The notes: a model not told the origin generated them from the letters alone. Shown: positions 1-64,000, counted from the first letter of the stretch. The stretch is DNA of 64,000 nucleotides from an uncultured Actinomycetes bacterium (GCA_937127245.1 CAKZLU010000034.1:12605-76604); one strand, 5' to 3'. A program made the numbers and translations.

Positions 1-64
1 TCTTGCTAAGGCATTTTTTAGCAAGTGCAAAAAGCCTGTTCGCGCCTTTGACCCCTTCCGTCAC
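1..64 (-). CDS. 5' end of a gene running off the window (MTEGVKGANRLFALAKKCLSK...); identity uncertain
   Basis: GTG at 64-62 with GAGGTG 5 nt upstream; frame open to the edge; only 21 codons visible. Confidence 0.45.
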   Translation of the reverse strand, partial: MTEGVKGANRLFALAKKCLSK

Positions 65-549
65 GCTCACACCTCATACCGAAGATTACCCGAACAGAAA
101 ATGACACCGAAAAAGTCCGGTTCCTCTATATAGCCCTTATGTACTATATGAGTGACTCAAATGTAAACTCCCGATAAGAGATTAATCTGAGACCGCATTC
201 AAAAGCAGGGTAAGATCGGGTCTTGAAAGAAATACGGAAAACCGGTTTGCAAGGTTGCACCTCCCCGTACAAACCCAATGCCAAAGCGCTCTCAGATACT
301 GGCTGGATTCCTGAAAAATCCTAACCGCGATGCCCGGCCAACCCGGGGAAACGCGGAAATTTCCAAGACAAAAAGCGCCGCTTACAACGCTTTCGCTTAA
401 TGATATTTTAACGCACAGGGCTGCAAGCAGAGATGAATGGATGAATTTGTCGTGGGGCCTTAAGTGCAACCTAAACTTTCCAGCATGCTGACTCAGAAAA
501 GACGAAAACAAAAGCTTAAGCGCGTCGGCAGGAAAAGGGGTTTTTAGTT

Positions 550-1791
550 TTAGCGCTTCTTCTTTTTCTTTTTTCCGCTTCCCGGACCTTTCGTCCTCGA
601 TTTAGCGGCAGCCTTTGTGGATGGTTTTTTTGCGCCGCCCGCCTGCCGAGAAACCTTCGCGCTTTTTTGGGTTACCGCGCCCGCCGTTGACGGTTCCTCC
701 GCGGTTGGCTTCTCGGATTTCTGTTCCCCGGTATCCCGCACCGGCTTTTTGATAATGGTAGGCGCGGTATGGGCATGAGCCGCCTGCTTTGCTGTCGTCT
801 TACCGCCTGGCACAACCTTGAGCTTCGTTTCGGCCCGCGCGAGTTCTTCCCTCGTCACCACGCGGGTTCTTCGTTTAATCGCACGCTCCCGGTAGGCGCG
901 GTACTTAGGCTCTGTCTCTTTCCAAATCGCAAGAAGGGTGCTCGCGAAAAAGATTGAAGAATAGGTGCCGGCGATAACGCCAACAAAAAGAGCGAAGGCG
1001 AAATCCTTTAAGGTGGCGCCTCCGAAAAGAAGAATCGTTACTATCGGGACCAGAGTGGTCAGAGAGGTGTTAAGAGATCTGGTGAGCGTCTGGTTCACTG
1101 AATTATTCACCATGTCAGAATATGTCATTCCGCTTTGCCTCGTTAACTCGTCCGCGTTCTCCTTGACCCGGTCAAAAACAACTATCGTGTCATAAAGGGA
1201 GTATCCGAGAATGGTGAGCACCGCGATAACCGTTGCGGGGTTTACTTGTCTGCCAACTATCGAGTAAACGCCAACCGTGACAAGTACGTCGTGAAATAAG
1301 GCCAAAATGGCACAGATCGCCATTTTGAACTCGAACCTGATGCTAATGTAAACGAGAATCGCGAAAAGGAAGACCACAAGCGCGATTACCGCCTGCCTGC
1401 TGACTTGAGCCCCCCATCCGGGACCTACTTCATTTACCTGAAGGACCTCGAGCACGCCGGCTTTCTTCTTGAGGGATTCAATAATTTTTCCCCGCTCCCC
1501 CGCTTTTAATTCGGGAGTCCTTATTATGAAACGACCTTCCTCGCCGCGCTGGATTTTAGCGTTAGCGTACCCGAACTCAGCAAGCGTTGAGCGTATCTGC
1601 TCTAAAGTCGTCTTCGGCTTGCACTTGAGTTCAAACTCAATCCCACCGGTGAAATCTATTCCGAAGTTAAGACCCCTGGTTAAAAGAGAAATTACGGAAA
1701 CGATAATCACCACCGCGGAAAGAGCAAACCACACGTACCTGTATTTGATTACCTGCAACTTACCGCCTTCGACCAGAGATGGGATTCTCAT
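550..1791 (-). CDS. secF: Protein translocase subunit SecF with long Lys-rich C-terminal tail
   Basis: GLNFGIDFTGG, GYSLYDTIVVFDRVKEN, GTYSSIF motifs; overlaps the secD stop. Confidence 0.97.
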   Translation of the reverse strand: MRIPSLVEGGKLQVIKYRYVWFALSAVVIIVSVISLLTRGLNFGIDFTGGIEFELKCKPKTTLEQIRSTLAEFGYANAKIQRGEEGRFIIRTPELKAGERGKIIESLKKKAGVLEVLQVNEVGPGWGAQVSRQAVIALVVFLFAILVYISIRFEFKMAICAILALFHDVLVTVGVYSIVGRQVNPATVIAVLTILGYSLYDTIVVFDRVKENADELTRQSGMTYSDMVNNSVNQTLTRSLNTSLTTLVPIVTILLFGGATLKDFAFALFVGVIAGTYSSIFFASTLLAIWKETEPKYRAYRERAIKRRTRVVTREELARAETKLKVVPGGKTTAKQAAHAHTAPTIIKKPVRDTGEQKSEKPTAEEPSTAGAVTQKSAKVSRQAGGAKKPSTKAAAKSRTKGPGSGKKKKKKR

Positions 1792-3212
1792 TTCGCCTCA
1801 CCTCCGGCAGGCGCTTTCTTCCGAGAGCGTAACCCGATCGCCATGGGATTGTCGAATATCTTTAAACCCGAGAGAAACGCCGTCGTGGGTCTTGTGAAGA
1901 AATAGGATATGAATAGGTCGAAAACCGTTGCAATGCCGAGTGTGAAAGCGAATCCCTTCACACCGCCAACGGCGAAAATGTAAAGGATCGCAGCCGCAGC
2001 AAAGGAAACGGTATCCGCGGCAAGTATTGTCCTGAAAGCTGATTTGTAAGCTCGGTCAGCCGATGAGCGAATCGTCCTTCCCTCTCTTGCCTCTTCCTTC
2101 AACCGCTCGAAATAGACGATGCTCGAGTCGGCAGCGATTCCAATCGCCACAATGATTCCCGTTATTCCGGCAAGTGTTAGACTCCAGAACTCGCCCAGCA
2201 CGCATATGAATCCGTACATCAGAGCGCCGAAGACCCCGAGACCCAAACATGTGATGACCCCAAGCGCCCTGTAAAAAAGGAGCATGTAGATGGCAACCGC
2301 GATAAGACCGGCGATACCCGCAATGAGACCTTTTTTCAGGGAATCTTTTCCGAGAGTCGCGGTGACGTCCTGCTCCGTAAGGGGTTTTAATTCAACAGGG
2401 AGCGCGCCTGTATTGAGTACGATGACAAGGTCTCTTGCTTCCTGGTCGGTGAAATCCCCTGTAATCTCCCCTCTTCCCCCGGTTATCGGTTCCTTGATTG
2501 TGGGGGCGGACTCCACCTTGTAATCAAGAACAATCGCGAGCTGCTTGTCCTTGTTTTGGGTCGTGATTTCGGAGAACCTCTTGGTACCGGCAGCGGTGAG
2601 CTCGAAAGTCACCTTCGGTTTTCCGGTTTCACTGTCAACGGCGTACTGTGCTTTCTTTATCGCGTCACCACTTAGCAGCGTTGGTCCAAGTTTTAGCCTT
2701 ATCTCCTCCTCTTTCTCAGTGGTTTTCGCTTTCTCGCCAACAGGAACGGAAACCCTCATCTCTTTGAACGGAAGAATTATCTCTTTCTCGGGTTGGAGAT
2801 TATCCTCACCGGTCGTCACCTGCCATGCGGGGTCTTTTTTTACCTCAGAAGCGAGCTTGCTATCCTGGACAATCCTGAACTGAAGTTGCGCCGTTTGCCC
2901 GATTAGCGACTTTGCCCTTTCCGGGTCATGTATTCCCGGAAGCTGAACAACTATGTTCTTCGCGCCCTGCTTTGTGATTTCGGGTTCAGCAACGCCCAGC
3001 TTGTCAATTCTCTCCCGGATCTTCTCGACGGTTTTTTCGAGGACATCCGGGTCCACCTTTTTCCCTTTTGCCTCATATACGATACTGACTCCACCCTTCA
3101 AGTCGAGACCCAGACGGGGTTCGAGCTTGAAAATAAATTTCGCCAGATAAAGGCAGAGAATAACAAAAAACACAAAGCCCATCGAAATCAGATTTTTCGT
3201 TCTCCTTTTCAT
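1788..3212 (-). CDS. secD: Protein translocase subunit SecD
   Basis: LGLDLKGG, LGVAEP, AIVLD, GALP, IVYFERLKEE, VKGFA motifs. Confidence 0.97.
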   Translation of the reverse strand: MKRRTKNLISMGFVFFVILCLYLAKFIFKLEPRLGLDLKGGVSIVYEAKGKKVDPDVLEKTVEKIRERIDKLGVAEPEITKQGAKNIVVQLPGIHDPERAKSLIGQTAQLQFRIVQDSKLASEVKKDPAWQVTTGEDNLQPEKEIILPFKEMRVSVPVGEKAKTTEKEEEIRLKLGPTLLSGDAIKKAQYAVDSETGKPKVTFELTAAGTKRFSEITTQNKDKQLAIVLDYKVESAPTIKEPITGGRGEITGDFTDQEARDLVIVLNTGALPVELKPLTEQDVTATLGKDSLKKGLIAGIAGLIAVAIYMLLFYRALGVITCLGLGVFGALMYGFICVLGEFWSLTLAGITGIIVAIGIAADSSIVYFERLKEEAREGRTIRSSADRAYKSAFRTILAADTVSFAAAAILYIFAVGGVKGFAFTLGIATVFDLFISYFFTRPTTAFLSGLKIFDNPMAIGLRSRKKAPAGGEAK

Positions 3213-3224
3213 GCTTCGCTTTTC

Positions 3225-3695
3225 TCACTCCTCTTCAACGGGCGATTCATCCTCGCCGTCTATTTCCTCTTCGTAATCTGCCTCGACCTCATCAAGGTCT
3301 TCAACTTCCGGCTCCGTCTCTTCCGGCTCTTCTTCCTCCTCAACCGGTGATATCCTTTTGGATATGGCGGACCTCGATATCTTTATTCGGACGTTCTTGT
3401 CGACCTCTAAAACAACAAAATCTTCGCCGATCCTCTTTATGGTCCCGTAGATCCCGCCTATGGTGACGACCTCGTCCCCCTTTTTCAACTTGGAAATCAT
3501 CTGCTCATGTTCCTGAGCCTTCTTTCTCTGAGGTCTTATAAGAAGAAAATAGAAAACGACGAGCATCACAACAATAAGAACCCACATCATATAAGCGCTC
3601 GTTCCCGCCTGATTCGTCGTCTTCTTGGTGCTGGTATCGGCGGCAAAAAGAATCTCAGGCATTTTCGCAATTAAAAAAGAAACTAATACTTTCAT
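3225..3695 (-). CDS. yajC: Preprotein translocase subunit YajC with acidic C-terminal tail
   Basis: FYFLLIRPQRKK..LKKGDEVVTIGGIYG; ATG at 3695 follows AGGAG (track start 3725). Confidence 0.93.
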   Translation of the reverse strand: MKVLVSFLIAKMPEILFAADTSTKKTTNQAGTSAYMMWVLIVVMLVVFYFLLIRPQRKKAQEHEQMISKLKKGDEVVTIGGIYGTIKRIGEDFVVLEVDKNVRIKISRSAISKRISPVEEEEEPEETEPEVEDLDEVEADYEEEIDGEDESPVEEE

Positions 3696-3743
3696 GATGC
3701 TCCTTTCCTGAAAAGCTTCAACCACAAGTGGGTTTGGAGATAA

Positions 3744-5000
3744 TCATAACATAACATCGCCTAACCTCATCTCCTCGACAATCGAAGCGAAACTGCCGCG
3801 CTCAATCGCTTCCCTCGCTTTGAAAAGAAGCGACGATATCTCGAACAGATTGTGAACGGTGAGAAGATGCAGCCCCAAGATCTCCTTGGCCAGCACGAGA
3901 TGCCGGATGTAGGATCTTGAAAAATTCAGGCAAGCATAGCAGGAACACTTCTCGGATATAGGTGAGCTGTCATCCGCAAACCTCGCGTTCCTCATGTTGA
4001 CCCTGTTGCCCCCGACGATGGCGGCTCCGTTTCTCGCAATCCTAGTGGGAAGAGCCGAATCAAAAAGGTCTACCCCGCACGCGATGGCCTCCACCATACC
4101 CAGGGGATCGCCCACCCCCATCAGGTATCTGGGTTGAACATCCGGCAATTCTGCCACAACCGTTTTCAAGATCTCCACGGTCAGTTCGCGAGGCTCCCCG
4201 ACCGAGAGGCCCCCTATCCCGTATCCGTCAAAATCGCAAGCAACCGTGTATCTGGCGCTCCTCACGCGTAGGTCGTGGTAAAAACCACCCTGAACGATGC
4301 CGAAAAGTAACTGTCTCATTGTCTTTTCCCCTTTGCCGCCAGGACCATCCCCGCAGGCGGCCTCGGTCTTAGAGCGCGAACCGGCAAAGCCGCAAGATTT
4401 CGCGTTCTTTCCAAAGAGGAGCATTCCCTCTTGTCTTCCGGTAAATTTCCTGTGAGCCTCGAGCGCTCTCTCAGCCCATTCGCGGGTCAGCTCAACCGAC
4501 CTAACGACCTGGTCTCTCTCAGAGGGATAGGGCAGACACTCATCCAGTACCATGGCGATGTCCGAGCCGATTCTCAACTGATGCTCAACCGATAGCTCGG
4601 GGGTAAGAAAAATAGTGCTACCGTCAAGATTTGAGCGGAACAGAACACCTTCCCGGTTCACCTTCACGTCTTTCGATAGCGAAAAAATCTGATAGCCGCC
4701 CGAATCCGTGAGGACCGAACCCTCCCATCCCATGAACGAGTGAATTCCCCCCACCTTTTCAACTATTTCTATTCCAGGACGCAGCATAAGGTGATACGCG
4801 TTGGAAAGAATCATCTCGTATCCGAGATCCGCCACCTGATCCGGTCTCATCGCTCTAACCGCCGCCCTTGTCCCCACTGGCATGAAAGCGGGTGTCCTGA
4901 CGGTTCCGTGGGCGGTGGCGATTAATCCCGTCCGTGCGGCAGTTTTTCCGTCTTCCGCTATTAATTCGAAAAAATCAGCCTTTCTTCGAGCAGACATCAA
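3744..5000 (-). CDS. tgt: tRNA-guanine transglycosylase
   Basis: TPAFMPVGT, TDSGGYQ, GIVQGG, GGLSVGE, RYLMGVG, CxCxxC zinc site. Confidence 0.97.
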   Translation of the reverse strand: MMSARRKADFFELIAEDGKTAARTGLIATAHGTVRTPAFMPVGTRAAVRAMRPDQVADLGYEMILSNAYHLMLRPGIEIVEKVGGIHSFMGWEGSVLTDSGGYQIFSLSKDVKVNREGVLFRSNLDGSTIFLTPELSVEHQLRIGSDIAMVLDECLPYPSERDQVVRSVELTREWAERALEAHRKFTGRQEGMLLFGKNAKSCGFAGSRSKTEAACGDGPGGKGEKTMRQLLFGIVQGGFYHDLRVRSARYTVACDFDGYGIGGLSVGEPRELTVEILKTVVAELPDVQPRYLMGVGDPLGMVEAIACGVDLFDSALPTRIARNGAAIVGGNRVNMRNARFADDSSPISEKCSCYACLNFSRSYIRHLVLAKEILGLHLLTVHNLFEISSLLFKAREAIERGSFASIVEEMRLGDVML

Positions 5001-5217
5001 ACCCCTCTCATTTTTTCTGGCATCAGGACCAAGGCCTTATCATCAAACCAAAGGGACGCGCCGGATCGCTTGCTCAACCGATTTATTTACCATATTTCGG
5101 CAAGCACTACCCAGACATTACCCCAGATGAAATCAAAAAACCAAAGATAAACGATTCTTAAGGGACGTTCGCGTCAAAAGAATGCCGGCAGGATAACGCT
5201 TAGCAGGAGTAATAAGA

Positions 5218-6273
5218 CTAATATATGAACATCGCGTCTCCGAAAGAGTAGAATCTGTATCGCTTCTCAACAGCAATCTTGTAGGCCCTCATAATGAGTT
5301 CGATGCCTCCAAAGGCGCAAACAAGAAAGAGAAGGGTTGAGCGGGGAAAGTGAAAGTTGGTTATAATCGCATCTACTGCCTGAAACTCATGCCCAGGTTT
5401 GATAAAAAGGTCCGTTCTCCCCTCGTGGGGAAGGACGCGCAGAGGCTTTTCGGCTGTATCTTTCGCTCTCGTTTTAGCCTTCATAGCGGCGGTTTCGAGC
5501 GCTCGGACAACGGTGGTTCCAACAGCAATCACGCGTCCGGTGCAGTTGTTGACCAGTGATGCGCAATTTTCGTCTACCTTGAACCATTCACTATGCATCT
5601 TGTGGTCCTCAATGTTTTCGGTCCGCACCGGGGTGAAGGTGTCCGCGCCAACGGCAAGTTCAATTTCAGCAATTTTTACCCCCTTCCGCCTGATCTCTGA
5701 AAGAAGTCCAATAGTGAAGTGGAGACCCGCGGTAGGCGCGGCAGCCGAAATCTCCCTGCGCGAGTAAACTGTTTGATAGCGCCTTACGTCAATTTGCGGA
5801 TTTTTGATGTAAGGAGGCAGCGGAATGTTTCCCGCTTCGAACACCCTCTCGTCTGTAACCCCCCGCCCGTTTCGCGAAGTGAAGCGTATTACCGCGCGCC
5901 CAATAGAAGGTTTCATCTCAACCAGCGCTTTCAAATCTTTTCCGGGAAACTCAATCTCGGTTCCTTCCTTGATTCTTGCTCCACCCGTCAGAGCAAGCCA
6001 ACGGCTTTCACCCTGTCTTTCAAGAAGCAAGAGCTCCACCTTACCACCTGTTTCGGATTTTTTTCCCAAAAGCCGTCCTGGAAACACCTTAGTGGTGTTT
6101 AGCACAAGACAATCCTCCGGTTCGAGAATTTTCACGATGTCCTTGAATATGAGATGAGATATTTCTCCGCTCGATTTATTCACCACCATGAGACGGCTTT
6201 CATCCCTATTTTCAAGGGGAACCTGCGCAATCAGGTCTTCGGGAAGATGGTAATCGAAGAGTTTTGTGTCCAT
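5218..6273 (-). CDS. queA: S-adenosylmethionine:tRNA ribosyltransferase-isomerase
   Basis: FDYHLPEDLIAQ, PLPPYI, YQTVY, AAPTAGLHFT, TNFH, YRFYSFGDAM. Confidence 0.97.
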   Translation of the reverse strand: MDTKLFDYHLPEDLIAQVPLENRDESRLMVVNKSSGEISHLIFKDIVKILEPEDCLVLNTTKVFPGRLLGKKSETGGKVELLLLERQGESRWLALTGGARIKEGTEIEFPGKDLKALVEMKPSIGRAVIRFTSRNGRGVTDERVFEAGNIPLPPYIKNPQIDVRRYQTVYSRREISAAAPTAGLHFTIGLLSEIRRKGVKIAEIELAVGADTFTPVRTENIEDHKMHSEWFKVDENCASLVNNCTGRVIAVGTTVVRALETAAMKAKTRAKDTAEKPLRVLPHEGRTDLFIKPGHEFQAVDAIITNFHFPRSTLLFLVCAFGGIELIMRAYKIAVEKRYRFYSFGDAMFIY

Positions 6274-6274
6274 T

Positions 6275-7057
6275 TCAGAATCGCCCGTGTTTATAATATC
6301 TCTCCTTCTCGCTATAGACGCAGCCGCAATAAGGTTGCCTGTAAATACCGAGCTCTCTGCTTATCCTGACGCTCTGGCGGTAGCCCCCGGTCAAATCATC
6401 ATCGATGAACAGTACACCGTGCGCGATCGCTGAATCAGCCCCGGCTGACCTTATCAGGCTCTGTTCCTGGTAAGGGCTTGCGAGAAGAGTTGTCGAAAAA
6501 AGCCCCATTTCCATTTCTTTTGCCTTTGACGCGGACTTATCCAACCTTATGCGGTAACAGAGCGCGCACCTGATGTTCGCGTGCTTCACGCCACCGCTGT
6601 CCGCAGGAACTTTTGGTCCCGCGAAAGTAACCGTCTCCTTTTCCATATTCCACCGCGAAAAAAGAGCAAGCATCCGCCTCATTGAATAATAGCGCCTTGA
6701 AAGCGAATGCCAACTACTCCCGCTTTCGAAAGCAAAGCCATGCGAATAACTCGCCAAGGCGGGCTGCCCAAATGGATAGTCCTCAAGTTCAACCGCATCG
6801 AACCCTTTCGAAAACGCAAAAGCGCTCGGAGCGACCTCGAAGATATATGACTCCATGTCATATTCCCCAATTTCATAACCAATTGAGTTTTTTTCGCAAT
6901 ACTCGACGAACGCATCCAGCCGCCGTGCGTACTCACTGTAAGGCTGTATGTTGGGGTTGTAAAAATATGCCGTAACCTGGAATCCTTTCTCCTGGAAAAA
7001 TCTGTGAGGATATATCAGGCATGGAGCGCAGCACGAATGCAACAGCAATTTTTTCAT
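6275..7057 (-). CDS. queH: Epoxyqueuosine reductase QueH (DUF208) with internal insertion
   Basis: LLLHSCCAPC, FYNPNI, RCxxCY, YRQxYCGC; adjacent to queA and tgt. Confidence 0.92.
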   Translation of the reverse strand: MKKLLLHSCCAPCLIYPHRFFQEKGFQVTAYFYNPNIQPYSEYARRLDAFVEYCEKNSIGYEIGEYDMESYIFEVAPSAFAFSKGFDAVELEDYPFGQPALASYSHGFAFESGSSWHSLSRRYYSMRRMLALFSRWNMEKETVTFAGPKVPADSGGVKHANIRCALCYRIRLDKSASKAKEMEMGLFSTTLLASPYQEQSLIRSAGADSAIAHGVLFIDDDLTGGYRQSVRISRELGIYRQPYCGCVYSEKERYYKHGRF

Positions 7058-7219
7058 TTAAAGATCACCCCACCTCGCTCCAGCTACCGCTTAAGGAAGC
7101 TCAGCGGTCTTATAATATTCATCCCTGAAATATCCTAACTCAAACAGAATATCTGGCGTAGACTTATTGAAAAAGCATCCAGACATGAGTAATTCCGATT
7201 TGCGCAACGGGAGCGTTAG

Positions 7220-8245
7220 CTAAAACAGGGGCGTGTCCAGACCGCCTGTTTCCTTGCCCAAATGCTCGTAAGCTCTCGGTGTGGCAACCCTTCCCCTGGG
7301 AGTTCGCTTTAGAAAACCGAGCATCATCAAGAAAGGCTCATGCACTTCCTCGATAGTATCCGGTTCTTCTCCCACAGCTGCGGCAAGCGTCTTCAGCCCG
7401 ACCGGACCTCCGGAAAATTTGCTTACAACCACTTCGAGCACAGCCCTGTCAATCACGTCCAGACCCGCGTCATCAACCTGAAGAAGCTGCAGGGCTCTTA
7501 CGGCCACTTCCCTGTTTATCACGTTGTCAGCCTCAACCTGGGCAAAATCCCTCACTCTTCTGAGCAGTCGGTTTCCCACTCTCGGCGTTCCCCTCGAGCG
7601 CCTCGCTATTTCAGTGCAGCCTTCGTCGTCAACATCAACTCCGAGAATCTTTGCCGATCTCATGACTATTTCCCGCATATCCTCCAGCGGATAATATTCG
7701 AGCCTTATGGAGACGCCAAATCTTGAAAGAAGCGGCGCGCTCATCAAACCCATCCTCGTGGTTGCACCAACCAGTGTGAACTTTGGAAGATCAAGCCTAA
7801 CAGTCCTTGCGGCGGGCCCTTTGCCTATCACTATGTCAATTTTGAAATCCTCCATGGCAGGGTAGAGTATTTCTTCCACCGTTTTTGGGAGTCTGTGTAT
7901 TTCGTCAATGAAAAGCACGTCCCCGGGCTCAAGGTTTGTGAGTATGGCGGCCAGATCACCCTGTCTTTCGATCGCGGGTCCGCTCGTGGGACGAATATTC
8001 ACGCCGAGTTCCGTCGCTATGATGTTGGCTAAAGTGGTCTTCCCGAGACCGGGCGGACCAGAGAGAAGAACGTGATCTAGCGCCTCATTACGTTTTTTTG
8101 CGGCCTCGATGAAAATTCTGAGCTGCTCTTTATTCGCGCTCTGCCCGATGAACTCGGAGAGTTTTTTCGGGCGAAGAGTGAGGTCAAGCGCTATGTCCTC
8201 ATCAGTTACCTCTTTTGAAGTCACGCTCTTTGCTTCATCGCTCAT
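7220..8245 (-). CDS. ruvB: Holliday junction branch-migration helicase RuvB
   Basis: [40 protein letters not shown]; ATG at 8245 preferred over track start 8305. Confidence 0.97.
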
Positions 8246-8349
8246 ATAAAGTTTTCCCCCGTTTTCAAAGACGATCGCCCCGGAGCGCAAGCTCCCGAGC
8301 CACAACTGGCAGGTTCTCTTGAGCGTGCGGGGCTTCTATAAAGAAGAAC

Positions 8350-8952
8350 TCATATCTTTGAGCCCATATCCTTCAACGCCAACTGAACAAGCGCTCCCGC
8401 CCCCAGAGACTCAAAGCCAGGCTTACTCCTCAATCCCTCGAGGGCTTTCCGAGCCTCCATAGCCGAGTAGCCCAGCTGGACAAGCGCCTCGTAAGCCTCC
8501 TCGAAGGCAATTTTCGCCGGCGAGTCGAGGCTTGCGGCAAGGTCAACAGGGAGCCCCACCTTATCCCTCATCTCGAGAACAAGCCTCTGCGCGCCTTTCT
8601 TACCAAGACCGGGAATCCTGGTAAGAGAGTCAATATCCTGATTTCTCACGATCTCCTCGAAGCGCTCGGATGAATAGACCGAGAGAACCGCGAGCGCTTT
8701 TGCGGCGCCGAAACCGGACACCGAAAGAAGTGTGACGAAAAGCTCTCTGTCACGCTCGTCGTCGAAACCATAGAGGTTTATCGCATCGTCGCGGACGTGA
8801 AGGTAAGTTTGGAGAGACACCCTTGAGCCCACAGGCGGAGAGGACTCGAGCGTCTTTAAGGGTACCCTCACCTCGACCCCGAAACCTCCAACTGAAATCA
8901 CCAGGCTGTTTACGCCCTTCTTAATTATCTTTCCCTCAATGCTTGAAATCAT
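8350..8952 (-). CDS. ruvA: Holliday junction branch-migration protein RuvA
   Basis: LYGF, HhH motifs VSGFG and IPGLGKK, ALVQLGY. Confidence 0.96.
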   Translation of the reverse strand: MISSIEGKIIKKGVNSLVISVGGFGVEVRVPLKTLESSPPVGSRVSLQTYLHVRDDAINLYGFDDERDRELFVTLLSVSGFGAAKALAVLSVYSSERFEEIVRNQDIDSLTRIPGLGKKGAQRLVLEMRDKVGLPVDLAASLDSPAKIAFEEAYEALVQLGYSAMEARKALEGLRSKPGFESLGAGALVQLALKDMGSKI

Positions 8953-9019
8953 GCTTCATTCTCCGCTAAAGAATCATACAATCCGAATGTAACAGCCCCC
9001 CATAAAGCGGCAAGGAGAC

Positions 9020-9589
9020 TTATTTTGCTTTATCCACGCGCTCCACCAAACTTGCGTGATGGAGGTGGCAAAGCGCGAGCGCCAGAGCGTCACAGGCGTG
9101 GTGGGAGACCCCTTTAGAATCGAAGCCCAGAAGAGCGCCCACCATGTAGGCGACCTGCTCCTTCGACGCGTTTCCGTTCCCCACAACTGCCTGCTTGACC
9201 TGAAGCGGAGTGTATTCCTCACACCGTACTTTCAGGTGAGAACACGCAAGCATTATCACGCCCCTCGCCTCACCAACTTCAACGGCGGTTTTCAAGTTGG
9301 TGTTGAAGAACAGCTGCTCGACAACAGCCACATCGGGTGATAACTCCCTGAGCAGGGACTGGACATCGGTGTAAATCATTTCGAGTCGGGAGGGAAGACC
9401 GCAATCCGCCGGCGTGGTGATGGAACCGAAAGGACCCATGGACATTTTCCCGCCCTTCTTTATCACCATTCCGTACCCGGTAGCAGCAATACCGGGGTCT
9501 ATCCCGAGAACCTTCAAAAAAGACCCCCGATTCGCATCAACACGCCGGCGCCTAACCAATTCGCTACGCGCCGACCCTATCGGCATCAA
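9020..9589 (-). CDS. ruvC: Crossover junction endodeoxyribonuclease RuvC (true start may be TTG at 9517)
   Basis: VLGIDPG, VEQLFF, ARGV, YTPLQVKQAVVGNGNASKEQV, DALA. Confidence 0.96.
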   Translation of the reverse strand: MMPIGSARSELVRRRRVDANRGSFLKVLGIDPGIAATGYGMVIKKGGKMSMGPFGSITTPADCGLPSRLEMIYTDVQSLLRELSPDVAVVEQLFFNTNLKTAVEVGEARGVIMLACSHLKVRCEEYTPLQVKQAVVGNGNASKEQVAYMVGALLGFDSKGVSHHACDALALALCHLHHASLVERVDKAK

Positions 9590-10347
9590 AGAGAAGCCAT
9601 CTCCTCCATGACCTCATCGGGTATATCGAAATTCGCGTAAACATCATGGACGTCATCCAGTTCTTCCAGAGCCTCAACCAGGCGGAGAACTTTGCGCGCG
9701 CTTTCCCTGTCAAGTTTAACGGTGGTTTTGGGGAACATGGTGAGTTCAGCGCTCTCCGGCTCCACGCCCGCTTCCACGAGTTTATCCCTGACCGTGCGGA
9801 AATGCTCAACGTCCGTGACTATTTCCCAGTAATCCTCGCCCTCGCTTTTCATATCGTCTGCTCCTCCATCAAGTGCGATGGCGAGAAGCTCCTCTTCATC
9901 AGGAGCCTGGTCCTTCCTTATCAGAAAAACGCCCTTCTTCTCGAATATCCAGGCAACCGAACCAGCCTCACCCAGCCTGCCGCCGGCTCTCGTGAAAACC
10001 CTTCGCACATCAGAGGTGGTCCTGTTGCGGTTATCGGTCAGAGCCTCAACCAGAATGGCGACGCCGCCCTCACCGTAGCCCTCGAAGCTCACCGGTTCAA
10101 GCTGTGATCCCCCCGAGCCCTCACCCGTGCCTTTCGCTATCGCCCTTTTTATATTTTCCATGGGCATACTATAACTTCTGGCAAGTTCAATTGCGGAAGC
10201 GAGCGCCGGATTGGCGTCGGGGTTACCCCCGCCAAGCCTCGCGGCCACGGCGATCTTCTGGGATAACTTGCCGAATAGTTGACCCCTCTTCGCGTCCTCC
10301 TTGCTCTTCTTGTGTTTGATCGAGTGCCATTTTGAATGACCTGACAT
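9586..10347 (-). CDS. yebC: YebC/PmpR family protein
   Basis: MSGHSKWHSIKHKK, EGYG, TDNRNRT, DDVHDVYAN. Confidence 0.96.
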   Translation of the reverse strand: MSGHSKWHSIKHKKSKEDAKRGQLFGKLSQKIAVAARLGGGNPDANPALASAIELARSYSMPMENIKRAIAKGTGEGSGGSQLEPVSFEGYGEGGVAILVEALTDNRNRTTSDVRRVFTRAGGRLGEAGSVAWIFEKKGVFLIRKDQAPDEEELLAIALDGGADDMKSEGEDYWEIVTDVEHFRTVRDKLVEAGVEPESAELTMFPKTTVKLDRESARKVLRLVEALEELDDVHDVYANFDIPDEVMEEMASL

Positions 10348-10362
10348 CTTTCAAACCTCCAG

Positions 10363-10968
10363 TTAGGGCGCCTCTTTGCGCTCACGCACCATCTTCAAGA
10401 AGTACTGATGCACCCTGAGGTCGGGCGTAAGTTCAGGGTGAAACGCCGCCACTAAATAATTTCTATCTCTCGCCATGATTATACCTTCATCAATCCTTGC
10501 CATTACCCGAACTTCCGGACCCGCGCTTAATACCACCGGAGCTCTGATGAAAACCGCCCTGAAAGGCTCATTCTCCGATTCTATTCCGGAGATTATGATA
10601 TCCCTCTCGAAAGAGTCCACCTGCCTTCCGAATGCGTTTCTCTCGACCTCGATGTCAGCCAAACCGAGAATCGGGCCATGCTTGCCCCTGACGCGCTTAG
10701 CAAGAACAATCAGTCCCGTGCATGTGCCGAAAATCGGGACCCCCGAATTGCTGATTTCGGTAATGGGAGGAAAGAAGCCGTACTCCTCAAGAAGCCTGCC
10801 TATCGTGGTGCTTTCGCCACCAGGGATAATGAGCCCATCAATACCCGTAAGCCCGGAGGCTCTTTTGACCCCGATCCCCCGGGCTCCGCATTTTTCTATC
10901 ATTTCAAGGTGTTCGCTCACAGCTCCCTGCAGCGCGAGCACCCCTATAACCAAGCTATTACCATCCAC
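10363..10968 (-). CDS. pdxT: Pyridoxal 5'-phosphate synthase glutaminase subunit
   Basis: [37 protein letters not shown]. Confidence 0.97.
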
Positions 10969-11899
10969 GGAACTGTATCAACTGCTCCTTAGGTATCTCC
11001 GATATCTCAAGACCGCGCATTGGCTCGCCTATTCCGCGCGATACTTTCGCGATCAGGTCCGCGTCCTCATAGTGAGTGGTCGCATGCACGATAGCCCTCG
11101 CCCTCGCGGCTGGATTCTCGGATTTGAAGATGCCCGATCCCACGAAAACACCGTCAGCGCCAAGCTGCATCATAAGCGCCGCGTCAGCAGGCGTCGCTAT
11201 TCCTCCGGCTGAAAAATTTACGACCGGAAGCTTGCCTGTTTTCGCGACCTCGCAAACCAGGTCGTATGGTGCCCTGAGTTCTTTCGCGGCGCTCATCAAT
11301 TCCTCTTCCGGCAGCGTGGTAAGTCTTCTTATTTCGCTCATGATTGCTCTCATGTGACGGACAGCCTCAACAACGTTTCCGGTCCCGGCTTCTCCCTTGG
11401 TGCGGATCATCGCGGCTCCCTCTCCTATTCTCCTCAGAGCCTCGCCCAGGTTGGTCGCACCGCAAACGAAAGGCACCTTGAAGGCGTGCTTGTTTATATG
11501 ATGGCTCTCATCAGCGGGAGTCAAAACCTCACTTTCGTCAATGAAATCAACACCCAGCGCCTCGAGAACTTGGGCTTCGACAAAATGGCCGATCCTGACC
11601 TTTGCCATGACTGGAATCGTCACAGCCTTCATGATCGCCTCGATTACCGCGGGGTCCGCCATCCTAGCAACGCCTCCCGCGGCGCGAATGTCAGCCGGAA
11701 CTCTTTCAAGCGCCATTACCGCCACAGCGCCAGCGTCCTCAGCTATTTTTGCCTGCTCAACGGAGGTGACGTCCATTATCACGCCTCCTTTGAGCATTTC
11801 GGCAAGACCCCTCTTTACGCGTTCGGTTCCCTTTTCCAACTTGACCTCCGAACCATTTAGTTTTTGAGTTTGATTATCTTCAAGTTTCATATTAGACAA
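10958..11899 (-). CDS. pdxS: Pyridoxal 5'-phosphate synthase lyase subunit
   Basis: [48 protein letters not shown]. Confidence 0.98.
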
Positions 11900-11990
11900 T
11901 TGTCATTTTCCGGGCAACCGGGCAATTTCCCAGGTGCAATCTTAACTTCAGCCCGCGCGGAACGCGCATTCCCTCGACGAAGAGATTCAA

Positions 11991-13142
11991 TCAATCGAAA
12001 GTGGCTTGATACTGTGACCCGACAATCTCAACCCATACCGATCCCGGCTTTATCTTTATCACCTTTCCCGAATTATCCCTGAAAACCGTGTGGCTTGCTC
12101 TGGAAAGCTTTTCCCAGTTAGCGTCAAACATAAGTCCGCAGGTGAACACTTGCGCTCTTCCGGAACCCACAATTCCCAGATCAGGAGTCGTCGCCCCCCT
12201 GACATCTCGAAGGGAGGTCGCCCCCACGGTTACATACTGGATGATAACGGTCGATGCAGAAACTTGCTTTCCGGTATTCAGGTCGAGCTGGGGGGTACCT
12301 GAAACGAATCGCAAGAAATTGCCGTCAGCCGGATTGAAAGACCAGCGCACGTCGCAAGGCTTCTTATAAGGAACATATACGTTGTTTACCGCCACGGGTC
12401 CACCCTGCTCCTGTTCGCCTCCCGTCTGCGTTTGAGCATGAGCGCTTAGGAGCCTTTCCCGCTTTTTTGTGGCATCCTGTTGTTGTTTCTTGCTCATGAA
12501 GAGAAAAGCCGGTTTGTTCGTTCCGGTAAAAGGATAGGATGAAGCTCCCGCCTGTCTCAATCTCTCGGAAGCAGTATACAGATTGTAGGGAGCTCTCTTT
12601 GATTTTAACCGCCAGTACGCCCCGGTCCAGGTAAGTTCATCGAGATCGGCTATTCCCGAGACCTTGATGATTTCGAGAGTGCTCCGGGCGCCGCCGCAGT
12701 GGGCAAAAACGGGATAATAAGGAAAGGCGATGTCCACATCAGCGGGCCTTGCGCTTCTCACAGGACCTATTGTCTCGCAGTCACGGCACAGGTAAAGGGC
12801 GAGGAATCTCGTTATGCCCCCCTCGATTACCTCCTCGTAAACCACGCACGCCGAGGTGAGACCTGTCTGCGGGCGCGAGCCCGGGTCGTTGCCGATCTTG
12901 ACCGCAACGACCCTCCGGTCAATCGCGGACCTGTCACTGACCTTAGAGCCGCAAAGCGGGCAAACGATTTCTAAAGCGGTTTTACTCCTGGGTTTTGTTT
13001 GTTTTCTGGCGGTCTTGTGCTCGCATCCGCAACCCGATAAGACGAAAAGCAAGATTGAACAGAGGATTGCGGTCACAACCCACCGAAAACAAAGCACCGC
13101 AACTTTCTCTCCGCTTTTCGCATTAACTAAATCCATGAGCAT
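11991..13142 (-). CDS. DUF3048 (YerB-like) putative lipoprotein
   Basis: Hydrophobic N-terminus plus LSGC lipobox; VKIGND..SRPQTGL, EGGITRF, GPVRSAR, APYNLY, WVEIV. Confidence 0.82.
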   Translation of the reverse strand: MLMDLVNAKSGEKVAVLCFRWVVTAILCSILLFVLSGCGCEHKTARKQTKPRSKTALEIVCPLCGSKVSDRSAIDRRVVAVKIGNDPGSRPQTGLTSACVVYEEVIEGGITRFLALYLCRDCETIGPVRSARPADVDIAFPYYPVFAHCGGARSTLEIIKVSGIADLDELTWTGAYWRLKSKRAPYNLYTASERLRQAGASSYPFTGTNKPAFLFMSKKQQQDATKKRERLLSAHAQTQTGGEQEQGGPVAVNNVYVPYKKPCDVRWSFNPADGNFLRFVSGTPQLDLNTGKQVSASTVIIQYVTVGATSLRDVRGATTPDLGIVGSGRAQVFTCGLMFDANWEKLSRASHTVFRDNSGKVIKIKPGSVWVEIVGSQYQATFD

Positions 13143-13240
13143 CAGGTTATCTATTCAATTCTTGCCCATCTATGTCCTTCCGGAAATAGAAAACGATTCA
13201 GATCGTGCTGGGGATAAAAACTCGGGGAATCGGACCTTGC

Positions 13241-14188
13241 CTATCGCCATTCAACTGGCGAGTCACCCTCGGGTGCCACGGGCGTGAAGCCCTCGTACAT
13301 TTCCTCGAGCCTTCTTATTCTCTCCTCAATAGGGGGATGGGTGTCAAACAGGCTCGAGCGTTTTCTCTGCCCCTTTCGCCCGTAAAGAGGCTCAACGATA
13401 AACAGAGGCGCTGTGGCTTTGCTTGCGGTGCGAAGCGGCCTATTTTCATCTCTCAATTTCCTCAACGCGCTCGCAAGCCCGGGGGGATACCGAGTAAGAA
13501 GAGCCGAGTTAGCATCGGCAAGGAATTCTCTCCTCCTGCTCAAGGCAAGTCTTATTATCTGAGCTAAAATCGGCGCGATAATCGCGAGCACGATCCCCAT
13601 GACCGCGAGTATGATTCCAGCTCCTCCAGAATCTTCGCGATCATCGCTGAACCATATCAGTCGCAGGAAAATGTCCGAAAGAATCACAACGGTTCCCACA
13701 AGAACCATTGTCAGTGTCTGAAGAAGAATATCATAGTTCTTGATGTGTGAAATCTCGTGACCGATAACGCCCTCGAGTTCCTGATTGTTCATCCTTTCCA
13801 GAAGCCCCGTGGTAACTGCAATCGCGGAGTTTTCAGGATTCCTGCCGGTAGCGAATGCGTTCATAGCGGGGCTTTCGATTACGTATATGCGGGGGGTAGA
13901 TATCCCGGCTGCGATAGAGAGCGCCTCAACGGTGTTGCGGTACCTTATGAACTCGCCTTCCGCGACAGGTCTTGCCCCGGTAACCGCGAGAGCTATTTTA
14001 TCGCTCTGGTAATAACTTACAAGACTCATGATAAGGGCGATGATGAAAGCTATTATCAAACCGACATACCAGCCGCTGGGTCCCGCAAGCGCCCTTCCAA
14101 TAACATAACCAACCACAAGCACGAAGCAGACAAAGACAAAAACAAGAATGCCCGATTTCCACTTATTTGCGCTTATCTGCTCGTACAA
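13241..14188 (-). CDS. htpX: M48 zinc metalloprotease HtpX
   Basis: NAFATG, HEISH, SRRREFLAD, THPP; TTG at 14188 follows GGAGG; paired with lemA. Confidence 0.93.
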   Translation of the reverse strand: MYEQISANKWKSGILVFVFVCFVLVVGYVIGRALAGPSGWYVGLIIAFIIALIMSLVSYYQSDKIALAVTGARPVAEGEFIRYRNTVEALSIAAGISTPRIYVIESPAMNAFATGRNPENSAIAVTTGLLERMNNQELEGVIGHEISHIKNYDILLQTLTMVLVGTVVILSDIFLRLIWFSDDREDSGGAGIILAVMGIVLAIIAPILAQIIRLALSRRREFLADANSALLTRYPPGLASALRKLRDENRPLRTASKATAPLFIVEPLYGRKGQRKRSSLFDTHPPIEERIRRLEEMYEGFTPVAPEGDSPVEWR

Positions 14189-14301
14189 ACCAGAACCTCC
14201 TTTGCCAACGCAATCCAAAAGTGTTTGAGGAAATACCTCCCTGCTACAGGGGCCCGCGCTTGTTCATACTTCGCTCAATAAATAATCGCTTGACAAATAA
14301 T

Positions 14302-14330
14302 ATTATAAAAACAGCGTGAAATGATTGGCA
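14302..14330 (-). promoter_or_regulatory. Candidate sigma70 promoter for htpX
   Basis: ATGCCA-17 nt-TATAAT on the minus strand. Confidence 0.4.
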
Positions 14331-14456
14331 TGAGAGATAAGACTCGGCAAAATCCGCTAAAAAGGATTCGCTGTTGTTTGGTAACGAATAAAAATCTTCG
14401 GCCAAGAAAAGGGGCAGGCATTTAAGCGCCTCGAACGCTTCCCAGATTAAAATACC

Positions 14457-15017
14457 TTACGTGAAGCTTACTCTGGGAGCTTCCCTTGCCGCGGGCGTCT
14501 CCGGCTCAAAGTACTCGCGTTTCTCGGTAAATCCGAAAGCGCTCGCGATTATGTTCGCCGGGAATCGCTGCCTCGCGATGTCGTAAGCCATTACCGCGTC
14601 GTTGTAGAACTGCCGTGCGTAGGCAATCTTATTCTCGGTACCTGCGAGTTCCTCCTGAAGCGCCAAGAAATTTTCGTTGGCTTTCAGTTCGGGATAATTT
14701 TCAGCCACCGCGAAAAGGGTTTTCAGAGCCTCGCTCACCATCCCTTCGGCTTTCGCGTTTTCGCCTACGGTGCTCGCGCTCACCAGCGCCGCACGCGCTC
14801 TGGTAACCATTTCGAAGGTTTCCTTTTCATGAGCGGCGTAACCCTTTACCGTCTCAACCAGATTAGGTATCAGATCGGCCCTTCGGTTAAGCTGAACATC
14901 GATCTGATGCCAGGCGTTATCCACCCGATTCCTATAGCGAACAAGTTTATTGAACAGATAAATAATGTAGCCGATTAGAAGAACCGCCAAGATAATGATC
15001 AGCCACAACCACCACAT
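14457..15017 (-). CDS. lemA: LemA family protein
   Basis: N-terminal TM; [35 protein letters not shown]. Confidence 0.95.
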
Positions 15018-15194
15018 TTCTCCTCCTCGCTTGAAAACCGTTAAGACATTTTAGCACATCAGGCCAAACATTGATATCGCGTTTTTTACCTCTGCCTATG
15101 TCCGCGGTGAAATGAAACAAAATCACGTTCTTTCCGAAAGGAGCGTAAGAAGCGACCTTCAAGAAATCCGCCCGCGCTGGCACAAGGATATCGC

Positions 15195-15833
15195 TTACGA
15201 GCGCATAATTGTTTTAATCCCGTTTATTCCGAAAAGAAAGGCAAAAATCATCACCATTGCCGAGCAGGCATACAACAGTCCGTGGTACAACTTCGTGCTA
15301 ATCCTTCCCCTTCCCTTCGAAACAAGAAACGAGACCACGGAATACCAGATGAGGTCTGCCATCACGTGCCCGCTTAAGAAAAAAGCCATTCCCACGAGAC
15401 CGTGTTTTAACGAAAGGAGAATGTATCTCGCGCCGATGGTGGCCCACCACACAATCCATCCTGGATTTGAGACGCTTGCCCATATACCGGCGAAGAAAGG
15501 TCCCCATCCAACTTCTTTCCTGGCGCTTAAGTCAATTTCAACTCCTTTCCTTATCTCAATGAATATCTTTAATGACAGCCAGGCAAGAAAAATCGCCCCG
15601 ACGACTCCGATAACGCCAACGGCAAGGTCGTTGTTTAAGAACTTGTTTAAACCGAGCGTGAAAACAACCGCGAGGATTAGTTCGGGCACAGCGTGACCAG
15701 CGACAATAACCGGACCGGCAAGAAAGCCCTTCTTGTAGGACTCGGCGACGGCAACGGAAAGAAGTGGCCCAGGCATCAGAGCGCCTGACAGACCGATCCC
15801 GAGAGATGAGAGGAAGATACCTATCAAAATCAT
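15195..15833 (-). CDS. LysE family translocator
   Basis: SGALMPGPL, GHAVPE, SNPGWIVWW; several hydrophobic segments. Confidence 0.85.
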   Translation of the reverse strand: MILIGIFLSSLGIGLSGALMPGPLLSVAVAESYKKGFLAGPVIVAGHAVPELILAVVFTLGLNKFLNNDLAVGVIGVVGAIFLAWLSLKIFIEIRKGVEIDLSARKEVGWGPFFAGIWASVSNPGWIVWWATIGARYILLSLKHGLVGMAFFLSGHVMADLIWYSVVSFLVSKGRGRISTKLYHGLLYACSAMVMIFAFLFGINGIKTIMRS

Positions 15834-16807
15834 TTAATCGAGGCGCACCCCCCGTATCTTTCAACAAGCCTTCGCATCCCGATTTCGATTTGCTCGATGA
15901 TGAATCTGTGGAAATCCGCATCCCTGGTGAACACGGAGGATATCTGTCCCTTCCCTTTCTCAGGCAGCAGCCGGTAATCACTAAGCGAATTGCCGTAAGC
16001 GTCCGTGATGATGCAACCCGCCTCCCGCGCTATCAGTGCCGCCGCGGCAAGGTCGTGGGGATAATTGTTGAGAACCGCGCCGCGCCCAAGCTTCAAAAAA
16101 AGCTCCATGACCGCCTCGCTTTCATCGGCCATCCTCTGTCCAACGTCAAGATAAAGGTCCAGTTCACCCATGACGACACGAACGATCGAAAACGTGGCGC
16201 TCCCCAGATCAAACAATCCACCGTTTACCGAAGTCATGTCTATCAAATCGCCGAGGACTATCACGAGCGGCTCCGCGGGTCTTCCTCTGAATCCCGTAGA
16301 CCAGAAAACGCTCGAGTAATCGTCAATTGGATGAAGCGCAGGCTCAATGGTCTTTCCGTCAACAAACGCCTGAAAGCCGCTCCCTTTCTCCGCCGTAAAA
16401 TGACGTCCGCTTTTTATCTCAGCCACCAGGGCGAACGCGACGTCACCAAGCGTAAGTTCAGCCTCTTTCCCGATTGAAAAGGGCGCTGCCGCCACCGATA
16501 CGCAGCAAGACTCCAGGCCCGCAACCGCTGGACGAGTCCCATCTATCGGGTCAATTACGAGCACGAAATCGGGTCTGCCCGAAACGGTAAGTCCACGATC
16601 CTCCGTGTAGAAAGCGATGTCGGTTAATTCTTCAAGAATGTTAACAACCACGACCTCAGCCACTTCGTCAATCCGAAAAGTGACATCGCCGGAGATTCCT
16701 TGCTTTTCGTATCCCCGCGCTGAAGGCTTCCCCATAAGGGGCCTAACGGCATTTCTCACTTCTTCGGCCAACTTCACGCTTATCGCCCGTGCTTCCTCAA
16801 TTCTCAT
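15830..16807 (-). CDS. Inositol monophosphatase/FBPase superfamily phosphatase
   Basis: IDEVAE, TED, VIDPIDGT, (H)DLAAAALIAREAG..ITD; ATG at 16807 follows GAGGT. Confidence 0.85.
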   Translation of the reverse strand: MRIEEARAISVKLAEEVRNAVRPLMGKPSARGYEKQGISGDVTFRIDEVAEVVVVNILEELTDIAFYTEDRGLTVSGRPDFVLVIDPIDGTRPAVAGLESCCVSVAAAPFSIGKEAELTLGDVAFALVAEIKSGRHFTAEKGSGFQAFVDGKTIEPALHPIDDYSSVFWSTGFRGRPAEPLVIVLGDLIDMTSVNGGLFDLGSATFSIVRVVMGELDLYLDVGQRMADESEAVMELFLKLGRGAVLNNYPHDLAAAALIAREAGCIITDAYGNSLSDYRLLPEKGKGQISSVFTRDADFHRFIIEQIEIGMRRLVERYGGCASIK

Positions 16808-16906
16808 CCGTGACCTCTTTTCAAGCGCCAAAAAGAGAAACAACTATAACAAATAAATCTTACGCGTTCCCACACCAATGAAAGGAGGTAGGGAATGGAC
16901 GGAAAC

Positions 16907-18007
16907 TTAACATTCCATGTAAATCTTTTCGACCCTGTCCGCGATTGAGCTCCACGAAAATCCCTGCGCCCCCTCAAGCCCGCGCCTTCCAAGTTCCACT
17001 CTCAGTTTCTCGTCGGTAAGAACATCAATAAGAGCGTGATAAAGGCTTTCTGCGTCACCTTTCTTGAAAAGAATGCCGCCCCCGGTTGCGTCGACCACCT
17101 CGCGGTAGCCGGGAATGTCGGAAACGACCACCGGGGTACCGCAAGCCATAGCCTCGAGCAGAACAAGACCGAAACTCTCGCCGCCCAAAGCTGGGGCGCA
17201 AAAGACGTCCGCCAAGCTGTAAAACACCCGCATCTCCTCATCCGGAAGAAAACCGGGGACGAAGAGCGAATCTTTTGGCAGGCTGTAGGTAGAGATGTAT
17301 TTTTCCTTCGAGTGCCCTTCGCCAACAATGACCAGCTTGCACGAGGGTATGTCCCCAAGCAACTTGCGGAAAGATTCAAGGAGCACCTGAAGCCCTTTTC
17401 TCGGCTCGCCCCTGCCCACAAACAAAATCAATGGGCAATTTTTTACCGGAAAAGAGTCCGGTCTTTTTTCGACCGGTTTGAAGAACGTCGTGTCAACCCC
17501 GTTAGGAACAATCTCATACTTCCCCGGAAAATACCTGCTCACGAGTTCTTTCGCGGCTTGAGAGACAGCGGTGCAGCAATCAATCCTTCCGCGCACACCT
17601 TTCAAAAAAGCCTGCACCAACCGGTAGAGAGCAAGTCCTCCCTCAGCTGAGGCGTGAAACGTCCCAACTGTCCTTGTGGAGGCATACAGGACCGCGGCAA
17701 CCGAAACAAGAGGAACAAAAGGCTCGTGAACGTGAACGACGTCGAATCCCCCTCCGAGAAGGATTCTCTTTGCGGACGAAAGGACACGCGGGGAAAGACA
17801 GATTCTTGCTATCGAACGGTTTGCCGGGATCGGAACTGAACTACCGGCTGATATGAATCGCGCGCCCTCCGGCACATCGCCAGTATCGGGGGCGAAAACG
17901 GTAACGCTGTGCCCTTTCCTGGTCATTTCCCGCGTAAGCCCTTTTATATGGTTATTCACTCCGCTCGGATGCCTCCATGAATACGGAGACACGTAAAGAA
18001 TTTTCAA
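16907..18007 (-). CDS. pimA: GT4 glycosyltransferase, phosphatidylinositol alpha-mannosyltransferase PimA-like
   Basis: SPYSW..PSGV, HVHEP, TFH, GRGEPRKG, GGESFGLVLLEAMA; follows pgsA and the acyltransferase as in mycobacteria. Confidence 0.8.
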   Translation of the reverse strand: MKILYVSPYSWRHPSGVNNHIKGLTREMTRKGHSVTVFAPDTGDVPEGARFISAGSSVPIPANRSIARICLSPRVLSSAKRILLGGGFDVVHVHEPFVPLVSVAAVLYASTRTVGTFHASAEGGLALYRLVQAFLKGVRGRIDCCTAVSQAAKELVSRYFPGKYEIVPNGVDTTFFKPVEKRPDSFPVKNCPLILFVGRGEPRKGLQVLLESFRKLLGDIPSCKLVIVGEGHSKEKYISTYSLPKDSLFVPGFLPDEEMRVFYSLADVFCAPALGGESFGLVLLEAMACGTPVVVSDIPGYREVVDATGGGILFKKGDAESLYHALIDVLTDEKLRVELGRRGLEGAQGFSWSSIADRVEKIYMEC

Positions 18008-18031
18008 TATTCCTCCAGCGAGATAGCTTTT

Positions 18032-18910
18032 TTAGCGCCTGTCGGAGGGCCATGCAGGCATAAACATGTGCCACTGGGCGGGGGCATCCCTTATCAGACC
18101 TTCAAGCCTGTTTGCGATAAGCTGCATCGTCTCTCTTATAACCTTATCCCTTTCACCAGAGTCTGAAACATAAATGGGCTCGGTGACGCGTCCAACCCAC
18201 CGAGTGGGGCCGAGATTCCTGACATTCACGCAAACAATGGGCGACCCGCTTTTCAGCGCAAGAACAGCGGGACCCGGAGGAAGGGTGGTCTTTTCGCCAA
18301 AAAAATTCACCTCAACTCCGGTACCCTTTAAATCCCTGTCGCAAAGCAGGGCAAGAATCTTTCCCGCTTTCAGCGCTCGAACCATGTTCTCCCGCGTTTC
18401 TTCCCTACTGTCGTACGGGAAAATTTCGATCCCCACTCCGGCCCTCAGCCTGACGAAGAAGTCAAAAAGTTCTGGAGGTTTGAGAACTTCGGCAACAGCC
18501 GCGAAGGGACCCAAGCTCGAAAGATATACCGCACCTGCCTCCCAGGAACCAAAATGAGGGAGCACAACTATCACGCCTTTGCCCGCCTTGACAATTTCAA
18601 TAAGCGGCTCCTCGTTTATCTTCGAAAAGCGTTCAAGTATGTATTCCCTTGACTGCGTGGGAAGCCACATTATGTCTATCCAGTACTCGGCGTAGTAGCG
18701 ACACGCAGACCTCGCGGTTCTCGCAACCACTCTTTCTGACGCATCGGGTCCAAGAGCCCTTCTCATGTTTTTCTTTATGATTCCTCTCTTTCGAGGGAAA
18801 AGGTAGTAATAAAGAGTGCCTGCTCCCCTGGCTATCTTTTTTGAAACGCTGATCGGAAGCCTCGCGATGATTTGTTCTGAAATGCGGAAAGCGTGGTATA
18901 CCAAACTCAA
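18032..18910 (-). CDS. Phosphatidylinositol mannoside acyltransferase (PatA-like, lipid A acyltransferase family)
   Basis: PHFGSWE, LLCDRDL..GVEVNFFG, GPA, PAQWHM; lies between pgsA and pimA. Confidence 0.85.
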   Translation of the reverse strand: MSLVYHAFRISEQIIARLPISVSKKIARGAGTLYYYLFPRKRGIIKKNMRRALGPDASERVVARTARSACRYYAEYWIDIMWLPTQSREYILERFSKINEEPLIEIVKAGKGVIVVLPHFGSWEAGAVYLSSLGPFAAVAEVLKPPELFDFFVRLRAGVGIEIFPYDSREETRENMVRALKAGKILALLCDRDLKGTGVEVNFFGEKTTLPPGPAVLALKSGSPIVCVNVRNLGPTRWVGRVTEPIYVSDSGERDKVIRETMQLIANRLEGLIRDAPAQWHMFMPAWPSDRR

Positions 18911-19579
18911 TCAGACCACCGTCCGGCCCTTCAACTGTCTCCACACTACGTAAATCCTCTCAACAATAGTCTCGACAACGAGCAGCGTGAGAACCCAAAT
19001 TGAAACCTTCAGTATCCATGGTGAAATCCCGTTGAAGAAAAGACCGGCGCCCAGAAGCAAAAAACGGGAAGCCCTCGCCATGAGCCCTGCCTTACATTCT
19101 ATGTCCAGAGACTCCGCCTTTGCCCTAACATAGCTTATAAGAAATGAGTTCACCAGCAACATGAGAGTAAAACCTATAAGCAAGCCATCAGAGCGTTTCA
19201 TAAAGTAAAGGATAAGACCAGTGTAAACAGCCGCATCACTTATTCGGTCGGAGAAAGAATCGAGAAAAGAGCCGAAAGCGCTTACAAGGTTGAGCTTTTT
19301 CGCCACGTAGCCATCAACTATGTCCAGCACCCCTGAGATTGCGAAGAAAGAGGCGCCCAAGGGGATGGAGCCCACAGCTATGAAGTAGCCTGAGGCAAGC
19401 GCGAAGGCGATGCCCACGCATGTGATTATGTTTGGGGAAAGCCCGAGCACCTCAAAAGGATAAAGAAATGGTTTGAAAAAGTAGTTTGAAAACCACCTCA
19501 AACCTTCCTCCATCTTTTCGCCCCGCCTCTGTGCAAGCGGGCGCTCCATGGTTTCCCCTCTATCGTTCTTACTTCCCAT
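18911..19579 (-). CDS. pgsA: CDP-alcohol phosphatidyltransferase (phosphatidylinositol-phosphate synthase type)
   Basis: SPNIIT, DIVDGYVAK..GSFLDSFSDRISD, SYVRAKAE. Confidence 0.85.
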   Translation of the reverse strand: MGSKNDRGETMERPLAQRRGEKMEEGLRWFSNYFFKPFLYPFEVLGLSPNIITCVGIAFALASGYFIAVGSIPLGASFFAISGVLDIVDGYVAKKLNLVSAFGSFLDSFSDRISDAAVYTGLILYFMKRSDGLLIGFTLMLLVNSFLISYVRAKAESLDIECKAGLMARASRFLLLGAGLFFNGISPWILKVSIWVLTLLVVETIVERIYVVWRQLKGRTVV

Positions 19580-19631
19580 ATCTCTTAAAAGTCATCCGCC
19601 AAACACTGAAGTGCTTGCCTTCCCGGCTTAA

Positions 19632-21341
19632 TCAAGGGACATTCTCTAAAACGTTGATTATCTTTTCACCAACGTCCATTGCCTCGAATTCTAATTTCTC
19701 CCCTGTGTATCTGACCTTCAAGTCAACCGTTTTCCTCTCCGAGGTTTTCTTTCCAACTATGACCTGAAGTGGAACCCCTATCAGGTCGGCATCATTGAAC
19801 TTCACGCCCGGGGATAATTCCCTTTCGTCAAGGAGAACGTCAAATCCCGCGTTCATCATTTTCTGATAGATTTCTCTTCCCATGTTTGACTGCTCATCAT
19901 TGTCCGGATTGAGCACTATTACCTCAATGTCAACCGGCGCGACCGCTTTTGGCCATTTTATGCCGTTTTCATCATGGTGCTGCTCCACAATTGTCGCAAG
20001 CATCCTCGAGGTCCCGATGCCGTATGTGCCCATGATGATGGGTTTTAGAATTCCATCAGCATCGGTAAACAGGGCATTTAAGGGTTTGGAGTATTTTTCA
20101 CCGAGTTTGAAGATGTGTCCTATTTCAATGCCACGCGCAATCGCGAGCTCCCCGCCGCATTCAACGCACCTGTCGCCCTCGGTCGCGAGCGCGATGTCCA
20201 CAAGGGGTTCCGCTTTGAAGTCCCTGCCTTCCTCCACCCCACGATAGTGGTAGTCGAACTTGTTCGCCCCACAGATGAGCCCCTTTGCCCCCTTCAACTC
20301 CTCGTCGAACAGCATCTTAACGCCAGAAAGCCCCACGGGGCCGACAAACCCGGCTGTGACCTGGGGGAACAACTCCCTTTCGTCCTCACGCATCTGATGG
20401 AAATTATCGGTTCCTAGTATCCGCGCGAGTTTTGCCTCGCTGAGTTCTCTGTAACCGGGCACGAAGGCGGCAATCAATTCATCCCCCGCCACATAGAGCA
20501 CGCACTTGATGACATTTTCGGAGCTTGAATCCAGAAATGAGGCTACTTCGCTCACAGAGACAAGACAAGGAGTATGGACCTCCTCGAGAGGCAGCGAGTT
20601 TTCCGTCCCGAATTTTTTTCCGGGCCGGTGCCTCTCGAGCTCAGAGTTCGCCCCGTAATCGCATTCCAGGCAGTGAACAACGATGTCCTCACCCACGCTT
20701 GAAAGAACCATGAACTCGTGAGAGATATCCCCTCCGATCAGTCCTGTTGGGGCCTCGACCACCCTTACATCAAGAGAACACCTTTTTGCGACCGCCACGT
20801 ATGCCTCGTACATTCTCCGGTAGGTATCATCAAGGTCCTCAAAAGAAGTGTGAAAACTGTATGCGTCTTTCATGCGGAACTCACGGCATCTTAAGAGCCC
20901 AAACCTCGGTCTTACCTCGTCCCTGTACTTCGTCTGGATCTGGTAAAGGTTTACGGGAAGGTCCCTGTAAGAAGGAGCGCTTCTTGAAACCGCAAGCGTA
21001 ACAAGCTCTTCCGCAGTGGGTCCGAGACAGAATTCCCTCCCTTGCCTGTCTTTCAGTCTCATCATCTCCGGTCCGTACTGAAACCACCTGCCGCTCTCCC
21101 GCCAGGCTTCAGCCGGGTGAAGGTTGGGCAGAACAATCTCGCAAGCGCCGGCGCGATTCATTTCATCCCTTACGATGTTCTCCACTTTCGCCAGCGCCGA
21201 ACTCCCAAGAGGGAGAAATGTGTAAATACCCGCGGCGACACTTCTCATCATCCCAGCCCTGATAAGCAATTCATGGCTTGCGATCTCGGCGTCTGCGGGC
21301 TTTTCCTTAAGAGTCGGAACCGTCACCTTTGAGAACTTCAA
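19632..21341 (-). CDS. proS: Proline--tRNA ligase (with insertion/editing domain)
   Basis: SHELLIRAG, LGPTAEE, QTKYRDEVRPRFG, EIGHIFKLG, YGIG. Confidence 0.97.
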   Translation of the reverse strand: MKFSKVTVPTLKEKPADAEIASHELLIRAGMMRSVAAGIYTFLPLGSSALAKVENIVRDEMNRAGACEIVLPNLHPAEAWRESGRWFQYGPEMMRLKDRQGREFCLGPTAEELVTLAVSRSAPSYRDLPVNLYQIQTKYRDEVRPRFGLLRCREFRMKDAYSFHTSFEDLDDTYRRMYEAYVAVAKRCSLDVRVVEAPTGLIGGDISHEFMVLSSVGEDIVVHCLECDYGANSELERHRPGKKFGTENSLPLEEVHTPCLVSVSEVASFLDSSSENVIKCVLYVAGDELIAAFVPGYRELSEAKLARILGTDNFHQMREDERELFPQVTAGFVGPVGLSGVKMLFDEELKGAKGLICGANKFDYHYRGVEEGRDFKAEPLVDIALATEGDRCVECGGELAIARGIEIGHIFKLGEKYSKPLNALFTDADGILKPIIMGTYGIGTSRMLATIVEQHHDENGIKWPKAVAPVDIEVIVLNPDNDEQSNMGREIYQKMMNAGFDVLLDERELSPGVKFNDADLIGVPLQVIVGKKTSERKTVDLKVRYTGEKLEFEAMDVGEKIINVLENVP

Positions 21342-21367
21342 GCGTCTTATCCTCCTTTTTTAGGTAA

Positions 21368-22432
21368 TCAAAGCCTGCCGACCAAGGAGTCAATCTCTTC
21401 CAACAGCCGCTCTATGACATCTGCGGTCGAAACCCTTGCCACCACTTTCCCTTTCTTGAACACGACCGCACCGCCTCTCACGCCGGCGACCCCTACATCG
21501 GCGTCTTTCGCCTCACCTGGACCATTCACCGAGCAACCCATCACCGCTACCTTTATGTTTGCCCGCACGCCTTCAAGACGGCGCTCCACAAGCTGGGCCA
21601 ACCTTATAACATCTATCTCCGCTCTCGCGCAGGTCGGGCAAGAAACCACGTCCACCACCCCACCCCTTAAACCGAGAGAAGACAAAATCTTTTTTCCCAC
21701 CCTGACTTCCTCAACTGGAGAGGCGGTTAGCGATACCCTTATGGTATCCCCTATTCCCATGTAGAGAAGCGCGCCTATCCCGACGGCGCTCTTAATAGTG
21801 CCCGAAAACAGCGTTCCCGCTTCCGTTACACCAACGTGAAGTGGCCAGTCTGTCTGGCTGGACACAAGGCAGTATGCCTCGATCGTTCTTGAAACATCCG
21901 AGGCTTTGACGGATATCTTTATGTTCTCAACCCCGCAATCCTCCAGTACCCTAACGCCCTCCAGAGCGCTTTTCACTAAAGCCTCGGCTTCAGGGTGCGA
22001 GGCCTTTCCCCTGTAACGCCTTTCGAGCGAGCCTGAGTTGACCCCAACCCTTACGGCAACCCCAGCCTTCGCAGCTTCATTTGCCACCCTTTCAAGATTT
22101 TTCCTTCCCCCGAGAGTCCCGGGATTGACTCTTATGCCAGCAACCCCGGCCGAGATAGAGGCTATCGCGAGTTTGTGGTCAAAGTGAATGTCAGCCACGA
22201 CCGGCAGGGAAGTGCTTTTGACTATCTTCCCAAGAGAAGACAATGCGTCCGAATCGGGAACGGCAACCCTCACTACATCACAGCCGACCTCCTCAAGCCT
22301 GCGTATCTGCCTGATGGTCGCCCTCGCGTTGGTGGTAGGCGTGTTCGTCATCGATTGAACGCTTATCGGCGCGCCCCCTCCCACAGGGAGGTTACCGAGC
22401 ATTATCCGTTTCGTTTTCTTCCTATACATCAT
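21368..22432 (-). CDS. ispG: 4-hydroxy-3-methylbut-2-en-1-yl diphosphate synthase
   Basis: VQSMTNT, ADIHF, RVGVNSGSL, HVGVTEAG, SCPTCAR, VMGCSVNGPGE. Confidence 0.97.
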   Translation of the reverse strand: MMYRKKTKRIMLGNLPVGGGAPISVQSMTNTPTTNARATIRQIRRLEEVGCDVVRVAVPDSDALSSLGKIVKSTSLPVVADIHFDHKLAIASISAGVAGIRVNPGTLGGRKNLERVANEAAKAGVAVRVGVNSGSLERRYRGKASHPEAEALVKSALEGVRVLEDCGVENIKISVKASDVSRTIEAYCLVSSQTDWPLHVGVTEAGTLFSGTIKSAVGIGALLYMGIGDTIRVSLTASPVEEVRVGKKILSSLGLRGGVVDVVSCPTCARAEIDVIRLAQLVERRLEGVRANIKVAVMGCSVNGPGEAKDADVGVAGVRGGAVVFKKGKVVARVSTADVIERLLEEIDSLVGRL

Positions 22433-22466
22433 TCAAAAACTTACATCCACTGTTTACTTACGCCAA

Positions 22467-23576
22467 TCAAGGAAGCGGAAGAGGTTCAGTTATATCAAGG
22501 ATAGCAAGCCTCAAGGCGATTACCGCAAGCACAGCTATCACCAGGATAGCCACTGGCGTCAATTTCCTCATGTCCACTTTCTTTTTGAAAATCTTTTCAA
22601 CGACTATCACTATGATATGCCCGCCATCCAGAGGCGGCAGGGGCATTAAGTTGAATATAGCCAGGAAGATGAGTATTTGACCGAGCATCGCAAGGAACTC
22701 CGCAAGCCCGTACCTCGCCGCTTGAGCCACAAGCTGCGCCGCCCCGACAATGCTTCTCGGACTTTCCGGAGTGCGCTCGGCTCTCCCTATAAGAATCTTG
22801 AATGTCTTCACGGAAAAAATCGAGCCGAAAGCCTTCACAAGGAGAACCGAAAGTTTGCCCGTGGTCTGAGCCGAATACACAACCGCCTTTAAAGGATTAG
22901 ACCTCCTCTTTATCGTGTCCTTCATATCCACCTTTATGCCGAGAACTCCTCTTCCGCCAACAGACAGGAGACTTACGGTCTTTTCAATTTCCTTTCCGTT
23001 CCTGACAATCTTCAGTTTCACGTTTTTCCCCGGCCTGGAGGCAAGCTCTCCAACAAGCTCGTCCCACTCTTCGGTCCTGACACCGTTCACGCTGACGACA
23101 TAATCGCCTTTCTTTAATCCAGCCGCGTAAGCGGGTGATGTGTATGTTTTACCTTCTGAAGTTTCGATTGTCTTTGTCACATCGCCCACTTTCGCTTTCG
23201 GTACAGGAACACCGATGGGCCAGTAAACCAGGTAGAAAAGAATCATCGCCAGAAGAACATGGGCGAAAGAGCCAGCAAGAACGACAATGGCTCGTTTCCA
23301 GTGTGGGACACCGTAGTAACTGTGGGGAAAATCCTCCTCGCTTACTTCCTCATCGGGATTCATCCCAAGAATCCTCACGCTGCCGCCGGCCAGAAACCAT
23401 TTCAGCGAATATCTGGTTCCACCCCTGTCCCAACCGGCTATCTCCGGACCGAAACCTATGGAAAACTGCTGGACCTTAATGCCGACCGCGCGAGCGGCGA
23501 GGTAATGCCCGAGTTCGTGAACAAGAATTATTATCGCGACCGCTATGATGCCGACGATTACCCAAATAACTATCAT
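22467..23576 (-). CDS. rseP: M50 intramembrane zinc metalloprotease with PDZ domain
   Basis: HELGH, FSIGFG, NLMPLPPLDGG; ATG at 23576 avoids overlap with dxr. Confidence 0.93.
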   Translation of the reverse strand: MIVIWVIVGIIAVAIIILVHELGHYLAARAVGIKVQQFSIGFGPEIAGWDRGGTRYSLKWFLAGGSVRILGMNPDEEVSEEDFPHSYYGVPHWKRAIVVLAGSFAHVLLAMILFYLVYWPIGVPVPKAKVGDVTKTIETSEGKTYTSPAYAAGLKKGDYVVSVNGVRTEEWDELVGELASRPGKNVKLKIVRNGKEIEKTVSLLSVGGRGVLGIKVDMKDTIKRRSNPLKAVVYSAQTTGKLSVLLVKAFGSIFSVKTFKILIGRAERTPESPRSIVGAAQLVAQAARYGLAEFLAMLGQILIFLAIFNLMPLPPLDGGHIIVIVVEKIFKKKVDMRKLTPVAILVIAVLAVIALRLAILDITEPLPLP

Positions 23577-23580
23577 CAAA

Positions 23581-24747
23581 TCACCCTTTACCGGCAAGCT
23601 TTTCGACAACCGCGCAGGCAGCAGATTGTGCCTGCGCATCCGCTTCCATTATCTCATCAACGCTCAGCCCGGGAAGAGGTTTGTGCTTTTCGAGGACACT
23701 TTCCACAATGAGCGGGATATCCGTGAACTTGATTCTCTCGTCCAAAAACGCCGTGACCGCGACCTCATCGGCGGCGTTCATCGCCGCGGGATAAGTCATC
23801 CCAGAAACACCGGCGTAACGCGCGAGACGAAGGCAGGGATACCTATTAGTGTCTATCGGCTCGAAAGTCAGACTGCCGTACTCCACAAGGGAAAGATACG
23901 AAGCCGGACAGGATTCTCTTTCAGGATATAGAAGGGCAAACTGAATCGGTATCCTCATGTCAGGAACGGACATCTGGGCGAGAACGGAACCATCCTTCAT
24001 TTCCACCATGGCGTGCACGACGCTCTCTCGATGGAGCGTGACATCGATTGACTCGTATGGAATTTCAAACAGGTAGTGAGCCTCTATTACCTCGAGCCCC
24101 TTATTCATCAGCGTCGCGGAATCAACTGTCACTTTTCTTCCCATGGACCATGTGGGATGAGAAAGTGCCTGGCTTACAGTTACCTTTTCCAGTTCATCCA
24201 AACTTAAATCGCGAAAAGCGCCCCCGCTCGCGGTGAGAATCAGCCTCCTTATGTCCTCGCTATTCTCGCCCCTTATGCATTGAAAGAGACCGGAGTGCTC
24301 GCTGTCTACCGGTATGATCATCCTCCCACTTTTTCTGACCTGCTCCATCACGATATTCCCGGCGGTAACTAAAGCCTCTTTGTTGGCGAGCGCAACGTTT
24401 CTCCCCGATTTAAGAAGCCTCAAAGTGGGCATCAAGCCAGAAATTCCCACCAGCGAGTTTAGCGCTATATCAGCCGGCGCTTCATCTATCATGTCAATGA
24501 GCCCCCGCTCACCCGAGTAAAGCTCAATCCCCGCTTCCGAAAACGCGGATTTAAAAGCCAGCGCGCTTTGCTCATCGGCAAGGCATGCCCTTTCAACTCC
24601 GAGTTCGAGAGCCTGCCTCAGCAATATTTCCCCACTCGAATACGCGGAGATAGCACTAACTCTGATCCGATCAGGAAATCTTCTGGCAACCTCGACAGCC
24701 TGCGAGCCTATAGACCCGGTTGAGCCTAAAATGATTATTTGTCTCAA
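23581..24747 (-). CDS. dxr: 1-deoxy-D-xylulose 5-phosphate reductoisomerase
   Basis: LGSTGSIG, LANKE, PVDSEH, LTASGG, HPTWSMG, NKGLEVIEAH. Confidence 0.98.
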   Translation of the reverse strand: MRQIIILGSTGSIGSQAVEVARRFPDRIRVSAISAYSSGEILLRQALELGVERACLADEQSALAFKSAFSEAGIELYSGERGLIDMIDEAPADIALNSLVGISGLMPTLRLLKSGRNVALANKEALVTAGNIVMEQVRKSGRMIIPVDSEHSGLFQCIRGENSEDIRRLILTASGGAFRDLSLDELEKVTVSQALSHPTWSMGRKVTVDSATLMNKGLEVIEAHYLFEIPYESIDVTLHRESVVHAMVEMKDGSVLAQMSVPDMRIPIQFALLYPERESCPASYLSLVEYGSLTFEPIDTNRYPCLRLARYAGVSGMTYPAAMNAADEVAVTAFLDERIKFTDIPLIVESVLEKHKPLPGLSVDEIMEADAQAQSAACAVVEKLAGKG

Positions 24748-24789
24748 GGTAAAAACACCATCCCAGAGGAACTATAGGGTCTGGATACT

Positions 24790-25695
24790 TCATGGTTTGA
24801 TAACCATGAGATAAAGATAATAGAAGACTGCCGGAGCGGTGAATATGGTCGAGTCGAAACGGTCCATAATCCCGCCGTGCCCAGGAATAATGCTGCCGGT
24901 GTCTTTTACGCCAAAATCCCGTTTGATCATTGATTCCGCAAGATCGCCAGCGGGACCAAGCACGCACACCAAAACGCTTATGACAAGAGCGACTCCCGGG
25001 GAGAACCATGGGATTTTGTTCTTCCCCAGTATCGCTTGGATAAGGAGGCTCAACGGAACACAAGCCCCGAGCGCGCCCACAGTTCCTGCTATCAGTCCTT
25101 CCCAGCTCTTCTTCGGGCTCAGCACCGGAGCCATCTTATGTCTGCCAATTTTTCTCCCAACAGCCCAGGCAAGGATGTCAAAGATCCAGATAAGCACAAT
25201 CAGGAAAAGCACAAGCCACAAGCCGCCTTTCTTGTTGGGAGAAGCCGCATCCACGGCGTTCCTCAACAAAACAAGATGACTTAAACAAAATCCAGAAATC
25301 AAGGGCGCGATAACCGTCATCGAGACAGAAGCGGTGGGTCTTGCAACCCTTAATATAAGCATGAACCACAAAAAGGAGAAAAAGATAAGCGCGGCTGTTA
25401 TATATCCGAAACTTTCAAGCGGTCTTGCCTGGGCGAACGCAACGTAAGCGACCGAAACGGCTATGCCCAGAAGAGCGGCAACGGGTAAACCTATCCCTTT
25501 TTTCTCGAACATGCCGTATAGCTCTGCGGCTCCAACAGCGGAAAACAGAGAGATTCCCACGGTAAAGGGAATCTCGCCCCAGATGAGAGTTCCAAGAAAA
25601 ACCACGCCAAACAAGATGGCGCCAAAAACTCTTGTGGAGACAGGCGTTCTCTCATATTCGCCGCTTTCTTGGATCCTTGTTCTGGCAGGTGCCAA
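24790..25695 (-). CDS. cdsA: Phosphatidate cytidylyltransferase
   Basis: SPKKSWEG, GDLAESMIKRDFGVKD, PGHGGIMDRFDS. Confidence 0.95.
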   Translation of the reverse strand: MAPARTRIQESGEYERTPVSTRVFGAILFGVVFLGTLIWGEIPFTVGISLFSAVGAAELYGMFEKKGIGLPVAALLGIAVSVAYVAFAQARPLESFGYITAALIFFSFLWFMLILRVARPTASVSMTVIAPLISGFCLSHLVLLRNAVDAASPNKKGGLWLVLFLIVLIWIFDILAWAVGRKIGRHKMAPVLSPKKSWEGLIAGTVGALGACVPLSLLIQAILGKNKIPWFSPGVALVISVLVCVLGPAGDLAESMIKRDFGVKDTGSIIPGHGGIMDRFDSTIFTAPAVFYYLYLMVIKP

Positions 25696-26250
25696 TTAGA
25701 TCTCCATTATTTCTTCAATCTTTTTCTTCATCAGTTCATCTATTTCGCCTATGTATTTGTCCGTTAGTTTTTGCACTTCATCCATTCCTCGACGCAGATC
25801 GTCCTTGGTGCGCTCGCCCCTCTTCTCCTCCTCACGGAGTTTCTCGATTACGTCTCTTCTCACGTTCCTGATGGCGACGCGCCCCTCTTCGGCTCGAGCC
25901 CTGACAATTTTGGATATTTCCTTGCGCCTCTCCTCGGTAAGCGGTGGCACCGGCACCCTTATTACCTCACCGTCATTGGATGGCACAAACCCGAGATCCG
26001 ACTGAGTAATTGCTTTCTCAATCTCAGGGATGCTGTTCTTGTCGTAGGGATGTATCACAAGCAGCCTCGGTTCGGGCGCCGTAATGTTTGCGATCTGATT
26101 CATAGGCGTGGGAGTTCCGTAATAATTTACCGCAAAGCGCTCCAGAAGCGCTGGAGATGCCCTTCCCGTCCTCATAGAAGCAAATTCCTGGGCAGTCACC
26201 TCCACGGCTTTCTTGAATTTCCTTTCAGCCTCCTGGATCATTTCTTCCAT
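25696..26250 (-). CDS. frr: Ribosome recycling factor
   Basis: RTGRASP, YYGTPTP, PPLTEERRKE, IRNVRR. Confidence 0.98.
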   Translation of the reverse strand: MEEMIQEAERKFKKAVEVTAQEFASMRTGRASPALLERFAVNYYGTPTPMNQIANITAPEPRLLVIHPYDKNSIPEIEKAITQSDLGFVPSNDGEVIRVPVPPLTEERRKEISKIVRARAEEGRVAIRNVRRDVIEKLREEEKRGERTKDDLRRGMDEVQKLTDKYIGEIDELMKKKIEEIMEI

Positions 26251-26281
26251 TTTCTACCCCCGACAAACACCCAAAATGATG

Positions 26282-27058
26282 TCAACTATTAGAAGAGACC
26301 GTCGTCCCGACACGTTCACCCAGGATAATTCTCTTTAAATTTCCTTTCTCGAAAAGATTAAATACCACAATTGGCAACCTGTTATCCATGCAAAGGCTTA
26401 TGGCAGTCGCATCCATGACCTCGAGCTCCCTGTTCAAGACGTCCATATAGGTTAAACTCTCAAACATTTTTGCGTCGGGATATTTAACCGGGTCTTTATC
26501 GAAAACCCCGTCAACTTTCGTGGCTTTGAGAATGACTTCCGCCCCGATCTCGAGCGCGCGGAGGGCGGCAGCCGTATCGGTAGTGAAGTAGGGATTACCC
26601 GTTCCCGCCGCGAAGATAACCATCCTTCCTTTCTCCTGATGCCTGATAGCGCGTCGGCGTATATAGGGCTCAGCGATGCTTTGCATATTTATGGCTGTCT
26701 GGACCCTTGTGTTCACACCGGTCTTCTCTAAAGCGTCTTGAAGGGCAAGGGCATTTATGACAGTCGCGAGCATTCCCATGAAATCGGCGATTACCGGATC
26801 AATGCCTTTTGCGGTCCCCGCGCTGCCTCGAAATATGTTACCACCCCCGACTATGACAGCGAGGCGTACTCCCATTTTGTGGACTTCGGCGAGTTGGTCG
26901 GCGATCTGAAAGACGGTGTCTGTGTCAATCCCGTATCCTACGGAGGCATCCATGAACGCCTCTCCTGAGATTTTGAGCAAAACTCTCCGGTATTTTGGCG
27001 TAACCTGAGCGTTCAAACCTGAAGAGAAACCTTTGTCTTGATCCGCGCTCATCATCAA
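26282..27058 (-). CDS. pyrH: UMP kinase
   Basis: [32 protein letters not shown]. Confidence 0.98.
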
Positions 27059-27078
27059 AACCTTCTATCGCACTAAAC

Positions 27079-27705
27079 TTAGGACTCGGGTTGCTCGGAA
27101 CTCTCTCCAACCTGATACCTGCAGAAACGCTTTACAACTATTTTCTCCCCGACTTTTGAGGATACCTGTGAAACCAGCTCGCCAACCGTTATCGCAGGGT
27201 CTTTAACAAAAGGTTGGTCGAGAAGGCATACTTCCTCGTAAAACTTTTCCAGCATGCCCTCAACTACTTGGTCCCAGACATTTTCGGGCTTACCATGACT
27301 GCGACAGTCATCGAGGTAAAATTCTTTTCTTGATTCGAGGACCTCTTCGGGAATATCCTCTCTGCTTAAATATCTGGGATTGAAAGCCGCTACATGCATG
27401 GCAATCTGATGGGCAAGCTCCAAAAATTCGCTGTTTCTCGCCACGAAGTCAGTTTCACAGTTGAGTTCAACCATGGCGCCGATCTGTCCGCCGATGTGTA
27501 TATAGGAATCAACTATACCCTGTTCCGTGGACCTCTCCTGCCTGCGCTTCACGCTTGCAAGCCCCTTTTCCCTGAGTATCTTTATTGCTTTATCGAAATC
27601 GCCGCAGGCCTCTTCAAGCGCACGCTTGCAATCCATCATTCCCGCGCCAGTCTTTTCTCTGAGCTCTTTTACTTCACTTGCGGTTACCCTTTTTTCATCA
27701 GACAT
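27079..27705 (-). CDS. tsf: Elongation factor Ts (short form, about 208 aa)
   Basis: VKELREKTGAGMMDCKRAL, ELNCETDFVA; ATG at 27705. Confidence 0.97.
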   Translation of the reverse strand: MSDEKRVTASEVKELREKTGAGMMDCKRALEEACGDFDKAIKILREKGLASVKRRQERSTEQGIVDSYIHIGGQIGAMVELNCETDFVARNSEFLELAHQIAMHVAAFNPRYLSREDIPEEVLESRKEFYLDDCRSHGKPENVWDQVVEGMLEKFYEEVCLLDQPFVKDPAITVGELVSQVSSKVGEKIVVKRFCRYQVGESSEQPES

Positions 27706-27773
27706 GAACTTTTTCACTCCTCCTCTATGAAATCCAAGATTCGAATCCCTATCAAAAAGCGATTGGCGACTTC

Positions 27774-27802
27774 AGGCTAAGAGCTATAAAGGGTAAGTGC
27801 AA
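27774..27802 (-). promoter_or_regulatory. Candidate internal sigma70 promoter for tsf
   Basis: TTGCAC-17 nt-TAGCCT in the rpsB-tsf spacer. Confidence 0.4.
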
Positions 27803-27857
27803 AACCCGCTTGAAAACCATCGTTGACTGAAATACTCGGAAAAATCCGCACCCGTTT

Positions 27858-27880
27858 AGGGACTTGTAGCGGTCCCTTTT
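27858..27880. terminator. Stem-loop just after the rpsB stop
   Basis: AGGGAC-8 nt-GTCCCT; the T-run is on the + strand, so it may be a stabiliser rather than an rpsB terminator. Confidence 0.35.
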
Positions 27881-27885
27881 CAAAA

Positions 27886-28836
27886 TCATTCATCCTCCGG
27901 GGAAGCGTCGGCGCTTCCTCCGGTAGACTCGGTTCCGGACTCCTCTTGCGTCCGGTCCGTCCCTTCACTCATCTCCTCGGGCTTTGAGCCTGTCTCAGGT
28001 TGGTACGTCTCAGCCGCAATCTCTGCCGCGCCGATGTCATCAGGCGAGGCGCTGTAGGCAGGCACTGCCGTAGAAAGCCTCCTGCGCGCCTCCTCCTGCT
28101 TCTCCTTCATCTCTTTCTCTGCCCCCGCGAGCTCCTCAGCAAGCCTCCTTTCTCGCAGAGCAAGCCCTTCCAAAACCGCATCCGCAATTATCCTGCAAAT
28201 GAGGTTCGCGGCTCTTATCGCGTCATCGTTTCCAGGAATGACGTAGTCAATCTCGTCGGGGTCGCAATTCGTGTCAACAAGACCGACTATGGGAATCTTG
28301 AGTTTTCTCGCCTCAGAAACAGCGATTCGCTCTTTGCGCGGGTCAATCACGAAGAGCATGTCCGGAAGCGCGAGCATTTTCCTGAGGCCCTCAAGATTCC
28401 CCTTTAGTTTCTCAATTTTGCGCCTTATCTGGAGGGCTTCCTTCTTGGGAAGAACGTCGAGTTCGCCTTCTGCGTCGCGCCTTTCCAGTTCCTCAAGATA
28501 TAGAACGCGCGAATGAATTGTGGCGAAATTTGTGAGCGTTCCCCCCAGCCACCGGCTGTTCACATAGGGCATACCGCACCTGGTAGCGTGCTCTTTTACT
28601 GCTTCTTGCGCCTGTTTCTTGGTTCCCACAAAAATTATCACGCCTCCGTCAGCCACTGTATCCCGCACAGCCTCGAAGGCGACGCCTATCATCACCAGAG
28701 TCTTTTGAAGATCGATGATGTAGATGTCGTTCCGCTCGGTGAAAACATATGGTTTCATTTTTGGGTTCCACCGGCGGGTTTGATGCCCGAAATGAACTCC
28801 TGCTTCGAGAAGTTCTTTCATAGTGACAACTGCCAT
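27886..28836 (-). CDS. rpsB: 30S ribosomal protein S2 with acidic C-terminal extension
   Basis: [45 protein letters not shown]; ATG at 28836 follows GGAGG. Confidence 0.98.
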
Positions 28837-28844
28837 ATCTCCTC

Positions 28845-28925
28845 CTTTATACGGTTGTTCCTCCCCCGGCCATGTTCCCCAGTTAAACATGGGGCACCGA
28901 TAGAGGGGGCCGGGGTGTGTATTCC
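28845..28925 (-). ncRNA. Probable rpsB (S2) autoregulatory leader
   Basis: Minus strand ACACAC..CCCCGGCC..GGTGC..hairpin..GGCCGGGGGAGG..AACC, resembling known rpsB leaders, with CCCCGGCC/GGCCGGGG pairing. Confidence 0.6.
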
Positions 28926-28952
28926 CCTGTCCTGGGCTTAAAAATCTTCACA

Positions 28953-28981
28953 AGTTTAATACAGCAAGTCACATCGCGCAA
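28953..28981 (-). promoter_or_regulatory. Candidate sigma70 promoter of rpsB
   Basis: TTGCGC-17 nt-TAAACT upstream of the leader. Confidence 0.55.
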
Positions 28982-29117
28982 CAAAGCGATACCACCCGTT
29001 TGTATAGGTAATAATCCCGGGAAGAAATTGGATTTTATCTTAAAAGAAAGGCGGGACGATGCTTAAAGACTAATTTCCGCGGAAGAAATACGCTAAATAT
29101 CCTATTGTTATGAGAAA

Positions 29118-29969
29118 TCAGTGAAGACCAAGCGCCGAGGCGAGTCTGGCTTTCAGGCGGAAAATGGCTCGAGTATGCAACTGGCAAACTCTTGATTCTG
29201 TTACGTTGAGCACCTCCCCTATTTCCCTCATGTTCAAACCTTCGTAATAATACAGCGAGATGACGAGCTTCTCCCTTTCGGGCAACCGATTTATTGCGTC
29301 AGCGATTATGTCTTTCATCTCCTCGAGCTCGAATCTTTCTGAGGGGTCGACCGCCTTGTCGTCCTCCACCATATCAGCGAGCGCTATTTTCTCCAGTTTA
29401 TCACCGCTTACGCTCCACAGTTCGTCGAGGGCAACAAGCGACATGACCGAAAATTTATTGAGCAAATCCTGGTATTCCTCAACCGAGATCCCGAGCTTAG
29501 CGGCCACTTCTTCATCCGTAGGGATTCTCTTTAGTTCATTTTCCAAAGCCGCGTAAGCTTTCTCCACCTCCTTTGCTTTATGCCTGATCGACCTCGGCAC
29601 CCAGTCATCCGCTCTGAGCTCGTCTATAATGGCACCCTTTATTCTCGCTATCGCATAAGTCTCGAACTTTATTCCCCTTGAGAGGTCAAATCTCTGGATG
29701 GCGTCGAGAAGACCGAAAATCCCGTAACTGACAAGGTCAGAGAACTCAACGGAGGGGGGGAGCCCAGAGGAAACACGAGCAGCAACCTGCTTGACGAGGG
29801 GAGCGTAATGAATGATTAACTTCTCTCGATTTTCACGGGTTGGGTTCTCCTTGTAAGAAAGCCAGAGCCGGTCGACCTCCTCGTCTTCCTTGAGCATGGC
29901 TTGAAATCGGCTGCTCCCGGAAATCTCCTCGTTTTTCCTTGGCGATTTATTCTTTTCCTCTTTCATCAA
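29118..29969 (-). CDS. whiG: FliA/WhiG family (sigma-28) RNA polymerase sigma factor
   Basis: LIIHYAPLVK, DLVSYGIFGL, KFETYAIARIKGAIIDELRADDWVPRS, VTESRVCQLH. Confidence 0.88.
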   Translation of the reverse strand: MMKEEKNKSPRKNEEISGSSRFQAMLKEDEEVDRLWLSYKENPTRENREKLIIHYAPLVKQVAARVSSGLPPSVEFSDLVSYGIFGLLDAIQRFDLSRGIKFETYAIARIKGAIIDELRADDWVPRSIRHKAKEVEKAYAALENELKRIPTDEEVAAKLGISVEEYQDLLNKFSVMSLVALDELWSVSGDKLEKIALADMVEDDKAVDPSERFELEEMKDIIADAINRLPEREKLVISLYYYEGLNMREIGEVLNVTESRVCQLHTRAIFRLKARLASALGLH

Positions 29970-29975
29970 ATCTCT

Positions 29976-30917
29976 TCAAGCCCTCGGGTGAGTCTTTTCG
30001 TACGTTTTCTTTATATCACTCCTTGAAAGATGCATATAGACCTGGGTGGTTGAAATGCTCTCATGCCCTAAGAGTTCCTGCACGGTCCTCAAGTCAGCGC
30101 CCCTGGAGAGCATATGGGTGGCAAAAGTATGTCTGAGCGTGTGCGGAGAAATGTTCCCCTTGGATGTCAAACCCTGCGACTCCCTCTCCACGATTCGGCG
30201 AACCTGCCTCTGATTGATTGGTTTTCCCTTAACTCCCAGAAAAACGACATCACCCGTGTAACCTGATTTTTTCACGAGAAGCGGTCTTACAACTTCCAAG
30301 TAACAAATAAGCGCATCCTTTGCTTTTTCACCAAAAATTACAACCCTCTCCTTGTTCCCTTTTCCATAAACCCTCATTGTGCACGCGACTAAATCGATGT
30401 CAGAAATTCTTAGCGCGCAGAGTTCACCAACCCTGATGCCTGTTCCGTAGAGAACCTCAATGATGGCGTGGTCCCTGATCTTTACGCCTTCCGCGCAAGC
30501 AGTACTCTCCGCAAAGCGTAAGGCTTCGATTTCGGAAAGAAAGCTTGGCGGTTTTCTGCCTCTAACCCTGAAAGACAGCGTGCTTGCAGGATTCGACTTC
30601 AATATGCCCGCATCGTATAGATAACGGTAGAAACTTTTGATGCTCGCGCACCTGCGGGCGATCGTGGATCGCGAGTGGCCCCTCGTGTCCTCGAACGCGA
30701 GAAAAGCCCTGAGAATCCTGTGGTCAACTTTCGCCAAATCGTCTATTTCCATCCTATCAAGAAAATCGAGGAAGTGCTCAAGGTCGTTTCTGTATGCCAG
30801 AACAGTATTTGGAGAAAGGCCTCTGACTTCCCTTAAATATCCAAGGAAGCTTTTCACGCTGTTTCCGGCAAGAGCTTTCACTGCCAACGCCACCCGCCAG
30901 CTTACGTCAAAATCCAC
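29976..30917 (-). CDS. xerC: Tyrosine recombinase XerC/XerD
   Basis: SAM-like N-domain (SPNTVLAYRNDL), GIRVGEL, GKGNKER, HTLRHTFATH, LGH..TTQVY; housekeeping context. Confidence 0.88.
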   Translation of the reverse strand: MDFDVSWRVALAVKALAGNSVKSFLGYLREVRGLSPNTVLAYRNDLEHFLDFLDRMEIDDLAKVDHRILRAFLAFEDTRGHSRSTIARRCASIKSFYRYLYDAGILKSNPASTLSFRVRGRKPPSFLSEIEALRFAESTACAEGVKIRDHAIIEVLYGTGIRVGELCALRISDIDLVACTMRVYGKGNKERVVIFGEKAKDALICYLEVVRPLLVKKSGYTGDVVFLGVKGKPINQRQVRRIVERESQGLTSKGNISPHTLRHTFATHMLSRGADLRTVQELLGHESISTTQVYMHLSRSDIKKTYEKTHPRA

Positions 30918-31049
30918 CTTAATCCCATAAATCCCATAGTTTAATATACTACTTTTTTCGAATCTTTCCCTTGATTTAATACGAGAGTCCGTATCTATGG
31001 ATAAGTTTGCGCGCGTAGTTCTTCAGACCAACACGTAAGAAACTTAAAC

Positions 31050-31247
31050 CTTGTTTTCGGGCAACCCTTCATGACATTTGGCGAAAAGAATTTCTGCCAA
31101 ACAAATATGCCTCTAATGATGTCCGTCCCTAACCCTTAGCCATCAGACAAAAGGCAGTCACGCGGCTCTTTGTTATTCAGTGCAAGAGCAGAAAGATACC
31201 TATGATAGGGGCATCCAAAAGACTATTCCCAGTTGCCTGAAAACAAG
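31050..31247 (+). ncRNA. Putative structured RNA (about 200 nt) abutting the repeat array
   Basis: CTTGTTTTCGGGCAAC (31050-31065) pairs with GTTGCCTGAAAACAAG (31232-31247): 16 bp with one G-U on the + strand; four internal hairpins. Confidence 0.5.
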
Positions 31248-31997
31248 CGCCCCATGCGGGGATTAAATAAGATTTCCCTCCTATTGTTTATCTGAAATAT
31301 CAGTCAAGCGCCAGACTGGGACAATATCCGTTTTTCCATATGAGCAAAGCGCGAAAAGGCAAGCGCCCTTTAGGCGGGGATAAAATGTTCCGATAAGCAG
31401 CGACAGCATTTAGACTGACGCGACCGCCCCCGCACGCGGGGACAAGAGGGTCAGCGGCGGGATTAACCCCTCCACGTTACCATCCGACCCCCATGCGCGG
31501 AGACAAAATGCGGCGCATTAGAAGAGGCGGAATGATGGTTGTCGAGCGCCCCGCACGCTGGGGGAAAAGAATTCCGTCTTTTGTTCCCTTGATAAGCCCT
31601 TTTACCAAGCGGCTCGGCATTCGGGGACGAAATGTTTCGTTGAAGTGATTCATCTTGGCATGAACACAACCGCACCCGCACATGTGGATAAAATGTAGTG
31701 GGGGGTCTTTCCCTCGGAGTGCTAAAGCAACCGCCCCCGCAAGAGGGGATAAAATGAAAAGTCTTCATATTAGACGAGCCAAAAGGGCAAGATCCCCAGG
31801 ATGAGAAACAAAAAGCGGGCAACGTTGTGCGGTTGTTCGCGATTAACCAAGCGCACCCGCACGCGGGGACGAAACAATATTCCCCTTCAGGAGAAGTTGG
31901 ATCCCCACATGTGCCACCACCCACTGGGACGAAGCGCTTTCCGACATCGTGGTTAAACTTTTGAGGACCCAGTTAGACCATCCGGGGGGAAGAAACT
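31244..31997 (+). CRISPR. Degenerate orphan CRISPR-like array, about 13 repeats and 12 spacers; consensus about CAASCGCCCCCGCACGCGGGGAYRAAATG
   Basis: Repeat starts at 31244, 31305, 31360, 31421, 31481, 31543, 31606, 31667, 31728, 31788, 31848, 31908, 31969; unique 31-35-nt spacers; CCCCG/CGGGG hairpin. Strand is inferred, not proven. Confidence 0.75.
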
Positions 31998-32130
31998 CTT
32001 TGGCATGATACTTTCTTAACGCATGAGCAGCAAGACCCTCTACCTGCAAGCCGCCTCTACTTATATTTTCGTTGTTTGAAGTATTATTACGGTTGAGCGT
32101 TATTTTGTTATTCCAACTATCGGGGCTGCC

Positions 32131-32850
32131 GTGATTACAAGAAAACACAGGAAAATGAGGTTCGATCCAATATATGACGGCGACTTTAAAGAGGCAGTCC
32201 GCTCAAGCCTTCCAAAACACCACTTTATACGCGAATATATCACCGGCGCCCATGTCCTGGATGTCGGGTGTTGGATCGGGGGCTTCGAATATCATCTGGT
32301 GGGTTCCGCAGCGTCAGTCACCGGCATCGACATAGAGCCCCGCGCCCTGGATGTGGCGGCAAAAAATTTACCTCAGGCGAGATTCATAGAGGCTTCCGTT
32401 CTCGATATGCCTTTTGAGCCCGAGACGTTCGACGTCGTGACCTGCTGGGATGTAATCGAACATCTTCCCCCGAAAACTGAGAGAATCGCCATGAGCGAAA
32501 TGGCGCGTGTGCTGAAAAAAGGCGGCATTTTTTCGCTTTCCACCCCGAGCGGTAAGACTCTCTCCAAAATATTGGACCCCGCTTATTTTTTGACCGGTCA
32601 CAGACATTACAGCCACAACGAAATTGTCAATTTGGTTTGGCAATCCGGGCTAAAAGTAAAAGAAATAAAAATACTTGGAGGATGGTACGTTGTCGCCGAT
32701 TACATGCTGATGTACCTATATAAATATTTACTTCGCTCAAATAAGCCCCTCTGGAAAGCATTTTCCCATCGAGTATTCGAGGATGCGCAACGGGAAGGCT
32801 TCGTGACTTTATTCTTGGTTGCGGAAAAACAAGGAAATGCGAACTGGTAA
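32131..32850 (+). CDS. Class I SAM-dependent methyltransferase (start may be ATG at 32155)
   Basis: VLDVGC, GIDI, FDVV..DVIEHL, RVLKKGG..STP. Confidence 0.88.
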   Translation: MITRKHRKMRFDPIYDGDFKEAVRSSLPKHHFIREYITGAHVLDVGCWIGGFEYHLVGSAASVTGIDIEPRALDVAAKNLPQARFIEASVLDMPFEPETFDVVTCWDVIEHLPPKTERIAMSEMARVLKKGGIFSLSTPSGKTLSKILDPAYFLTGHRHYSHNEIVNLVWQSGLKVKEIKILGGWYVVADYMLMYLYKYLLRSNKPLWKAFSHRVFEDAQREGFVTLFLVAEKQGNANW

Positions 32851-33017
32851 GAATGAACTGTTGTTAAATGACCACTCGTTCGTGGGCAAATCACCGGTTC
32901 GGATAAAATATGACTGGTTTAAAATTGTTTGAAAATTTTCGCTTTGGATTCTCTTATCGAATGATAACAATTATTTAATTAACAAGCGCGGAACTCAGAG
33001 GCCAAGGGGTATTCACG

Positions 33018-34295
33018 ATGCGAGAGACCGAAATTAATTACGAGTTTCTTTTCCGTGAAGCGGAGAACCGCGCCGGTAGGCTTGCCTCAATACTCTCAGA
33101 CTTGATAAAGATTGATACGAGCATCCCGCCCGGAAAGAACTACGAACTCATGGCTGACTTTTTGGAACCACATCTTGAGAAAGCCGGTTTTAAGTGTGAA
33201 AGGGTCATAGTGCCTGAAGAAAGGTGGAAGAAGATCCCGCTTCCCCTCGAGGGACCCAGGGTAAATCTCGTCGGAAAGATTAGAAAAGGCAAAAGACCCT
33301 TGAGCATATACGCCCACATGGACGTGGTCCCGGCGGGAACCGGATGGACAGTCCCCCCGTTTGAGGGAATTATCAAGGATGGCAAAGTTTACGGTAGAGG
33401 GGCTGTCGATATGAAAGGCTCGATCCCTCCGGTCATCGTGGCAACAGAGATTCTCCGTGATCTGGAAATAGAACCTGATTTCGACGTGACGTTTTGCCTG
33501 TGCACCGACGAGGAGATAGGCATTGACCCTGGCGCAGCATATCTCGCGGAGCTCGGATACTTCACCCCTCCAATCATCCACCTTGAAGGAGGCGGACAGG
33601 GACCCGCCATGGTCGCGGCTAACTCGGGCGTTCTACACGCCGTTATCAAGGTTGTCGGAAAAGAAGCACATTCCGGCTTGAGTTTCACTGGAATAAACGC
33701 TCTGGAGGAAGCGGTCGGAGTCCTCGTGGAACTCAAGCGCCTTAAGGAGGTGGTTGAATCCCGCGAATCGTCATATCCTGCCCTTCCTATACCGAAAACC
33801 CCATCCGACAAGCTAACGCCTACTTTCAACATTAACATTTTAAAGGCAGGCGAAAAACTAAACGTCATACCCGGAATCGCCACCATCGAAATAGACAGAC
33901 GATTTCTTCCCGAAGAAGACCTTAAAGACGTGAAGGGCGAGATCATCGACGCGATCGAGCGCGCAAGGCGTTCATCGCGAGCGGTCTCCATCGATGTTGA
34001 GTTTGAGGTGCTTTATCAGAACCATGAAATCGACGTCACCTCCGGGCACGTGGAAAGATGGTGTCAAGGAGTCAGGCTCGCCCTGGGATATCCGCCTGAC
34101 ACGCCATTTTTGTTTGTCGGCTCAAACGGCGCGACTGACATGAGCTTCGTTGGGAAAATCTTGAGAACCAGGGAGTTTGTGGGAACGGGAGTGATTGACG
34201 CGGAGCACATCGCCGCACACGGTCCAGATGAGTGCGTGCCAATCGCAAATATGGTGAACCTCTGCAAGGAGCTCATCTATTTTTTGGTTAGGTGA
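33018..34295 (+). CDS. M20 family metallopeptidase/deacylase (ArgE/DapE-like)
   Basis: AHMDVVP, YGRGAVDMKG, DEEIG, GKEAHS, DRR, AHGPDE. Confidence 0.9.
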   Translation: MRETEINYEFLFREAENRAGRLASILSDLIKIDTSIPPGKNYELMADFLEPHLEKAGFKCERVIVPEERWKKIPLPLEGPRVNLVGKIRKGKRPLSIYAHMDVVPAGTGWTVPPFEGIIKDGKVYGRGAVDMKGSIPPVIVATEILRDLEIEPDFDVTFCLCTDEEIGIDPGAAYLAELGYFTPPIIHLEGGGQGPAMVAANSGVLHAVIKVVGKEAHSGLSFTGINALEEAVGVLVELKRLKEVVESRESSYPALPIPKTPSDKLTPTFNINILKAGEKLNVIPGIATIEIDRRFLPEEDLKDVKGEIIDAIERARRSSRAVSIDVEFEVLYQNHEIDVTSGHVERWCQGVRLALGYPPDTPFLFVGSNGATDMSFVGKILRTREFVGTGVIDAEHIAAHGPDECVPIANMVNLCKELIYFLVR

Positions 34296-34426
34296 GTATT
34301 TTGAATAATAAAGCGGGCGAACACAATTAAGCCGAAACAGTGAGGCGCCCGTCTTGAACCAAGCCACGATATTAATCCTTGATCGTTAATAATTCCTTTT
34401 GAAAAATCCAGAATCTCGCGCATTCT

Positions 34427-35539
34427 CTATATTCTCGCGAAGTACGCACCGGCGCCGCTTCTAATTACAACTCCCTTGACCTCTAGTTGGGAAAGTATTG
34501 AAAGAACAAGCCTGCTCTCGATAGAGCTTACACTTGATATCTCCTCCGGATACATATATCCCGCTTTTATGGCCTCCACAACCATCAACTCTTTCTCAGA
34601 AAGTGAAGAAATTTTCGTTGCCAGACCGACCGTCCCTTGCAGGTTAACCCAGTTTGGTGAAAAGCCCACCCCTTCAAGGACATCTTCAGTGCAGGTGACG
34701 GGAACTGCCCCGCTTTTTATCATGAGGTTTGTACCCGCACTCTTCGGGGAGAAAATAGGTCCGGGAACCGCAAAAACCTCTCTGTTCTCGGAAAGAGCGA
34801 ACTCCGCGGTGATTAGCGCCCCGCTAGTTTTCCCCGCTTCAACAACCACGACGCCCGTACACATTCCCGCGATGATCCTGTTGCGCTCAGGAAATCTGAA
34901 TTTCTCGGGTTTCGTTCCCGGAGGATATTCGGATATCAAACATCCTCTTTTAGATATATCAGCAAGCAATAAACGATTCACCGGCGGATAAACGACATCA
35001 ACTCCACAGCCGAGAACCGCGACGGTAAACCCCCTCGATTCGAGCGCACCCGCGTGCGCTGCGGAATCAATCCCCAAAGCGGCACCGCTTACAACGCAAA
35101 TCCCAGCCCCTGCAAGCTCCCTTCCCAGTTTCCTTGAAACCTCCATTCCATAAGGCGTTGGATTCCTTGAGCCAACAACCGCAATGCAAATGCTGTCAGA
35201 AGCGGGCAATGTGCCACGGAAAAACAAAATGAGCGGGGGATCAGTCAATTCGGAGAGGAGCTTAGGGTATGAATCTTCACCGAGGACCACAGCGCCAATT
35301 CCCTTCGATTTCAGAGCGCTCAGAGAATCCCCAGAGCGGTATTTCCTGGCAGCATTCAACCATTCGCTCAGATTTTGGGAAAAAGCACTGGGAACCCTAC
35401 ACTTTGATATCGCCTCAATTACCCCCGCAGGCGTTCCAAACATGGAGATTAGATTCAAAGCGGTTCTCCTGGTCATTTTAGGCAGGGAAATCACGAAAAT
35501 GAGTTCGTCTTTTTCCTCGAGAAATGAGTGCAGTATCAC
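34427..35539 (-). CDS. dprA: DNA-processing protein DprA
   Basis: YPKLL..DPP, AVVGSR, VVSGAALGID, FPERNRIIAG, SGALITA, VFAVPG; C-terminal winged helix. Confidence 0.96.
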   Translation of the reverse strand: MILHSFLEEKDELIFVISLPKMTRRTALNLISMFGTPAGVIEAISKCRVPSAFSQNLSEWLNAARKYRSGDSLSALKSKGIGAVVLGEDSYPKLLSELTDPPLILFFRGTLPASDSICIAVVGSRNPTPYGMEVSRKLGRELAGAGICVVSGAALGIDSAAHAGALESRGFTVAVLGCGVDVVYPPVNRLLLADISKRGCLISEYPPGTKPEKFRFPERNRIIAGMCTGVVVVEAGKTSGALITAEFALSENREVFAVPGPIFSPKSAGTNLMIKSGAVPVTCTEDVLEGVGFSPNWVNLQGTVGLATKISSLSEKELMVVEAIKAGYMYPEEISSVSSIESRLVLSILSQLEVKGVVIRSGAGAYFARI

Positions 35540-35553
35540 AGAAATTCACCTTC

Positions 35554-37092
35554 TCAAGAATGCAGGCAATTCCTGTCGAGAAATCTGTATTGCAGCGCTT
35601 CCGCCAGGTGCTCTATCTCGATCTGCTCGGATCCAGCAAGGTCAGCGATCGTCCTTGCCACCTTGAGTATCCTGTGATAGGAGCGTGCGGAAAAACCCAG
35701 CTTATCGAAGGCATCCCAGAGAAAACGTTCGGCGTTTGAAGATATCAGACAATATTTCTCCACGAGTTTGCCAGCCATCCCGGCGTTGCAGAACACCCCT
35801 TCGGGTAAAAGCCTCTGCCTTTGAACAGCCCTCGCCCGGATTACCCGGTTTCTTATCTCCGAGGAAGACTCGGGTGGTCTTATTTTCCGCAGATATTCTT
35901 TCCTTAAGCGAGGAACACTAACTTGCAGGTCAATCCTGTCAAACAATGGTCCTGAAAGTATTGACCTGTACTTCTGAATCGCGTGCGCACTGCATGTGCA
36001 TTCTTTTAAGACATCCCCGAAATAACCGCAGGGACAGGGGTTCATCGAGGCAACAAGACTGAAAGAAGCGGGGAAAGTGACCGAAACCATTGATCTGACA
36101 ATTGTCACGCGCCCGTCCTCGAGCGGCGCTCTCAGGCTCTCGAGCGCACTCCTTTGAAAAAGCGTGATTTCATCGAGATATAAAACCCCGCAGTGCGCGA
36201 GGGTGACCTCTCCCGGGCGAGGAAGAGGCTGTCCCCCGCCCGTTAATCCCACCGCGGTGGTCGAGCATCCCGGCGACCTGAAAGGCCTCTCCGTCACAAG
36301 AGCGCCCCCAGACGGAATAAGACCGGCAATGCTGTGAATTTTTGTCACCTCAAGAGATTCTTCGAGCGTAAGAGGAGGAAGTATCGAGGGAATCCTTGCG
36401 GCAAGCATTGTTTTTCCAGAACCGGGAGGACCTACCATCAACAGATTGTGCCCGCCCGCAGCTGCCACTTCAATGGCGCGTTTGGCGTGCTCTTGCCCCT
36501 TTACATCAGCGAAATCCAGGGAAGACTGCCCGTTTTGGCTCAATACCGATTCCGCATCAACTTTTACCCTTGGGAGCGGTACCGAACCCTTAAGGAAACC
36601 AGCCGCGTCGGCGAGGGAGGATATACCGTATACCTCAACGTCCGGAACTATCGCCGCTTCTCTCGAATTGCTTTCAGGTACGAGTATGAAATGGACGCCA
36701 GCCTCCCGGGCACCGAGCGCCATGGAGATCGCCCCGTGTATCTTTCGTACTTTTCCGTCAAGGGAAAGTTCGCCCGCCACGATAAATGACCGGGGCTTTG
36801 TGTAAGTGAGCTGACCGGACGCCTCAAGAATGGCAAGCGCAATCGGCAGGTCAAACGATGCCCCTTCTTTTCTTAGATCGCCCGGAGCAAGGTTGACATG
36901 AATCCTTTTGTTCGGGAAATCAAATCCTGAGTTCTTTATCGCTGATTTAACCCTTATCCGAGACTCCCGCACGCAAGTGTCGGGAAGACCCACGATCTCG
37001 AAGGTGGGTATTCCCTTCATCACGTCAACTTCGACCCTGACTATTTGGGATTCAAGCCCGACTATTGTCGCTCCGTTGCATGAAGCAAGCAT
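35554..37092 (-). CDS. comM: ComM/YifB Mg-chelatase-like AAA+ helicase
   Basis: IVGLPD..VRESR, NLAPGDLRKEG, GPPGSGKT, NPCPCG, SGPLFDRID, ARTIADL; ATG at 37092 follows GGAG. Confidence 0.95.
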   Translation of the reverse strand: MLASCNGATIVGLESQIVRVEVDVMKGIPTFEIVGLPDTCVRESRIRVKSAIKNSGFDFPNKRIHVNLAPGDLRKEGASFDLPIALAILEASGQLTYTKPRSFIVAGELSLDGKVRKIHGAISMALGAREAGVHFILVPESNSREAAIVPDVEVYGISSLADAAGFLKGSVPLPRVKVDAESVLSQNGQSSLDFADVKGQEHAKRAIEVAAAGGHNLLMVGPPGSGKTMLAARIPSILPPLTLEESLEVTKIHSIAGLIPSGGALVTERPFRSPGCSTTAVGLTGGGQPLPRPGEVTLAHCGVLYLDEITLFQRSALESLRAPLEDGRVTIVRSMVSVTFPASFSLVASMNPCPCGYFGDVLKECTCSAHAIQKYRSILSGPLFDRIDLQVSVPRLRKEYLRKIRPPESSSEIRNRVIRARAVQRQRLLPEGVFCNAGMAGKLVEKYCLISSNAERFLWDAFDKLGFSARSYHRILKVARTIADLAGSEQIEIEHLAEALQYRFLDRNCLHS

Positions 37093-37104
37093 CGCCACTC
37101 CAGT

Positions 37105-37161
37105 TAAGCAGTTCAAGCAAAATTATAAGCAATTCAAGCATTATTGACAAGCAGTAAGCAG
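37105..37161. repeat. Cluster of six AAGCA direct repeats upstream of comM
   Basis: AAGCA at 37106, 37115, 37127, 37136, 37149, 37156; TAAGCA(G/A)TTCAAGCA repeated 21 nt apart. Confidence 0.65.
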
Positions 37162-37190
37162 TTGTGGCATCAAGAATCTCGATAAGCTCA

Positions 37191-38075
37191 TCAATCGGAG
37201 CGGGGCGTAAGCGAATCTAATTCTGGGTCGTGCTTAAGGTAGTTCTTCATAGCGATATCATGGTCATTCACCGCGTAGCAATAGACACACCCGTGGGGAC
37301 AGGTGTCATACTCGCCGATGTCGCGGCTCTCGTAGCAGCCGCACCCCAAGCGGTGCGGCTTTCTGGCCGCTTCAATCTCTCTGCCCGCGACATCAGATAT
37401 CCTTTTAGCATCCACGCATGAGGAATCAGAAATCCTCCCTTTTACGTACTGCCTCTGACCGCAGACGCTCATCTTCATGCCGTTTTCCCTCGCGACCCCT
37501 TCCAGCTCAAGAAGAATTTCCATCTTTTCTTTGTCCGGCGGATCAAACCAAGTGAAAGGATGTGTCTCGGATGCTTTTTTAATATTCCTCACGGTTTTTT
37601 TGTACATGTTCGCCCAGGAGACCACCACTTCATCGGTACAACCCTGAAGCATCTTTGCGATCTTCGAAAACCTCTCAAAATGAAAGGAAACCGGTGTAAG
37701 CGACGTTAGGATTATGGTGTCATATCGCCAGACGACCACCCTCGGACCGAATCTTTTCGCAAGGTATCTTACGTGCTGAACGCAAGTTTCAAGCGGCACC
37801 ACTCTCCTTTCGAGCGCTGCTGGATAGCAGGTTATGCTGTACTGGACAATGAAAGGTATCCCGAGGCTGTCAATTTCTTCAAGCACCCCAATGAAGGGTC
37901 CAAGATTCCTCGTCCAGAACACGAAAGCGCTAACGTCTCTCCTGTCGAGCGAAACCCTGTAGTAGCGCCCGCTGTATGGATTTTTTACAAGGCTATAACC
38001 GGCCTTAAGTCTTCTCAGGAACCATTCAGCATAATAGGCGGGTATGTCTGTGCGGTAACTTGCTGAAACAATCAT
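37191..38075 (-). CDS. DUF1848 family protein (C-terminal Cys cluster)
   Basis: MIVSASYRTDIPAYY.EWF, FWTRN, WRYD, CGC..SRDIG.YDTCPHGCVYCYA. Confidence 0.88.
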   Translation of the reverse strand: MIVSASYRTDIPAYYAEWFLRRLKAGYSLVKNPYSGRYYRVSLDRRDVSAFVFWTRNLGPFIGVLEEIDSLGIPFIVQYSITCYPAALERRVVPLETCVQHVRYLAKRFGPRVVVWRYDTIILTSLTPVSFHFERFSKIAKMLQGCTDEVVVSWANMYKKTVRNIKKASETHPFTWFDPPDKEKMEILLELEGVARENGMKMSVCGQRQYVKGRISDSSCVDAKRISDVAGREIEAARKPHRLGCGCYESRDIGEYDTCPHGCVYCYAVNDHDIAMKNYLKHDPELDSLTPRSD

Positions 38076-38235
38076 GCTAAATTCTTCAAATGTTTATCCG
38101 GGCTATCATCTCTTGGCAATATCATCTCATCATCAATTCGCTATTCCAACATCAATCCGGGGAGCGCCGCCAATTGAAAAATTAAAGAAATTTTAGTTCC
38201 AAAGGGATTCTGTGCGCTTTAATTTTAAACGCCTA

Positions 38236-38595
38236 TCAGAAAGCGTTTTCGATATGCTCCAATCTGAGAACAGCCCCATCTCTGTCCAAAAAAACGCATA
38301 TTACGTCAAAGCGAACCTCAGTGGCAAAGCCCGCGACAGACATATACTCGGCGGCAACGTTTCTTATCCGGGAGGCTTTCTTTTCGGTAACCGACTCGAT
38401 CGGCTCACCGTACTCGTCACCTTTCCTCGTTTTAACCTCAACAAAAACGGTGGTGCCGCCCTTCTCGGCTACAATATCTATCTCCCCTGCCTTCGCGCGA
38501 AAACCCCGCGTTTTTATCCTGTAACCTTGCTTCTCGAGGTACACGCAGGCTTGGTCCTCTCCGTGGATTCCGGTAGCTCTCCTGTAGCGGGTCAA
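38236..38595 (-). CDS. yraN: YraN family endonuclease (UPF0102)
   Basis: GE..A..YL, GEIDIVA, VFVEVKTR, RFDVI, HIENAF. Confidence 0.94.
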   Translation of the reverse strand: MTRYRRATGIHGEDQACVYLEKQGYRIKTRGFRAKAGEIDIVAEKGGTTVFVEVKTRKGDEYGEPIESVTEKKASRIRNVAAEYMSVAGFATEVRFDVICVFLDRDGAVLRLEHIENAF

Positions 38596-38601
38596 AGAGG
38601 G

Positions 38602-39366
38602 TCATTCCTCCCATATGACACTATCTTCCCGCTCGGGCAAAACACCGTGAAATGACTTCCGATGGAAAGCGCTGGGACCGTAAACCGAAAGGGCGTGGAT
38701 GTGCTCCTCTGTGGCGTAACCCTTGTTTCTGTCAAAGCTGTAATAGGGAATCCTGCTGTGAAGGCTTGACATGACTCGGTCCCTTTCCACTTTTGCCACA
38801 ATACTCGCGGCAGCCACACACTGAAACGTTGAGTCGGCATGCGCAATTGAGTAAGAGGGGACGCTTATGTCGCCGAGCGGATAGTGGTCGCATATGACAC
38901 AGTGGCACTTGTCGCTCACCGCTTCTGCCACATCTTTTAACGCCTTTCGATTCATCAACTGAATTCCCCACCTGTCTATGAGCGCGGGGTCTATAAATGA
39001 AACCGAAACGCAGAGCGCGGATTCCATAATTCTTTCATACAATTCCTCGCGCTTTTCAGGAGTCAAAGCCTTGGAATCGTCAATGTCATCTATTATCAAG
39101 CCAGGTTTGAGAACCACAGCGGCGGCGGTAAGCGGACCGGCAATTGCACCCCTCCCGGCTTCGTCCGCGCCGGCGATCAAGTTGACGTTGCCCTTTTTGA
39201 AAATCTCCTCATTTGCGACAAGGGAGCCCTTCTTCCTGAAATAACCGTAAGCCATTGAGCGAACGGTCTTTCTGGGGTCATGAGAAAGAACGCACAGAAA
39301 ATCGGGGTCAGGCTCGTCCATTGATGAGAGAATTTTCTTTATCTCGTGCACGGAGAATCTGAGCAC
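38602..39366 (-). CDS. rnhB: Ribonuclease HII
   Basis: AGADEAGRG, DDSK, AAASIVAKVERD, NKGY.T..H, HRKSF; GTG at 39366 follows GAGGT (track start 39498 overlaps lepB). Confidence 0.93.
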   Translation of the reverse strand: MLRFSVHEIKKILSSMDEPDPDFLCVLSHDPRKTVRSMAYGYFRKKGSLVANEEIFKKGNVNLIAGADEAGRGAIAGPLTAAAVVLKPGLIIDDIDDSKALTPEKREELYERIMESALCVSVSFIDPALIDRWGIQLMNRKALKDVAEAVSDKCHCVICDHYPLGDISVPSYSIAHADSTFQCVAAASIVAKVERDRVMSSLHSRIPYYSFDRNKGYATEEHIHALSVYGPSAFHRKSFHGVLPEREDSVIWEE

Positions 39367-39413
39367 AGTAACCTCGCCATTGAGGTCTCTATCAAGGATA
39401 CCTTCAAACTTGC

Positions 39414-40238
39414 CTATTTCGGAAAAGCCCATCGACTCGGAGGCCACCATATTAGAAAGACTCTCCCAATGACACTTCTTTTGGGCACCATACCCCATAC
39501 CCGACTATCTCTGGAGTTCGGTCTGTTATCACCCATGCAAAAAAACATTCCTTCGGGAACCCTCACGGGACCGAAATCGCTTGCGTCCCTTATGACCCCA
39601 TCCTCGGATTTCGGTCTGCCGTTTATATAAAGGATACCCTTTCTCAATTCAATTGTTTCGCCGCCTGTCGCAACCACCCTTTTAACGAAGACATTTGTGC
39701 CCCGGTGAGTTAGCTTCAGGGTCTCACCCATCTGCTCAAAGGGCCAGTAGAGTTTATTTTTTGTGTTCATTGCCTGCGGATCGGAAGGCGGATACCTGAA
39801 CACGATTATGTCTCCCCTTCTCGGGGACCTGAAATAAAAAGTGACTTTCTCGACCATTATGCGGTCGCCAATCTGCAGAGTGGGGACCATAGAGGATGAA
39901 GGGATCATAAAAGCCTTGATGATAAACGATTGAATGAAAATCGCAACGGCAAACGCAACCGCGAGCATTAAAAGCGTCTCGTATAGGATACCTTTGACCC
40001 TCGAGCGTTTCCCTTCCTTTGCCATATCTTCAATCGCTTCACTTGTTTCGTCCTTAGCGGCATCCGCGGAATTCCTGCCCGGCACATCCCCTACCGATGG
40101 CAAATTCCCATCGCTTTCAGGCTGGCGACTGCCGTCTGCGTGTACGCACTCGGAAAAATCTATGCCGTTGTTACCCGTGGAGCCCTCGCCCTCACTCGAA
40201 AATTGCCCCTTTTTGGAATAGGAATCTTCTTCTCTCAT
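39414..40238 (-). CDS. lepB: Signal peptidase I with acidic N-terminal extension
   Basis: IPSSSMVPTL, RGDIIVF, FVKRVV, GDNRPNSRDSR. Confidence 0.95.
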   Translation of the reverse strand: MREEDSYSKKGQFSSEGEGSTGNNGIDFSECVHADGSRQPESDGNLPSVGDVPGRNSADAAKDETSEAIEDMAKEGKRSRVKGILYETLLMLAVAFAVAIFIQSFIIKAFMIPSSSMVPTLQIGDRIMVEKVTFYFRSPRRGDIIVFRYPPSDPQAMNTKNKLYWPFEQMGETLKLTHRGTNVFVKRVVATGGETIELRKGILYINGRPKSEDGVIRDASDFGPVRVPEGMFFCMGDNRPNSRDSRVWGMVPKRSVIGRVFLIWWPPSRWAFPK

Positions 40239-40479
40239 TTCACGGTCTTCATTCCAAAAAATGATGATTTTAACGCATGTTACCCTGTTTGAATCGACGA
40301 ACAGCCCTCAGGGACCCTCATTTTAAGAAGAACCTCAAAAATTTTTTCGTCACAAACATGTATAGTCGCACAAAATTGGGTTTCACGCACACGTTTTTGA
40401 GGGTTGTTTCTTGAAATCCGGGATTAAGCCCGACGAAGGCTTAGCGGCTCGCATCGGCAGGAAAAAGCGACAAACGCTT

Positions 40480-40851
40480 TTAAGTCTGCTTCTTTTTCTT
40501 GACTCTTGCAGCCTTACCGACTTTATCGCGGATATAGTAAAGTTTCGCTCTTCTAACCTGACCCTCAGAAACCACTTTGATGTCCTTGATTATCGGGGAA
40601 TGAAGCGGAAACGTCCTTTCAACCCCCACTCCGAAGGACACTTTTCGCACCGTGAAGGTCTCGCGCGCCCCACTGCCCCGCCTACGGATAACCAGACCCT
40701 GAAAAGACTGAGTCCGCGTGCGGACGGTCTTCTTTTCCCCTGTTCCGCTCGTTTCCTTTATCTCAATTGTGACTTTTACGGTATCCCCGGGCGCAAACTC
40801 GGGGATATCACTGCGCAACTGCTCGCGCTCAATGATATCTATCTCGTTCAT
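40480..40851 (-). CDS. rplS: 50S ribosomal protein L19
   Basis: [36 protein letters not shown]; ATG at 40851 follows GGAGG. Confidence 0.97.
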
Positions 40852-41064
40852 GGCTTCCTCCAAAACGTTGAAATACTATAGCACAATTGAAAGCGGTTTC
40901 AAATTGGACGCGCGGTCGGCTCCGCTCAAAGAAAGCAAACCCGCGGGGATTTTTCCCAGGTTAAAGAGCATAAAACCTCTTCTTTAACTAATCTACGGAA
41001 AAATCAAAAACACTTATGAGGCGCGCCGAATATTAAAAGTCGGGAACAATCCGCCCCGCATGCG

Positions 41065-41841
41065 TCAGTCATCCTCACAGAGCAAATCAGGTCTCTTTGC
41101 CCTGGTTATCTCGAGCGCTTTCTTCCGCCTCCACTCGGCGATCCGAGCATGGTTCCCGGAAAGCAGAACATCGGGAACCTCCCAACCCCTAAATGATGCT
41201 GGGCGCGTATATTGGGGATATTCAAGAAGCCCCGAAGTGAATGATTCCTCCTTGAGAGATTCAAGATTCCCTACAACCCTGGGTATCAATCTCGCCACGG
41301 CGTCAATAATCATTCCCGCGGCAATCTCCCCCCCTGAAAGGACGAAATCTCCTATGGATATTTCGTCTGTGGTTATGTGCTCTCTTACCCGCTCGTCAAC
41401 GCCCTCGTACCTGCCGCAGATTAAAACGATCTCAGGGAAATAAAGGAGGCTGTTTGCAATTTTTTGGTCGAAACCCCTTCCCTGAGGAGAGAGAAGAATA
41501 ACCGGCATGCTCTTACCGATCTGGGTGACTTCCCTTTCAAAAACCTTTTCGAGGGCATGCGTCACAACATCAACCCTTAGCACCATGCCGGGTCCCCCGC
41601 CATAGGGATAATCATCTATTTTCCCGTGGGGCTCAGGGCTTAGCCGGTGCAGGTCATGCAGCCTAACCTCCAAGACCCCGATATTCCTTGCCCTCTTTAT
41701 CACGCCGGTTTCCACAACCGAAGTGATGACATCGGGAACGGCGCAAAAAACATGAAAGACTATTTTTCGGGAAACATCGCAACAGGTCAATTCAGCGATT
41801 TCCCTCCTTCTTTCCCCTTTTCCCAGGCATAAGACCTTCAA
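41065..41841 (-). CDS. trmD: tRNA (guanine37-N1)-methyltransferase (start uncertain)
   Basis: [50 protein letters not shown]. Confidence 0.97.
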
Positions 41842-42361
41842 CAGGCCTGATTCTTATCACGCGCGATTCCCTGTCAACATCCGCGATGAAAGCTCTGACG
41901 AAAGGCACCATGAACTGGTGACCCTCGCTATCAGACACCACGAGAAGGTCCTGGTGAGCGCCTAAAATGACATCTGAAACCTCTCCGAGTTTCTCACCGT
42001 TTTCATCCTCAACGGCCATACCCTCGAGCTCATGAACCCAGTACTCCCCTTCTTTCAGAGAATCAGCCTCGCTTTGAGGTATGACAAGATCGCACTCTCT
42101 CAAACCCTCGGCATCGTCCCGGGACTGAATTTCGGCAAACTTCACAAGGATTCGACCCTTGAAAGAAATGGATGAAACAACCGTAACGCTTTTTTTAAGA
42201 ACCCCCCTATAATCCACGAGCATTTGAGAACCTTTCTCAAAACGAACTGGGCAGTCGCTTATTGGCTCAACTATAACGGCCCCACGAACGCCGTGGGGCC
42301 TTATAATCTTTCCAACAAGGAGGAATGACGGAATTTTAGATCGGCCAGAATCCTCAGTCAT
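41792..42361 (-). CDS. rimM: Ribosome maturation factor RimM
   Basis: [25 protein letters not shown]. Confidence 0.94.
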
Positions 42362-42591
42362 CAGTCAAGAATCTCGACAATGGCATTCTTGCCCCGTTTT
42401 GTGGCTGCGGCTTTGATGAGCGTTCGCAGCGCTTGAGCTATACGTCCCCCCTTACCGATAACCTTTCCGATATCCACGGGATTCACCTTCAACTGAAGGA
42501 TTACGGATCGCTCTCCCTCAATCATCTCAACCTGGACGTCATTTGGGTTGTCAACAAGAGACTTAGCAAGGTATTCAAGCAGATCTTTCAT
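42361..42591 (-). CDS. khpA: KH-domain RNA-binding protein KhpA
   Basis: [25 protein letters not shown]; ATG at 42591. Confidence 0.93.
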
Positions 42592-42883
42592 TTTGTGCCT
42601 CCACTGTCTTCTTTCGTTTGTTAGCCTTAGTCTTCTCAAACTGTTCCCAGATTCCGCTGATTTTCAAAAGATTCAGCACCTGTTTCGTCGGCTGCGCTCC
42701 CTGACTCAACCAGTAGAGCGCTCTGTCAGCATCAATCTTGATGGTGGACGGTTCAGTGAGCGGATCGTAAAACCCGAGTGACTCAATGTATTTCCCATCT
42801 CTGGGCATCCGCGCATCAGCAACTACCACCCGATATGACGGCTGCTTTTTCTTGCCCATTCGCCTCAGCCTGATTCTTACCAA
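42575..42883 (-). CDS. rpsP: 30S ribosomal protein S16
   Basis: [30 protein letters not shown]; TTG at 42883 follows GGAGG. Confidence 0.97.
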
Positions 42884-42933
42884 TAACTCCCCTCCTTTCA
42901 ATAAATATTTTAATAAGATATGTAATTATACAA

Positions 42934-44262
42934 TCAAAATGGGAACAAACGCTTGAAAGCCCCAAAAGACCCCCTTCCTGAAAAAGCCTTGAGCATTTTT
43001 TGCATATGGGCAAATTGCTTAATAAGTTGATTGACTTCCTGCGTGGTCGTTCCGCTCCCCTTTGCTATTCTGCGCCTTCTGCTTGCGTTCAAAATGGAGG
43101 GATTCTTTCTCTCTTCGGGCGTCATCGACTGGATAATCGCCTCGATTCTCTTCATTCTCCTGTCGTCCAGGTCCATCCCGCCCATCTTCGAAATGTTCCC
43201 CATTCCGGGAATCATTTCCAGAACCCTCGCAAGCCCGCCCATTTTCTTCAGCTGCTGCATCTGCTCCAGGAAATCTTCGAAATCAAATTTCTGCTTTCTT
43301 ATCTTCTCCTCAAGTTTCCGGGCGCGCTCCTCCGTCATGGTCTTTTCCGCTTTTTCAACAAGAGTTATGACGTCACCCATCCCGAGTATCCTTGAAGCCA
43401 CCCGGTCTGGATGAAAAATCTCCATGTCCTCCATCTTTTCGCCTATGGATACAAGTTTGATGGGTCGCCCGGTCACGGTCTTCATTGAAAGCGCGGCGCC
43501 CCCCCTGGCGTCACCATCCATTTTCGTAAGTATTATCCCGTCGAACTCTATGCTTTCCAAAAACGCGAGCGCGACATTGACCGCCTCCTGACCAGTCATC
43601 GCATCCACCACAAGGAGTGTTTCAGAGGGATTAACCCTCTCTTTGATTTCGACCAATTCCTGCATCATCTCCTCGTCTATGTGGAGCCTGCCCGCGGTAT
43701 CGAGTATGACCACATCATAACCGGTTCTGCTTGCCCACTCGACGGACAACGAACAGATTTCGACCGCGCTCTTATGTTTGAAGTAAGAAACGGGTACGCC
43801 CGTTTTCTCACCGAGTATCTGGAGCTGCTCCACCGCCGCTGGTCTGTATATGTCCGCAGCCACCAGGCAAGGATTTCTACCCTGGTGGCGGAGCATTACG
43901 GCGAGCTTTGCCGCCGCGGTTGTCTTTCCGCTTCCCTGAAGCCCAACAAGCATTATCACCGAGGGCGGATGAGTGGCGAAATTCAAAGACCGCGAAGAGC
44001 CTCCCAGAATTTCGGTCATCTCGTCATAGATTATCTTTACCACCTGCTGGGCAGGGGTCACGCTTTTAATAACTTCCTCGCCTATAGCCTTCTGTCTCAC
44101 GTGGTCAATGAACATCTTCACAACCTTGTAGTTGACATCCGCCTCGAGAAGCACGAGCCTAAGTTCCTTGAGGGCAGCCTCGACGTCTTTTTCGGTAAGC
44201 TTGCCTCTCCCCTTTAATTTTGAGAAAACGGCCTGAATGCGGTCATTAAGGGTATCGAACAT
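42934..44262 (-). CDS. ffh: Signal recognition particle protein
   Basis: GLQGSGKTT, DTAGR, TKMDGDARGG, RILGMGD, Met-rich M domain. Confidence 0.98.
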   Translation of the reverse strand: MFDTLNDRIQAVFSKLKGRGKLTEKDVEAALKELRLVLLEADVNYKVVKMFIDHVRQKAIGEEVIKSVTPAQQVVKIIYDEMTEILGGSSRSLNFATHPPSVIMLVGLQGSGKTTAAAKLAVMLRHQGRNPCLVAADIYRPAAVEQLQILGEKTGVPVSYFKHKSAVEICSLSVEWASRTGYDVVILDTAGRLHIDEEMMQELVEIKERVNPSETLLVVDAMTGQEAVNVALAFLESIEFDGIILTKMDGDARGGAALSMKTVTGRPIKLVSIGEKMEDMEIFHPDRVASRILGMGDVITLVEKAEKTMTEERARKLEEKIRKQKFDFEDFLEQMQQLKKMGGLARVLEMIPGMGNISKMGGMDLDDRRMKRIEAIIQSMTPEERKNPSILNASRRRRIAKGSGTTTQEVNQLIKQFAHMQKMLKAFSGRGSFGAFKRLFPF

Positions 44263-44573
44263 TTACCATCTTCCCTCTCTTGAAACAAAACCCTGCGTAT
44301 GGAAATCCGATCTCACGGTTGCAATATACCAAAAGGCAACCCAAATCCAACCGCTTAAGTCAATGAAACCTTAAATGAAAATTCTGTTTTTTAGCTTAAC
44401 TCAAACCGGTCAAAAGCGCATCAACATGAAGAACGTACCTACCAGTTGTTTTCCGTTCGTCAATATTGGGGCGAAAAAGCGTTATTCAAAGCGTGATGCT
44501 TTCTTAAGAATAAACGGGTACAATCTATCTCACCTTAACAGGGAAAAATCCCGCAAATTCGACAGGGGAAAAA

Positions 44574-45227
44574 ATGGAGAAAAAGATGTTTGACGAGATT
44601 AAAAGGGCGTTCGAGGAATCCAGAGCCCGCCAAACTGTGAAAGCGCTTTCGAAAAACGAATTCGACGCGCGATTTTTTTATACCTCTGGGGAAGCGGTGA
44701 GCACGATACTTGAAATCATTCCCCCAGGGTCAAGGGTCGGCGCAGGCGGTTCGGTTACCTTGCAGGAAATAGGGATTTTGCAAACGCTTGCCGAAAGGGG
44801 CGATGAGGTTGTCTATCACAGACCCGACATGGACCCCCTTAAAAGTCTTGAGGTCAGGAAAGAGGCGATTTCGTGCCCCTACTTCCTTTGTTCTGCAAAC
44901 GCGATAACAATGCGGGGCGAGATAGTTAACGTAGACGGGATCGGGAACAGGGTTTCCGGGACGATATTCGGACCTCAAACCGTCTTCATCGTCGCTGGCG
45001 TAAACAAGATAGTATCTGACCTTGATGAGGGGATATCTCGCGTGAGGAACGTCGCGGCTCCCGCGAACGCAAGGAGACTGGGCATCGATGTTCCCTGCGT
45101 GGAAAAAGGCAGGTGCGTTAACTGCAAGGTCCCATCCAACATATGCCGCGTGACCGTGATAATGTCCAGAAGACCCATGCTCACCAATGTCAAGGTGTTC
45201 ATAATCGGCGAATCACTCGGTTTGTAG
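44574..45227 (+). CDS. LUD-domain (lactate utilisation/DUF1121-like) protein
   Basis: GGSVTL, SANAIT..GEIVNVDG.GNRV, GVNKIV, PC...G.C..C...IC. Confidence 0.8.
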   Translation: MEKKMFDEIKRAFEESRARQTVKALSKNEFDARFFYTSGEAVSTILEIIPPGSRVGAGGSVTLQEIGILQTLAERGDEVVYHRPDMDPLKSLEVRKEAISCPYFLCSANAITMRGEIVNVDGIGNRVSGTIFGPQTVFIVAGVNKIVSDLDEGISRVRNVAAPANARRLGIDVPCVEKGRCVNCKVPSNICRVTVIMSRRPMLTNVKVFIIGESLGL

Positions 45228-45265
45228 CGGTTTATGGTCTTTAAAAAACGCGCGGAAAGCGTGGA

Positions 45266-46264
45266 TCAAGCGCGGATTAATCTCGAAAAGGCAAGGTAGA
45301 AAATCCTTAAAGCTGAAAGACTCTGAGACAACAACCTGTTTTTCTTTGGAACTCTCGGTTTTGCCGCAATAATCTCACTCATCCAAATTTCGGGGTCATC
45401 ACGGGTTACGACCCCCTCAAGATTGTAAACGCTTATGTCCCTGATCCCAGCGGCGAGCGCCGCACCAATGCTTTCCACAAGTTCCCCAACGCTTTCAAAA
45501 GTCTTCTCGGTTCCAAGAATCCCCGTACCGGTTACGCCAACCGAAATCCCGGCTTTATCTCCGTATCTAAAGCGAAGCCCGAGAGAGGACTCGAACGCCA
45601 TTCTGTTGGCGACCTGCTGAGAAATTATTCCCTTGGTCGAGCCCTCAAACATTGACGAGTACCACATCGGGCTTATGACATCCCAGTTAATCCCTCCAAC
45701 CGGCGTCTCCATGAAGTTTTGAATGAGATTGCCCTGACCTTCCAGCTCGAGAGCGACCCACGGCAGGATAGCCGCAATTGTCTTGATGCCCCTGGAACGA
45801 ACCCATCCCACAAACTCGCTCAAATTTTCCCGTGCGGACACAAACCTGATGGGGTCAATGTTTTCCCTTAACAGCCGAACCACGCCTTTGAGCTTGCCAA
45901 CCGGCGACGCATTGAAGAGTCCGAAAATCTGGTCAGCCGGCATTTCGAGGTCGACTGCAACGTAATCCGGAGTCACACCCGCCTCAACAGCCTTAGAAAC
46001 TATTTCTTTTGCATGAGAACAAAAGACAGACATGTTTCTCTCGTTGGGAAAATATCCGTCATCCGGCTTGAGCAGTATCCAGAACGCGATTTCAACCCCA
46101 GATTCTCTCAAACAAGCAAGGGCAGAAACATTCTCATCGTTTAGAGTTTCAGGGAATATCGCTATGTTCAAACCCGGCTTGTACTTCGATATTAGATCAA
46201 AGGCTTCTTGGACAATTCTTTCAGGAGACCAGTGTTCAACCCAGAACCTCAGTTTGTAAGACAT
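45266..46264 (-). CDS. Hypothetical protein, possible TIM-barrel/glycoside-hydrolase-like fold
   Basis: 332-aa ORF with GGAG RBS; alternating beta/alpha pattern, VAVDLEMP, DVISPMWY; fold is inference only. Confidence 0.6.
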   Translation of the reverse strand: MSYKLRFWVEHWSPERIVQEAFDLISKYKPGLNIAIFPETLNDENVSALACLRESGVEIAFWILLKPDDGYFPNERNMSVFCSHAKEIVSKAVEAGVTPDYVAVDLEMPADQIFGLFNASPVGKLKGVVRLLRENIDPIRFVSARENLSEFVGWVRSRGIKTIAAILPWVALELEGQGNLIQNFMETPVGGINWDVISPMWYSSMFEGSTKGIISQQVANRMAFESSLGLRFRYGDKAGISVGVTGTGILGTEKTFESVGELVESIGAALAAGIRDISVYNLEGVVTRDDPEIWMSEIIAAKPRVPKKNRLLSQSLSALRIFYLAFSRLIRA

Positions 46265-46319
46265 TCATCTCTCCAATCAGCTTGGGCAACGCAACTAAAA
46301 GGGGAGCGCTAAAAAGATA

Positions 46320-47459
46320 TCAGAAAAGGGCTTTTGCGTATTCAACCGGATCGAAGGGGCGTAAATCGCCCAGTCCTTCACCAACACCCACAAAACCAAC
46401 CGGTATCTTAAGCTCTTTTCCGATTGCAAGAACGACCCCGCCTTTGGCGGTGCCGTCCATTTTCGTTAAAGCAATCATATCCACTTTTAGAGCCTGGCTG
46501 AAAATCCTTGCCTGATTCACTCCGTTCTGTCCGGTAGTGGCGTCTATCACAAGGATACCCAAAGGGCTGTGCGTCAGTTTCTTCTCGGCAACCCTCCAGA
46601 TCTTGGAAAGTTCCTCCATGAGATTCTTTTTGGTATGAAGTCTGCCCGCGGTGTCAACAACTACCGCGTCGATATCTTTAGCCAGCGCGCGCTCGATGCA
46701 GTCGTAAACAACAGCTGCCGGGTCACCACCCGCTTTATGCCTTACAACCGGGGCGCCGACTCTCGCCGCCCACATCTCCATCTGCTCTATCCCGGCGGCG
46801 CGAAAAGTGTCGGCGGCGGCGAAGATTACCCTCTTGCCCGCGCTTTTGAAGATGTAGCCGATTTTTGCGCAGGTGGTTGTCTTGCCCACCCCGTTGACAC
46901 CAACCACAAATATCACTCGAGGCTTGGGTCCCTCAAGAGAAGGAGGGGTACCCGAAGAAAGAATTGTCTCGACGACCGCTTTTCTGAAAGCCTCCCTGAC
47001 GCCCTCCAGTGACTTAACCCCCTCCTCTATGACGATTTCTTTAGCCTTTTGCACTATCACCGCCGAGCAGTCAACACCGGCATCCGCCGCTATTAACGCC
47101 TCTTCCGCCTCCGCCCAGAATGACGGATCAATCGCTTTCTTCACAGCGGCTTTCGCAAAAGGCCTGGATAGAACTTTTCTGGAAAGGGCTAACCCCGCTT
47201 TAAGACCTTTCGGGGAGGACGAATTTAGCTCAGCCTTGGCGGTTTCTCTGAGGCTTTCCGCGCCGGCAGAAACCAAAGAAGAATTTGAGTCGCTTCCTTC
47301 GGGCAATGGTTCCTCTTTTTCGATATGAGGCTTTTCAACCGCGAAACGAGCGGATTCTTCCGCAGTCTCTTCTCCGGACGCTTCTATTACGCCGGAGTCA
47401 ATTATTTCCTCCGGCGCTTCTGGCTCTTCTTTTCCGGCTTTCTTCCTTTTGAAGACCAT
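46320..47459 (-). CDS. ftsY: SRP receptor FtsY
   Basis: Acidic N-terminus, GVNGVGKTT, DTFRAA, DTAGR, TKMDGTAKGG. Confidence 0.97.
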   Translation of the reverse strand: MVFKRKKAGKEEPEAPEEIIDSGVIEASGEETAEESARFAVEKPHIEKEEPLPEGSDSNSSLVSAGAESLRETAKAELNSSSPKGLKAGLALSRKVLSRPFAKAAVKKAIDPSFWAEAEEALIAADAGVDCSAVIVQKAKEIVIEEGVKSLEGVREAFRKAVVETILSSGTPPSLEGPKPRVIFVVGVNGVGKTTTCAKIGYIFKSAGKRVIFAAADTFRAAGIEQMEMWAARVGAPVVRHKAGGDPAAVVYDCIERALAKDIDAVVVDTAGRLHTKKNLMEELSKIWRVAEKKLTHSPLGILVIDATTGQNGVNQARIFSQALKVDMIALTKMDGTAKGGVVLAIGKELKIPVGFVGVGEGLGDLRPFDPVEYAKALF

Positions 47460-47474
47460 TTCCGCTTATAAATA

Positions 47475-50400
47475 TCAGGCAATCGCCGAACTCGTTGCGC
47501 GCAACGGACTTATGACATCTGATTCTCTACCGTGGCGGTCCATCCTCTGCGAGATGACCCTCGAGACGCCGTCGCCCTGCATGCTTATCCCGTAGAGAAC
47601 ATCGGCTATCTCCATGGAACGCTTTTGATGCGTTATTAAGATTAACTGAGACTTATTCTTGAACTCACCTACCAGCCTCAGAAAGCGATTCAGATTCACA
47701 TCGTCCAAAGCGGCCTCCACTTCGTCGAGAAAATAGAAGGGGCTCGGTCGGACTTCGAAAAGCGCAAAGAAGAATGCTATTGCCGTAAGAGCTGTTTCAC
47801 CCCCGGATAGAAGGGAAATCCTTCTGAGTTTCTTCCCTTCCGGTTGAGCGTAAATCTCAACTCCCGTATTCAAGGGGTCATCCGGGTCCGTCAACCTGAG
47901 CTCCGCTTTTCCTCCCGGGAATAGAAAAGAGAAAATCCGCCGGAAATGTTCGTCAACCAGGGTAAAGGTCTCGGCAAACTTACGCTCGATTTCGCTGTCG
48001 ATCTCTCTTATTATCTTTTTCAACTGGGATTTGCTCTTCACAAGGTCCTCGAGCTGCTCCGATAAGAATCTGCCTCTTTCCTCTAACGCTTCGAGGTCGT
48101 TTACCGCAACGGGATTGACTGGACCGAGCCTCTCAAGTTCAGACGCAAGCGTTTCAATCCTTCTTTCGAGCGAAGACACAGGTTCATCGCTTTCATACTG
48201 CCTTAAAGCGACGTCGACCGAGATGCGATGTCCCTCGATTATCTCAGAAGACAGTTGATTTATTTTGAACTTGAGTTCGGCGTCCGCCACCTCATCCTGG
48301 TGTAATAACTCCTTAAGCGATTCCTCCTCCCTGCTGAGAAGCTCAAGCGACCTCTTGAGGTCCGCAGCCGTGCGATATTCGTCCTCAGCGGTCTTCTCTC
48401 GATTCTTTATCGCTGTCTCGAGTTCACGGCGCTTTGAGGCCGCATGGTTGACAAGCCTGTCGCATAGATACGAAACTTTCCTGGCAAGGGGACGTATGGC
48501 GCTTTCTTTTTCCCTATCCCGTGCCCCCAGCTTTGTTAGAATTTCAGCTTTCCTATCCGAAAGGCTCTTGGTCTCGGCATCTATCTGGCGAATTCTCTTT
48601 TCAAGTCCTCTTATCTGCGCCCGGGTTTCCTCCAGGGCTTTTTGAAGCTCAGCGGCTCTTTTCTCTTCTCTTTCCTTTTCCTGCAGCGCGATTTTCAGCG
48701 CCTTCTCCAATTCCTCGATCCTCTCCTCCTGCAAATCCAGACCTTCACCAGCTTCGGGTTTTTCTCCTCGGGCAAGAGAAATGCGCTCCCTTACAACGGC
48801 GAGATTAGAAGAGACAGTAGCTTTTTCCATGTTGTTTTCGCCAAGCTCAAGGTATAGATTCCTTATTTCTGTAAGCAGGTCCGCTTCCCTGGTAGAGAGC
48901 GCCTCAAGCTCGAGCTCAAGTAGGTCGAGCTTCTCGAGGTAGCGCGAGGCAAGTTCTTCTTGCTCCTCCATCCGCTTGCGGGAAATCTCTTTAAACGCCT
49001 CAGAGAATTCGTTACTTCCGCCTTTTACGAGACCGCCGCCAGAGATGACGTCCGCATCGGGGGTAAGAAAAACGAGGTTCGGGTAATCTTCTGCGCACCT
49101 TAAACCCTCGTCGAGGTCGCGCACCATATAGACATCCCCGAGCAACACGTCGAGAGCGTCTGAAAATATCTCTGGGGCTTTCACGAGGTCCCTCGCCCTC
49201 CTGAGACCTTCAGGACAGGGTTGCTCGATGTCGCCAATTTTTCCGCTGGCGTTCCTCTGTGTACGGAAAAACAGCGCTTTCCCCATGCCTTCCTCTTTGA
49301 GATACTCAATCGCGCGTTTAAGCGCGTCATCGTCTTTCCCGAGCATCCCGAAAAGCCATGGACCCAGAAAGCCGCTTATTGCCGCTTCATAGCCCTCCTC
49401 TATTTCAAGGTAGTATGCAAGCATCTCGCTTAAGCCGCCACCCGTGGGGTCACTTTTCTCAAGTTCAGAGGCGGCGCTTGCGAAATCCCACCTCAAATCG
49501 TTTAAATGCGCAAGAATTTCGAGCCTCGCCAATAGTGATGATGCCTTCGCGTCTGTTTCCCTTATTTTCCCTAAAAGCTCATTCTTCTTGATTTGTAGCG
49601 AGTCAAGCTCATCTGTGGTTTTATCTATTTCTGCCTGGATTCTACAAGCGCTTGCCTCAAGCTGTTCGTATTCGGCGGAAAGATTTCTTTCCCTCAGACA
49701 AAGCGAATCCATGTCCTCATAGCATGCGTCCTGCGGATTGAGTGAACCGCTCATCCTTTGGGAAATTGCTCGCTTGAGCCCCTCTATCTTTCCCTCACAA
49801 ATGGCTGCGTCTCTCGCGATTGCTCCAAGCCTTTGCTCACATTCGAAAAGCTGTTTGCGCATCTCCTCTTCGGCTTCCAGAGCGCTCTCTAACTCTTGGT
49901 TGGTCCTGATATTCTCCTCTCCTAGTGAGCTTATCTTTTCTTCCAAACTCTCAAGCTCCCCTTCAAGTTTCTCCAATTCGCCGGGCAAAAGGTAAGGCTC
50001 CTCCTCATCGGGAACGATTATTTTCTCTGAATACGCAATCAGGCGCTCGTGTACTGCGATAAGTCGGTAGAGGGCATCCCTTAACGAGGATTCTCTGAGG
50101 CGCCAGTCGGTCGAGTCACGCTCGATTGATGCAATTCCGCGAGTTATCCCTTCTATCTGTTCTTTAAGCGAATCAAGACGGGACCTTTTCTGGCTCAAAC
50201 ATGCGCCAAGTTCTTCCCTCTGGCGCATCACCTCCTTCAATCGGGAAACAAGGAGGGTTAGCTTCGCCTGTTGGAGCTGGTGGTTTAACTCCTTATATGC
50301 CTCGAACCTTTTAGCCTGGTGTGAAAGCGGTTTTATTTGCCTTTTTACCTCGCGCAATACATCTTTTACTCTCAGAATCTCATCTTCCGTCCTCTCGAGC

Positions 50401-50939
50401 TTCCTGTTGGACTTCTCTCGTCTTCTTCTGAATTTGAGTAGCCCACCCGCTTCCTCTATGTATCGTCTTCTCTCCTCAGGGCGCATCGAAAGCACTTCCT
50501 CGAGCTGCCCCTGACTCACAACCGAGTTGAGTGTTCTGCCTATTCCCGCATCCGAGAGAATTTCCTGAATATCAGTAAGTCTGCAAGGTGTATTGTTTAA
50601 CAGATATTCGCTTTCCCCTCCCCTGGCCACTACCCTCGATATGGAAATTTCCAAATAACTGAAAGGAAAATTATTGTTCGAGTTGTCCAGTACGAGTTCC
50701 ACCTCGGCGCAATTGACGGGCTTGTGAACACCGCTGCCGGCGAATATGACGTCCTCCATTCTGGAACCTCTTAAACTTGAAGGGCTCTGCTCACCAAGAA
50801 CCCACATGACGGCATCGGCGATGTTGCTCTTTCCAGAACCGTTGGGACCCACGATAATCGTTAGCCCCGGCTCAAATTTCAGCGCCGTCTTGCGGGCAAA
50901 CGACTTGAACCCTTTCAAGTTAAGCTCCTTTAAATACAA
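47475..50939 (-). CDS. smc: Chromosome segregation protein SMC
   Basis: GFKSFA, GPNGSGKSN, coiled coils and hinge, LSGGE, LDEVEAALD, ITH. Confidence 0.97.
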   Translation of the reverse strand: MYLKELNLKGFKSFARKTALKFEPGLTIIVGPNGSGKSNIADAVMWVLGEQSPSSLRGSRMEDVIFAGSGVHKPVNCAEVELVLDNSNNNFPFSYLEISISRVVARGGESEYLLNNTPCRLTDIQEILSDAGIGRTLNSVVSQGQLEEVLSMRPEERRRYIEEAGGLLKFRRRREKSNRKLERTEDEILRVKDVLREVKRQIKPLSHQAKRFEAYKELNHQLQQAKLTLLVSRLKEVMRQREELGACLSQKRSRLDSLKEQIEGITRGIASIERDSTDWRLRESSLRDALYRLIAVHERLIAYSEKIIVPDEEEPYLLPGELEKLEGELESLEEKISSLGEENIRTNQELESALEAEEEMRKQLFECEQRLGAIARDAAICEGKIEGLKRAISQRMSGSLNPQDACYEDMDSLCLRERNLSAEYEQLEASACRIQAEIDKTTDELDSLQIKKNELLGKIRETDAKASSLLARLEILAHLNDLRWDFASAASELEKSDPTGGGLSEMLAYYLEIEEGYEAAISGFLGPWLFGMLGKDDDALKRAIEYLKEEGMGKALFFRTQRNASGKIGDIEQPCPEGLRRARDLVKAPEIFSDALDVLLGDVYMVRDLDEGLRCAEDYPNLVFLTPDADVISGGGLVKGGSNEFSEAFKEISRKRMEEQEELASRYLEKLDLLELELEALSTREADLLTEIRNLYLELGENNMEKATVSSNLAVVRERISLARGEKPEAGEGLDLQEERIEELEKALKIALQEKEREEKRAAELQKALEETRAQIRGLEKRIRQIDAETKSLSDRKAEILTKLGARDREKESAIRPLARKVSYLCDRLVNHAASKRRELETAIKNREKTAEDEYRTAADLKRSLELLSREEESLKELLHQDEVADAELKFKINQLSSEIIEGHRISVDVALRQYESDEPVSSLERRIETLASELERLGPVNPVAVNDLEALEERGRFLSEQLEDLVKSKSQLKKIIREIDSEIERKFAETFTLVDEHFRRIFSFLFPGGKAELRLTDPDDPLNTGVEIYAQPEGKKLRRISLLSGGETALTAIAFFFALFEVRPSPFYFLDEVEAALDDVNLNRFLRLVGEFKNKSQLILITHQKRSMEIADVLYGISMQGDGVSRVISQRMDRHGRESDVISPLRATSSAIA

Positions 50940-51027
50940 GGCGTCCCTCCATTCAACACACTAACCGGAATTTCCGTAGCGCATCTGCCTGGGCAGTATC
51001 ACCAGAATCATGTCCCATAAAAGGATT

Positions 51028-52005
51028 CTATTCCCAGAGCGCAATGCCTTCTCCTGCCAGAACTGCGGCACCAATCATCCCGGCGCTCGTTCCAAGCGAG
51101 GAGAGCACGATCTGTGTGCCCTCGATGCAAGAGGGAATCCCTCTTTCTTCAACCACTTTTCGCAAGCCATCGAGAATCAATCCGCCCGACCTTGCTATTC
51201 CGCCGCCAAGTACAACAAGTTCCGGGTCGAAAATGTGAATCAGGCTCACTATTCCTATTCCCAGATAGTGCGAAACGTATGAGAAAACTTCCAAGGCAGC
51301 CTTATCACCGGCTTCTGCGGCTTCCGCGACATTTTCACCGGTAATCCCTTCCAGGTCATTCGAGCACATATGATTCAAAATAGAATCGGGATATTTTCTG
51401 GCCGCCCGCGCGGCCTCTCTCTCAAGCGCAGTTCCCGAAGCAAGCGCCTCCAGGCAGCCCTTCCTGCCGCAACCGCAGGTTGGACCCTCGGGATCGACGA
51501 CCATATGCCCGATCTCCGCAGCCGTCCCTTTGTGTCCCCGATATATCTTGCCGCCTATGCATATCCCGCCGCCTATCCCGGTCCCGAGGGTAAGATAGAC
51601 GAAGTTATCAACCCCTTTGCATATGCCGGCGAACTTCTCCCCAAGGGCTGCCGCGTTGGCGTCGTTGTCAACAAAAACGGGAAGTCCGGTGGCATCACCG
51701 AGAATTTTCTTCAACTCCACGTTTTTCCAGCGGATGTTCGGGGACTCAAGAACGACGCCCTCTGGCTGAAGGATAAAACCGGCGGCGCCTATCCCCACAG
51801 CGCGGGGATTAAAAAAGGCGTCCCGGCTTGATTTGAGCATTTCGTCAATCAGGCCAACAAGCGCTTGGAGCATCAACCGCTGTTCTTGAGATGAGGATTG
51901 AATGGTCTTTGACAGGACAATTTTCCCAGAGGAATCCATAACCCCGCAGGAGATCTTGGTCCCCCCGAGATCAACTCCCACCACGCAATCTTTTCTCTCC
52001 CCCAT
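51028..52005 (-). CDS. ROK family glucokinase
   Basis: GVDLGGT, NDANAAALGE, LGTGIGGG, EIGH, CGCGRKGCLE. Confidence 0.9.
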   Translation of the reverse strand: MGERKDCVVGVDLGGTKISCGVMDSSGKIVLSKTIQSSSQEQRLMLQALVGLIDEMLKSSRDAFFNPRAVGIGAAGFILQPEGVVLESPNIRWKNVELKKILGDATGLPVFVDNDANAAALGEKFAGICKGVDNFVYLTLGTGIGGGICIGGKIYRGHKGTAAEIGHMVVDPEGPTCGCGRKGCLEALASGTALEREAARAARKYPDSILNHMCSNDLEGITGENVAEAAEAGDKAALEVFSYVSHYLGIGIVSLIHIFDPELVVLGGGIARSGGLILDGLRKVVEERGIPSCIEGTQIVLSSLGTSAGMIGAAVLAGEGIALWE

Positions 52006-52735
52006 GACCCGCCTTTCTTATAGCGTGCTTCAGTTCCAAAAGGGCGGCACGAGCCGCGCCCTGTTCGGCTTCCTTCCGTGAACTTCCCTCCACGGGACCA
52101 AAAACAAACCCCGCGATGCTAACCTTGGCGTAGAAAGTCCGAGAGTGAGCCGGACCTTTATATTTAACTGAATATTCCGGAGCGCACTTAAATTCCTTCA
52201 CGGCGAATTCCTGCAGCTCGCTTTTGAAATCGCCGAGTCCTCTCAGGGAAAGCTTTTTGAGACTCTCCCTCATAAATGAAATTACCATATCTTGGGCAGT
52301 CTCAAAACCGGAGTCAAGAAAAACCGCCCCGATAAGCGCCTCGAAAGCGCCAGCCAGGATGGACTGTTTTCTCCTGCCGCCGGAAATCCTCTCACCCTTT
52401 CCGAGAAGAACGAAGTTGCCCATTCCAGCGCTGGACGCGATTTGGGCAAGAGACCTTCGGGAAACGAGCAGAGCCCTTGCCTTTGTGAGGTCACCTTCCG
52501 TGTAATCGGGATATTCGGAGTAAAGGAAATTCGAGACCGCAAGCTCTATTACGGAATCCCCGAGAAACTCGAGGCGCTCGTTTGAAAATTGACCCGGCAA
52601 TCCATGCTCGTTTGTAAAAGAGGAGTGGCACAGAGCCCTGAAAAGGAGGTGCTTGTCATTGAAGCGGTAGTTTAATATCCGCTCAAGAGAATCGAGTTTT
52701 TCATCGTACTCTTTCAATAACGAAGAAATGTCCAC
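51971..52735 (-). CDS. rnc: Ribonuclease III
   Basis: NERLEFLGDSV, FEALIGAVFLD, dsRBD (KSELQE..AEQ.AA). Confidence 0.97.
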   Translation of the reverse strand: MDISSLLKEYDEKLDSLERILNYRFNDKHLLFRALCHSSFTNEHGLPGQFSNERLEFLGDSVIELAVSNFLYSEYPDYTEGDLTKARALLVSRRSLAQIASSAGMGNFVLLGKGERISGGRRKQSILAGAFEALIGAVFLDSGFETAQDMVISFMRESLKKLSLRGLGDFKSELQEFAVKEFKCAPEYSVKYKGPAHSRTFYAKVSIAGFVFGPVEGSSRKEAEQGAARAALLELKHAIRKAGHGGEKRLRGGS

Positions 52736-52741
52736 TTTAAG

Positions 52742-53827
52742 TCAGCCGCTCATACGAGGCGGGAGGTCCATGATATCAAGAATAGTGTCCACGTCGATTA
52801 GTTCTTTGACGTATTTCCTTATCCTCTCGAGTTTCTTTGGGTGATGGACTTTCTGTTGGCTGATAGCCTGGTCAACCTTTTCCACCGCGGTCGCGGTATC
52901 GTAATCCACAACGATAATCGGAACCCCGAGTTCTTCTGCCTGACCAACGACTATGGGCGTCGGTATGTGACCGCCGGTAAGTATCAGGCTCTTGGTGGGG
53001 GTTTCAAGCGCAGCAAGCTGGATATCGGGTCGGTCGCCCCCGGTTATTACCACCTTATTTGCTTGCTTTCGGAAAAGGCGAAGCGCTTGCTCCTGTCCCA
53101 TAGCTCCCACCATCATGTTTTCCACAAGCTCTTCCGCCTTGTCTCGAGCGCAGATTAAATTGCCGTTGAGGCTTGCCGCCAGTTCACCAACAGTTATTGA
53201 CCTCAGAATTCTGTCGGCGGGTATTGCCCCCAGCATCCTTATTCCCTCTGCTTCAAGGAACCGCTTGAAAAGGTTTTCGGCGAAACTCATTCTTCTTTCC
53301 GGCACCCAGTTGAGAATCACACCGAGAAATCTATCGGAAAAGTATTCTGCCGCGCTCAGAGCCCTGTCAACGCTCAACTCCTCGTTAAAAGTGTCAAGGA
53401 GGAGTACGCCAGCCTCAAGAATTGCGGCGACCTCAACAGCGGAAAGCCCCAGAATTTTCCCATGAACGAAGTTCTGTGCCCCCTCGATGAGGACCAGGTC
53501 CGCATTCTGAGAGATCCTCTCGTAACAAGCCCTTATTTTCTCCTCAACCAGAGACGGCCTTTTTCTCATGTATCGATTGAGAGTGTCCCAGTTGAGAAAG
53601 AAGGGTGAAAGGTCGGGAATGAGCTCCTCGTCTATTCCCAAGGAGTTGGCGATGTAATAAGCGTCCTCATCCACTTTGCGCTGATCGATTCTGACCGGAT
53701 AGCTACCGACGGGCTTCATGTAGCCTATCTTGAATCCCCGATCGATAAGCTCAAGCCCGATACCTACCGCAAGGCTGCTTTTGCCCGAATACCTCTCGGC
53801 AGACGCTATGATTATCCCTTTTGACAA
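52742..53827 (-). CDS. BioD-like P-loop plus DRTGG domain protein (Pta N-terminal-like)
   Basis: SGKS, GYMKPVG, LIEG, VGAM, ITGGDRPDI, LILTGG. Confidence 0.88.
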   Translation of the reverse strand: MSKGIIIASAERYSGKSSLAVGIGLELIDRGFKIGYMKPVGSYPVRIDQRKVDEDAYYIANSLGIDEELIPDLSPFFLNWDTLNRYMRKRPSLVEEKIRACYERISQNADLVLIEGAQNFVHGKILGLSAVEVAAILEAGVLLLDTFNEELSVDRALSAAEYFSDRFLGVILNWVPERRMSFAENLFKRFLEAEGIRMLGAIPADRILRSITVGELAASLNGNLICARDKAEELVENMMVGAMGQEQALRLFRKQANKVVITGGDRPDIQLAALETPTKSLILTGGHIPTPIVVGQAEELGVPIIVVDYDTATAVEKVDQAISQQKVHHPKKLERIRKYVKELIDVDTILDIMDLPPRMSG

Positions 53828-53829
53828 GT

Positions 53830-55962
53830 CTATCTCCCTATCGTCATTCTAACATCAACGCAGACGCACCCGTCGCCCGCATTGTAGACCATGAGAGGGT
53901 TTATGTCCATTTCGAGTATCTCGGGGTGGTCACAGGCAAGCTGGGAAACCCTCAAGACAACATCCTCCACAGACTCGATGTCCGCTCTCTTCTCGCCCCT
54001 GATCCCTTCTAAAAGACTAAACGCTTTCAGCTCCCTTAGCATCGAAGCCGCTTCGGTAAACGAGACCGGGGCAATCCTGAAAGAGGTGTCCTTGAAAGCT
54101 TCCACATAGATCCCCCCGAAACCAACCATTAAAAGTGGACCGAACTGCGGGTCCCTCGTCATGCCAACTATTATTTCCCTCCCCCTTGGAACCATCTTTT
54201 GCACGGCAACCCCAAGTATTTCCGCATCAGGCATATGCCTTCTCGTCCTGGAAATAAGCTGCTCGAACGTCTGCTCGACTTTCTCACTCGAAGAAATGTC
54301 AAGCACCACCCCTCCGATGTCCGTCTTATGAAGAACCTGGGGAGACACTATCTTCATGGCAACCGGATAGCCTATTGCCTCCGCGAACTCCACCGCTTCT
54401 TCCGCGCTTTCAGATAAGTGATAAGCCGCGGTCGGCACCCCGTAAGCCCCGAGAATCTCCACGCAGCTTTCAAGATCAAGCTGAGTCATCCCTTTTTCGA
54501 TGCACTGGAGTATCACCGCGCGGACTCTCTCGAAATCGACAGAATACCTGGGCGGCACCGACACCGGCCTTTTTGTAAGGACTGTCCGCGCATACATTCC
54601 ACCGAGTATGTCTGCCGCATGGTCGGGATAATCGATGTTCAAAACCCCTCCGTTCTGCAGCACGTTCACAGCCTCCGAAAGAGAATCGCGCCCCATGAAT
54701 GAACAGATAATTGGCTTATCCGTACTTGAAAAGACGTTAACAACCCCGCGGGCGGTTCCCACCGCGTCGGTCATCGCCTGTGGTGTAAGTATCAAAAGCA
54801 ACGCATCAACACCCTCATCTGAAACAAGCGCTTCGAGGGCTTCAGTGTACCGCTGAGCTCCTGCGTCCCCCAACACGTCAACGGGATTGTGGAGACCAGC
54901 CGCAGGAGGAAGAACTTGCTTGAGCCTGTTGATTGTCTTTCTCTCCAAACCGGCAAGATATAAACCCGCTTTCTCGCAGGCGTCGGCGGTTATTATTCCC
55001 GGACCACCGGCATTCGTCAGAATGGCGATTTTGTTTCCCTTCGGGGGATCCATGAGAGCAAAAGCGCGGGAGAGGTCGAACAGCTCGGCTAAGCTGTCGA
55101 CCATTATCGCCCCAGAGCGCTCACATGCCGCCTGATAAGCTGCCTGTGAGCCCGCAAGAGACCCGGTGTGCGACGAGGCTGCTTTGGCTCCGGCAAGAGT
55201 CTTCCCTGACTTGTAAACGATAACTGGCTTCTTTTCGGCGGCGAAGGAAAGTGCCTCCATAAATCTTCTTCCGTCGACAACCCCCTCTACGTAAAGAGAA
55301 ATCACTCGAGTATCCTTATCAACCGCGAGCATTTCCACAAAATCGCTTTCAGTAAGGTCACAGCTGTTTCCGAGGCTTATGAGTTTTGAAAAACCGCACG
55401 AACTTGAGCGCGCCCAATCGATGAGAGAGGTGCATATCGCGCCTGACTGACTGATCATTCCGACTTTGCCAGTCGGGGGCATTATCCGGGAAAATGAAGC
55501 GTTTATCGGCAAGTTTGTGTTTATGAATCCAAGGCAATTCGGACCTAAAACGCGCATACCGTGCTTGCGTGCAATTTCGATTATTTCCCTCTCCAGCTTG
55601 AGGCCCTCAAACCCGGTTTCCTTAAAGCCTGCGGAGATTACAACACAAAAGGGAACTCCGAGCGAACCGCATTCGTCAAGGACACCTGGAACCGCGCGCG
55701 CGGGAATCACGATAACGCAAAGATCCACAGGCACCGGTATTTCCGAAACGCTCGCTTGCGCTTTTACCCCAAGGATTTCCTTAGAATGGGGATTAACGGG
55801 AAACACTCTTCCCTTGTATCCGGAGTCTAAAATGTTTCTAAGAATCGCGTGTCCGACCTTGGATGGGTTTGAGGAGGCACCGATAACGGCGACTGATTTC
55901 GGTTCGAAAAAATTGCCAGCGCGTCCTAACAGGTCATTCGATCTCAAAGACCTGTCGCCCAT
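53830..55962 (-). CDS. ADP-forming acetate/acyl-CoA ligase family (fused alpha+beta, ATP-grasp)
   Basis: PKSVAVIGAS, GPNCLG, SQSG, SHTGSLAG, TNAGGPG, HKTDIGGV, DPQFGP, DINP; start uncertain (ATG at 55962 lies inside rpmF). Confidence 0.9.
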   Translation of the reverse strand: MGDRSLRSNDLLGRAGNFFEPKSVAVIGASSNPSKVGHAILRNILDSGYKGRVFPVNPHSKEILGVKAQASVSEIPVPVDLCVIVIPARAVPGVLDECGSLGVPFCVVISAGFKETGFEGLKLEREIIEIARKHGMRVLGPNCLGFINTNLPINASFSRIMPPTGKVGMISQSGAICTSLIDWARSSSCGFSKLISLGNSCDLTESDFVEMLAVDKDTRVISLYVEGVVDGRRFMEALSFAAEKKPVIVYKSGKTLAGAKAASSHTGSLAGSQAAYQAACERSGAIMVDSLAELFDLSRAFALMDPPKGNKIAILTNAGGPGIITADACEKAGLYLAGLERKTINRLKQVLPPAAGLHNPVDVLGDAGAQRYTEALEALVSDEGVDALLLILTPQAMTDAVGTARGVVNVFSSTDKPIICSFMGRDSLSEAVNVLQNGGVLNIDYPDHAADILGGMYARTVLTKRPVSVPPRYSVDFERVRAVILQCIEKGMTQLDLESCVEILGAYGVPTAAYHLSESAEEAVEFAEAIGYPVAMKIVSPQVLHKTDIGGVVLDISSSEKVEQTFEQLISRTRRHMPDAEILGVAVQKMVPRGREIIVGMTRDPQFGPLLMVGFGGIYVEAFKDTSFRIAPVSFTEAASMLRELKAFSLLEGIRGEKRADIESVEDVVLRVSQLACDHPEILEMDINPLMVYNAGDGCVCVDVRMTIGR

Positions 55963-56110
55963 TGTAGTACCCACACTCTCTGCACACCCTGTGCGGCAAC
56001 TTCGGTTGATGGCACTGCGGGCACTCTGTAAGCTTTATCTCACGTATGCTGTGGTGCGCTCTTCTTGAATCCCTTTTTGATTTTGATTTCTTCCTCTTTG
56101 GTACAGCCAT
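55934..56110 (-). CDS. rpmF: 50S ribosomal protein L32 (58 aa, zinc-binding CxxC form); absent from the ORF track
   Basis: Manual translation MAVPKRKKSKSKRDSRRAHH..CPQC..PHRVCRECGYYNGRQV. Confidence 0.96.
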   Translation of the reverse strand: MAVPKRKKSKSKRDSRRAHHSIREIKLTECPQCHQPKLPHRVCRECGYYNGRQVFEIE

Positions 56111-56154
56111 TTTTATGCCCTTAAACGAATAATATGCTTTGGTACGCTTTGAAA

Positions 56155-56183
56155 AGGTTACTTGAATGACCCTCGAGCGTCAA
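56155..56183 (-). promoter_or_regulatory. Candidate sigma70 promoter of rpmF
   Basis: TTGACG-17 nt-TAACCT. Confidence 0.6.
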
Positions 56184-56745
56184 GTGAAACTGAAGCTTTA
56201 AAGGGGGCATCCATCGCTTTGGCTAAAAAGCACTCATATTTTCTTGAAAACGCCTGCATGTACACACTTTATCAAAGACATTCACGGTCATAACTAACGG
56301 ACGTTACTCTGGCATAAATCAGCCAGGTTAAAGAAGTTTAATTCACATTTGAGCATAATCCTATGTCACCGAGAAGCATGAGGAAAAGATAATCGAGGGT
56401 GAAAGAGTTTTAATTCTTAATTCATATTTAAGCCTGATCTCATCTTCGCTGAATCCAAAACTCTCATCGGACAAAACCCTGCCAATCTGTCAGAAGTTTT
56501 CCGCCGCCATACCTTGAAAATCACAATGTCACACCGGGTGTTTAACATGAGTACACCTTGGAAATTTACATGGAGCACTTGGATAAATTCACAGGAGAAA
56601 TGATTGAGGCGAAGCTATTGTGTAATAATAATCCATTAAGTTATAGAGAAAGCGGCAATTTAGATAACGCGTTTGAGAAGTTTCAAATTGAGTATTTTTT
56701 GCTCAATTTGAATTCTTCAGGTGCAGCAATCAAAAAGGAGGAGCC

Positions 56746-59211
56746 TTGAACACCTATCCGAGCTTCGAAGAGTTTTTCGAGACGGGAAGCGCCAATAAAC
56801 CTTTTCCCTATCAAAAAAGACTTGCAGAAATGAAAAAACCGCCATCTCTCATACGAATACCCACCGGGAGTGGAAAAACTCTCGCCGCTGTCGCTTCCTG
56901 GTTGTGGCGCCACCTCTCAAGCGACAATAATTCCAGTTTGTCCACGCCGAGAAAACTCGTCTACTGCCTTCCAATGCGCGTTTTGGTCAACCAAACGTTC
57001 CAAGAAATATACGATTTCTTAGACAGGCTTAAACTGATCGAGGAGTTCCCCGTCTATAAACTCATCGGCGGTGAAATCAACGAGGAGTGGTTGCTTTATC
57101 CAGAAAGAAAGTGTGTCATTGTCGGAACCCAGGATATGCTGTTGTCAAGGGCATTGAATCGCGGCTACTCCCAGAGCAGATTCGCGTGGCCAAGGTCGTT
57201 CGGTCTTCTTAATAATGACTGTCAGTGGATCTTCGATGAGGTCCAGTTAATGAGCACCAGTATTTCCACTTCAGCCCAGCTTCACGGTTTCAGAGATTAT
57301 TTCGGCACAGTTTTGCCGTGCCAGAGCACCTGGATGAGCGCGACTCTGAGCGAACAATGGCTCCAATCGCCGGATTTCAGCCTGGAAGAAAATGAAATGT
57401 TCGTTCTCGACAGTGACGACTTAGCGGTACCTCAACTGGAAAAGCGAGTTTTCGCCAGGAAAAAAATCGAAAAGTTCGGTCTGGAAGGCGATGCCAAAAA
57501 TAGAGACAAAGAGCTCGCCTCATTCGTGCTCGACAACCACGTGCCTGGCAAGCAGACTCTCGTAGTGTTAAACACCGTGAAAAGGGCAACCTCCCTTTAC
57601 GAGGAAATAAAGAAAGCGCAACGTAAAAGAAACGGCGACAGTGCACCTGAGTTGATGCTCATTCATTCACGCTTCCGACCATACGAAAGAATGGCACTGG
57701 AGAAAAGAATTGCCCAAAAAAGCCTGCCCCCGGAGGGACGAATCATTGTTTCAACCCAGGTGGTCGAAGCAGGGGTAAACATCACCTCTTCGCTCCTTGT
57801 GACTGAGCTTGCCCCCTGGTCATCGATAGTTCAACGGCTGGGAAGAAACAACCGGTTCGGTGAAGAAATCAGTTCGCAAGCCTGCTGGATTGATCTTGAA
57901 GAAAAAGATTATCCCCCCTACAACCAATCAGAAATGGACGCGACAAGGGAAATTATGGAAAGCATGACCGGGCGGGAGATTACCCCCCATTCACTTATCG
58001 ACAAACGGCTTTCGGTTGAATCACAGCAAGTGTACTTCGTTCCGCGAAAAAAGGATTTATTTGAACTTTTCGACACCACGCCTGACCTATTCGGCTTCGA
58101 CACTGACGTTTCCCGCTTCATACGGGAGGGAGATTTCCTCGATGCCTACGTTTTCTGGAGAGATTTCGAGGAAAACCCTCCCGAGGACCGACTATATCTC
58201 AGGGAAGAACTCTGCCCTGTTCCTTACAACGAGGTTCGAGAGCAGATGAGTAAAAGTAAAGATGCCCGCACGGTTTGGTACTTTGACCACATCGACGGCA
58301 GGTGGCGGAGAGCATCCGCAGACAATGTATTCCCCGGTGCAGTGTTGATGCTCAAAGCGAAAGATGGAGGTTACTCTAAAGAAAAAGGTTGGGACCCAGC
58401 ATCCAAATCGGCTGTTGAAGTGATTACCGGGGAAATACTAACAGAGCCCTCCGAGGAAATACTCGAATCCGAAGAAAGCGACGACCTGTCACACCTCGAA
58501 TACGCCCGGTGGGTCTCGCTTGAAGACCACGCCAGCGATGTAGAAAGTGAGATCGAAGAAATCCTAAAGGCGCTTGAGTGGGACGCATTAAGCTGGGAAA
58601 ACAAAACGCATGCGCGCACCGTTTTAAAATACGCCGCGCTCTTGCACGATATCGGAAAAAGCAGCCAGATTTTCCAGGAAGCTCTGGTGAACGCGTGTGA
58701 CCCCAAACCACCAGAAACAACTACACTCTGGGCTAAGGGTCCCGGCAAAGGTCGGCTATCATACCGAAGGAAATATTTCAGGCACGAACTTGCCAGCACC
58801 CTGAGAATCTTAAGCGATGCAAACCCCGGCTTTTTGCCGGAGTTTACAGACGAAGAATTGAGTCTTCTCGCTTATCTAATCGCCGCTCATCACGGAAAAG
58901 TTCGAACAGCGATCTCTCCCATGCCATCAGAGATGCCTCCAGGTGACGAAAGGAGGTACGCTCTCGGGCTAATTGAGGGTGATGAGCTTCCGGAGATAGT
59001 GATAGGCTCCATGAGGATACCTTCAATTCCATTAAGCCTTGGATGCATGGAAATGGGAAATTCAGGCACTCGCTCATGGAGTGAAAGGGTTCTCACACTC
59101 TGTCACTCAAAGGAATATGGACCGTTCAGGCTTGCCTATTTTGAAGCTCTCGTAAGGGCGGCAGACATCAGAGCATCAATTAAGGAGAGGGGGGAACTCA
59201 ATGAGCGATAA
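56746..59211 (+). CDS. cas3: Type I-G Cas3 (N-terminal SF2 helicase, C-terminal HD nuclease)
   Basis: PTGSGKT, DEVQ, MSAT, HSRF, STQVVEAG, QRLGR; C-terminal H..LHDIGK..RHE..HHG..AD; TTG follows AGGAGG. Confidence 0.95.
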   Translation: MNTYPSFEEFFETGSANKPFPYQKRLAEMKKPPSLIRIPTGSGKTLAAVASWLWRHLSSDNNSSLSTPRKLVYCLPMRVLVNQTFQEIYDFLDRLKLIEEFPVYKLIGGEINEEWLLYPERKCVIVGTQDMLLSRALNRGYSQSRFAWPRSFGLLNNDCQWIFDEVQLMSTSISTSAQLHGFRDYFGTVLPCQSTWMSATLSEQWLQSPDFSLEENEMFVLDSDDLAVPQLEKRVFARKKIEKFGLEGDAKNRDKELASFVLDNHVPGKQTLVVLNTVKRATSLYEEIKKAQRKRNGDSAPELMLIHSRFRPYERMALEKRIAQKSLPPEGRIIVSTQVVEAGVNITSSLLVTELAPWSSIVQRLGRNNRFGEEISSQACWIDLEEKDYPPYNQSEMDATREIMESMTGREITPHSLIDKRLSVESQQVYFVPRKKDLFELFDTTPDLFGFDTDVSRFIREGDFLDAYVFWRDFEENPPEDRLYLREELCPVPYNEVREQMSKSKDARTVWYFDHIDGRWRRASADNVFPGAVLMLKAKDGGYSKEKGWDPASKSAVEVITGEILTEPSEEILESEESDDLSHLEYARWVSLEDHASDVESEIEEILKALEWDALSWENKTHARTVLKYAALLHDIGKSSQIFQEALVNACDPKPPETTTLWAKGPGKGRLSYRRKYFRHELASTLRILSDANPGFLPEFTDEELSLLAYLIAAHHGKVRTAISPMPSEMPPGDERRYALGLIEGDELPEIVIGSMRIPSIPLSLGCMEMGNSGTRSWSERVLTLCHSKEYGPFRLAYFEALVRAADIRASIKERGELNER

Positions 59212-61366
59212 CGTGATAACTCTTACCGGGTGCAAAACGACACCCCTTGTGAATTATCTCAAAGCTCTTGCAGTCTTCAGAATAACATCCATCCAAAAAG
59301 ACCCTTCTGTTCGCTGCTTCTGGCAGGACGATTTTCTGAACATGATTGCTCCTTTCACCATTGACAATCTCATTGACTTCTTTCTTGAGGAATACAAACC
59401 CGCCCCAATAATAGCCCCCTGGAACAGCAGCGCAGGATTTTCTCCGCCAGACGAAAAGGAGGGAGAGTATCTCAGATTCATAAAAAGCCAAACCTCTTTA
59501 GAGAGGCTTAAAGATTACAGAGAGATAATTCTCATCGCGGAAAAAGCGATAAGACACCTCGAAATCACCGATAGCAAGAGCCTAAAGGAGAATAAAAACG
59601 CCCTGTGCGCCCTTTTGAGAAAGACTCTTCCCGACAGCGCCATTCCCTGGCTTGATGCCACCATCATAATTACCTCAACGGAGAAAGGGAAACCGGATTT
59701 GAACTACCCTCCGCTTCTGGGAACCGGGGCAAATGACGGCCGGCTGGATTTTACCGTAAATTTCATGAAAAACTTAAAAGAAATCCTCACTAACCTGAAT
59801 ACCTCTAAATCCCGTGCATGGCTGAAAGACGCGCTCTTGGGCTTAAACGAAAGCCAGGGAATCAATAATCCATCAGGATTTTTCTCGTTATCTGCCGCCG
59901 GAGGCCCGAATACCGACCAAGGATTCGAAGGGGAAAGCGTTCTGAACCCCTGGGATTTCATATTGATGATTGAGGGAACCATCCTTTTTGCGGGTTCAGT
60001 CTCCCGGCGCTTTTCAGTAACCGAAGCGCAAGGAAAAGCTGCTTTTCCCTTCACCGTGAATCCTTCCGCCGTTGGCTTCAATTCTTATGCGGCAAAAGAA
60101 GAGAGCACTTCTCGTTCTCGAGGAGAGCTCTGGGTTCCCGTTTGGAAAAACCCTGTTTCGCTTGTCGAACTTGAGAACCTCTATGGGGAAGGAAGGGCAA
60201 GGCTCGGCAGAAGACTTGCGCGCAACGGACTTGATTTTGCAAGGTCTATAGCTTCTCTCGGTACCGCACGTGGCGTGGACTCATTCATTCGCTACAGCTT
60301 CTTGAAACGCCGGGGCGATTCTCACATCGCCGTTCCGCTGAGAACTTACAAGACCCGAAAAATCCCCTTGGAGGGAGTGAACCTAATTGACCAAATAGAC
60401 AATTGGATTATAAGCGCTGAACGCGCCGTTTCTGGCGCAAAGACGGTTCCCCACAGTATCGTCTCATCACTTTATGCCCTCAAAGAATCGATCCACTCTT
60501 ATACAGTGCACGGCCAGAAGCGTGATTTCCAAAAAATAGTGGTCAACCTTGGCAAGCTCGAGCGCGCAATTGCCTCCTCAAAGACGATTAAATCCACTTA
60601 CAACATAAGACCGCTTTTTCTTAGGGATGTCGGGTGGATCAAGATGTGCGATGACGGTAGCCATGAGTTTCGGATAGCTGCTTCGGTTGTCTCCATTCAG
60701 CCAGCCGAAGAAAAAATTGGACCGTTAAGAGCCAACCTGGAACCGGTAACCGTTGTAAAGGATTTTGCCGAATGGGAGGAAAACAGCAAACAGGTTGTTC
60801 CGGTGAGCAATGATGTTTACAGGACACTCATATCCATTCTCGAGAGGAGAATCATAGAGGCATTGAAACATGAGCTTGAGTTCATACCGATAGCCGGAAC
60901 GCTTCACTGCTCTGCGCATGAGATTAAACTTTTCCTTGATGGCAGACTTGACGGCGAGAAAATCCTCTCATTAATCCTCGGTTTATCACTGATCCACCAC
61001 AGGATATTCGCATATTATCGCGACGGTCGTAAGAACGGCGAAAGTGAGCCAAGAATTCCACGGGATTACATTGTTTTGAAAACGCAGTTTCTTCCATCCT
61101 CTCTGTCTGTAAACAACGAGAACATAAGTTTCCCTTATGACCTAACCTTGTTCTCCCTCCTGTCTGCGGGCAGAGTTAAAGAGGCATGCAAAAAGGCAAC
61201 CCAAAGGCTGCGAAACGCGGGCTTTCTACCGTTGAGTGCATTTGGCGTATCGGGATGCGACCCTCATCGTTTACTGGCTTCGATGATCATACCTATACAA
61301 ACAGAAAAGTTCGCCATGGAGCTTCTTCCCATGGCGGTAAACAAAGGCAGTAAGTTCAAAGTTTAG
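59201..61366 (+). CDS. csx17: Type I-G large subunit Cas8g2/Csx17
   Basis: YLKAL, PIIAPWN, PLLGTGANDGRLDF..NFM, NPWDFILMIEG, ELWVPVW, EGRA; follows cas3. Confidence 0.9.
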   Translation: MSDNVITLTGCKTTPLVNYLKALAVFRITSIQKDPSVRCFWQDDFLNMIAPFTIDNLIDFFLEEYKPAPIIAPWNSSAGFSPPDEKEGEYLRFIKSQTSLERLKDYREIILIAEKAIRHLEITDSKSLKENKNALCALLRKTLPDSAIPWLDATIIITSTEKGKPDLNYPPLLGTGANDGRLDFTVNFMKNLKEILTNLNTSKSRAWLKDALLGLNESQGINNPSGFFSLSAAGGPNTDQGFEGESVLNPWDFILMIEGTILFAGSVSRRFSVTEAQGKAAFPFTVNPSAVGFNSYAAKEESTSRSRGELWVPVWKNPVSLVELENLYGEGRARLGRRLARNGLDFARSIASLGTARGVDSFIRYSFLKRRGDSHIAVPLRTYKTRKIPLEGVNLIDQIDNWIISAERAVSGAKTVPHSIVSSLYALKESIHSYTVHGQKRDFQKIVVNLGKLERAIASSKTIKSTYNIRPLFLRDVGWIKMCDDGSHEFRIAASVVSIQPAEEKIGPLRANLEPVTVVKDFAEWEENSKQVVPVSNDVYRTLISILERRIIEALKHELEFIPIAGTLHCSAHEIKLFLDGRLDGEKILSLILGLSLIHHRIFAYYRDGRKNGESEPRIPRDYIVLKTQFLPSSLSVNNENISFPYDLTLFSLLSAGRVKEACKKATQRLRNAGFLPLSAFGVSGCDPHRLLASMIIPIQTEKFAMELLPMAVNKGSKFKV

Positions 61367-61369
61367 GAG

Positions 61370-62314
61370 GTGTTGGAGATGTATGCTGACATTGATCAAG
61401 CGTTAAGTGTCCCAACTCTAAGGTTTGAGGTGGAACTTGAGCCAGCTCAAGGAACGCGGTTTCAACCAACGAACTTTCCAGACCTCGGGCCTGCCACATA
61501 CTCACGACCCGACGGCACGGAAATGCTCCTCGTGGAATCACCGCAAAGCATGGCAAATCGCCTCGAAGAAGTATGCTGGAACCACGAACGCGCGGACCTG
61601 CATGATGTCCTTACCGGGCTTCCCTACGTTCGCATCAATCTCGGAAACGGGCTGTTCACAAACTCAATACTCGAGGCGCACAGATTGAACTCACCATATA
61701 TCCTTGAGTCAAGCGACAAGACCTTTATGACTGCGTTGATACAGGAATTTAAAGAGTTTGAGATGTCTCCGGTGGATGTTCGAAAAGTCGCCAGAGTGGT
61801 TTTCAAATACGACCCGAACTCAGTGCTTCACGGGGTCTTCTTCGCGAAAAGCGACCTTGCCGGGGGAAGAATCAGGCTAACCCGCGCTTTATCCTCTTTC
61901 ATCGAAGCTGAAGGCGTGAATGTCGCGGAAAGCGGAGGCGTTAAGATGGATGTTGTAAACCCGCGGGGTGATACTTCCAAGGGATTCGGACATGTACCAT
62001 TCCACAGAACTGAGTTTACGGCATCCAGAATTACCGCATACTTCAGCCTTGACAACGCTTTGATTAAAGGGTACTCACTTGGCGAGACTGCGGAAAAGCT
62101 TTTGTGTGCGCTTGCGCTGTGGAAAGTGAGAAAGTTTCTCGACTCCGGTCTGAGGCTCAGAACAAGCTGCGATTTCCAGGTAAAAGACAGGGAAAAGATC
62201 GAGATCCCCGAACTCCGCTACCTTGAGGAAATACTGCCCGGTTTGATCAAGAAATGTGCGGAAGAAGGACTGTTTGCTATGCCACCTGTCACAGAGGTGC
62301 AGTGGAAACAATAG
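61370..62314 (+). CDS. csb1: Type I-G backbone Cas7g/Csb1
   Basis: RFQPTNFPDLG, LVESPQSMANRLE, EAHRL, DPNSVLHG, LRLRTSC. Confidence 0.92.
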   Translation: MLEMYADIDQALSVPTLRFEVELEPAQGTRFQPTNFPDLGPATYSRPDGTEMLLVESPQSMANRLEEVCWNHERADLHDVLTGLPYVRINLGNGLFTNSILEAHRLNSPYILESSDKTFMTALIQEFKEFEMSPVDVRKVARVVFKYDPNSVLHGVFFAKSDLAGGRIRLTRALSSFIEAEGVNVAESGGVKMDVVNPRGDTSKGFGHVPFHRTEFTASRITAYFSLDNALIKGYSLGETAEKLLCALALWKVRKFLDSGLRLRTSCDFQVKDREKIEIPELRYLEEILPGLIKKCAEEGLFAMPPVTEVQWKQ

Positions 62315-62323
62315 GGGGTAGCG

Positions 62324-63832
62324 ATGCTTGCGATCAAATTTATCTTCACGGGGGGAAAATACCACGCTACTCCATGGGACAGGCACGCTAATGAAGGAGT
62401 TTGGGAGTGGCCTCCTTCGCCATGGAGAATTCTTCGCGCTTTAATGGCTGTCTGGAAGACAAAGTGCGCAAACCAAAACGTTGACGAAGAGACCGTACAT
62501 TCACTCCTGAACAAGCTTGCGCACCCGCCCACGTATCATCTTCCACCAGCGGTCGCATCCCACACTCGCCATTTCATGCCCTGGAACAAGAGCTGGAAAA
62601 AGGCGCGCGAATCTTCCAGAACACTTGTCCTTGATTCTTTCCTCTCGCTGGAACCAACTGATCCGATGTGGGTGATCTGGGAAAACGTTGTTCTGGACAA
62701 CGATGAAAAAGAAACGCTTAGCGCATTGCTTTCCAAAATTAGCTATCTTGGAAGAGCCGAATCGTGGTGTAACGCTTCGACAGCAGATGAACGAAGTCCA
62801 AAACCTAACTGCCTGCCGAGCGAGTTTTCCAACTCTCCAAATAACCTCTCAGGGGAAAACGACCGAGAATTCGTTTATCTTCTCGCCCCTGAACTGCCTT
62901 TAAAAATCGATGCGCTTCTTGTTGAGACAACGAATATGAGAAAAGACGGTCTCTTGCAACCTCGGGGGACAAGATGGTTAAAATACGAAATACAGGATGG
63001 CAAACTCAGCGATAAATTGAGAACTAAACCGTTGATGCCCACCTCGCCACAAAAGCCTGTTCGCCTCGCTGTCTACAGCGTCTCGGGTCCGGTTCTTCCT
63101 CTTGTCACAAAAACGTTAAGTTTTGCAGAATTTTTGAGAAAAGCGGTTCAGTCAATTTACGGAAATCTATCAAACGGCGCTTCTTCCCCCATGTTTTCCG
63201 GCAAAGCTATAAACGGGGAAATGCTCGAAGGCCACAGGCACGCTCACTTCATTCCCTTAGACTGCGACCGCGATTTAAGGATCGACCATATCCTTATTTA
63301 CACGTTTGACCAAGAAGGCTTCTCAGACTTAGAACAGCAAGCTCTCGCACAGCTTAGAAAACTTAAAGGAGCCGTAAGCGGCTACGACATTGACGTGGTT
63401 CTCGTTTTTTTGGGGGAACCGGATAGATTCGGCCACGCAAACCGGATCTGTCCCGTTTTGAGTGAGTGCAAAACATGGGTCTCCGAAACGCCTTTCTTGC
63501 TCGTAAGACACCCGAAGGTCCGTGGAAAACAGCCCGATAAATATTTGGTTGACAGTCCTGAAGACCAGGTTCTACTTGAACTGCAAAGAAGAGGATTCCC
63601 TGAACCTATCGTTGAGGAAATGCTATATCGACCTGGAATTAGAAGAAAAATCAGGTGGCTGGAATTTGAAAGATGGCGGAAAATCAGACCGCCCATCGAC
63701 AGAGGGTTTGGATTTAAACTTGAGTTTCCCACACCGGTAAAGGGACCAATAATTATTGGATATTACTGTCATTACGGTTTGGGGCTTTTCCTTCCTCAGG
63801 AAAGAGATTATCCCTGCTCCCTGTGCTTCTAA
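62324..63832 (+). CDS. csb2: Type I-G Cas5/Cas6 fusion Csb2
   Basis: YHATPW, EWPPSPWRILRAL, YLGRAES, HRHAH, W.SETP, GP..IG..CHYGLGLF. Confidence 0.92.
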   Translation: MLAIKFIFTGGKYHATPWDRHANEGVWEWPPSPWRILRALMAVWKTKCANQNVDEETVHSLLNKLAHPPTYHLPPAVASHTRHFMPWNKSWKKARESSRTLVLDSFLSLEPTDPMWVIWENVVLDNDEKETLSALLSKISYLGRAESWCNASTADERSPKPNCLPSEFSNSPNNLSGENDREFVYLLAPELPLKIDALLVETTNMRKDGLLQPRGTRWLKYEIQDGKLSDKLRTKPLMPTSPQKPVRLAVYSVSGPVLPLVTKTLSFAEFLRKAVQSIYGNLSNGASSPMFSGKAINGEMLEGHRHAHFIPLDCDRDLRIDHILIYTFDQEGFSDLEQQALAQLRKLKGAVSGYDIDVVLVFLGEPDRFGHANRICPVLSECKTWVSETPFLLVRHPKVRGKQPDKYLVDSPEDQVLLELQRRGFPEPIVEEMLYRPGIRRKIRWLEFERWRKIRPPIDRGFGFKLEFPTPVKGPIIIGYYCHYGLGLFLPQERDYPCSLCF

Positions 63833-63856
63833 CACATCTTAACCAATATAGCGGCG

Positions 63857-64000
63857 ATGGAAAACGTTGAAAAAAATTACATGCCAGTTAAATACCTCAG
63901 CGAATTTGCGTACTGCCCGCGCTTGGGCTATTTGGAGTGGGTGGAAAGCGAATACGCGGACAACGAGTACACGCTTAACGGAACTTTCAAGCACCGGCGA
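63857..64000 (+). CDS. cas4: N-terminus of Cas4 (probably a Cas4-Cas1 fusion), truncated by the window
   Basis: Manual translation [48 protein letters not shown], with the Cas4 YCPR..G...H motif. Confidence 0.85.

Follow-up and report, generated by a model that had tools for sequence, protein, structure and literature searches.

An eroded type I-E-like CRISPR array with self-derived spacers, probably the fossil of a lost system, in an uncultured Actinomycetes bacterium

Between an xerC-type recombinase gene and a methyltransferase gene, the genome studied here carries a CRISPR-like array in which no two repeats are identical, and this raises the question of whether such an array is still a working guide-RNA system or the remains of a dead one. 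The window, by which we mean the whole stretch of 64,000 nt that was analysed, corresponds to contig C34:12605-76604 of genome G000 (2.62 Mb in 51 contigs, 94.85% complete). We consider it likely, with a probability of about 85%, that the locus is a neutrally decaying fossil of a lost type I-E array and not a working guide-RNA system. Judged from its sequence, the array most likely does nothing today. The features of the window that bear on this question are listed below, G001 being the same-genus genome with which it was compared.

29976..30917, minus strand: xerC-type tyrosine recombinase gene, the left flank of the array insertion
30918..31243, plus strand: AT-richer stretch from the start of xerC to the first unit, of which the xerC-side part (xerC promoter region) is common to G001
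31244..31997, plus strand: degenerate CRISPR array of type I-E-like build, its 13 repeats (about 24-29 nt each) separated by unique spacers of 31-35 nt
32131..32850, plus strand: class I SAM-dependent methyltransferase gene, next to the array on its right side; G001 lacks it at the syntenic site, as it lacks the array
33018..34295, plus strand: M20 peptidase gene, which separates dprA from xerC in no genome other than G000 and G001
34427..35539, minus strand: dprA, the right flank of the locus, which adjoins xerC directly in four of four order-level relatives
56746..63832, plus strand: type I-G cas operon (cas3g, cas8g/csx17, cas7g/csb1, csb2), resident and not cognate to the degenerate array

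The units of the array start at positions 31244, 31305/6, 31360/1, 31421, 31482, 31543, 31606, 31667, 31728, 31788, 31848, 31908 and 31970, with a spacing of 55-63 nt between successive units, and all 13 repeats differ from one another. Their majority consensus, CAAGCGCCCCCGCACGCGGGGA(Y)AAAATG, is predicted to form a 5-bp GC hairpin (-9.3 kcal/mol), followed by an 8-nt 3' tail. Across all 13 units, each repeat departs from the 29-nt consensus at 3-15 positions, far from the near-identity of repeats in active arrays. The existence of 13 units without an identical pair, first proposed from the sequence alone, is borne out by leave-one-out position-weight scoring against a background of 126,024 positions of the window: the background fraction is below 1e-3 for 11 of the 13 units and 0 for five of these. 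The two weak units, at 31305 (background fraction 0.019) and 31788 (0.0046), are supported mainly by their phase. Two further starts at 31183 and 32031, which the sequence-only reading had taken for possible eroded units, gained no support (background fractions 0.07 and 0.10). When the 13-unit profile was run over the whole 2.62-Mb genome, the top nine matches all fell within the array (9.1-15.2 bits), and the top match outside it reached 8.7 bits (E=12).

Repeat searches of a general kind pass over the array. Tandem Repeats Finder returned nothing within it, an 11-mer periodicity scan with our own script did not detect it, and Rfam gave no CRISPR-DR match at the gathering score, the best being CRISPR-DR10 with 15.4 bits against a cut-off of 39 (E up to 10). 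These blanks from general-purpose searches fit the earlier expectation that standard finders may miss the array. A 20-nt consensus motif, searched against a collection of genome contigs, gave two single unrelated matches (one in a Streptomyces, one in a Planctomycetota MAG) and no intact array. A protein-coding origin of the periodicity was considered and rejected, as the 61-nt period is not divisible by three and the reverse-strand ORFs belong to no family. Specifically, the two such ORFs across the array (153 aa and 101 aa) matched no Pfam family, and the 153-aa ORF had no homologue among proteins of 84-268 residues.

The origin of the spacers was addressed by scanning 15 segments, namely the 13 array spacers and two stretches beside the unsupported flank units, against both strands of the whole own genome, without gaps and after masking of the array. 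Four of the 15 segments match the host chromosome at 25-28 of their 32-33 bases.

31388..31420, plus strand: spacer from a gene for an MMPL/HAE3-family RND transporter; source G000:C11:129171-129203, minus; 27/33 bases (26 before a one-base extension); 5' flank GAGAAG (AAG PAM)
31635..31666, plus strand: spacer from uvrC; source G000:C41:57335-57366, plus; 25/32 bases; 5' flank AGTAAG (AAG PAM)
31696..31727, plus strand: spacer from a gene for a LivH/UrtB-type ABC permease; source G000:C41:103975-104006, plus; 28/32 bases; 5' flank GTGCGG
31937..31969, plus strand: spacer from dnaB; source G000:C32:162906-162938, minus; 28/33 bases; 5' flank TCCCTG

In the ungapped shuffle control, 25 matches were reached by one of 600 shuffled spacers and at least 26 by none, while the 15 reversed spacers attained a maximum of 23. 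A gapped search recovered the same four spacers with scores of 20-24, compared to a maximum of 19 in 300 shuffles. A fifth candidate, the spacer at 31329-31359 with a match on C11 (21/24 bases, score 18), fell into the control range, as 12 of 300 shuffles scored at least 18, and was discarded. The remaining spacers showed nothing above control level against the own genome, the I-G cas promoter included. The self-derived spacers occupy positions 3, 7, 8 and 12 of 13, spanning the whole array and not the leader end alone, and two each are sense and antisense to their source genes. The protospacers in uvrC and in the LivH-type gene share one strand of contig C41, at a distance of 46.6 kb. Immediately 5' of the protospacer lies a G in all four cases, like the last base of the repeat, and an AAG in two.

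Comparison with relatives gives these matches a rough date. In G001, the orthologues of the four source genes are 70-92% identical. Orthologous loci were taken from the relatives by protein search and compared to the spacers by script, and every spacer fitted the gene of G000 more closely than its orthologue in G001 (28 v 23, 28 v 19, 27 v 23 and 25 v at most 20 bases). For the dnaB spacer, G000 also surpasses all other relatives in which dnaB was matched; the 24 loci from these 23 genomes reach no more than 23/33. The fourfold-site divergence of dnaB between G000 and G001 amounts to 0.64 (113/177); the divergence between spacers and sources, at 12-22%, lies far below this 64%, and uptake would therefore have taken place well after the split from G001. 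We thus propose that at least these four spacers were probably taken from the chromosome of the own lineage, or of a very close relative, after that split.

The flanks of the protospacers also bear on the subtype. In E. coli, the I-E adaptation rule is that the PAM reads AAG and that its G becomes the last base of the repeat; the I-E repeat and AAG PAM of E. coli K-12 serve as the reference here. The array resembles this canonical system in its 32-33-nt spacers, its AAG flank and the G as last repeat base. Its consensus repeat also has the same layout (29-nt repeat, GC hairpin, 8-nt 3' tail) as the I-E array of G025, a relative from the same class, in which the 29-nt repeat reads GATGTCCCCACGCGCGTGGGGGTGAACCG. 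Unlike canonical I-E, the array is without identical repeats, without the I-E genes cas3, cse1, cse2, cas7, cas5, cas6e, cas1 and cas2, and, apart from a possible leader remnant, without a recognisable promoter-bearing leader. The I-E-like geometry already recognised from the sequence, i.e. a period of about 61 nt (29+32), holds, with a GC hairpin and an 8-nt tail in the consensus, and the AAG flanks and the terminal G lend it further support. By geometry and protospacer flanks, the array is type I-E-like, and the flanks fix both its subtype and its reading direction.

A full set of cas genes does exist in the neighbourhood, although of another subtype. The I-G operon begins at 56746, 24.7 kb downstream of the array and within the same window, and just beyond the end of the window follow a cas4/cas1 fusion, cas2 and an array with a 36-nt repeat, where the assembly breaks. 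The earlier statement that no cas gene is adjacent is therefore correct only in a narrow sense. The 36-nt repeat of the I-G system is unrelated to the degenerate repeat in sequence and in length. The Cas6e, Cas7e and Cse1 families (PF08798, PF09344 and PF09481) had no match in the 94.85%-complete genome, and the Cas1 family PF01867 matched only the I-G cas4/cas1. For type IV, the Csf2 family (TIGR03115), the sole csf family searched, gave no match in G000 or G001. A tblastn search with all 29 open frames of the G025 I-E locus matched, among cas genes, only the I-G Cas3 and Cas1. With respect to its own subtype, the array is an orphan, as had been suggested, since these searches of the genome brought up no cas gene of I-E or type IV. 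The cognate I-E cas genes thus appear to be gone, with the reservation that the genome is incomplete and its missing part could hold one. Within the class, Cas6e occurs in one of 51 genomes (G025), making I-E rare there.

The surroundings of the array are conserved to different degrees. A comM-like gene lies beyond dprA in the window, and in four of four order-level relatives (G002, G003, G004 and G006) comM, dprA and xerC adjoin directly. In G001, the only same-genus genome for comparison and a distant one, two overlapping contigs were joined and show the order dprA, M20 peptidase (82% identical), about 275 bp, xerC, with neither array nor methyltransferase at this syntenic site. Array and methyltransferase together form a block of about 1.8 kb that is present in G000 and absent in G001. 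The methyltransferase has many paralogues and no orthologue in G001, and it is useless as a synteny anchor. The sequence-only reading had proposed looking for persistence of the same spacers at the xerC-dprA locus of relatives; the array is absent from the syntenic site of G001, and the array DNA found no match in 40 relatives. Likewise, a search of G001 with the 25-nt consensus repeat, allowing up to 3 mismatches, gave no hit, and blastn with the whole array found none in phage and plasmid collections. A metagenome search with XerC yielded three distant loci (25-30% identity) and no close relative. Upstream of the array, the GC content drops to 0.43-0.45, and the part of 30918..31243 that is not shared with G001 may be a remnant of a leader. 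A scan of the plus strand for sigma-70-like promoters found no site; as the scan is not tuned to Actinomycetota, this is weak evidence either way.

Whether the array has been maintained or left to decay can be read from its substitutions. The repeats are 74% identical to the consensus (270/365 cells), i.e. 26% diverged. Identity between spacers and sources is 83% (108/130; 78-88% per spacer), i.e. a divergence of 17%, a value biased downward because only still recognisable spacers enter it. By region, the identity of the repeats is 0.76 in the 5' flank, 0.76 in the 5' stem, 0.63 in the loop, 0.82 in the 3' stem and 0.72 in the handle, so that no part stands out as protected. The summed hairpin energy of the 13 repeats (-72.5 kcal/mol) equals the mean of 2000 simulations in which as many substitutions were placed at random in the consensus (-72.4 +/- 10.2 kcal/mol). 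The fraction of stem cells that are paired is 63.1%, compared to 64.2 +/- 3.0% in shuffles. A single pair carries a change on both sides, and the alignment of the 13 repeats reveals no covariation in the stem. Neutral decay of repeats and spacers had been named beforehand among the signs of a dead relic, and this is the picture that emerges: the repeats are no better kept than the spacers, and both apparently drift neutrally at similar rates. As neither hairpin nor handle is preferentially retained and the repeats have decayed like the spacers, the relic reading is favoured. The decay is not even, with five units at 11-15/29 differences from the consensus and the other eight at 3-7/29. Uniform decay alone does not predict such a pattern, and indels inside the repeats may be its cause.

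The mismatches between spacers and source genes (n=22) fall on codon positions 1, 2 and 3 in the numbers 9, 4 and 9, and two of the four self spacers contain an in-frame stop codon relative to the gene. Most mismatches in the dnaB, uvrC and MMPL spacers are non-synonymous, and in the LivH-type spacer three of four are synonymous third-position changes. With G001 as outgroup, 15 mismatches in three spacers could be polarised, of which 10 lie on the spacer side, two on the gene side and three are ambiguous; the uvrC spacer was left out of this count, since its G001 site is not alignable without gaps (40 of 92).

Several other readings of the locus have to be weighed against this evidence. We regard it as very unlikely that the array is still used, i.e. 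transcribed into imperfect fixed guides with which an unrecognised effector, or else the resident I-G complex, would regulate host genes. Four spacers are indeed partly complementary to host housekeeping genes, but their even division into sense and antisense offers no consistent RNA-targeting logic, and the I-G cas promoter is matched by no spacer above control level. In I-E systems the seed consists of the PAM-proximal spacer positions, and three of the four spacers, counted from the PAM end, are mismatched at position 2, 6 or 7. Some small hairpin is still predicted to be possible in many units, yet hairpins are not retained in excess, covariation is lacking and the 3' handle (0.72) has diverged like the rest. 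No I-E or type IV protein that could serve such guides was found in the genome, and the repeat of the I-G system is unrelated in length and sequence. Precedents for a live array of this kind exist in the functional cas-less array RliB of Listeria (PMC3886909) and in degenerate mini-CRISPRs that regulate cas genes (10.1101/2023.03.10.532045). The syntenic site of G001 is without the array. Less probable again is the specific version in which the eroded array is transcribed and domesticated, its guides tuning dnaB, uvrC, the LivH-type permease and the MMPL transporter through an unrecognised effector or an I-G complex with relaxed repeat needs. From the original proposal of a fixed, non-acquiring and domesticated guide-RNA array, we retain that the array is no longer acquiring spacers. 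The domestication is given up in view of the absence from G001, the neutral decay and the lack of an effector or processing gene.

The remaining alternatives concern where the array and its spacers came from. One of them accepts the array as a relic and holds that the four spacers stem from chromosomal DNA of a close relative, be it a strain or a species (e.g. by transformation or conjugation), so that they were never perfect to the host; it concerns the source of the spacers only and is compatible with the relic verdict. We judge it unlikely. Identity to the host of only 78-88% would agree with such a donor, as would the synonymous third-position changes that make up three of four mismatches in the LivH-type spacer, for which an origin from the gene of a close relative is possible and would leave the relic verdict unchanged. 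The in-frame stops in two of four spacers and the mostly non-synonymous mismatches of the dnaB, uvrC and MMPL spacers argue, however, that much of the divergence arose after uptake and that the remainder is small, and no relative examined, G001 included, is as close to G000 as the donor would have to be. With dprA and comM, the locus has neighbours that would suit DNA from a relative, perhaps by coincidence; haloarchaea reportedly hold spacers against chromosomal genes of relatives after inter-species mating. A very slim chance is left to the idea that the array arrived ready-made on a phage or plasmid with an I-E array aimed at the host chromosome and stayed behind after the element had decayed. 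The block of about 1.8 kb (array and methyltransferase) that G001 lacks and the rarity of I-E in the class (Cas6e in 1/51 genomes) would be in keeping with an import, but mobile-element genes are lacking both within the block and next to it, the flanks being the housekeeping gene xerC, a methyltransferase gene and a peptidase gene, and the array has no match in phage or plasmid collections. Spacers against essential host genes would, in addition, kill the element's own host. That the array is not CRISPR-derived at all, and reflects chance periodicity or another intergenic repeat, has next to nothing in its favour beyond the failure of repeat finder and Rfam models to recognise it. This stands against 11 of 13 units significant in leave-one-out scoring, a period that is not a multiple of 3 and a 153-aa reverse ORF without Pfam family or homologue. 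Moreover, chance is excluded by 600 shuffles for three of the four protospacer matches, and nothing but CRISPR adaptation accounts for segments between the units that are copied from host genes, 32-33 nt long and with AAG or G as flank.

The reading of the array as a relic can be placed beside known cases. In Lactobacillus acidophilus NCFM, six genome-targeting spacers occur with the cas cassette deleted (Stern et al. 2010, as rendered in review PMC6990116). The accepted reading of such orphan arrays is autoimmunity or loss of interference, followed by deletion of the cas genes (PMC6990116). The present array is similar in being cas-less and in that several of its spacers match non-mobile parts of the host chromosome. 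Unlike in NCFM, every repeat is different, the repeats lie 26% from their consensus and the spacers 12-22% from their sources, so that the array is far more eroded, and the genome also has an intact system of another, unrelated subtype (I-G). Because of this erosion, the self matches become visible only in mismatch-tolerant searches. With spacers from non-mobile host genes, no cognate cas genes and all repeats mutated, the array would belong among the self-targeting orphan arrays that remain after cas loss.

Two functional systems share single traits with the locus. RliB-CRISPR is conserved at one locus across all genomes of Listeria, is expressed, undergoes processing by PNPase and has phage-matching spacers (PMC3886909). 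The present array is alike in being cas-less, in a genome where, as may be the case in Listeria, another CRISPR-Cas system exists in trans. In contrast to RliB, it is absent from the nearest relative, its recognisable spacers match the own genes, and the repeat of the I-G system in trans is unrelated. The mini-CRISPRs of the CreR/CreA type consist of one or two units in or beside the cas operon, target its promoter through the cognate Cascade and regulate cas genes or toxins (10.1101/2023.03.10.532045). Degenerate repeats and a partial complementarity of the 'spacers' to host sequence are common to both. Unlike CreR/CreA, the array comprises 13 units, the cas operon 24.7 kb away is not cognate to it, and the spacer matches lie inside housekeeping coding regions.

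We postulate the following history for the relic. A type I-E system probably entered the lineage horizontally, and an I-E-type adaptation machinery filled the array, as the 32-33-nt spacers, the AAG PAM and the PAM-derived terminal G indicate. Interference may already have been off, or may have been switched off, while Cas1-Cas2 kept acquiring. The presence of self-derived spacers throughout the array argues that interference was off or being lost during acquisition. The useless or autoimmune I-E module would later have been deleted, leaving the array as neutral DNA between xerC and the methyltransferase gene, and the type I-G system would now provide CRISPR immunity. A more far-reaching version, in which a Cas1-Cas2 module without interference drew most of the array's content from the own chromosome and the array thus forms a natural fossil record of naive self-adaptation, is tentative, and we place it somewhat short of an even chance.

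An orphan array combined with self-targeting spacers and cas loss is an already known pattern, and the locus reveals no new mechanism. What appears to be new here is that four of 15 tested segments can be traced to the host's own chromosome, in an array unusually eroded for its kind. Ordinary repeat finders overlook arrays in this state, and exact-match searches do not pick up their self spacers; the number of such relics may therefore be underestimated in surveys of self-targeting and CRISPR turnover. The pairs of spacer and source act as a small neutral clock, with about 12-22% divergence compared to the 64% by which the two species of the genus differ at fourfold sites. As a whole, the locus would represent a clean natural example of the death of a CRISPR-Cas system, in which the subtype that built the array, the uptake of self DNA and a rough timing are still readable, in a genome where a different subtype, I-G, would have taken over immunity.

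The host genome holds a complete type I-G CRISPR-Cas locus, which comprises cas3g, cas8g/csx17, csb1, csb2, a cas4/cas1 fusion of 558 amino acids, and cas2. Its array is built on a 36-nt repeat, GTATCCACGGATAAATCACCGTGGCCCAATTGAAGC, and is divided between two contig ends (C34 and C19).

Window 56746-63832, running on beyond the window end to C34:78776, plus strand, with a further part at C19:12104-12213: complete type I-G CRISPR-Cas locus.

Among the four self-protospacers, the host sites matched by spacers of the eroded type I-E-like array, two lie on one contig and on the same strand, 46.6 kb apart (C41:57335-57366 and C41:103975-104006). This shared placement could reflect primed acquisition; with four points, it is not significant. 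A further spacer of the array (window 31329-31359) matches the host genome at C11:55450-55473 over 21 of 24 positions, with a score of 18. As this score was equalled or beaten by 12 of 300 shuffled spacers, we left the spacer out of the self-derived count.

Among relatives, the protein matches to uvrC in genomes G001, G005, and G004 (loci L072, L073, and L076, respectively) contain one or two in-frame stop codons, as does the match to the MMPL transporter in G001 (L078). These stops may represent read-through gene ends or real pseudogenes.

In G001, the one same-genus genome compared, the end of C84 and the start of C113 (loci L036 and L030) share an overlap of approximately 127 nt, and the two contigs can be read as a single locus, ordered dprA, M20 peptidase, xerC, sigma factor, and rpsB. 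Only the host and G001, which belong to the same genus, carry the M20 peptidase (window 33018-34295) between dprA and xerC. In each of the four order-level relatives examined, dprA immediately adjoins xerC. Judged from this comparative gene order, the dprA-xerC site has gained insertions at least twice.
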